Positions 1 through 32,000 of a stretch of 32,000 nucleotides of DNA are shown piece after piece. The position numbers were made by a program, and so were the translations under genes. The notes under the pieces were generated by a model that saw only the letters and a list, made by a program, of their open reading frames with translations, searched no databases and had not been told where the DNA came from. How positions within the stretch are numbered: the stretch's first letter is position 1; every line of letters starts with the position of its first letter. The stretch is from Sphingomonadaceae bacterium. Lineage in GTDB: Bacteria; Pseudomonadota; Alphaproteobacteria; Sphingomonadales; Sphingomonadaceae. The DNA lies in assembly GCA_965234565.1 (NCBI GenBank), contig OZ248513.1, positions 499,667 to 531,666 on the forward strand, written 5' to 3'.

Positions 1-1
1 A

Positions 2-127
2 TTAGCCCTGGCGCGCCTTGAAACGGCGATTGGTTTTGTTGATTACATAAGTGCGGCCACGACGGCGAATCACGCGGTTGTCGCGGTGGCGGCCCTTCAG
101 GGACTTCAGGGAGTTGACGATCTTCAT
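2..127 (-). CDS. rpmJ: 50S ribosomal protein L36
   Basis: My own reverse-complement translation gives [41 protein letters not shown] (41 aa, ATG at 125-127, TAA at 2-4). It is below the ORF-track length cutoff. The sequence is classic L36. Confidence 0.9.
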
Positions 128-247
128 CGGACTTTTCCGTTTGTTTCTGTGGGCCGTTGGCCGGATTTGAAGGCGCGCATCTATGGGTGAGTCGGTGCAA
201 AGTCAAGCGGCATTGCGGCTTTTGCCCGATGGGTTTAAGATTACTGC

Positions 248-829
248 ATGGATGTTTTCCGCCGCTTCGCGCTGCTCGCCCTGCCGCTTTCGCTTTCAGC
301 GTGCATGATCCCGACCGGTCCGGTCGAGGTGACCCGGTTCAATCGCGCGGCAGAGGGCGTCGTTTACGGCCAGGGCAGCTTCAACGTCCGCTCCTTGGGC
401 GATAACCTGTCCCTTTCGCCTTATATCGCCGCGGTCCAGCGGGAAATGACGCGAGTCGGTTATAATCAAGCGTTGGCCGAGGGCGATGTCCGCGCAGATG
501 TTTCAGTCAGTCGTAACGAATTTCGCGGGGACAATCGCGGGCCCGTGTCGGTGGGCGTTGGCGGATCGACCGGCAGCTATGGTTCCGGCGTCGGCGTGGG
601 TGTGGGCGTGAACCTCAATTCGCTCGGCGATCAACGCGGCATCGTCACAACATTAAGCGTCCGCATCATCCGTCGCAGCGACAATCTGGTGATCTGGGAG
701 GGCACCGCCAGCCAGCGAGGCGCCGCAAATTCGCCCGCTGCCCAACCCGGAATCGCGGCCTCGAAGCTGGCCGGCGCACTGTTCAAGGATTTTCCGGGCG
801 CCAATGGCGAGGCCGTGACGATCCCCTGA
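248..829 (+). CDS. Putative lipoprotein with a Gly-rich segment, function unknown
   Basis: N-terminal signal peptide with lipobox LSLSAC. Contains a Gly/Val-rich run GVGGSTGSYGSGVGVGVGVN. I recognise no family motif. Confidence 0.65.
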   Translation: MDVFRRFALLALPLSLSACMIPTGPVEVTRFNRAAEGVVYGQGSFNVRSLGDNLSLSPYIAAVQREMTRVGYNQALAEGDVRADVSVSRNEFRGDNRGPVSVGVGGSTGSYGSGVGVGVGVNLNSLGDQRGIVTTLSVRIIRRSDNLVIWEGTASQRGAANSPAAQPGIAASKLAGALFKDFPGANGEAVTIP

Positions 830-932
830 TAGGACGTCCATTTGCGTCAGGCGCGGGCGATAGGTTGTGGCGGCACCCCGCGCAATTCGACTTGGCTCGA
901 CACGAACGGAACTAGGCGTTAACCCGCCGTCT

Positions 933-2069
933 ATGAGCATCCATAGCATCAACGCCGCCTTCGACAGCGGAAACATCGACGTCGTATCGATCACCGACAA
1001 CACCGCCACGCTGACAATTCGCAAGGATCGCGAATCGGAATTCTTCCAATGGTTCCACTTCCGCGTCGTCGCAGAGGCCGGCGAAGAATTTGTGCTACGC
1101 ATCACGGCCCTTGAAAAAAGCGCCTATCCCGGCGGCTGGCCCGATTATCGCGCCTGCGTGTCCGAAGACCGCGATTATTGGGGCCGCGCCGAGACCAGCT
1201 ATAACAAGGCCGAAGATGGCGGCACGCTGACCATCCGCTACACCAGTGTTTCGGGCATCGCCTGGTTTGCCTATTTCGCGCCTTATTCGATCGAACGCCA
1301 CCACGACCTCGTGTCCGAAACCGCATCTTGCGAGGGCGTCGATTATCGCTGCCTTGGCACCAGCATCGAAGGCCAGCCGATCGACTGTCTTTCGATGGGC
1401 ACCGGCGAGGTGCAGGTCTGGCTCTATGCACGCCAGCATCCGGGCGAAAGCATGGCCGAATGGTGGATGGAGGGCGCATTGGACATGCTGACCGATCCCA
1501 CCGATCCGCACACCCGCCGCTTGCTGGAAAAATGCCGTATCCATGTCGTGCCCAATTGCAATCCGGACGGGTCCTGCCGCGGCCATTTGCGCACCAACCA
1601 TGCCGGCGTGAACCTCAACCGCGAATGGGCAGAACCCAGCGCCGAACGTAGCCCCGAAGTGCTCGCCATCCGCAATGCGATGGACGAGACCGGCGTGCAC
1701 TGGGCAATGGACGTGCATGGTGATGAAGCCATTCCCGCCGCATTCATGGCGGGTTTTGAAGGCATCCCCAGTTGGACCGACGGTCAGGGCGCGCGCTACA
1801 CCCGCTTCATCACCCGCCTTGCCGAACGCACCCCCGATTTCCAGACGAAGCTGGGCTATGGGATCGCCGCACCGGGCAAGGCAAACCTCACCATGTCAAC
1901 CAACCAGCTCGCCGAGCGATTCGGACCTTCGCATAGCTGCGTTTCAATGACGCTCGAAATGCCGTTCAAAGATACAATCGACGGCAATGATGCCGAACAA
2001 GGCTGGTCGCCCGAACGCAGCAAGCTGCTTGCACGTGAATGCCTCGCAACCCTGGCGGAGATGGTTTGA
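933..2069 (+). CDS. M14-family zinc carboxypeptidase (cytosolic-carboxypeptidase-like, with N-terminal beta-sandwich domain)
   Basis: Zn-binding HxxE (QHPGES) and a downstream His (MDVHGDE). The N-terminal FFQWFHFRV segment is typical of the CCP-type N-domain. I chose the ATG at 933 ([14 protein letters not shown]) over the track start at 867. Confidence 0.75.
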
Positions 2070-2079
2070 GCGCTAGGCG

Positions 2080-2535
2080 ATGCACATCATCGAGGACGAT
2101 CTGAGCGGAAAAGAAATTCGCGCCCTTCTTGAAACCCACTTTGCCGGGATGCTTGCCAATTCGCCGAAGGACAGCTGCCATTTCCTCGATTTTGAAGGTC
2201 TGAAAGCGCCGGGCGTCACCTTTTGGTCGATCTGGGATCAGGGCGAGCTGATGGGCTGCGGCGCGTTGAAACAGCATGATGCCGATCTGGGCGAGGTCAA
2301 ATCGATGCGCACCCACGCCGATCATTTGCGCAAGGGGGCGGGTGCCGCAATGCTGGTCCACATCATTGCGTCCGCGCGCGAACGCGGGCTGAAGCAGCTG
2401 AGCCTCGAAACCGGATCCAGCGCCGCCTTTGATGCCGCCCATGCGCTCTATCTGCGCCACGGTTTCACATATTGCCCAGCCTTTGCCGATTATAAGGACG
2501 ACCCTTTCAGCCGCTTCATGACGCTGAAGTTGTAG
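2080..2535 (+). CDS. GNAT-family N-acetyltransferase
   Basis: 151 aa. Acetyl-CoA binding-type motif LRKGAGAAML. The size and the C-terminal YLRHGF motif are typical of GNAT proteins. Confidence 0.8.
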   Translation: MHIIEDDLSGKEIRALLETHFAGMLANSPKDSCHFLDFEGLKAPGVTFWSIWDQGELMGCGALKQHDADLGEVKSMRTHADHLRKGAGAAMLVHIIASARERGLKQLSLETGSSAAFDAAHALYLRHGFTYCPAFADYKDDPFSRFMTLKL

Positions 2536-2812
2536 CAGAGAAGTGGCGCCTAGCGTATCGGCCGCGCCATTTATTTCAAACAAAGACCCGAAGAAAAACA
2601 AGAAAATAAGGGCGCATGCCCTTCACCAGAACATGGCATTGCATCGCCAATCATGAGCCGAAAAATGGAGACCAGGTCTCTTTTGTCTTGTTTCGCTTTT
2701 TGCCTTTGTATGAAACCGATTGCACATCGTTTGCATTCTAGCACAACCCTAATTGTACAGCCCCACTCTCCCCGCTAAAGGCGCAGGCAAAGCAAAACTG
2801 CAAGGACCGAAA

Positions 2813-3499
2813 ATGCCCCAACTCATCCTCATCCGCCACGGCCAGTCGCAATGGAATCTCGAAAACCGCTTCACCGGTTGGTGGGATGTTGACGTGACTG
2901 AAAAGGGCGCGGCCGAAGCATGGGCGGCTGGCGAACTGATGAAGGCCAAGGGCATTGCGCCCGATACCTGCTTCACCAGCGTCCAAACCCGCGCGATCAA
3001 GACACTCAATCTCGCGCTGGAGGCGATGGGCCGCCTGTGGCTGCCAGTGACCAAGGACTGGCATCTGAACGAGCGCCATTATGGTGGCCTCACCGGGCTC
3101 GACAAGGCGGAGACAGCGGCGAAGCATGGCGATGAACAGGTGCATATCTGGCGCCGCAGCTTCGACATTCCGCCGCCGCCGCTCGAGGCGGATTCGCCCT
3201 ATGACCTGTCAAAGGACCCGCGCTACGCTGGGATTGCTATCCCCAATACCGAAAGCCTGAAGGACACCATCGCCCGCGTTCTGCCTTATTGGGAAGGCGT
3301 GATCACGCCCGAACTCAAAGCCGGAAAGACCGTGCTGATTTCAGCACATGGCAACAGCCTGCGCGCGCTGGTCAAGCATCTGTCGGGCATTTCGGATGCG
3401 GATATCACCGAGCTTGAAATCCCGACCGGCCAGCCGATTGTCTATGAATTGGATGACGCGCTGAACGCGAGCGACCGCTATTATCTGTCAGAGCGGTAA
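2813..3499 (+). CDS. gpmA: 2,3-bisphosphoglycerate-dependent phosphoglycerate mutase
   Basis: [10 protein letters not shown] catalytic His motif, plus ERHYGGLTG and [10 protein letters not shown]. Start taken at the ATG at 2813 ([10 protein letters not shown]), preceded by a purine-rich stretch. Confidence 0.9.
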
Positions 3500-3529
3500 T
3501 CACTCACCCAAGCGCGGCAGAGCCAGGGC

Positions 3530-4123
3530 TTAGCCCGCGCCTTGGGAATATCTGGCGCGCTTGTTTGCATACATTGACTGGTCGGCTTCGGCGAGCGCAT
3601 CGGACGCGCGGCTGCCGCTTTGAATCAGATAATGGCCGATCGATACATTGACCTTCAGCACCGGTCCGGCAGTTTTCACCGGCAAGTCGGCAAGCAGCTG
3701 CTGCATCGCGGCCGTTTTGTCCCCAAGCTTGTCGGCAGAGATGTTGTCGAGCAGGATTGCAAATTCGTCGCCGCCGACCCGTGCAACGATATCTGACTTG
3801 CGCGTAGTGGACGCCATGGCCTGTGCGACGCCGCAAATCACGGCGTCACCTGCGGCATGGCCATGGGTATCATTGATCAGCTTCAGTTGATCAATGTCGA
3901 GGAACAAGAGCCCGTAACTTCCGCCATAACGATGGGCGCGCCAGCACCAGCGATCCAGTTCATTCATGAAATAGCGGCGATTGAAAAGCGGGGTCAAAGT
4001 GTCCGTGGTTGCCAGCCGTTCAAGCTCGGCTACCCGTCCCCGCAACCGCCGGTTTTCGGATTCAAGATCATGTGTCGATACGCCGGACACAGCGTTTACA
4101 AACCCATCTTCTAGCTTCAGCAT
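3530..4123 (-). CDS. Diguanylate cyclase (stand-alone GGDEF domain with a short coiled-coil N-terminus)
   Basis: GGDEF active-site motif (VGGDEFAIL) and LFLDIDQLKLINDTHGHAAGD. Only about 35 aa precede the domain. Confidence 0.85.
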   Translation of the reverse strand: MLKLEDGFVNAVSGVSTHDLESENRRLRGRVAELERLATTDTLTPLFNRRYFMNELDRWCWRAHRYGGSYGLLFLDIDQLKLINDTHGHAAGDAVICGVAQAMASTTRKSDIVARVGGDEFAILLDNISADKLGDKTAAMQQLLADLPVKTAGPVLKVNVSIGHYLIQSGSRASDALAEADQSMYANKRARYSQGAG

Positions 4124-4303
4124 GGCGGCTCCGGTTTATCAATCGCGACCCGGTTAGCCTTGGGCTCTTGTCACATTCAATCCGATTTACCCAAAAATTG
4201 CAACAATTTACGCGAGAACAAAGGTAAAATCTGCGAGCGATTGCGCGCGCGGCACACCGCCGCTAGAGAGCAGGAAAGGCGCGCGGCGCATTACAGGGGA
4301 TGA

Positions 4304-4795
4304 ATGGTGGACAATTCGGCACCTTTGGTCGGCATCATCATGGGTAGCCGCTCGGACTGGGAAACGATGCGCGAGGCATCGTCCGTACTCGCGGCGCTCG
4401 GTGTTCCGCACGAATGCAAGGTGGTGTCCGCGCACCGCACCCCCGAACGGCTATATGCCTATGCCAAGGGCGCGGTTGGCCGCGGGTTGAAAACGATCAT
4501 TGCCGGCGCAGGCGGCGCGGCGCATCTCCCCGGTATGGTCGCTTCAATGACGCGATTGCCCGTACTCGGCGTCCCCGTACAGTCGAAGGCGCTGGATGGC
4601 ATGGACAGTCTGCTGTCTATCGTCCAGATGCCTGCCGGCATTCCAGTCGGCACATTGGCCATCGGCAAGGCAGGCGCGACCAATGCGGGCCTGATGGCTG
4701 CGGCGATGCTGGCAACCAGCGACCCCGCACTAGCGGAGCGGCTCGACGCCTGGCGGCAAAAACAGAGCGATTCGGTTAGCGAGACACCCGAATGA
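4304..4795 (+). CDS. purE: 5-(carboxyamino)imidazole ribonucleotide mutase
   Basis: Motifs IIMGSRSDW and [10 protein letters not shown]. The stop overlaps the purK start. Confidence 0.9.
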
Positions 4796-5862
4796 GCGCG
4801 CTGCCTCCCGGTTCGACCATCGGCATTTTGGGCGGTGGCCAGTTAGGCAAGATGATGGCACTGGCAGCTGCCCAAATGGGCTATCGCTGCCACATTTATG
4901 CGCCCGAACCGGTATCGGTGGCGGCCGAGGTGTCGGCGCATTTCACCTGCGCCGACTATGACGATGTTGAGGCGCTGACAGCCTTTGCCAAAAGCTGCGA
5001 CGTCGTGACCTATGAATTCGAAAATGTGCCGGTTGCCCCGCTGCATGCCATTGAAGCACTGGTGCCGATCCGCCCGGGCATTCGCGCGCTGGAAATTGCG
5101 CAGGACAGGGTAGAGGAAAAGCTGTTCGCAATTGGACTGGGCGGCCGCACGGCATCATTCGAAATTGTCGGTGACAGACAGGAAGCGAGCCCTGCGCTCG
5201 AAAAAGTCGGCTTTCCCGCAATATTGAAAACGATCCGCATGGGTTATGACGGCAAGGGCCAGATCCGCGTCGCCGAGCCCGGCCAGATTTCCGAAGCCTG
5301 GCACCAGCTTGGCCGCCAGCCGTCCATCGTCGAGGCGGTGGTCAATTTCGACGCCGAGTTTTCTGTAATCCTGGTGCGCAATACGGCAGGCGACATCCGC
5401 TATTGGGATAGCCCGCGCAACCGCCATGAAGGCGGCATCCTTTCGCAATCGACCTTACCGGCAGGCCCGCTGATCGAAAGCCAAGTCGGCGTTGCGCGGG
5501 CATTGGCCGCAGCAGCTGCAGAAAAGCTCGATTTTGTCGGCGTCATGACGATGGAATTTTTCGCCACCGCGGATGGCCCAATGTTCAACGAAATGGCCCC
5601 GCGCGTCCATAATAGCGGCCATTGGACGATCGAGGGTGCGGCAACGAGCCAGTTTGAGAACCATATCCGCGCAGTCTGCAACCTTCCGCTGGGAGCAACC
5701 GAACTGGTGGCTGAGCGTGTCGAAATGGCAAATCTAATCGGCGCCGATGCTGATCGCTGGCCCATGCTTTTTGCAGATAATGACGCCCATGTGCATCTTT
5801 ACGGCAAGGGCCAAGCCTCACCGGGTCGCAAGATGGGGCATGTCACCCGCCTCTATCGCTAA
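4792..5862 (+). CDS. purK: 5-(carboxyamino)imidazole ribonucleotide synthase (ATP-grasp)
   Basis: N-terminal [13 protein letters not shown]-grasp core, and C-terminal HLYGK...GRKMGH. Has an ATGA overlap with purE. Confidence 0.9.
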
Positions 5863-5915
5863 GGCAGCGATCGGCGTCTTGTCAGGCGGCCCCGCTTAGG
5901 GCAGAGCAGGACGTG

Positions 5916-6410
5916 ATGGATCATCCGGTCATTATCATGGTAGCTGCACGGGCCGACAATGGCGTGATCGGCGTTGATGGCGACCTGCCCTGGCGCATCC
6001 CTGCCGACCTTCGCCATTTCAAGCAGATCACTAAAGGCCGCCCGATGATTATGGGCCGCAAGACTTTTGACAGCCTGCCCGGCCTGCTCGAAGGCCGCCG
6101 CCATATCGTGCTCACCCGCAATGCTGACTGGGAAGAAGAGGGAGCGGAAGTCGCCAATTCGGTCGATGAAGCGCTGAAACTGGCCAATGGGCCGCACGTA
6201 TGCGTGATCGGCGGAGCCGAAATCTACCGACTGTTCCTGCCTCATGCAGACCGGATCGAACTGACTGAGGTGAAAGCAAATCCCGCGGGCGATACCGTGC
6301 TCGAACCGTTCGACATGAGTGTCTGGCGGGAATTGATGCGGGTTGCGAACCCGGCCGAAAACGGCCAGCCCGCGTTCGATTTTGTAACCTTGGTGCGCAA
6401 GGAGGGGTAG
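5916..6410 (+). CDS. folA: Dihydrofolate reductase
   Basis: VIGVDGDLPWRIPADLRHFKQITKGRPMIMGRKTFDSL is the canonical DHFR N-terminal region. I preferred the ATG at 5916 over the GTG at 5913. Confidence 0.85.
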   Translation: MDHPVIIMVAARADNGVIGVDGDLPWRIPADLRHFKQITKGRPMIMGRKTFDSLPGLLEGRRHIVLTRNADWEEEGAEVANSVDEALKLANGPHVCVIGGAEIYRLFLPHADRIELTEVKANPAGDTVLEPFDMSVWRELMRVANPAENGQPAFDFVTLVRKEG

Positions 6411-6413
6411 CGC

Positions 6414-7601
6414 ATGCGTAAATGGCTATGGGGGCTGGCCATCCTGTTGCTGGCGGCAGGGATAGGCTTTTTCGGCTTTGCGCCGGGCTATGTCGAATCG
6501 TCAATGAACCGGATTGACGGCAAACCGCTGCCCAAGGTGAGCGATCGGGCGATCGCGCTGCACGAGACGCTGACCATCGTCGATCTGCATTCGGATACGC
6601 TGATGTGGAAACGCGATATGATGGACCGGGGCGACCGCGGCCATATGGACCTGCCCCGCCTGTCCGAAGGCAATGTCACACTGCAGGTGTTTTCCAGCGT
6701 CACCAAGACCCCCAAGGGTCAAAATTATGACGCGAACAGCGCTGAGAGCGACAATATCACACTGCTCACCATCGCCCAGCTGCAACCGATGCGGACTTGG
6801 GGATCGCTGCTCGAACGCTCACTCTGGCATGCGACCAAACTCGACCATGCAGTCGCCGCATCGAACGCAACTCTAGTCAAAACAGTCGGCCCGGCGGAAC
6901 TTGACGCGATGTTGGCGCGGCGTGCAGCAGGTGGCCCTGCCATGGGTGCCCTCCTCTCCATAGAAGGCCTTCAAAACCTCGAAGGCAAGGCATCGAACCT
7001 CGACAAGCTCTACGCCGCCGGTTTCCGCATGGCGGGGCTGACCCATTTCTTCGACAATGAACTCGCCGGATCGATGCACGGCCTCAAAAAAGGCGGGCTG
7101 ACGCCTATGGGCCGCGAAGTCGTCCAGCGAATGGAAGATATCGGCATGATCGTCGACATCGCCCATTGCAGCCAGCAATGCGTCACCGAGATATTGGCGA
7201 TGGCGCGGCGTCCGGTCGTGTCCAGCCATGGCGGGGTGCAGGCGACTTGCAAGGTCAACCGCAATCTTTCGGATGAACATATTCGTGGGGTCGCGAAAAC
7301 CGGAGGCATTATCGGGATCGGTTATTGGAATGCGGCCATCTGCGATACGTCACCCGCCTCTATTGCGAAGGCAATGAAACATGTGCGCGACCTTGTCGGT
7401 ATCGACCATGTCGCGCTCGGCTCCGACTATGATGGCGCAACTACGGTGCGTTTCGACACCTCGAAACTGGTGCAGGTCACACAGGCATTGATCGATACAG
7501 GCTTCACCGATGATGAAATCCGGGCCGTCATGGGCAGCAATGCCTTGCGCGTGATCCGGGAAGGATTGAAACCCATGGCGAAGGCCAAACCTGCCGCATG
7601 A
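6414..7601 (+). CDS. Membrane-anchored M19-family dipeptidase
   Basis: N-terminal TM helix. Metal-ligand motifs VDLHSD, HFFDN, SSHGG and GSDYDG match renal-dipeptidase-type enzymes. Confidence 0.8.
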   Translation: MRKWLWGLAILLLAAGIGFFGFAPGYVESSMNRIDGKPLPKVSDRAIALHETLTIVDLHSDTLMWKRDMMDRGDRGHMDLPRLSEGNVTLQVFSSVTKTPKGQNYDANSAESDNITLLTIAQLQPMRTWGSLLERSLWHATKLDHAVAASNATLVKTVGPAELDAMLARRAAGGPAMGALLSIEGLQNLEGKASNLDKLYAAGFRMAGLTHFFDNELAGSMHGLKKGGLTPMGREVVQRMEDIGMIVDIAHCSQQCVTEILAMARRPVVSSHGGVQATCKVNRNLSDEHIRGVAKTGGIIGIGYWNAAICDTSPASIAKAMKHVRDLVGIDHVALGSDYDGATTVRFDTSKLVQVTQALIDTGFTDDEIRAVMGSNALRVIREGLKPMAKAKPAA

Positions 7602-8530
7602 CTATTCCCCGTCTTTCGTCGCGTGATTCTATCCCCGATGCCTTGCGTGGCGGCATCGCTGCGCTTGGCAATTTTGACGGTTTCCATTTGGGTCATCAGG
7701 CGGTCGCTGGAGAAGCAATTGCGCAAGCAAAGGCGCAAGGCCGACCTGCGATCATCGCAACCTTCGATCCCCACCCGGTGCGCTATTTCACACCGGATGC
7801 GCCGCCCTTCCGGCTGACCACGCTTGACCAGCGCCAGCGGCTGTTTGAAGCGGCTGGGGCCGATGCGATGCTGGTGTTCGAATTTGATGCGGCGCTTGCG
7901 GGCACATCCGCAGAGGATTTCATCGACAGGCTGCTGATCGAACGGCTCGGCCTTACCGGCGTTGTTACTGGCGAAGACTTCACCTTTGGAAAAAAGCGCG
8001 GCGGCAATATTGGCGTGCTGCGCGAACGTGGCGCGGCACAAGGCCTTTCGAGCCGTGCAGTTGGCCCGGTGACTGACGCAGGCGGCGTAATTTCCTCCAG
8101 CCGCATCCGCGACGCGCTGCGCTGCGGCGACCTTACAAGTGCAAACCGCCTGCTCACCCGTCCCTTTGCGGTCGAAGCCCCCGTCCAGCATGGCGACAAA
8201 AATGGTCGCCTGCTCGGCTTTCCGACGGCAAACATGGATCTCGGCAAATATCTGCGCCCGCGCTACGGCGTCTATGCGGTGCGCGGCCGCCTGCCAGACG
8301 GCCGGTTGCTCGATGGCGCGGCCAATGTCGGCATCCGCCCGCAATTCGAGCCGCCCAAGGAATTGCTAGAGCCCTATTTCTTCGATTTCGCCGAGGACCT
8401 TTATGGCCAGACGATCGAGGTCGAATTCCACGCTTTCCTGCGACCCGAGGGCAAATATGAAAGCCTAGAGGCGCTGACTGCGCAAATCGCCCAGGATTGC
8501 GCGGATGCGAAGGTGGCTTTGCAGAGATGA
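7598..8530 (+). CDS. ribF: Bifunctional riboflavin kinase / FMN adenylyltransferase
   Basis: GNFDGFHLGHQ in the adenylyltransferase part, GFPTAN and the kinase C-terminal half. The start overlaps the dipeptidase stop. Confidence 0.9.
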   Translation: MTIPRLSSRDSIPDALRGGIAALGNFDGFHLGHQAVAGEAIAQAKAQGRPAIIATFDPHPVRYFTPDAPPFRLTTLDQRQRLFEAAGADAMLVFEFDAALAGTSAEDFIDRLLIERLGLTGVVTGEDFTFGKKRGGNIGVLRERGAAQGLSSRAVGPVTDAGGVISSSRIRDALRCGDLTSANRLLTRPFAVEAPVQHGDKNGRLLGFPTANMDLGKYLRPRYGVYAVRGRLPDGRLLDGAANVGIRPQFEPPKELLEPYFFDFAEDLYGQTIEVEFHAFLRPEGKYESLEALTAQIAQDCADAKVALQR

Positions 8531-9363
8531 CAGTCTCTAAACGCACCACCATCATCATCCTCGCGCTTGTCGCTTTGTTCTTTGCCTTCACGCTGCACCA
8601 TGCAAGCTGGCGGGCAGACGCACCCAAGGGCGGGCCAAGGCTGGTCGCTGATCGCGGTGTTGCGCCGGTTCTTGGCAATGATGGCTGCGTCTCTGCGGCG
8701 AATGCGGGCTATGGCGCGGTCGCGGTGGGGCCGGATCTTGCCGCGCTGCAACTTGCGGCAGGCGCGGGTGCACAAGCCTTGCATGTCTCGATTGAGTTGG
8801 CTGGTGGGCGTTGGGCGCCGGTGCGGCAGTTCGAAAGCAAGTGCGCCGCCGATCTTGCCCAGCCCCGGCCCGATATTGCCACCACCGCCTATAGCCTTTC
8901 ACGCCCCGACCTGTTCTGGCAGGCCGAGGGTGTCGACGCGGCCCGCGCGCTAGTCGCGGCCCTGCCAGCAGGGGACCTACGACATATGCTGATCGGCGAT
9001 GATGCAGCTGTGCGGGCAGCCAAAGCCGAACGCCCTGCCATGCGCGCCTTCACCATCGCCGCTGCACGTAAATGCGCGGCGGACTATCGCGGTTCGCTGC
9101 TCGGTTCGGTCCCCGAAAGCTGCACCAATGGCGTGATGCTGCTGACGCTTGATGATCTTGGCTTCACGCTCTGGGGTTGGCCCAACCGCTTCCTCGACCG
9201 CATGGCAAAAGCGAAGACCATTGTGATCATCGCGCAGAGCGTGGAGGGCGCGACAATCAAGGGCCTCACCGAACCCAGCCAATATGGTGAGATCGCCAAA
9301 GATTTTAATGGCTATATCTGGGTGGACAAGATCGAGGAACTGGGCCCCGCCTTGCGGCGATGA
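8527..9363 (+). CDS. Membrane-anchored hypothetical protein (weak, degenerate GDPD-like pattern)
   Basis: ATG at 8527 overlaps the ribF stop (ATGA). It is followed by a TM helix (TTIIILALVALFFAF). No confident family. See the finding on a possible degenerate glycerophosphodiesterase fold. Confidence 0.55.
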   Translation: MTVSKRTTIIILALVALFFAFTLHHASWRADAPKGGPRLVADRGVAPVLGNDGCVSAANAGYGAVAVGPDLAALQLAAGAGAQALHVSIELAGGRWAPVRQFESKCAADLAQPRPDIATTAYSLSRPDLFWQAEGVDAARALVAALPAGDLRHMLIGDDAAVRAAKAERPAMRAFTIAAARKCAADYRGSLLGSVPESCTNGVMLLTLDDLGFTLWGWPNRFLDRMAKAKTIVIIAQSVEGATIKGLTEPSQYGEIAKDFNGYIWVDKIEELGPALRR

Positions 9364-9437
9364 ATTCCCTCTCCCCTTGGTAGAGGTGCTTCTAGGGCTT
9401 TATCCCTGCGGCGTAATCCCCTAAGCACCCGCGCGAT

Positions 9438-12197
9438 ATGACCGAAAAGCAAGACTATAAAGACACCGTCTTCTTACCCAAGACCGATTTCCCGATGAAG
9501 GCTGGCTTGCCGCAGAAGGAGCCGGGCATTCTTGCCAAATGGGAAGCCGACGACCTCTACCATAAGCTGCGCGAAGCGCGCGCCGGGCGGGAGAAGTTCA
9601 TTCTCCATGATGGCCCGCCATATGCCAATGGCGACATGCATATCGGCCATGCGCTGAACCATATCCTCAAAGACATGGTCTGCCGCACGCAGACGCTGCT
9701 CGGCAAAGACGCACCTTATGTGCCCGGCTGGGATTGCCATGGCCTGCCGATCGAGTGGAAAGTCGAGGAGCAATATCGCAAGAAAAAGCTGAACAAGGAT
9801 GAGGTTCCGGTCAAGGAATTCCGCGCCGAATGCCGCGCCTATGCCCAGCATTGGGTGAATGTACAGCGCGAGCAGGTGAAGCGGCTGGGCATTCTGGGCA
9901 ATTGGGACAAGCCCTATCTGACGATGGATTTCGACAGCGAGGCGACGATCGTTTCCGAACTGCTGAAATTCGCCGAAAGCGGTCAGCTCTATCGTGGAGC
10001 GAAGCCGGTGATGTGGTCACCGGTCGAAAAGACCGCGCTGGCCGAGGCCGAGGTCGAATATGAGGATATCACCTCTACGCAGATCGATGTGGCGTTTGAA
10101 ATCACCGAAAGCCCCATCCCCGAACTGGTCGGCGCGCATGCGGTGATCTGGACCACAACGCCCTGGACGATCCCGGTCAATCAGGCGATCGCTTATGGGC
10201 CGGATGTTGAGTATTCGCTTTTCAAGGATCGCGACACAGGTGCGCGTTACCTGATTGCTGAGGAGCTGATCGACGAGTTTTTCATGCGATACAGCGACGC
10301 ATCGGACAGCGCGGAGCTGAATGCGGCTGGCTGGCGAGGAAATGGCTCCGACCTAGCCGGAACCATTGCCCGCCACCCGATGCACCATCTGGGCGGCTTC
10401 TATGCCAAGCCCCGCCCCTTCCTGCCCGGCGATTTTGTCACGACAGACAGCGGCACGGGCCTTGTCCATATGGCGCCGGACCATGGCGAGGATGATTTTG
10501 ATCTGTGCAAAGCCAACGGCATCGAACCGCAATTCGCGGTCGAAGGCGATGGCAAATATCGCGCCGACTGGGGCTGGCTTGGCGGGCAAGGATCGGTCAT
10601 CAACCCCAAATTCAACGCGCCCGACGGCCCCATCTGTGAGGCGTTGCGCGAGGCGGGCGGGCTGCTAGCGGCCAGCGCCGATTACAAGCACAGCTATCCG
10701 CACAGCTGGCGCTCCAAAGCCAAGGTCATCTATCGCTGCACCCCGCAATGGTTTGTGCCGATGGACAAGGGCGACGACAGCCTGCGTCAAAAGGCCATGG
10801 CCGCGATCGCGGACACGCGCTGGGTCCCCGAAAAAGGCCGCAACCGCATTGGTTCAATGGTCGAAGGCCGCCCCGACTGGGTGCTTTCGCGCCAGCGCGC
10901 ATGGGGCGTGCCGATCACTTTATTTGTCGATCGCAAGACCGGCCAGTATCTCAACGACGCAGAGGTCAATGCCCGCATCGTTGCTGCGGTGCGCGAAGAG
11001 GGCGTCGATGCCTGGGAAGCCGCCCGCGCGCACGAATATCTGGGCGACGCTTACAAGGCCGAAGATTATGAGCAGGTGTTCGACATACTCGACGTCTGGT
11101 TCGATTCGGGCTGTACCCATGTCTTCACGCTGGAAAGCGGACGCTGGCCTGAACTGAGCTGGCCCGCCGACCTCTATCTTGAAGGCAGTGACCAGCATCG
11201 CGGCTGGTTCCAAAGCTCACTGCTACAAAGCTGCGGCACACGCCGCCGTGCGCCTTACAATGCCGTCCTCACCCATGGCTTCACCATGGACCAGAAGGGC
11301 CTGAAAATGTCCAAGTCGGTCGGCAACACCGTCGACCCGCTGAAGGTGATGGAAACCAACGGCGCGGACATCATTCGGCTGTGGGCGCTTTCGGTCGACT
11401 TCACCGAAGACCACCGCATCGGCGATGAAATCCTCAAAGGCGTGGCCGACCAGTATCGCAAGCTGCGCAACACCTTCCGCTACCTCCTCGGCGCGCTTGA
11501 CGGGTTCCGCGAGGAGGAACGGGTTACCAATTTGGCGGATATGCCCGAGTTGGAGCGTTATGTGCTCCATCTGCTCGCCGACATGGATGCGAAGCTGAAA
11601 ACAGCGGTCGATGATTTCGATTTCAACAGCTATGTCCGCCTGCTCTCGGATTTCGCGAATAACGACCTGTCGGCCTTCTTCTTCGATATCCGCAAGGATT
11701 GCCTCTATTGCGACGCACCCGACAGCCTGAAACGCCGCAGCTATCGCACCGTGCTGGACACGCTGTTCCATGCGATGGTGCGCTTTGCCGCACCAGTGCT
11801 GGTGTTCACGGCCGAGGAAGTGTGGGGGACACGTTACCCTGAGGCCGGCAGTGTGCATTTGCTGGAATGGCCGGAGGTTGATACCGCCACCGATGCTGAG
11901 TTGGCCGATCGCTGGTTACAAATTCGCGCTTCGCGTACCTTGGCGACCGAGATCATTGAGCCGATGCGACGCGAAAAGATCGTCGGCTCCAGCCTTGAAG
12001 TTGAATACACCTATGCTGGCGACTTCGGCGACATTGATCTTGCAGAAGTGTTCATTGTCTCGGCAGTACATGGCGGTTCGGAGGACAAAGCTGCGAAGAC
12101 AACCAACCACAAATGCGGCCGATGCTGGCGGCATTTGCCTGACGTGAGCGAAGATGGCACATTGTGCGGGCGTTGCGACGAGGTATTAAATGGCTAA
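9438..12197 (+). CDS. ileS: Isoleucine-tRNA ligase
   Basis: 919 aa. HIGH motif (MHIGHALN), KMSKS motif, CP1 editing region, and C-terminal CGRCW...CGRC zinc knuckle. Confidence 0.95.
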   Translation: MTEKQDYKDTVFLPKTDFPMKAGLPQKEPGILAKWEADDLYHKLREARAGREKFILHDGPPYANGDMHIGHALNHILKDMVCRTQTLLGKDAPYVPGWDCHGLPIEWKVEEQYRKKKLNKDEVPVKEFRAECRAYAQHWVNVQREQVKRLGILGNWDKPYLTMDFDSEATIVSELLKFAESGQLYRGAKPVMWSPVEKTALAEAEVEYEDITSTQIDVAFEITESPIPELVGAHAVIWTTTPWTIPVNQAIAYGPDVEYSLFKDRDTGARYLIAEELIDEFFMRYSDASDSAELNAAGWRGNGSDLAGTIARHPMHHLGGFYAKPRPFLPGDFVTTDSGTGLVHMAPDHGEDDFDLCKANGIEPQFAVEGDGKYRADWGWLGGQGSVINPKFNAPDGPICEALREAGGLLAASADYKHSYPHSWRSKAKVIYRCTPQWFVPMDKGDDSLRQKAMAAIADTRWVPEKGRNRIGSMVEGRPDWVLSRQRAWGVPITLFVDRKTGQYLNDAEVNARIVAAVREEGVDAWEAARAHEYLGDAYKAEDYEQVFDILDVWFDSGCTHVFTLESGRWPELSWPADLYLEGSDQHRGWFQSSLLQSCGTRRRAPYNAVLTHGFTMDQKGLKMSKSVGNTVDPLKVMETNGADIIRLWALSVDFTEDHRIGDEILKGVADQYRKLRNTFRYLLGALDGFREEERVTNLADMPELERYVLHLLADMDAKLKTAVDDFDFNSYVRLLSDFANNDLSAFFFDIRKDCLYCDAPDSLKRRSYRTVLDTLFHAMVRFAAPVLVFTAEEVWGTRYPEAGSVHLLEWPEVDTATDAELADRWLQIRASRTLATEIIEPMRREKIVGSSLEVEYTYAGDFGDIDLAEVFIVSAVHGGSEDKAAKTTNHKCGRCWRHLPDVSEDGTLCGRCDEVLNG

Positions 12198-12720
12198 CCC
12201 CAAATATCGCATCCAGGGCCTGATGCTCGCCAGCCTGCTGTTCATCACCGATCAGGTGGTGAAATATGTCATGCTCGGCCCGCTCGCGCTGCAAAGCCGG
12301 CGGCAAATCCACATCGTCTCCTTCTTCGACCTGACCTATGCCGAAAATCGCGGCGTATCGATGGGCTTTCTCGAAGCGGGGAGCGAGCTGGAACGTTGGT
12401 TGCTGGTCGGACTGACCGCGCTGATCGCCGGCGTGGTTGCAATGTGGATGTGGCGCGAAAAACTGCGCGGCGATGTGCTGGCGCTTTCAATGGTGCTGGG
12501 CGGGGCGCTCGGCAATATCGTCGACCGGGTGCGCTATGGTTATGTGGTCGATTATGCCGACCTGCATTTCGGCAGCTTTCGGCCCTTCTGGATTTTCAAC
12601 CTTGCCGATGCCTGCATCACCATCGGCGTGCTGATATTGCTTGCCCGCGCCTTCCTTATCCGCGAAAGCAAGGACGTTCAGCCTGCGTCAAGCGACGCGG
12701 ACATAGCGGAGAGACCATGA
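12190..12720 (+). CDS. lspA: Lipoprotein signal peptidase (signal peptidase II)
   Basis: Motifs NRGVSMGF, GGALGNIVDR and FNLAD, with four TM segments. The start overlaps the ileS end by 8 nt. Confidence 0.9.
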   Translation: MANPKYRIQGLMLASLLFITDQVVKYVMLGPLALQSRRQIHIVSFFDLTYAENRGVSMGFLEAGSELERWLLVGLTALIAGVVAMWMWREKLRGDVLALSMVLGGALGNIVDRVRYGYVVDYADLHFGSFRPFWIFNLADACITIGVLILLARAFLIRESKDVQPASSDADIAERP

Positions 12721-12962
12721 CGCGCAAATTGATCATCGCTTCATCAAGCCTGTTGGCGCTGACCGCGCTTTCGGGTTGCGGTTCCAGTGGCGTTTTTGAT
12801 CGCGACCGGCCCGATGAATTCGCCGTCGGCCGTGCAGCGCCGCTTGCCATCCCGCAGGATCTTTCCACCCTGCCCGCGCCGCAGCCAGGTGCTGCGCGCC
12901 CGCAGGATGGCGACAGCAAGGCTGCCGTACTCGAAGCCATGTTCGGCGCCCCGAAGCAATAA
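12717..12962 (+). CDS. Small lipoprotein (DUF3035-like)
   Basis: ATG at 12717 overlaps the lspA TGA. Signal peptide plus lipobox LSGCGS, Pro-rich middle, C-terminal LEAMFG motif. This is only the last 81 codons of track ORF 12396..12962. Confidence 0.7.
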   Translation: MTRKLIIASSSLLALTALSGCGSSGVFDRDRPDEFAVGRAAPLAIPQDLSTLPAPQPGAARPQDGDSKAAVLEAMFGAPKQ

Positions 12963-12975
12963 GGACCCTTAGCCC

Positions 12976-13416
12976 ATGTCGCGGAAATATTTGCTCGCCG
13001 GTGCAGCCATCATGCTCACAGGGCTCAGTGGTTGCCAGTCGATCGGCAACGCCTATCAGTCGCTTTACAACCTCGATGTTCGCGGGGACAGCGCCCCAAC
13101 GCAGCCAACCACCAGCCGCGTTGCACCGCTTGTCGTCCCGCCAGATTTTTCCTTGAAGCCAGGTCAGATTACCCTGACGCGCAGCCAGGATGGCACCACA
13201 CCTGATCAGGTGTTGGAAGCAATGTTTGGTGGGCCGGCGCAACGGTCTGCCGGTGAACGCGCCGTGGTTGCGGCGGCTGGCGCCGCTGAAATGGGCATCC
13301 GTTCGACCGTAGGTGACCCCGAAACGACAACAGTCAACAAGGGCGCCGTTACACGCGATATCATCGCCGCACCCGAAGGCGATGGTCAGGCCGCACAGGC
13401 AGCCATTCCGCAGTAA
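12976..13416 (+). CDS. Lipoprotein, paralogue of the preceding gene
   Basis: Signal peptide plus lipobox LSGCQS. It shares the VPPDFSL / IPQDLS and LEAMFGGP motifs with 12717..12962. Confidence 0.7.
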   Translation: MSRKYLLAGAAIMLTGLSGCQSIGNAYQSLYNLDVRGDSAPTQPTTSRVAPLVVPPDFSLKPGQITLTRSQDGTTPDQVLEAMFGGPAQRSAGERAVVAAAGAAEMGIRSTVGDPETTTVNKGAVTRDIIAAPEGDGQAAQAAIPQ

Positions 13417-13434
13417 AATTGAGCGGTCCGGGCT

Positions 13435-15369
13435 TTACGCCCGAACCCCGGCTTCCTCCACGCCCGCGCTGTTGTGGCGCAGTGCCTTCAGAACGGTTTC
13501 GACGATATGCGGCGCGTTGAGGCCGGCTTCGTCATACTGTTTTTGCGGGCTTTCCTGTTCCTGGAAGATGTCAGGCAGGCGCATCGTGCGGATCTTCAGG
13601 CCGGCGTCGGTCAGGCCAAGATCACTGGCCAGCGTCAGCACATGCGCGCCGAGCCCGCCAATTGCGGCTTCCTCCACCGTCACGACCACTTCATGGGTCG
13701 CCATCAGGCGACGGATCAGTTCTTCATCCAATGGCTTTGCAAAGCGCATATCGGCGACTGTCGTCGACAGGCCCTTGGCATCGAGTGTGTCGGCCGCCTT
13801 CAATGCCTCTGCCAAGCGAGTGCCGAGTGAGAGGATCGCGACGGTCTTGCCTTCGCGGACCACCCGGCCCTTGCCGATTTCCAGCTGTTGCGGAACTTCG
13901 GGCAGCGGCACGCCGACGCCATTTCCGCGCGGATAGCGGAAGGCGATGGGGCCGCTGTCATGCAGGGCTGCAGTATAGGTCATATGCACCAGTTCCGCCT
14001 CGTCGGCGGCGGCCATCACCACCATATTGGGCAGTGTCGCCAGATAGGTAACGTCGAACGATCCGGCATGGGTACTGCCATCGGCCCCGACCAGCCCGGC
14101 CCGGTCAATTGCGAAACGCACCGGCAGATTCTGGATGCAGACATCATGCACCACCTGATCATAGGCGCGCTGCAGAAAGGTCGAATAAATTGCGGCAAAG
14201 GGACGCATGCCCTGTGCGGCAAGGCCAGCGGCAAAGGTTACGCCATGCTGTTCGGCAATGCCTACGTCAAAGGCGCGGTCGGGGTGTGCCTGCGCAAATT
14301 TGTCAACGCCGGTGCCGCTGGGCATGGCGGCGGTGATCGCGACAATCCGGTCGTCGGTCTCGGCCAGTTTTGCCAGTGTTTCGCCAAAGACATTCTGATA
14401 GGCTGGCGGACCGCCGCCCGGGCCCTTGTCCTGCTTGCCGGTGACCACGTCGAATTTGACGACGCCATGATATTTGTCGGCCGCCGCCTCTGCAGGCGCA
14501 TAGCCATGGCCCTTTTTGGTGACGACATGAATCAGGCACGGGCCTTCTGCCGCATCACGGACATTTTCGAGGACGGGGATCAGATGTTCGAGATTATGCC
14601 CGTCAATCGGGCCGACATAATAGAAACCCAATTCCTCGAACAAGGTGCCGCCCATCGCCATGCCGCGGGCAAATTCGTCTGTCTTGCGCGCGGCGATATG
14701 CAGCGGCTCGGGCAATTTGCGCGAAATCCGCTTTGCCACTTCGCGCAAGGAAAGGAAGGGCCGCGACGACACAAGCCGCGCCAGATAGGCCGAAAGCCCG
14801 CCCACCGGCGGCGCAATCGACATGTCATTATCATTGAGGATGACGACCAGCCGGTTCCCCGCTGCCTGCGCGTTGTTCATCGCTTCATAAGCCATGCCTG
14901 CCGACATCGACCCATCGCCGATCACGGCAATCGCCTTGCCCGGTTTGTTGTTCAGCTTGTTGGCGATGGCAAAGCCAAGCGCCGCCGAAATGGAAGTCGA
15001 GCTGTGCGCCGCGCCGAAGGGGTCATATTCGCTCTCAGTCCGCTTGGTGAAACCCGAAAGCCCGCCACCGGTGCGCAAGGTGCGAATCCTGTCGCGTCGG
15101 CCGGTAATGATCTTATGCGGATAACATTGGTGGCCGACATCCCAGACCAGCCGGTCTTCGGGGGTGTTGAAGACATAATGGATCGCGGTGGTCAGTTCGA
15201 CCACACCCAGCCCGGCACCCAGATGCCCGCCGGTTACGGAGACCGCAGAAATGGTTTCGGTGCGCAATTCGTCGGCAAATTGGCGCAGTTGCGAAGGCTG
15301 CAGCGTTCTAAGGTCTGCCGGGATCTTCACCTTGTCGAGCAAGGGTGTGACGGGTTTGTCAGTCATCAA
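13435..15369 (-). CDS. dxs: 1-deoxy-D-xylulose-5-phosphate synthase
   Basis: 644 aa. Motifs GGHLGAGLG and the TPP-binding [15 protein letters not shown], with a transketolase-like C-terminal half. Confidence 0.95.
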
Positions 15370-15429
15370 ATTAGCTTTAACGATGTTTCAGGGAAGTGTC
15401 GAACGGGATATTTTCCCGTGGGCTTGGAC

Positions 15430-15891
15430 CTAATCGCAATCACCGCAGGTACCGCGCACCTCTACAACGGGACGGACGACATGAAAACCTGCGGCCTCAG
15501 CCGCCTTGCGGACATTGCTGGTCAGGCTGTCATCATCGATATGGGTGGCAGCGCCGCATCGGTCGCAGATCAGGAAAATACAGTCGTGCAGGCAGCCAGG
15601 ATGCGAATTGGCAAGATAGGCGTTCGCGCTTTCGACACGGCTGGCAAGGTTGTTCGCTACAAACAGATCGAGGATCCGGTAAACACTGTTCGGCGCGACC
15701 CTCTTTCCGCGTTTCTGCGAAACAAGGTCTGCAATATCATAGGCCGACGCAGGCTTTTCAAAGGTGGCAAGCACTGCAAAAATATCGGCACGCATGTCGG
15801 TCCATTGTTCGCCAGCGGCGGTCAAGGCAAGTTCGGCCGCCTGTGCAAGATCCGACCCATGATGTTCGTGATGATGATGTAGCCGCGCCAT
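15430..15891 (-). CDS. Fur-family metalloregulator (Zur-like) with a His-rich N-terminal tail
   Basis: Winged-helix region (SVYRILDLF) and two CxxC pairs (CDRCG, CGDC). N-terminus is MARLHHHHEHHG. Confidence 0.8.
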   Translation of the reverse strand: MARLHHHHEHHGSDLAQAAELALTAAGEQWTDMRADIFAVLATFEKPASAYDIADLVSQKRGKRVAPNSVYRILDLFVANNLASRVESANAYLANSHPGCLHDCIFLICDRCGAATHIDDDSLTSNVRKAAEAAGFHVVRPVVEVRGTCGDCD

Positions 15892-15936
15892 AGCTGGAAT
15901 TTAGGCGCTCCGCGTCAGAAGGGCAAGCGCCGCCTG

Positions 15937-16317
15937 TTAGTTCCGGCGCGCGGCGCGCAAGTTCATGAAATGGCCGAGCGCGAGAATGGCAACCCCAAGC
16001 ATGGTGAAGGCAATTTCGCCGCCGCCATGGGGAAGTGTGAGCGCCCATATCATAACCCCGATGCCGATCGCGCCGATCGCTGCGGGCAACACAAACCGGT
16101 GCGCAAGCATACCGCGCACCAAAGCGATCGCGCCGAACAATATCGCAAAAACCAACCCGACTTCATGGATGAGGGGTGAGAAGAGTGCACCGCCAACCGA
16201 GGCAAAAATCGCGAGCAGTACGGAAGTTGCAAGACAGTGCATCAGGCATAGCCCGGCAATACCGAGCCCCAGCCCATCCCATCGCGATTGACGCCAGATT
16301 GCCTGCATTGTTGTCAT
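15937..16317 (-). CDS. MerC-like small integral membrane protein (possible metal transporter)
   Basis: 126 aa with four predicted TM helices and a CLMHC motif in TM1. It lies immediately upstream of the Fur-family gene on the same strand. Confidence 0.55.
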   Translation of the reverse strand: MTTMQAIWRQSRWDGLGLGIAGLCLMHCLATSVLLAIFASVGGALFSPLIHEVGLVFAILFGAIALVRGMLAHRFVLPAAIGAIGIGVMIWALTLPHGGGEIAFTMLGVAILALGHFMNLRAARRN

Positions 16318-16377
16318 CGATACTGCCTTACACGAATCCCTATGCCATGCCTGATCCGACGTTACAACATTACATTT

Positions 16378-16388
16378 GATATAATATC
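16378..16388. promoter_or_regulatory. AT-rich palindrome GATATAATATC, either a candidate metalloregulator operator or a -10 element
   Basis: 5-1-5 perfect palindrome in the divergent intergenic region between the MerC-like gene and the CHAP gene. It contains TATAAT. The adjacent GTTACAACATTAC (16361-16373) is AT-rich and Fur/Zur-box-like. Confidence 0.25.
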
Positions 16389-16477
16389 TCTTCGTCGTGA
16401 TTAAATTTTCTGCCTCTCCTGCCGTTAACCATTTCGTTTAGCCGCATTTTTGCCATCTCCGCATTAGGTGGTGGGCA

Positions 16478-17170
16478 ATGCGCACCGCCCTTCTCTCCCT
16501 TTTGCTTTTCGCAACCCCGGCCCATGCGTTGAATGAGGGGCTGCAATGCGTGCCCTTTGCCCGCGCGCTTACCGGGGTAGAAATCCGGGGTGATGCCCAT
16601 AGCTGGTGGGATCAGGCGGAAGGTCGGTATGAACGGGGAAGCCGGCCGAAGGTGGGCGCGGTGATGACGTTCGTTCCGCATGGCAATATGCGGTTGGGCC
16701 ATGTTGCGGCGGTGCGGCGGATCATCGACAAACGCACGCTTCTGATCAGCCACGCCAATTGGTCAACGATTGACGGCGTTCGCGGTCATATCGAAGAGGA
16801 TGTTCGCGTCATCGATGTATCCGAGGAAAATGACTGGAGCCGGGTGCGCGTCTGGTACACACCCAATGGCGCATTGGGGACGACCGAATGGCCGCTCCAT
16901 GGATTCATCTATCCTGATCGGCTGCGCAAAGAAGCTGAGGCACGTAAGGCGCTTGCTGCGGTGCTTGCGATCACACCGCGCCCGGCCTCGCCCACCCTCG
17001 CGGCAACCATGACGCCGCGCGGATCGACCAACCTTGCGCCAAACCAAAAAGCTGCCGCGCGAAACGCAATTGCGCCGCCAATCCGTGCAGCAGGATTTGC
17101 GCTGTCCTCGGGGCTGCTGGCAGAGATCGACCGCAAGGCCAAAAAGGAAAAGCCCCGCGTCGCCTCGTGA
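16478..17170 (+). CDS. Secreted CHAP-domain protein (amidase/peptidase fold) with a low-complexity C-terminus
   Basis: Signal peptide ending AHA. Has a Cys (LQCVPFAR) and a His (LGHVAAV) spaced as in CHAP domains. Confidence 0.65.
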   Translation: MRTALLSLLLFATPAHALNEGLQCVPFARALTGVEIRGDAHSWWDQAEGRYERGSRPKVGAVMTFVPHGNMRLGHVAAVRRIIDKRTLLISHANWSTIDGVRGHIEEDVRVIDVSEENDWSRVRVWYTPNGALGTTEWPLHGFIYPDRLRKEAEARKALAAVLAITPRPASPTLAATMTPRGSTNLAPNQKAAARNAIAPPIRAAGFALSSGLLAEIDRKAKKEKPRVAS

Positions 17171-17244
17171 CGCGTTTTGACGCGAGTCAATGACAGCATG
17201 GAGGGCCGCGTTCAGCATAGGGCCTTCAGCGAAAGGAGGCTGTC

Positions 17245-17625
17245 ATGCTCGAAGTCGAAACCGATGTGCCTGCGGGCTATCTTGAACTCACCGTCGACGG
17301 TGCAGTCGACAAGGAAGATTACCAGGCAGCGGTCGATGCCGTTGACCTGCTGCTGCAATCGCACGCGCAATTGAACGTCGTCGAAGTGGTGCGCAATATT
17401 GGCTGGATCGAACCCGAAGTCTGGTGGAAGGATTTGCTCTTCCACCTCGCGCACCGCAATTTCATTCACCGCGCTGCCGTCGTCAGTAATTCGGGCTGGG
17501 TCGGCCCCGTCACCCGCATTTTTGCGCCCTTTTACCCGGCGGCCATCCGCACCTTCGGGCTGGACCAGCTCGAACATGCGCGGCAATGGGCAAAGGTCGG
17601 CGATGTGAACAAGGCGGTGGATTAG
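17245..17625 (+). CDS. STAS/SpoIIAA-like (SEC14-type) domain protein
   Basis: 126 aa. The pattern LELTVDG...DY...V...HRAAVVS matches the small STAS-like family (DUF3478-type). The end overlaps the uvrB end. Confidence 0.55.
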
Positions 17626-19808
17626 CGCCCGAATTTCCGCTGCGTCTTGCCAAAGCGCATCTTTCGCGTCCCCGGCCGCCCTTCGGTGGCGCGGCCCTTG
17701 GGGGCGGCGACACGTTTTTCATGGGGCAAGCCCAGTTCCTCGGCCTCGAGCGCGCGAATTTCATCGCGCAGGCGGCCAGCTTCCTCAAATTCGAGATCGG
17801 CGGCGGCGGCACGCATCTTCTTTTCCAATTCTTCGATATAGGCGCGGAGGTTATGACCGACGAGGTTGTTGGCGCCTTCGGCATCGATTTCGACCAAGAC
17901 CCCATCCCGGCTGGCAGTGTCAGCGACGATATCGTGGATGTTACGCTTGATCGTGGTCGGTGTGATGCCGTGCAGTTCGTTGTAAGCGCGCTGCTTTTCA
18001 CGGCGACGGTCGGTCTCGAGCATCGCGCGTTCCATGCTGCCGGTGATGCGGTCGGCATAAAGGATAACGCGCCCTTCGACATTGCGTGCGGCGCGGCCGA
18101 TCGTCTGAATCAATGAAGTTTCGCTACGCAAAAAACCTTCCTTGTCGGCATCGAGGATGCACACCAGCCCGCATTCGGGAATGTCGAGGCCTTCGCGCAG
18201 CAGGTTGATGCCGACGAGCACGTCATAGACGCCCAGCCGCAAATCACGGATCAGTTCAATACGTTCCAGCGTTTCGACATCGCTGTGCATATAACGGACG
18301 CGCAACCCCGCCTCATGCATAAACTCGGTCAGATCCTCCGCCATCCGCTTGGTCAGCGTCGTCACCAAAGTGCGATAGCCGGCCTCGGCCACCTTACGGC
18401 ATTCGTTGATGCAATCCTGAACCTGATCCTCAACCGGCTTGATCTCAACCGGCGGATCGATCAAGCCGGTCGGGCGGATCACCTGTTCGGCAAAAACGCC
18501 ACCGGTCTGCTCCATCTCCCAATTGCCCGGGGTGGCTGACACGCTGACCGTTTGCGGGCGCATCGCATCCCATTCGTTGAAGCGTAGCGGCCGATTGTCG
18601 ATACAGCTGGGCAAACGGAAACCATATTCGGCAAGGGTCAGCTTGCGTCGATGGTCACCCCGCGCCATCGCGCCAATCTGCGGCACCGTCTGGTGGCTTT
18701 CATCAACGAACAGCAATGCATTGTCAGGCAGATATTCGAACAAGGTCGGCGGCGGTTCACCCGGCAAGCGGCCGGTGAGGAAGCGCGAATAATTTTCGAT
18801 GCCCGCGCAGCTTCCCGTCGCGGCAATCATCTCCAGATCGAAATTGGTACGCTGTTCCAGCCGCTGCGCCTCAAGCAGCCGGCCTTCGGCGACCAGCTCC
18901 TTCAGCCTTTCCTCCAGCTCGAACTTGATCGCGGCAGCCGCCTGCTTCATCGTCGGCCCCGGGGCAACATAGTGCGAATTGGCATAGACACGCACGGCGT
19001 TCAGCTTCGCGCCTGCCTTGCCGGTCAGCGGATCAAATTCGACGATTTCTTCGACCTCATCACCGAACATGCTGATCCGCCAGGCCATGTCTTCAAAATG
19101 GGAGGGGAAGAGTTCGAGATTATCGCCGCGCACGCGGAAATTGCCACGCACAAAAGACGCATCGTTGCGCTTGTACTGAAGCGCGACCAGCTTGCAGATC
19201 AACTCGCGCTGGTCGACGCTTTCCCCGACCTTTAGGTCGAAAATCATCGCCGAATAGGTTTCGACCGATCCGATACCATAAAGGCAAGAAACCGAGGCAA
19301 CGATCAGCACATCATCCCGTTCGAGGAGCGATCGGGTGGCCGAATGGCGCATCCGGTCAATCGCCTCGTTCACGCTCGATTCCTTTTCGATATAGGTATC
19401 GCTGCGCGGCACATAGGCCTCTGGCTGGTAATAATCGTAATAACTGACAAAATATTCGACGGCGTTTTCAGGGAAAAAGCTTTTGAATTCGCCATAAAGC
19501 TGCGCGGCGAGGATCTTGTTGGGCGCCAGCACCAGCGCCGGTCGCTGCAACGCCTCCACCACCTTTGCCATGGTGAAGGTCTTGCCCGAACCGGTGACAC
19601 CGAGCAGCACCTGATCTTTTTCCCCCGCCAGCGCGGTCTCCACCAATTCCTTGATCGCCGCCGGCTGATCGCCTGCCGGCTGGTATTCCGAGACAAGCTT
19701 GAACGGACGCCCGCCCTCCACCTTTGCCGGACGCGCCGGACGGTGCGGCACAAAATTGCCGTCTGTTTCGGGCTCTTCTAGGCCCCGGCGGATGATCAGT
19801 TCGGCCAT
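17622..19808 (-). CDS. uvrB: Excinuclease ABC subunit B
   Basis: 728 aa. Walker [15 protein letters not shown] box, helicase C motifs, and the C-terminal UVR domain ([13 protein letters not shown]). Confidence 0.95.
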
Positions 19809-19859
19809 AACTTCTCTGTGCGCGGGTTTGGGAGTGGGGGCAAGGGGGATGCGCCCACC

Positions 19860-21344
19860 CTATTTCTTGAAAAGCACCCGATCCTCCGGGCCAAAGCCCC
19901 AGCGCCAAATCACCCAAAGATAGACGCCAAGGATCGCCGGAATGCCAAAGGCAAGTTCCGCCCATTCGGGAAGCTGGGTTGCACCTACGCCGATGATCGT
20001 GGCGGCGGCAACCGCGGGCAACAGGCTCCACCGCCAGATGCGGATCGGCTCGCCCAATATCCGAGCCAGAAGGACCACCTTGGCGAGCGAGGCAACGCCC
20101 AGTGCGAGCATCAATGCGCAAGCCACGGCAGCGGCCTGGGCAAGGCCAAGATACTCCGGTTTCAGCCCCAGCATCGGCACCATCTCGATCAGGATCAGGC
20201 TAAGCACCACCTGCAGGCCAAGCATGAACAGCGACAGGATGAGGTTGCGGTGCCGCGCCATATAGACAAGCGCACTTTCACTGACCACGGCCGTCGCGGC
20301 GGCGACCTCTGCCGCCAGAAGGAAGGCCATGGCCGCCGTGCCGCCGACAAATTCCGGACCGACGAGCCCCATAACCGCTTCGCCTGGAATGCCGAGTGCA
20401 AGGGCGATTCCGGCCTGTGCGGCGATGATCCAGAAGCCGACCTGACCAACCTGCCGTGCAATTTCGCGATAATTTTTCGCCTGCAAATTTCGGGTGATGA
20501 CGGGGCCGAGGATCGGATCGAAGCTCGATTTCAGTTTCTGCGGCAGGCTGGCGACCTGCTGCGCAACATAATAGATGCCGACCACGGCGGGGCTTGCGAA
20601 CAGACCGAGGATCGCAAGGTCGAGCCGGCGGCTACCCCATTCAATGGCGTCGGCCGCGGCGAGCGGCAGATTGCGCCGAGCCAGCCCGTAAAGCTCCGCC
20701 GGACGGGGGCGCCAGCCGCGAAGACTTCCATAGCTGCGCCAGAGCGGCCAGAGCGCAGCAAACATGGCAGCAATGATCGATGCAACATAGGACAGGATCA
20801 GGCCATCGCGCGCCGAATAGAAAAACAGCAGGCCAGCGGCGATGCTGATTGTCCAGGGTTCCACAATCGCACGTGCCCGCACGGTCGAGGCGACATCAAA
20901 GCGATAGGCCAGCGCAGCAAGCGCGATTTCGGTCCAGACAATGGCAAAGATCGTGAGGGGCAGAAACCGGTCGAGCCCGTTAAGCGCACTGTTCGGAAAC
21001 ATCAGCTGCGGTAACGCGATCAGCACTGCCGCCCCAATCGCCGATGCAAAAGTTGCCACCAGCATCGCATCGCCGACGATATGGGTATCGGGCCGTTCCT
21101 GCCGCGACAGCGCCTCGGCTAACCCGCGGCGCAGACCGAGCGTTGCCAGTTGCGCGACAAATTCGACGATCAGGATTGCATAGGCAAAACGCCCTAGTAC
21201 TTCCGGCCCGTAAAGCCTTCCCGCAATGAACAGGAAAGGCAGGCGTGCGGCCAGACGCAGGACGAAGCCGAACACGTTGGTGCGTCCGCCCTTGGCCAGC
21301 GCTTTGAGGTCTGCCTCATCTTGCCCCGAAGTTGAAGCTGTCAA
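19860..21344 (-). CDS. MOP-superfamily polysaccharide/oligosaccharide flippase (Wzx-like)
   Basis: 494 aa, polytopic with about 12-14 TM helices. The N-terminal ...GGRTNVFGFVLRLAARL region is typical of polysaccharide biosynthesis transporters. The start overlaps the gpsA stop. Confidence 0.65.
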   Translation of the reverse strand: MTASTSGQDEADLKALAKGGRTNVFGFVLRLAARLPFLFIAGRLYGPEVLGRFAYAILIVEFVAQLATLGLRRGLAEALSRQERPDTHIVGDAMLVATFASAIGAAVLIALPQLMFPNSALNGLDRFLPLTIFAIVWTEIALAALAYRFDVASTVRARAIVEPWTISIAAGLLFFYSARDGLILSYVASIIAAMFAALWPLWRSYGSLRGWRPRPAELYGLARRNLPLAAADAIEWGSRRLDLAILGLFASPAVVGIYYVAQQVASLPQKLKSSFDPILGPVITRNLQAKNYREIARQVGQVGFWIIAAQAGIALALGIPGEAVMGLVGPEFVGGTAAMAFLLAAEVAAATAVVSESALVYMARHRNLILSLFMLGLQVVLSLILIEMVPMLGLKPEYLGLAQAAAVACALMLALGVASLAKVVLLARILGEPIRIWRWSLLPAVAAATIIGVGATQLPEWAELAFGIPAILGVYLWVIWRWGFGPEDRVLFKK

Positions 21345-22327
21345 CGTTCGGCCTTCAACGGCCGGGCGAGCAGCGCCCCGATCACTTCGTTCACGCTGGC
21401 GCCGCCTTCAAGGAGTGCGCAGACTGCCTCTACGATCGGCATCTCCACGCCCAGCACCTGCGCCGACTGGTGCAGGACCGGCGCGGTGAACGCCCCTTCG
21501 GCAACTGTCCGCCGGTCAGCCATCAGCTCAGCTGCCGGTTTTCCTTGGCCGAGCCCGCGGCCGAGCGAGAAATTACGACTATTTTCGGAACTGCAGGTGA
21601 GCACAAGGTCGCCTAGTCCCGACAGCCCGCCGAGCGTGTCTGCACGCGCCCCGCGGGCAAGGCCATAACGTTGCATTTCGGCAAATCCACGCGCAATCAG
21701 AGCTGCCCGGGCGTTGAGGCCAAGCCCCGCGCCGTCAACGACGCCGCAGCCAATGGCGAGCACATTCTTGACCGCGCCCCCAATTTCGGCACCAACAACA
21801 TCATCGGACCAATAGGGTCGAAAGGCAGGCGTCGCGACCAGCCGCATCAACTGCGCACCCAATGGCTGGCTTTCGCAGGCCAAAGTGATCGCAGTCGGCT
21901 TACCGGCCGCCACTTCATGCGCGAACGTAGGGCCCGATAGCACCGCGAGCGGATTGTCGGGGCGCTGCTGCGCCACCACTTCGGAGACGAGCAACTGCGT
22001 CCCTGCCTCGATACCCTTTGAGCACAACAACAGCGGCGCCTTGATATCGGGCAGCCGATCGAGCGTGGCGCGCAGATGCTGTGCCGGCGTAACTAGGAGC
22101 AGCGCCGAACAATCCGCCATGTCGGTCATGTCGCCCGTCGCCTGAATTTGCGAAGGCAGCGGGATATTCGGCAAATAAAGCGGGTTACCCTGCCCGCCAT
22201 TGATCGCGGCCACCACTTCGGGCTCGATTGCCCAAAGCAGCACGCGGTCATGATTTTGTGCCATGACGCAGGCAAGAGCCGTGCCCCATGCCCCCGCACC
22301 GACCACGCCTATTGGCGGCCCGCTCAT
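21341..22327 (-). CDS. gpsA: NAD(P)H-dependent glycerol-3-phosphate dehydrogenase
   Basis: Rossmann motif [10 protein letters not shown], and [12 protein letters not shown] with the C-terminal domain. Confidence 0.9.
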
Positions 22328-23358
22328 GCCTTAACCCCCGCTCCGCGTGCAGCCTCTGCGTTCGGGTCAAGTGGCCAGCGCGGGCGCGCCGCCACGTCCA
22401 GCGGGTCGGTCATCCCCGCCGCGAAACGTTCTGCACCTGCCCATGCGATCATCGCGCCATTATCGGTGCACAGCCAGTGCGGCGGCGCGACGAAGCGCAT
22501 GCCGTGCCGGCCGGCCAGAGCCTGCAACATGGCGCGCACCGCTTCATTGGCCGCAACGCCGCCGGCAACAACCAGCGCGGGCAGTGGTTCAATCCGTGCA
22601 AGGCTATATTCGAGCCGGTCCTGGAGGCAATCAACCACGGCCTGCTGGAACGAAGCGGCAATATCCTCTGCACGATGCTGCCCGCTTTCATGGGCCCGCA
22701 GAACGGCACTTTTTAGCCCCGCAAAGCTGAAATGCGGTTCGTCTGCACCTTTCAAAGGCCGCGGCAGCGGCACCGCCGTCGCGCCACCATTTTTCGCAGC
22801 TCGTTCGACCGCGGGCCCACCGGGAAATCCGAGGCCCAATATCTTCGCGCTCTTGTCAAAGGCCTCGCCTACGGCGTCGTCGATTGTCGTTGCCAACCGG
22901 TCATAATCGCCAACGCCATTCACGCGCAGCAACTGACAATGCCCGCCCGACACAAGCAGGAGCAAATAGGGAAATTCCAACTCTGCATCGACCAAGCGGG
23001 GCGAGAGGGCATGGCCTTCGAGATGGTTAACCGCAATCAGCGGCTTGCCCGCCGCCATGGCGAGCGCCTTGGCCGTCACCAGCCCGACCATAACGCCGCC
23101 GATCAGCCCGGGGCCAGCCGTTGCCGCAATTGCATCGACATCATCAAGCGTCAGCCCTGCATCGGCAAGCGCGGTCTCGACAAGCGGGGTCATGAGGTCA
23201 GCATGCGCACGTGCGGCAATTTCCGGCACCACGCCGCCAAAGGCGCGGTGATGATCTTCCTGCCCCGCCAGCGCATGCGCCAGCACCGTGCGGTCAGACC
23301 GCACCAGCGCGGCAGCGGTTTCGTCACAACTCGATTCAAGGCCAAGGATGATTGCCAT
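22324..23358 (-). CDS. tsaD: tRNA N6-adenosine threonylcarbamoyltransferase
   Basis: [19 protein letters not shown]-terminus, plus GVMVGL and VSGGHCQL motifs. I set the start at the ATG at 23356-23358. The track ORF extends 119 codons further upstream over hemC and is not credible. Confidence 0.9.
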
Positions 23359-23399
23359 CCGCTTCCCCTTAGGCGCAGCCCCCGCTATGGACAAGCCGC

Positions 23400-24308
23400 A
23401 TGACCCCATCAGCCTCTTCGCCCTTGCGCATCGGAACCCGTTCTTCGCCTCTCGCCCTTGCCCAGGCCGAAATGACGCGCGCCGCGCTGGTTGCCGCACA
23501 TGACTGGCCGGTTGCAGCTGTCGCGCTGGTGCCAATGCTGTCAAGCGGCGACAAGGTGCAGGACCGGCCACTTGCCGAAATCGGTGGCAAGGCGCTCTGG
23601 ACCAAGGAGCTGGAACGCGCGCTAATTGACGATGAAATCGATATTGCGGTGCATTCGATGAAGGATGTCGAAACCCTTCGCGCAGACATTTTCTCCATCG
23701 CCGCCATGCTGCCACGTGCCGATGCGCGCGACCGGCTTATCGGGGCGCATAGCATTGCCGCATTGCCGCAAGGTGCCCGTATCGGCACATCTAGCCCGCG
23801 GCGCGCTGCCCAGCTAAAGGCACTGCGGCCTGACCTCCATACTGGAATGATCCGGGGCAATGTTGCGACCAGGCTTGCGAAACTGGCCGAAGGTGAATTT
23901 GATGCGACGCTTCTCGCCGCAGCCGGGCTCGACCGGCTAGGCATGGCTGATACCGGCACCGCAATCGATCCGGCCGAGATGCTACCTGCTGCATCGCAGG
24001 GTGCGATCGGAATTGATTGCCTTGCTGCACGGCCCGCTATTGCAGCCCTCCTCCAGCCGGTGAACGATGCCACCACCTTTGCCTGCGTCATGGCAGAGCG
24101 CGCTTTCCTCGCTGCACTGGGCGGCACCTGCCATTCACCGGTGGCGGCACAGGCCCGGATGGAAACAGGGATGATTATCCTGCGCGGCCAGATATTGAAT
24201 GAGGATGGCAGCGAATGCCATGAAGCCGAAAGCAATGACCCTGTCGCTCTCGCCGCTGAACTTCTTGGCCGGGCAAGCCCCGCGCTCGCGGCCTTGTTCA
24301 CGCCATGA
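23400..24308 (+). CDS. hemC: Hydroxymethylbilane synthase (porphobilinogen deaminase)
   Basis: Motifs [20 protein letters not shown] and RGNVATRL, and a C-terminal Cys (GGTCHSP). Confidence 0.9.
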
Positions 24309-25018
24309 GAATCCTGATCATCCGTCCGGAACCTGGTGCATCCGCCAGTGCGGCACGGGCCCTGGCGGCAGGTTTCGAACCGGTTTGCCTGCCCTTTTTC
24401 GAAATTGCACCACGGCCATGGCAAGCACCCAATCCACAGCTGTTCGACGCTGTCATGGTCACGAGCTCCAATGCGATCCGAAAAGCCGGGGCTCAACTAG
24501 ACAAACTGCATAGCTTGCCATTTCACGCAGTCGGCGCGCGGAGTGCAGATGCCGTAAGGGATGCCGGCCTCACCCTTGCCTCGACGGGAACAGCGGGCGT
24601 TGAGGCGCTGGTCGCGTCAGCTGCAGCGGCCGGACATAGCCGGCTTCTCTGGCTTGCTGGTGAAGACCGCACCAAGATAAATCCGCCAGCGGGCTCCACA
24701 ATAGATATCTTGACCATTTATGCGTCTGATCATGTTGCGCTGGGTCCAGAGGCCGGGGCGATGATCGCATCTTGCCCCATAGTCGCGCTGCATTCGGCGC
24801 GGGCCGCAGCCGCCTTTGGCGATTATGTCGACAATTCAGGCTTAACGCGCCAAAGATTCACGCTGGCGGCCTTTTCACCGGCAATTGGCGCGGCCGCCGG
24901 ACGGGGCTGGGCGGGTATTGCGACGGCCGCCACGCCCGATGACGCGGCACTGTTGTCGCAGGCGCACATGCTTGTTAGACAGACGCTCAAGAGAAACGAC
25001 AAGGGAAACGGGTTTTGA
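24305..25018 (+). CDS. hemD: Uroporphyrinogen-III synthase
   Basis: ATGA overlap with hemC. The size (237 aa) and the [10 protein letters not shown]...SSNA pattern are typical of HemD. This family is poorly conserved, so confidence is moderate. Confidence 0.7.
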   Translation: MRILIIRPEPGASASAARALAAGFEPVCLPFFEIAPRPWQAPNPQLFDAVMVTSSNAIRKAGAQLDKLHSLPFHAVGARSADAVRDAGLTLASTGTAGVEALVASAAAAGHSRLLWLAGEDRTKINPPAGSTIDILTIYASDHVALGPEAGAMIASCPIVALHSARAAAAFGDYVDNSGLTRQRFTLAAFSPAIGAAAGRGWAGIATAATPDDAALLSQAHMLVRQTLKRNDKGNGF

Positions 25019-25791
25019 ACTGGAGAACGGGCACAGCCTTGGCGATACTCGCCTTTATCGGGGGAGGTCTTGCGATAAGCTGGCTATCTTCATCGGGTCT
25101 GATGCCATGGAGTGCGGCGCCGCAGGTTCAGAACGAAGCAGAGTCCGGCCTTTCAGATCCCGCGCCACCCATCGCCAATCCGATGACGGCTGCGCCGCTG
25201 GTTCCCCAAATCATTCAGCCCATCGCTGATTCCACGCGCACCGAAGCCATGCTAACCGTGATGGCTGCCCGCCGCGCAATCGCGAGTGGCGCGCCATTAG
25301 GGGATGTCGCTGCGCGATTGCAGGCAAGCTTCGGAACCACCCAACCACAAGCTTTATCAAAAATTCTGGCCGCTGATCGTGAAAGGCTGACTCCGGCAGT
25401 GCTGCTTTCCGATTTCGATGCCATTGCCCCGCAACTTGCCCGTGAACCAGCAATGACCTGGGACGGTCTGCAGCGCGAGCTGGCTAGCCTGTTTGTGCTG
25501 CGTCGTACGGGGTCGCCTCCGGAAACGGTCGGCGGCCAATTGCAGCAGACGCGAGATTATCTGGCAGGTGGTAATGTTGAGGCCGCGATGCGCTTTATCG
25601 AAACGCTGCCGGGTGCCAGCAATGGTCAGGCATGGAAGACAAAGGCCCGCCGCTATTTGGATACACAGCGCGCGCTCGACCAGCTTGAAGCCGCCGCAAT
25701 TGCGCTTCCCGTTGCGCCTGTCGCTCCGCTGGTTGCGCCTGAGCAGCTAGCGCCCGCGACGGCCACCGGCAAAGACACAACGCAGCCCTGA
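25015..25791 (+). CDS. Membrane-anchored protein with a mitofilin-like C-terminus (alphaproteobacterial Mic60-type candidate)
   Basis: TTG start overlapping the hemD TGA, then one N-terminal TM helix (ALAILAFIGGGLAISWL). The C-terminal YLAGGNVEAAMRFIETLPG...AWKTKARRYLDTQRALDQLEAAA resembles the mitofilin signature. It sits directly after hemC-hemD. Confidence 0.5.
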   Translation: MNWRTGTALAILAFIGGGLAISWLSSSGLMPWSAAPQVQNEAESGLSDPAPPIANPMTAAPLVPQIIQPIADSTRTEAMLTVMAARRAIASGAPLGDVAARLQASFGTTQPQALSKILAADRERLTPAVLLSDFDAIAPQLAREPAMTWDGLQRELASLFVLRRTGSPPETVGGQLQQTRDYLAGGNVEAAMRFIETLPGASNGQAWKTKARRYLDTQRALDQLEAAAIALPVAPVAPLVAPEQLAPATATGKDTTQP

Positions 25792-25810
25792 ACAGGATGC
25801 ACTAGGCTGG

Positions 25811-26887
25811 CTATTCGCGCGTTCGCGCCATAACCGCCTCGGTCACATTGTCGCTGAACATCCCGTCGATCCCGGCATCAAGAAAAGCACGAATCTCGCC
25901 TACAAGATCGCCATGACCCGCCGGGTTCAACCCGGATTTGTGACTGAGCGGCAGGAAATAGTTTTCGCGCCGCATCGTCCAAACATGCACCTTGAGGCCC
26001 GCAGCATGGGCATTGGCGACAAGCCCTGTCGGTTGCCCAAGATTGCCGATAAGCGTGCGCGGAATCACCATCGCCTTTTCAACGCCGATCCCGTCGGCAT
26101 AGCTGGCAACCTCCTTGAGCCCCGCAGGCGTCGCCATTTCGGCATAGCTTTGCTCTTCATCGTCCGCCGGCCCGCCATCGGCCGACATGAGTTGGATCAG
26201 CGGCAGCTTCGTCTTGGGCCGCAACGCCTTCAGATTTTCGACCTCAAAGCTCTGAATGAACACCGGGCTACCCTCGTCCGCCATGCCATGCGCGGCAAGC
26301 GTCTGCAGCAAAGGCACCTCATGCGGCAGACCGATGGCGGCGAAATAGGATGGATGCTTGGTTTCCGGATAAACCCCGATTATGCGCCCAGTCTCCTCGC
26401 TTTGGGTGCGCGCAAGTTCAAGAATTTCCGCAAAGGTCGGGATGTCGAACTGGCCGTCAAAGGCGGTGTTTGCCTTGCGCAACTGCGGCAACCGCTCCCG
26501 CGCGCGCAGCGTCTTCAGTTCGGCAAGGGTGAAATCTTCTGTGAACCAGCCGGTGAATTTATGGCCGTCAATGATCTTGCTGGTCCTGCGATCGGCAAAT
26601 TCGGGGCGACTGGCAACGTCGGTGGTTTCCGAAATCTCATTTTCGTGCCGGGCGACAAGCACCCCGTCCCGCGTCAGGACCAGATCGGGTTCGATATAGT
26701 CCGCACCCTGCTCGATCGCGAGGGCATAGCTGGCAATGGTATGCTCGGGCCGCTCTCCACTCGCACCGCGATGCGCGATGATGATCGGCGTGCCAGTTGA
26801 CGCGGTCACCACAGCCTCACCCTTCGCCAAGGAACAGGCGGCCAAAAAGGGCAGCAGCAAAAATGGCAGAATAAGCGGTCTGATCAT
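25811..26887 (-). CDS. glpQ: Periplasmic glycerophosphodiester phosphodiesterase
   Basis: Signal peptide with lipobox-like LAAC, then IIAHRGASGERPEHT and YIEPDLVLTRDG, which are GDPD catalytic motifs. Confidence 0.85.
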   Translation of the reverse strand: MIRPLILPFLLLPFLAACSLAKGEAVVTASTGTPIIIAHRGASGERPEHTIASYALAIEQGADYIEPDLVLTRDGVLVARHENEISETTDVASRPEFADRRTSKIIDGHKFTGWFTEDFTLAELKTLRARERLPQLRKANTAFDGQFDIPTFAEILELARTQSEETGRIIGVYPETKHPSYFAAIGLPHEVPLLQTLAAHGMADEGSPVFIQSFEVENLKALRPKTKLPLIQLMSADGGPADDEEQSYAEMATPAGLKEVASYADGIGVEKAMVIPRTLIGNLGQPTGLVANAHAAGLKVHVWTMRRENYFLPLSHKSGLNPAGHGDLVGEIRAFLDAGIDGMFSDNVTEAVMARTRE

Positions 26888-26937
26888 CGCACATCCTTTC
26901 CCTGCCTTTCATTGCAATTGCGTGACGGCGCCGTGGA

Positions 26938-27288
26938 TCATGCACCGAAGGCAGTTTCCCATTCAGCGGGCTTGAAGCCAACAAGCAGGCCGCCCGGATA
27001 TTCCACTACTGGCCGCTTGATCATGCTTGGCTGTTCCACCATCAGCGCGACCGCCTTTGCCTGATCAAGACCGGTCTTTGCATCATCCGGCAGTTTCTTG
27101 AAGGTCGTGCCTGCACGATTAAGGATCGTCTCCCATCCTTTTTCGTCGCACCAACGCTCCAGTTTCTCGGCATCGGCACCCGCTTTCTTGTAATCGTGAA
27201 AAGCATAGGCGAGTCCCTTGCCGTCGAGCCAGACGCGCGCCTTTTTCACCGTGTCGCAATTAGGGATGCCGTAAAATGTGATGCTCAT
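26938..27288 (-). CDS. ArsC/Spx/YffB-family thioredoxin-fold protein
   Basis: 116 aa. ITFYGIPNCDTVKKARVWL N-terminus and KRPVV motif. Confidence 0.8.
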   Translation of the reverse strand: MSITFYGIPNCDTVKKARVWLDGKGLAYAFHDYKKAGADAEKLERWCDEKGWETILNRAGTTFKKLPDDAKTGLDQAKAVALMVEQPSMIKRPVVEYPGGLLVGFKPAEWETAFGA

Positions 27289-27374
27289 AATGCCTCTTAT
27301 TCTGTGCGTGCCGCATTTAGCTATGCCGGACCGCGCGAGGCAAGCGATGCTTTCCCCCTAATTGGGCATCGGCT

Positions 27375-27881
27375 ATGCGTCGTGCCATGACAGAGCAAGG
27401 CATATTGATCCTCACCACCGGCGGAACGATCGACAAAAATTATTTCGATGCGCTGTCGGAATATCAGATTGTCGATAGCGGTATCCCCGCATTGCTCCAA
27501 GAGGCACGCGTGGCATTGCCTTATCGGTTGGTCGAAGTGATGCGCAAAGACAGTCTGGAACTCACCGACGCCGATCGCACCCTCATCGCCGCTGCTGCTC
27601 GCGAGGCCCCGGAAACACGCATTGTCATTACCCACGGCACCGATACGATGACCGAGACAGCGAAGCTGCTCGCGGCGGACGTGCCGGATAAAACCATCGT
27701 GCTCACAGGTGCACTCAGCCCTGCCCGCTTCGCCGAAACCGATGCGCCCTTCAATCTGGGTATGGCATTCGCTACCGCCCAAATGGCTCCGCCCGGAATT
27801 TGGATCGCGATGAGTGGTCAGGTGTTTAATGGCCTGAAAGTCAGGAAAGACCGTGCGGCAGGGAAGTTTGTAGCGATCTGA
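27375..27881 (+). CDS. Asparaginase N-terminal-domain-only protein
   Basis: ILILTTGGTIDK (the TGGTI threonine motif) and ITHGTDTM. At 168 aa it is about half the length of a canonical L-asparaginase. An alternative ATG lies at 27387. Confidence 0.7.
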   Translation: MRRAMTEQGILILTTGGTIDKNYFDALSEYQIVDSGIPALLQEARVALPYRLVEVMRKDSLELTDADRTLIAAAAREAPETRIVITHGTDTMTETAKLLAADVPDKTIVLTGALSPARFAETDAPFNLGMAFATAQMAPPGIWIAMSGQVFNGLKVRKDRAAGKFVAI

Positions 27882-27887
27882 ACAGAT

Positions 27888-28541
27888 TTAAGACGGGCGT
27901 CCCAACCACCACCGGTAAGTCAGCCATGCGCAAAGTGGCAATATGACTGCACCCAACATTGCGAGCCCGCCTGAATTGGTCGACATCGCCGCAGCCCCAA
28001 TTCCTGCATAAACGAATGCGACCGCCAGATTGGCCAACCCCGTCAGCAGCAGGAAAAGCCGAAGCGGCATCGCTGACATGCCTGCTGCAAGCGATGCCAA
28101 TTCGGCGAACACCGGAACGGGTCGCGACAGGATCAAAAGGAGAGGCCCAAAACCCGCAGCAACACGGTGCGCACGCTCAAGTTCCTGTTCACCCAACAAC
28201 CGCCGTGCGAGCGGCCGTGCAGCTATTGCGCCCGCGCCATAGCCCAATAGGCTTGCTGCCATCAGGCCGATCCAGATCACTGCCATTCCACCCGCAAAAC
28301 CGAATATTGCCCCGGCAAGTGTATTGGTAACGCCGTTGGGAACGGGAAGGAAAATATCGAGCGCAAGCGCTGCAATGATAAGTGAAGCCACCATCATCGG
28401 GTGGTGCCGCGCCTTATCAGCGGCGGCATTGGCGATCTGTTCAATCTGGTCCGCAAAAACCAGCGGCCCGAGCAGGACCAAGGCACCGATCGCAGCAAGC
28501 GCCAGCCAGCGCCCCAAGGGGCGATGGGCGCTCACTCCCAC
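27888..28541 (-). CDS. TVP38/TMEM64 (DedA/VTT-domain) family membrane protein
   Basis: 217 aa, polytopic and Gly/Ala-rich. The track start is a GTG at 28539-28541, preceded directly by an in-frame TGA with no obvious SD. The 5' end abuts the compositional break. Confidence 0.6.
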   Translation of the reverse strand: MGVSAHRPLGRWLALAAIGALVLLGPLVFADQIEQIANAAADKARHHPMMVASLIIAALALDIFLPVPNGVTNTLAGAIFGFAGGMAVIWIGLMAASLLGYGAGAIAARPLARRLLGEQELERAHRVAAGFGPLLLILSRPVPVFAELASLAAGMSAMPLRLFLLLTGLANLAVAFVYAGIGAAAMSTNSGGLAMLGAVILPLCAWLTYRWWLGRPS

Positions 28542-28568
28542 TCAACGATTCACTTCTATGAAACATAT

Positions 28569-28662
28569 ATAAATCAATTAGTTAGCTCCAATTTTACGTT
28601 TTGTGTAACTAATGCGATTTAAGATTTATTCCAATAAATCAATTACTTAGGTATGTAATTGA
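28569..28662. repeat. Repeat cluster of two 17-nt direct repeats plus an 8-8-8 inverted-repeat site
   Basis: ATAAATCAATTAGTTAG (28569-28585) and ATAAATCAATTACTTAG (28634-28650) match at 16/17. TCAATTAC (28639-28646) and GTAATTGA (28655-28662) are perfect inverted repeats around the 8-nt spacer ttaggtat. Confidence 0.6.
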
Positions 28663-28738
28663 AATCTCGTGTCGTAGGTGCACAATGTGTAAACATCATA
28701 CTTACGCAAACCGTCTCTTTCCAGTGCCTTTCTCGTGA

Positions 28739-29158
28739 TTATTTCGCTTTCGAACCAACGCCAGTGACGCTGCTCAAAGCAGTATCAAGCTCGCCGTTCA
28801 AAACAGCTTCCTTTACCGTTGAGAGAACCGTGCTGACCTCTGACGCATTAGTGCATTGAATAGCGTTCTTGCCCTTCGCAAGCTCGATCGGTTTGCTGCC
28901 ATAACGCACTGTTAGTTGCACTGTATCGTCAGCGTTCACGACCCACCATCGTTTGATGCGCTTTGTTACTTCACGACGATGCTGATTGCCGCTTTCGTCA
29001 GTGACAGTAACAAACTTGCTTGGTGTATATTTTGGGTCTGTAGAAAGTTTGATCTGCTGATCGATCTTATCTGCCAGTTTACGACGACGCACGAAAATGC
29101 GCCCTTGTGCTGTTTCTGGTCGAAACTCGATCAGCTTCAGCGATGATATTAGCGACAT
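28739..29158 (-). CDS. Hypothetical basic protein (139 aa), island-borne
   Basis: ATG at 29156-29158 is preceded by AAGGAG at 6-nt spacing. Lys/Arg-rich (RRRKLADK, KRIKRWW). I recognise no family. Confidence 0.65.
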   Translation of the reverse strand: MSLISSLKLIEFRPETAQGRIFVRRRKLADKIDQQIKLSTDPKYTPSKFVTVTDESGNQHRREVTKRIKRWWVVNADDTVQLTVRYGSKPIELAKGKNAIQCTNASEVSTVLSTVKEAVLNGELDTALSSVTGVGSKAK

Positions 29159-29257
29159 TGCATTCTCCTTTTTCGAGAACTCAATGTGAATCCTTCATTT
29201 TGATATTCCTACCGAAATGTAGCCTCGCAAAAACTCAAGCTTTAAAGTTTAAAGTAA

Positions 29258-29305
29258 GCTGTCGGTTTTCCCGACGATCAATGCGTTGTCGGGAAAACCG
29301 ACAGC
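29258..29305. other. Perfect 18-bp-stem hairpin with a 12-nt loop, either a terminator or a candidate nick/origin site
   Basis: GCTGTCGGTTTTCCCGAC (29258-29275), loop GATCAATGCGTT, then GTCGGGAAAACCGACAGC (29288-29305). It is preceded by the tandem TTTAAAG TTTAAAG (29241-29254). Confidence 0.7.
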
Positions 29306-29322
29306 GCATCGTTTGTCAGTTC

Positions 29323-29356
29323 AGTTTTCTGTTCCGCTCTCCTAAAACAGAAAACT
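29323..29356. other. Second hairpin (11-bp stem, 12-nt loop) touching the stop codon of the 101-aa gene
   Basis: AGTTTTCTGTT (29323-29333) and AACAGAAAACT (29346-29356). Confidence 0.55.
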
Positions 29357-29661
29357 CACCCAGCCAGATCGAACTCAACACTGTCAGCATCAACCAACGA
29401 ACGGCACTTGATGCTCATTGATGCAAGTTGCTGCGCCAATTGCTGATAGCGCGGCAGCGCTCCCAACTGTTCAGCGGCATTTTGTAATCTACTCGCACAT
29501 ATCGCAATTTTGCCAAGACTGGGTTCTGTTTTTTGATGACGCAGCTTACGCAAATACCCTTCCGAACAACCTAACCAATGTTCGCTGAACTCGCTTTCAG
29601 TTGCGGCAATTCCTTTGTCTTTTAAAAACCCAAGCACTTCAAAAATAATATCTTTTTTCAT
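29356..29661 (-). CDS. Small HTH-like protein (101 aa), candidate regulator of the island
   Basis: ATG at 29659-29661 with GGAGGG 9 nt upstream. The segment SEFSEHWLGCSEGYLRKLRHQKTEPSLGKIAICASRL has the spacing of an Xre/Cro-type helix-turn-helix. It is divergent from the Rep-like gene. Confidence 0.6.
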   Translation of the reverse strand: MKKDIIFEVLGFLKDKGIAATESEFSEHWLGCSEGYLRKLRHQKTEPSLGKIAICASRLQNAAEQLGALPRYQQLAQQLASMSIKCRSLVDADSVEFDLAG

Positions 29662-29736
29662 CGTAAACTACCCTCCGTGATAAATACTCTTAAGCAACAA
29701 GTGACTTGCTCACTGTATTTATCTGGAGGAATGGGA

Positions 29737-30336
29737 ATGGTCGCAAAATCGTTAGTACGACTACACTGGGCGAAATGGGCATCTTCATATGACTGGGATA
29801 TTTGCGGCACGCTAAACTTCGCAACGGGGTGCAAAGTTGGTGTCGATGAAGCTCAAAGGCGATGGGCTCAGTTCTGGGGCAAGTTGGATCGCATTTGCTA
29901 CGGGCAGTCACGCGGTCATCAACAGCGCATCTCACGGTTTGTTTACACGCACTGCGGCAGCAATGGCGACAATGTGCATTCGCACTTTATGGCACGATCT
30001 GCGGGCGACACGAAAGAGTTCTGTATACTTCTTAATGCGCTTTGGGCTGGCTTGGAACACGCGGGCGCTGCTGTTACTGCACAAAATGAAATACTGCCGA
30101 TCTTCAGCAAACAACGAGCTTCTTGGTATCTGCTTCACGAAGATCACGACGGTGCGATGAGCGGTTTTAATGCGAAGCTGACACACACAGAGCATCAGCC
30201 CAAAGTGCGTGACACTGCGCTGATCGATCTGCGATCAGCAGCAGATCGCTTCCAGCACATCGCAGATGCTACAACTGCTTACGAAGAGCATCTTGCACGG
30301 GCTGAGCAGCGATACATCAGACGCAACGCAAAATAA
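29737..30336 (+). CDS. HUH/Rep-like protein (rolling-circle initiator or relaxase-like; Inovirus-Gp2-like motif order)
   Basis: GGAGGA (29725-29730) lies 6 nt before the ATG at 29737. Ordered motifs are ICGTLNF, then RRWAQFWGKLDR, then RFVYTHCGSNGDNVHSHFMA (HxH followed by hydrophobic residues), then SWYLLHE as a Tyr candidate. The family assignment is unverified. Confidence 0.55.
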   Translation: MVAKSLVRLHWAKWASSYDWDICGTLNFATGCKVGVDEAQRRWAQFWGKLDRICYGQSRGHQQRISRFVYTHCGSNGDNVHSHFMARSAGDTKEFCILLNALWAGLEHAGAAVTAQNEILPIFSKQRASWYLLHEDHDGAMSGFNAKLTHTEHQPKVRDTALIDLRSAADRFQHIADATTAYEEHLARAEQRYIRRNAK

Positions 30337-30384
30337 CCAGACAGCTATGCTGCGGCGAAATCGTGCGTCTTATGGATGAGGCAA

Positions 30385-30406
30385 TGTGCTGAGTGCTCTC
30401 AGCACA
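30385..30406 (+). terminator. Stem-loop downstream of the Rep-like gene
   Basis: TGTGCTGAG, tgct, CTCAGCACA (9-bp stem, 4-nt loop), 49 nt after the stop. There is no clear T-tract, so terminator function is uncertain. Confidence 0.35.
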
Positions 30407-30575
30407 AGTCTTCATAATACCCAAAAGACAGACACATTAAGAAACAGTCAAAAGTTTTTGAAAACGACATAGGTCGTTGGAAATCAACAAAATCAGTTTG
30501 GAGATTTCTGGTAGGAATAAGATACTGATTAATTTATATTTCTGTAATAGGAAATGTTAATCGGACACAGGCAAA

Positions 30576-31145
30576 ATGGCTAAGGCAAAGGTTCTCAGCA
30601 AGGAAGAGATCAAGCGTGTGATGCGTATCGCTGACACAGGCAGAAACGGTCTTCGGGATCGTGTCGCACTGTCTCTCAGCATACTCGCAGGAATGCGTAT
30701 CGGGGAAATCGCGGCGCTCAAGATCGGTGATGTGCGCGGCATCGATGGCAACGCAGTCAGTGTGATCAATCTCAGAAAACATCAAACGAAGGGCAATCGA
30801 TCACGGCGGGTGTTCGTCAGCGACGAGCTTCGAAAGCTGCTGAACAGCTATCTTGCGGCGATCACTAAACTCGACGACAGCAAGGCTCTCATTCGCAGCA
30901 CTCGTACTGGAGGACACTTCAGCAATGTTTCGCTAAGCTTGCGCTTCAAGGCGATATATCTCGCTACTGGCATCACCACGAGCAGTCATTCTGGTCGCAG
31001 AACATTTGCAACACGCTTAAACGCTGCTGGCATCGGGATGGCAACGATACAGCAAGCGATGGGACATAGCTCAATACAAACGACTGCTGGATATTGCTGG
31101 GTCAGCGATGAACAGTTAGCAAATGCAGTAAATATTGTATCTTAG
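30576..31145 (+). CDS. Tyrosine recombinase, catalytic domain only (189 aa)
   Basis: The complete catalytic set is readable: R41 (AGMRIGE), K72 (HQTKGN), H138-x-x-R141 (SHSGRRTF), H164 (MGHSS) and Y173 (TTAGY). There is no N-terminal core-binding (SAM-like) domain. Confidence 0.85.
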   Translation: MAKAKVLSKEEIKRVMRIADTGRNGLRDRVALSLSILAGMRIGEIAALKIGDVRGIDGNAVSVINLRKHQTKGNRSRRVFVSDELRKLLNSYLAAITKLDDSKALIRSTRTGGHFSNVSLSLRFKAIYLATGITTSSHSGRRTFATRLNAAGIGMATIQQAMGHSSIQTTAGYCWVSDEQLANAVNIVS

Positions 31146-31146
31146 C

Positions 31147-31524
31147 TTAAAAGTCTGAAAGATACTTTACCATATTATAAGCTTTAAGACTATTAAGTCT
31201 TTTTAAAAACTCTTTCTTATTTTTTTCATTTTGCTTTTCATACCAAGCCTTATTATAATGCTTACCTTCAATAAGATATGATTCTAAATTATTATATGAT
31301 TGCTGACTTGAAAAAATACTTGCTCTTGTTACTGTATCTTCAGTTTCGCAAATTGGGCAAATAAGTTTTACAGTTCCGTGTTTGGTGCCAACAGGAATTA
31401 CAAAGTATATTTTTTGTTTTACGTATTGTTGTCTAAGCACGAATGGAGTTGAGTTTTTGCATTTTGAGCAAACTTTTTTTCCAGTATATCCTATGAACTT
31501 TGTTCCAATTTCCTGCTCTAACAT
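31147..31524 (-). CDS. Zinc-ribbon orphan protein (125 aa), extremely AT-rich gene
   Basis: CSKC...(43 aa)...CPIC pair and a Lys/Asn-rich helical C-terminus. GGGAAG lies upstream of the ATG. The gene is convergent with the recombinase gene, with 1 nt between the stops. Confidence 0.55.
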   Translation of the reverse strand: MLEQEIGTKFIGYTGKKVCSKCKNSTPFVLRQQYVKQKIYFVIPVGTKHGTVKLICPICETEDTVTRASIFSSQQSYNNLESYLIEGKHYNKAWYEKQNEKNKKEFLKRLNSLKAYNMVKYLSDF

Positions 31525-31658
31525 TAGCTTCCCTTAATTATCGATGTTGCTAATTCTTTTGAAATATAATCAAAGTTTGGACAAATAGGACATTTAAATG
31601 CATATTGCTTACTATACTTCAGAGTAAGTACTCCAATAATTCCAAACTCACTTGCATC

Positions 31659-32000
31659 TGATCTGCCCCCTTCTGGGTGGTCCAAAATCTATGTTATTTT
31701 GGACACGGAAGGAAAAGACGAATGCCATTCAAGAAACACACGCCGGAGGAGATTATCGGCAAGCTGCGTGAGGCGGAGATTGTGCTGGCGCAGGGAGGGA
31801 CGACAGCGGACGCTTGCCGCCGGCTATCGATCAGCGAGCAGACCTATTATCGCTGGCGCAAGGAATATGGCGGTCTGAAGACCGATCAGGCTCGCCGGAT
31901 GAAGGATCTGGAGAAAGAGAATGCGCGGCTACGCCGTGCGATCTCCGATCTCACTCTCGATAAGCTGATCCTGCAAGAGGCTGCTCGGGGAAACTATTGA
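31659..32000 (+). mobile_element. IS3-family insertion sequence, left end (truncated by the window edge)
   Basis: Candidate left inverted repeat TGATCTGCCCCCTTCTGGGTGG starts at 31659, exactly where G+C rises again (32/60 at 31861-31920). It is followed by an IS3-type orfA. Confidence 0.8.
31722..32000 (+). CDS. IS3-family transposase OrfA (HTH and leucine-zipper part)
   Basis: MPFKKHTPEEIIGKLREAEIVLAQGG...TYYRWRKEYGG...LEKENARLRRAISDLTLDKLILQEAARGNY is the typical IS3 OrfA. The TGA falls at 31998-32000. The orfB/frameshift region lies outside the window. Confidence 0.85.
   Translation: MPFKKHTPEEIIGKLREAEIVLAQGGTTADACRRLSISEQTYYRWRKEYGGLKTDQARRMKDLEKENARLRRAISDLTLDKLILQEAARGNY

Follow-up and report, generated by a model that had tools for sequence, protein, structure and literature searches.

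A low-G+C segment in a Sphingomonadaceae genome is the left part of a small mobile element inserted after guaA

Results

The low-G+C segment near the right end of a 32,000-nt stretch of DNA from a Sphingomonadaceae bacterium (contig OZ248513.1, the whole stretch hereafter called the window) is foreign DNA, the left 3.1 kb of a mobile element of about 6 kb inserted after guaA. It is likely the attL-proximal half of a small, site-specific integrative element. The 3.1 kb are simply the stretch between attL and an IS3-family insertion sequence (IS), which landed in the cargo region of this copy and interrupted it. The features of the segment and its flanks are listed in Table 1.

Table 1. Features of the segment and its flanks (window coordinates)
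Feature	Position	Strand	Basis
DedA/VTT-family host gene, left chromosomal flank	27888..28541	-	Pfam VTT_dom E 1e-16; G+C 0.601
attL crossover core ACTCCCACTCAA, 12 bp	28534..28545	.	Shared with relatives' att junctions and empty attB sites
AT-rich left arm of element	28546..28738	.	Identity of 95% with both L018 copies and with L022
139-aa DUF6641 protein	28739..29158	-	PF20346 E 3e-15; phrog_31551 E 3e-13
Site A, conserved 34 nt, CGCAAAAACTCAAGCTTTAAAGTTTAAAGTAAGC	29226..29259	.	Shared with relatives
Two inverted 17-bp palindromic boxes, TGTCGG-N5-CCGACA	29258..29305	.	Inverted repeat I5, 100% complementary
101-aa DUF6626 protein	29356..29661	-	PF20331 E 5e-21
199-aa HUH-type single-tyrosine nuclease (H81-x-H83, Y131)	29737..30336	+	Family alignment, AF2 model, Foldseek
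Conserved 239-nt intergenic region upstream of sRec	30337..30575	.	82% mean column identity, 10 loci
189-aa catalytic-domain-only tyrosine recombinase (sRec)	30576..31145	+	PF00589 Phage_integrase, residues 5-178
125-aa orphan with two CxxC pairs, cargo slot, G+C 0.30	31147..31524	-	ORF and translation
Cargo ORF, 3' part (44 codons), 5' part cut off by IS	31524..31658	-	Frame open to IS boundary
IS3-family IS, left end (TGATCTGCCCCC...), runs off window	31659..32000	+	HTH_Tnp_1 E 2e-17; G+C 0.556

Composition and left end of the segment

Mean G+C is 0.601 over positions 1-28500 (500-nt windows; standard deviation 0.028, minimum 0.528) and 0.438 in the segment 28546-31658, where 500-nt windows lie at z = -2.9 to -10.2. 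G+C drops to 0.296 at 31146-31658. An earlier, sequence-only reading had described an integrated mobile element here, with a G+C drop at its left edge and five ORFs; the drop (0.60 to 0.44) was confirmed and all five ORFs were found again. The left edge proposed in that reading, 28542, was right to within a few bases, since it falls inside the 12-bp att core. The core has an imperfect extension to about 28553, and the GTG start codon of the DedA gene (28535 or 28541) lies within it.

Alignment with genomes lacking the island, a check that the same reading had proposed, fixed the left end at this core. Four metagenome contigs (L072, L074, L075 and L076), whose DedA protein is identical to that of the window, carry an empty attB site, in which DedA, the core and the 3' end of guaA are directly joined in that order; they part from the window right after the core. 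The guaA stop codon overlaps the DedA start in these contigs as GTGA. The same core marks attL in L018 and L022 as well as attR beside guaA in L016 and L024; L018 also has it at a tandem (attP-like) junction. The end of metagenome contig L073 coincides with the core, the start of contig L002 lies 30 nt left of where the core ends, and guaA directly adjoins a 413-aa integrase gene in L077 and L078. The left edge is an authentic attachment site, and the att core, the empty site and the relatives flanked by direct repeats bear out the claim of an integrated mobile element. No tRNA gene was found in the window by ARAGORN. The absence of a flanking tRNA, as reported earlier, therefore stands for this copy, because its subtype targets guaA, but not for its sister elements, which do sit in tRNA-Lys.

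The left arm contains two direct copies of ATAAATCAATTA(G/C)TTAG (28569-28585 and 28634-28650; repeat family D13), which are candidate arm-type sites that may bind protein. The DNA block 28534-29224 is 95% identical to L018 and L022 and ends sharply at 29224.

The right edge is the boundary of an insertion sequence

Position 31658 had been taken as the end of the element, but it is the last base before the IS, which opens with TGATCTGCCCCC at 31659. Its OrfA starts at about 31701, and the window ends 342 nt into the IS. Other genes occupy the position of the 125-aa orphan in the cargo slot of the relatives. The orphan itself has only sub-threshold zinc-ribbon matches and no phage matches, and is a singleton upon clustering. 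Short-read assemblies break at the IS. The last base of contig L080 is exactly 31658, and L002 extends 30 nt into the IS; this pattern would fit a mixture of genomes that have the IS and genomes that lack it. The insertion thus appears to be polymorphic in metagenomes, and hence recent. The right half of the element, i.e., the DnaQ-like/141-aa gene pair, site B, the integrase, attR and guaA, is either lost or situated past the window's end.

Complete relatives reveal a larger element

Instead of the self-contained 3.1-kb element suggested by the sequence-only reading, the complete relatives are all 5.0-6.2 kb long, or 9.7 kb with extra cargo (L016), and hold further conserved genes. All of them also contain the DnaQ-like and 141-aa genes as a pair, another palindromic site and, adjacent to att, a large tyrosine integrase of 413-496 aa. 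The backbone runs from the att core through DUF6641 (in some subtypes), site A with the TGTCGG-N5-CCGACA boxes, DUF6626 (- strand) and the HUH gene (+ strand) to the conserved intergenic region, sRec (+ strand) and the variable cargo slot, followed by the DnaQ-like 112-aa and 141-aa genes (- strand), site B and the large integrase at att. Among complete relatives, L018 element a (8799-14730, 5.9 kb) is the nearest; window positions 28534-31133 match it at 84-95% identity, and beyond this stretch it has the DnaQ-like and 141-aa genes, site B and a 413-aa integrase.

Elements of the tRNA-Lys subtype are flanked by perfect 46-bp repeats about 5.0-5.1 kb apart (L017, L020 and L021); the SEC-C-gene subtype has a 17-bp repeat at a spacing of 5864 bp, and the rpsI subtype an 11-bp repeat at 6.2 kb. 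The type of the large integrase matches the target, whether guaA, tRNA-Lys, rpsI or the SEC-C gene. The co-occurrence of the genes, another check proposed earlier, was complete: DUF6626 lies upstream of the HUH gene in 28/28 loci and sRec downstream of it in 21/21.

The window copy might be a dead remnant, once complete, which lost its integrase and attR by IS-mediated rearrangement or deletion and whose genes are possibly decaying or domesticated. The IS lies within the cargo region and truncates an ORF, and in a search with the L018 integrase none of the best 120 of 729 matches could be assigned to this genome's 531,693-bp contig, so the integrase may be absent or degraded here. However, coming from the best 120 of 729 matches, this is weak evidence. 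The four backbone ORFs are intact, their proteins are 72-97% identical to those of complete elements, and the IS insertion is apparently recent. We therefore consider a dead remnant unlikely.

In L040, whose ends overlap by 99 bp, a unit of 5130 bp matches the integrated L020 element at 100% identity in circularly permuted order. L040 could equally be a circular form or a tandem array. A search for relatives of the element on plasmids, in phage records and in IMG/VR found none, so that L040 aside there is no independent sign of episomal life; the window DNA is likewise shared with no plasmid record.

The 199-aa protein is a divergent HUH nuclease

The 199-aa protein has no match in Pfam, NCBIfam, PHROGs or PADLOC, and the window's own copy matches none of the curated HUH models. 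When 71 family sequences were aligned, just two columns, H81 and Y131, proved invariant, and H83 came close. Eleven of the 71 relatives match Pfam PF23343 REP_ORF2-G2P (best E 4.5e-6). The AF2 model (pLDDT 85) places the HxH motif on strand 80-86 and Y131 in helix 125-133. A Foldseek search against BFVD revealed similarity with the replication initiators of microviruses (probability about 1.0, E from 2e-4), and matches with solved HUH structures were weak (E 0.08-0.6, TM 0.26-0.29). The signature, the fold and the matches of the relatives agree with the earlier description of this protein as HUH/Rep-like. It is a divergent HUH nuclease and a candidate rolling-circle initiator and/or relaxase.

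The microvirus-like fold and the inovirus/plectrovirus-type REP_ORF2-G2P matches would also suit an integrated ssDNA phage or its satellite (microvirus- or inovirus-like), with Rep-driven rolling-circle replication for packaging. The 5-6-kb unit is close in size to small ssDNA phages, and two backbone proteins match PHROG families without an assigned function. However, capsid, morphogenesis and lysis genes were found in none of the complete elements inspected, and relatives of the HUH protein are absent from 2.9 million IMG/VR contigs and 50,697 phage records. A phage origin is thus very unlikely.

Conserved non-coding sites and accessory genes

Site A contains the palindrome CTTTAAA-G-TTTAAAG and lies 3' of DUF6626, at the same position, in L007, L010-L012, L015, L018 and L020. 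Homology to L010-L015 begins exactly at 29226, and site A is a module boundary. Site B (CTTAAAA-G-TTTTAAG), a related palindrome, is present at the far end of every complete relative. Site A is a candidate origin/nick site or recombination site. The two adjacent boxes pair into a perfect hairpin with 18-bp arms (29258-29305), and the region 29222-29312 as ssDNA folds to -26.2 kcal/mol (z = -7.3 versus shuffles), in agreement with the strongly structured non-coding DNA noted previously. Elsewhere, one or two boxes lie ≤60 bp from site A in an arrangement that varies by locus; they are candidate binding sites for a dimeric protein.

The DUF6626 gene is divergent from the HUH gene. A single-sequence model of its product, which is at most putatively HTH-like as the earlier reading had it, is all-helical (pLDDT 66), and the protein is probably a regulator or accessory protein. 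The DUF6641 gene is part of the att-proximal module of guaA-type and SEC-C-type elements and is missing from the tRNA-Lys type.

The small recombinase is probably not the integrase

sRec was recognized by PF00589 at 102 bits (cutoff 27), and all six active-site residues (R41, K72, H138, R141, H164 and Y173) are invariant. A Pfam profile search revealed no N-terminal DNA-binding domain, so the protein is indeed a core-only tyrosine recombinase whose active site is intact, as had been read from the sequence. It is the best-conserved protein across subtypes among the homologues compared, and 470 plasmids have ~190-aa "site-specific integrase" genes to which it is ~39% identical across 96% of its length. 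At the nucleotide level, the upstream 239-nt region shares 69-86% identity with the window, is at least as conserved as the adjacent HUH coding sequence (64-81%), and has no match in Rfam. It is a candidate promoter and recombination or resolution site.

With every catalytic residue present, a genuine attL and no other recombinase visible in the window, sRec could be thought to integrate and excise a self-sufficient, minimal 3.1-kb element, which the HUH protein replicates or mobilizes. However, the IS boundary at 31658 cuts an ORF and is not an att site, and the core has no second copy in the window besides attL, with one mismatch allowed. All complete relatives have the large att-adjacent integrase. 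Moreover, the four att sites correspond to four types of large integrase, whereas sRec, which lacks the DNA-binding domain, is 72-86% identical throughout. Target choice thus follows the large integrase, contrary to the earlier assignment of the integrase role to sRec, which on this comparison is probably not the integrase. A minimal element of this kind is highly improbable.

sRec also resembles the ~200-aa core-only FimB/FimE-like invertases in size and domain content and aligns over its full length with NF007370 (E 5e-8) and NF007371 (E 2e-6). It might therefore flip a promoter segment, in which case the island would be a phase-variable expression module and not a replicon. However, Xer-type models match sRec far more strongly (E 1e-22 to 1e-26), the 239-nt upstream region is collinear in 10/10 aligned loci with no inverted variant, and the inverted repeats around sRec are weak (71-78%). 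This makes an invertase function extremely improbable.

Discussion

We propose that an integrative element inserted at the 12-bp core in the last codons of guaA, whose uninterrupted form overlaps the DedA start there. Integration and excision would be carried out by the large integrase. In the relatives this role is suggested by the attL, attR, attP and attB junctions and by the integrase type tracking the target, and by extension it may apply to the window copy. The HUH protein may then nick the excised circle at site A and/or site B, which would lead to rolling-circle replication and/or to transfer by a helper conjugation system, with the HUH protein as relaxase. sRec may act inside the element, at the conserved upstream region or at sites A and B, either to resolve multimers or tandem arrays or to swap modules; this assignment is a guess.

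Small elements with a tyrosine integrase and a rolling-circle-initiator-like relaxase at guaA, rpsI or tRNA genes are known integrative mobilizable elements (IMEs), whose targets include the 3' ends of guaA and rpsI (PMC5704250). Like the streptococcal IMEs, including IMESag-rpsI, the window family is made up of small elements in the chromosome that encode a tyrosine integrase, are bounded by short att duplications at conserved genes' 3' ends, and have an HUH rolling-circle-type protein in place of a canonical relaxase and a variable cargo slot, without mating-pore genes. However, its hosts are freshwater Alphaproteobacteria, its HUH protein represents a family that neither Pfam nor NCBIfam contains, and it adds a universal second, core-only tyrosine recombinase, DUF6626 and the DnaQ-like/141-aa pair. 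It has no identified oriT, coupling protein or helper system, and mobilization is putative. The guaA-3'-end islands GIsul2, the Brucella suis IncP island and ATE-1 share a tyrosine integrase at the guaA 3' end, with the gene preserved. They are larger than the elements of the window family. By their description they are also set apart by different maintenance genes, namely theta-type RepA or RepC, or a toxin-antitoxin pair (PMC5704250).

The initiators of Microviridae and Inoviridae/Plectroviridae (PF23343) resemble the window's HUH protein in having the HUH motif on a beta strand and the catalytic tyrosine in a downstream helix, with fold-level similarity and transitive profile matches. However, the 199-aa window protein lies below the family threshold, has a single conserved tyrosine and is encoded in an element without virion genes. 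The FimB/FimE invertases and the "site-specific integrase" genes of Acinetobacter, Legionella and Vibrio plasmids also comprise the catalytic domain only, with the active site intact; an invertible segment was not found, and the plasmid homologues have no annotated target site or function. The actinomycete elements of the pSAM2 type carry int, xis and a rolling-circle Rep. Their logic is like that of the window family, with a tyrosine integrase acting on a conserved gene and an excised circle that replicates by rolling circle. They differ in having an FtsK-like gene for transfer and in being roughly double the size.

The gene set had not been recognized as a described element type, and our search for a described element with a matching set found none. 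The family, which comes from freshwater Sphingomonadaceae, is thus apparently undescribed, and the element is a small integrative one, probably of a mobilizable or rolling-circle kind.

Composition and gene content of the island

The 500-nt windows across positions 1-28500 have a mean G+C content of 0.601 (standard deviation 0.028, minimum 0.528). The value falls to 0.438 for 28546-31658, where individual windows lie at z = -2.9 to -10.2, and the island's last 0.5 kb (31146-31658) has a G+C content of 0.296. This bears out the compositional break described in a sequence-only reading of this DNA, and the five ORFs called in that reading were all found. Profile HMM searches assigned Pfam families to the 139-, 101- and 189-aa ORFs, as listed in the table. 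The island is genuine horizontally acquired DNA.

Features of the island and its right-hand neighbor
Feature	Position	Strand	Remarks
att core, 12 bp	28534-28545		attL
DUF6641 protein, 139 aa	28739-29158	-	Pfam E 3e-15
Site A	29226-29259		CGCAAAAACTCAAGCTTTAAAGTTTAAAGTAAGC; 3' of DUF6626
Perfect 18-bp inverted repeat	29258-29305
DUF6626 protein, 101 aa	29356-29661	-	Pfam E 5e-21
Putative HUH protein, 199 aa	29737-30336	+	no family in Pfam, NCBIfam, PHROGs, PADLOC
Conserved upstream region, 239 nt	30337-30575
Small recombinase, 189 aa	30576-31145	+	Phage_integrase catalytic domain, 102 bits, residues 5-178
Orphan, 125 aa	31147-31524	-	two CxxC pairs; no family assigned
Open frame	31524-31658	-	open to the IS boundary
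IS3-family insertion	31659-32000		terminal sequence TGATCTGCCCCC; continues past the window end

The structured non-coding DNA claimed in the sequence-only reading was confirmed by the inverted repeat and by the single-stranded DNA fold of 29222-29312 (-26.2 kcal/mol, z = -7.3 versus shuffles). An Rfam scan of the island gave no matches at E <= 1, promoter and terminator scans returned no more sites than shuffled sequence, the island DNA had no matches to plasmids, and no tRNA gene was found anywhere in the window. A PADLOC scan of the island proteins revealed nothing meaningful; its sole match, between the 125-aa orphan and a CARF model (0.002), was taken as noise. The single-sequence structure model of the DUF6626 protein was poor (pLDDT 66), which made a fold search with it meaningless. 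Profiles of DUF6626 and of the HUH protein found nothing among PDB sequences.

The left end is an attachment site at guaA/DedA

A search of public assemblies with the exact DedA protein led to four metagenome contigs (L072, L074, L075 and L076) with an empty site, whose sequence runs from DedA through ACTCCCACTCAA straight into TCGTACCCGGCGGCTTTGACG. The window agrees with these contigs through the 12-bp core and diverges right after it, which places the left end of the island at the core. The same core is present as attL in the window, as attB in the four empty-site contigs, and as attR and an attP-like junction in relatives. The island's left edge is a true att site, and insertion at the guaA/DedA junction is site-specific. 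The end of contig L073 coincides exactly with the core, and contig L002 starts 30 nt left of the core's end. These ends fit a mixed population, so the lakes in question appear to harbor both filled and empty alleles.

At the empty site, the guaA stop overlaps the DedA start as GTGA. This overlap in the uninterrupted genomes (L072 and L074-L076; window 28533-28545) suggests translational coupling of guaA and DedA. The insertion parts DedA from guaA and leaves AT-rich element DNA upstream of DedA, which may alter DedA expression.

The region from an ArsC-family gene to guaA is also variable among related genomes (L016 2341-7198; L022 1257-4327). Genes for HEPN_AbiV, an MFS transporter, a sulfatase and an acetyltransferase occupy it in L016, and an asparaginase-like gene and DedA occupy the corresponding region of the window. 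This variation makes the neighborhood a hotspot even apart from the element.

The right end is an IS3-family insertion

The right boundary at 31658 had been taken as the other end of the element, but an IS3-family insertion sequence, whose OrfA matches HTH_Tnp_1 (E 2e-17), starts at the next nucleotide. The island's right edge is the IS boundary and no element end. A minus-strand frame stays open up to this boundary, indicating a gene cut by the IS. Contigs L001 and L002 end 29-30 nt inside the IS, and L080 ends exactly at 31658. Short-read contigs that end at an IS are what a de Bruijn graph gives at a repeat. The exact break of L080 points to a mixture of IS-bearing and IS-free genomes in its sample. 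The insertion is apparently polymorphic in lake metagenomes (L002 and L080), which implies that it entered the element's cargo gene recently.

The closest complete relative is element a of L018 (8799-14730, 5.9 kb), which is 84-95% identical to window positions 28534-31133 and continues with an exonuclease-like gene, a 141-aa gene, a second palindromic site (site B), a 413-aa integrase and the next att core. The window therefore holds only the left half of the element: attL, DUF6641, site A, DUF6626, the HUH gene, the small recombinase and the start of the cargo. The earlier view of a self-contained 3.1-kb recombinase-plus-Rep element was not borne out, given the further genes and the integrase of this 5.9-kb relative.

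Look-ups with the recombinase, HUH, 125-aa, guaA and integrase proteins led only to other organisms or to assemblies interrupted at the IS, and none of the best 120 of 729 integrase homologues was attributable to the window's genome. The window's copy could be a remnant that has lost its integrase, which we consider a substantial but less likely possibility. Every complete relative has its own integrase, and the matching part of the window's copy lies beyond the window.

A family with a fixed backbone and interchangeable integrases

Homologues of the HUH protein were collected by a protein search (49 clusters), from species-representative genomes (11 loci) and from JGI metagenomes (34 loci). 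Nearly all hosts are freshwater Sphingomonadaceae, among them Sphingorhabdus, Novosphingobium and other Sphingomonadales; the window's genome itself carries the label Sphingomonadaceae bacterium MCEREM21A. The order of genes is constant in close relatives (~45% identity or more to the 199-aa protein). DUF6626 lies divergently upstream of the HUH gene in all 28 loci with enough DNA, and the small recombinase lies downstream of it in 21 of 21 loci, usually after a spacer of ~240 nt. The small recombinase is followed in many loci by a 54-aa ORF; a variable cargo slot is the next part of the backbone. The cargo is followed by a conserved minus-strand pair, encoding a 141-aa protein and a 112-aa DnaQ-like DEDD exonuclease fragment, and then by site B, the palindrome CTTAAAA-G-TTTTAAG (CTTAAAAGTTTTAAG). 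A large tyrosine integrase adjoins the att site at one end. The backbone genes are strictly linked, and the island belongs to a family with defined ends, in which four integrase types go with four targets.

Integrase types and attachment sites in the family
Integrase	Target	Repeat or core	Found in
445 aa	tRNA-Lys(UUU) 3' end	perfect 46-bp direct repeats, ~5.0-5.1 kb apart	L017, L020, L021
413-414 aa	guaA	12-bp core	attL: window, L018, L022, L016; attR: L016, L024
428 aa	SEC-C-motif gene 3' end	17-bp repeat, 5864 bp apart
496 aa	rpsI 3' end	11-bp repeat TTAGCGCTTCG, 6.2 kb apart

For the guaA type, the core also occurs at the tandem attP-like junction in L018, and guaA adjoins the integrase in L077 and L078. 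The tRNA-Lys type is represented by an isolate genome (L017, Novosphingobium sp. APW14) and by tandem copies in L010 and L011; the window has no copy of this sister subtype's att sequence. The 413-aa and 496-aa integrases matched the catalytic domain, and the 445-aa integrase gave SAM-like and catalytic domain matches below threshold. The ends of metagenome contig L040 overlap by 99 bp, giving a unit of 5130 bp that is 100% identical to the integrated L020 element in circularly permuted form, joined via the att sequence. The contig could be an excised circle or, alternatively, a tandem array.

Tandem pairs of related but non-identical copies at one att site are frequent (L010, 1-9665; L011; L018, 8799-17696). 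A resolution-type recombinase would find substrates in such arrays.

The cargo slot of five tRNA-Lys-type relatives from freshwater metagenomes (L010-L014) holds a gene for a 293-aa class A beta-lactamase (8403-9284 in L010 and 3168-4049 in L011), i.e., a resistance-type gene on a 5-kb integrative element. The protein passes the NCBIfam class A equivalog cutoff (299 bits versus 200) and is nearest to the PAU family, under the PAU cutoff.

Distant relatives of the HUH protein (27-33% identical, ~146 aa) were found in the chromosome of Candidatus Pelagibacterales MiE-29 (L027) and in metagenome loci L053-L068. The L027 gene is separated by ~2 kb from a tyrosine integrase adjoining a tRNA-Leu gene, and integrases are present within a few kb of the relatives in L054, L063 and L066. 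These relatives and their neighborhoods suggest that small integrative elements of streamlined freshwater Alphaproteobacteria form a wider superfamily.

The 199-aa protein carries an HUH signature

The 199-aa protein had no match in Pfam, NCBIfam or PDB sequences. A profile search of 1.84 billion cluster representatives revealed 190 relatives (E <= 1e-3), and the best 150 of these are all 71-350 aa long. Aligning 71 diverse members (identities as low as ~20%) showed that only H81 and Y131 are invariant and that M1 (the start), D51, R67, G74, N79, H83 and W103 are nearly so. The HUH motif is H81-S-H83, with H83 retained in at least 90% of the 71 members; an HxH followed by such a Tyr is the signature that characterizes HUH nucleases. 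An AlphaFold model (pLDDT 85, pTM 0.85) places the HxH on strand 80-86, Y131 C-terminal of it in helix 125-133, and a GTLNF motif on the first strand. Y131 is presumably the catalytic tyrosine.

A Foldseek search against BFVD viral models gave matches with a probability of about 1.0 (E 2e-4 to 1e-2), and the named ones among those listed are each a microvirus "Replication initiator protein" or a "Replication associated protein". A fold search of the PDB revealed weak matches only, to ferredoxin-like folds and viral Rep domains, including Rep nucleases of geminivirus, circovirus, AAV and parvovirus (E 0.08-0.6). PF23343 (REP_ORF2-G2P) did not match the window protein itself but matched 11 of the 71 relatives (best E 4.5e-6). 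Motifs, predicted fold and transitive homology thus support the HUH/Rep-like identity proposed in the sequence-only reading.

Hallmarks of a single-stranded DNA phage were not found: the gene tables of the complete elements contain no capsid or morphogenesis genes, and no relatives of the HUH protein were present in phage collections or in IMG/VR. The same gene tables, in which a subset of ORFs was profile-scanned, list no type IV secretion or coupling-protein genes. The HUH protein is a candidate relaxase.

The small recombinase and its upstream region

The small recombinase matches the PF00589 catalytic domain with 102.3 bits (cutoff 27.1). Its active site is intact, with R41, K72, H138, R141, H164 and Y173 invariant in 14 sequences, some of them distant. 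The catalytic domain begins at residue 5, and neither a core-binding (SAM-like) nor an arm-binding N-terminal domain was found. Because the ORF starts at the first start codon past an in-frame stop, no N-terminal extension is possible, and the protein is a core-only tyrosine recombinase, as first suspected. Across elements with the four att sites and integrase types, the small recombinase is 72-86% identical, and the HUH and DUF6626 proteins of the same elements are 51-81% and 43-89% identical, respectively. The small recombinase does not vary with the target and is therefore unlikely to choose it. Plasmids gave 470 records with genes of ~190 aa that are about 39% identical to it; most come from Acinetobacter, Piscirickettsia, Legionella and Vibrio, and the sole annotation of these genes is "site-specific integrase".

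The 239-nt region upstream of the small recombinase gene has a mean column identity of 82% in 10 loci. It is 69-86% identical to the window, versus 64-81% for the HUH coding sequence, and is thus conserved as much as, or more than, this flanking coding sequence. No Rfam family matched the region. An RNA reading was set aside since RNAalifold covariation was modest (6 of 44 pairs); a hairpin near 30380-30400 shows a T-A to C-G change via a T-G intermediate between loci. The region is collinear in all 10 loci, unlike a FimB/FimE-type invertible segment, and the inverted repeats around it are weak (71-78%). In some resolution systems the site adjoins the recombinase gene. By analogy, the 239-nt region is our preferred candidate for the site of the small recombinase.

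Sites A and B and the exchange of modules

Site A is kept 3' of DUF6626 even in loci whose neighboring sequence has lost alignable similarity. The 15-nt palindromes of sites A and B differ at two positions; the differences are symmetric, so that both stay perfect palindromes. One or two 17-bp palindromic boxes, TGTCGG-N5-CCGACA, lie within 60 bp of site A in varying arrangement, and in the window two inverted boxes form the 18-bp hairpin. The varying arrangement points to putative binding sites for a dimeric protein rather than to a structural hairpin.

Homology between elements breaks exactly at site A. The block 28534-29224, comprising the att arm and DUF6641, is 95% identical in L018 and L022, and the block 29226-31054 is 79-81% identical in the tRNA-Lys-type L010-L012, which lack the former block. 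It follows that site A, or a position next to it, is where att/integrase and core modules were swapped. An integron-like cassette array, considered in view of the sharp homology blocks, was rejected; exchange of the whole att/integrase module explains the blocks, and no attC-like repeats were seen.

The segment from site A through DUF6626, the HUH gene, the small recombinase, the cargo and the DnaQ-like/141-aa pair to site B might even be a mobile unit of its own, although we regard this as improbable. The HUH protein would nick site A and terminate at site B, freeing a single-stranded circle from the integrated copy, and the small recombinase would recombine the folded palindromic sites, putting the circle into a different integrase/att platform. 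A mobile core would explain why one core is joined to four unrelated integrase/att modules, why homology breaks exactly at site A and why the small recombinase is the most conserved gene. If true, this would be a two-enzyme single-stranded DNA module exchange, conceptually between integron cassettes and rolling-circle transposons.

Proposed life cycle and significance

We think that the island is probably part of a small integrative element that combines a large integrase, nicking by an HUH protein, and resolution or exchange by the small recombinase. Integration by the large integrase is supported for the relatives by the junctions and by the tracking of integrase type with target; the window's copy would use the same route. 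The HUH protein would nick site A and/or site B, for rolling-circle replication of the excised circle and/or as a relaxase, and the small recombinase may resolve multimers and tandem arrays or mediate module exchange. These functional assignments all rest on sequence and predicted structure.

This proposed logic matches that of known integrative mobilizable elements (IMEs), whose integration targets include the 3' ends of guaA and rpsI; of 144 streptococcal elements, 118 have relaxases related to rolling-circle initiators (PMC5704250). A small integrative element with an HUH protein is thus a known kind of element. The specific family appears not to have been described before, in line with the sequence-only reading, which had not recognized the gene set: the HUH protein belongs to no curated family and has no plasmid, phage or viral relatives in the collections searched, and no papers on DUF6626 or DUF6641 turned up in the literature library searched. 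Unusual are the interchangeability of the integrase modules and the obligatory presence of a second, domain-poor recombinase.

For the window's genome, the island uncoupled DedA from guaA and was itself later interrupted by the IS. More broadly, the results point to a coherent, apparently undescribed family of 5-6 kb integrative elements, hosted by Sphingorhabdus, Novosphingobium and related abundant Alphaproteobacteria of fresh water, with integrase/att modules interchangeable between guaA, tRNA-Lys, rpsI and the SEC-C-motif gene. The family gives a genomic context to Pfam DUF6626 and DUF6641, and its HUH protein probably represents a new HUH nuclease branch that accounts for only ~190 of 1.84 billion protein clusters. 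With one putative HUH enzyme and two tyrosine recombinases, it may serve as a compact natural system for the division of labor among excision, replication or transfer, and resolution.
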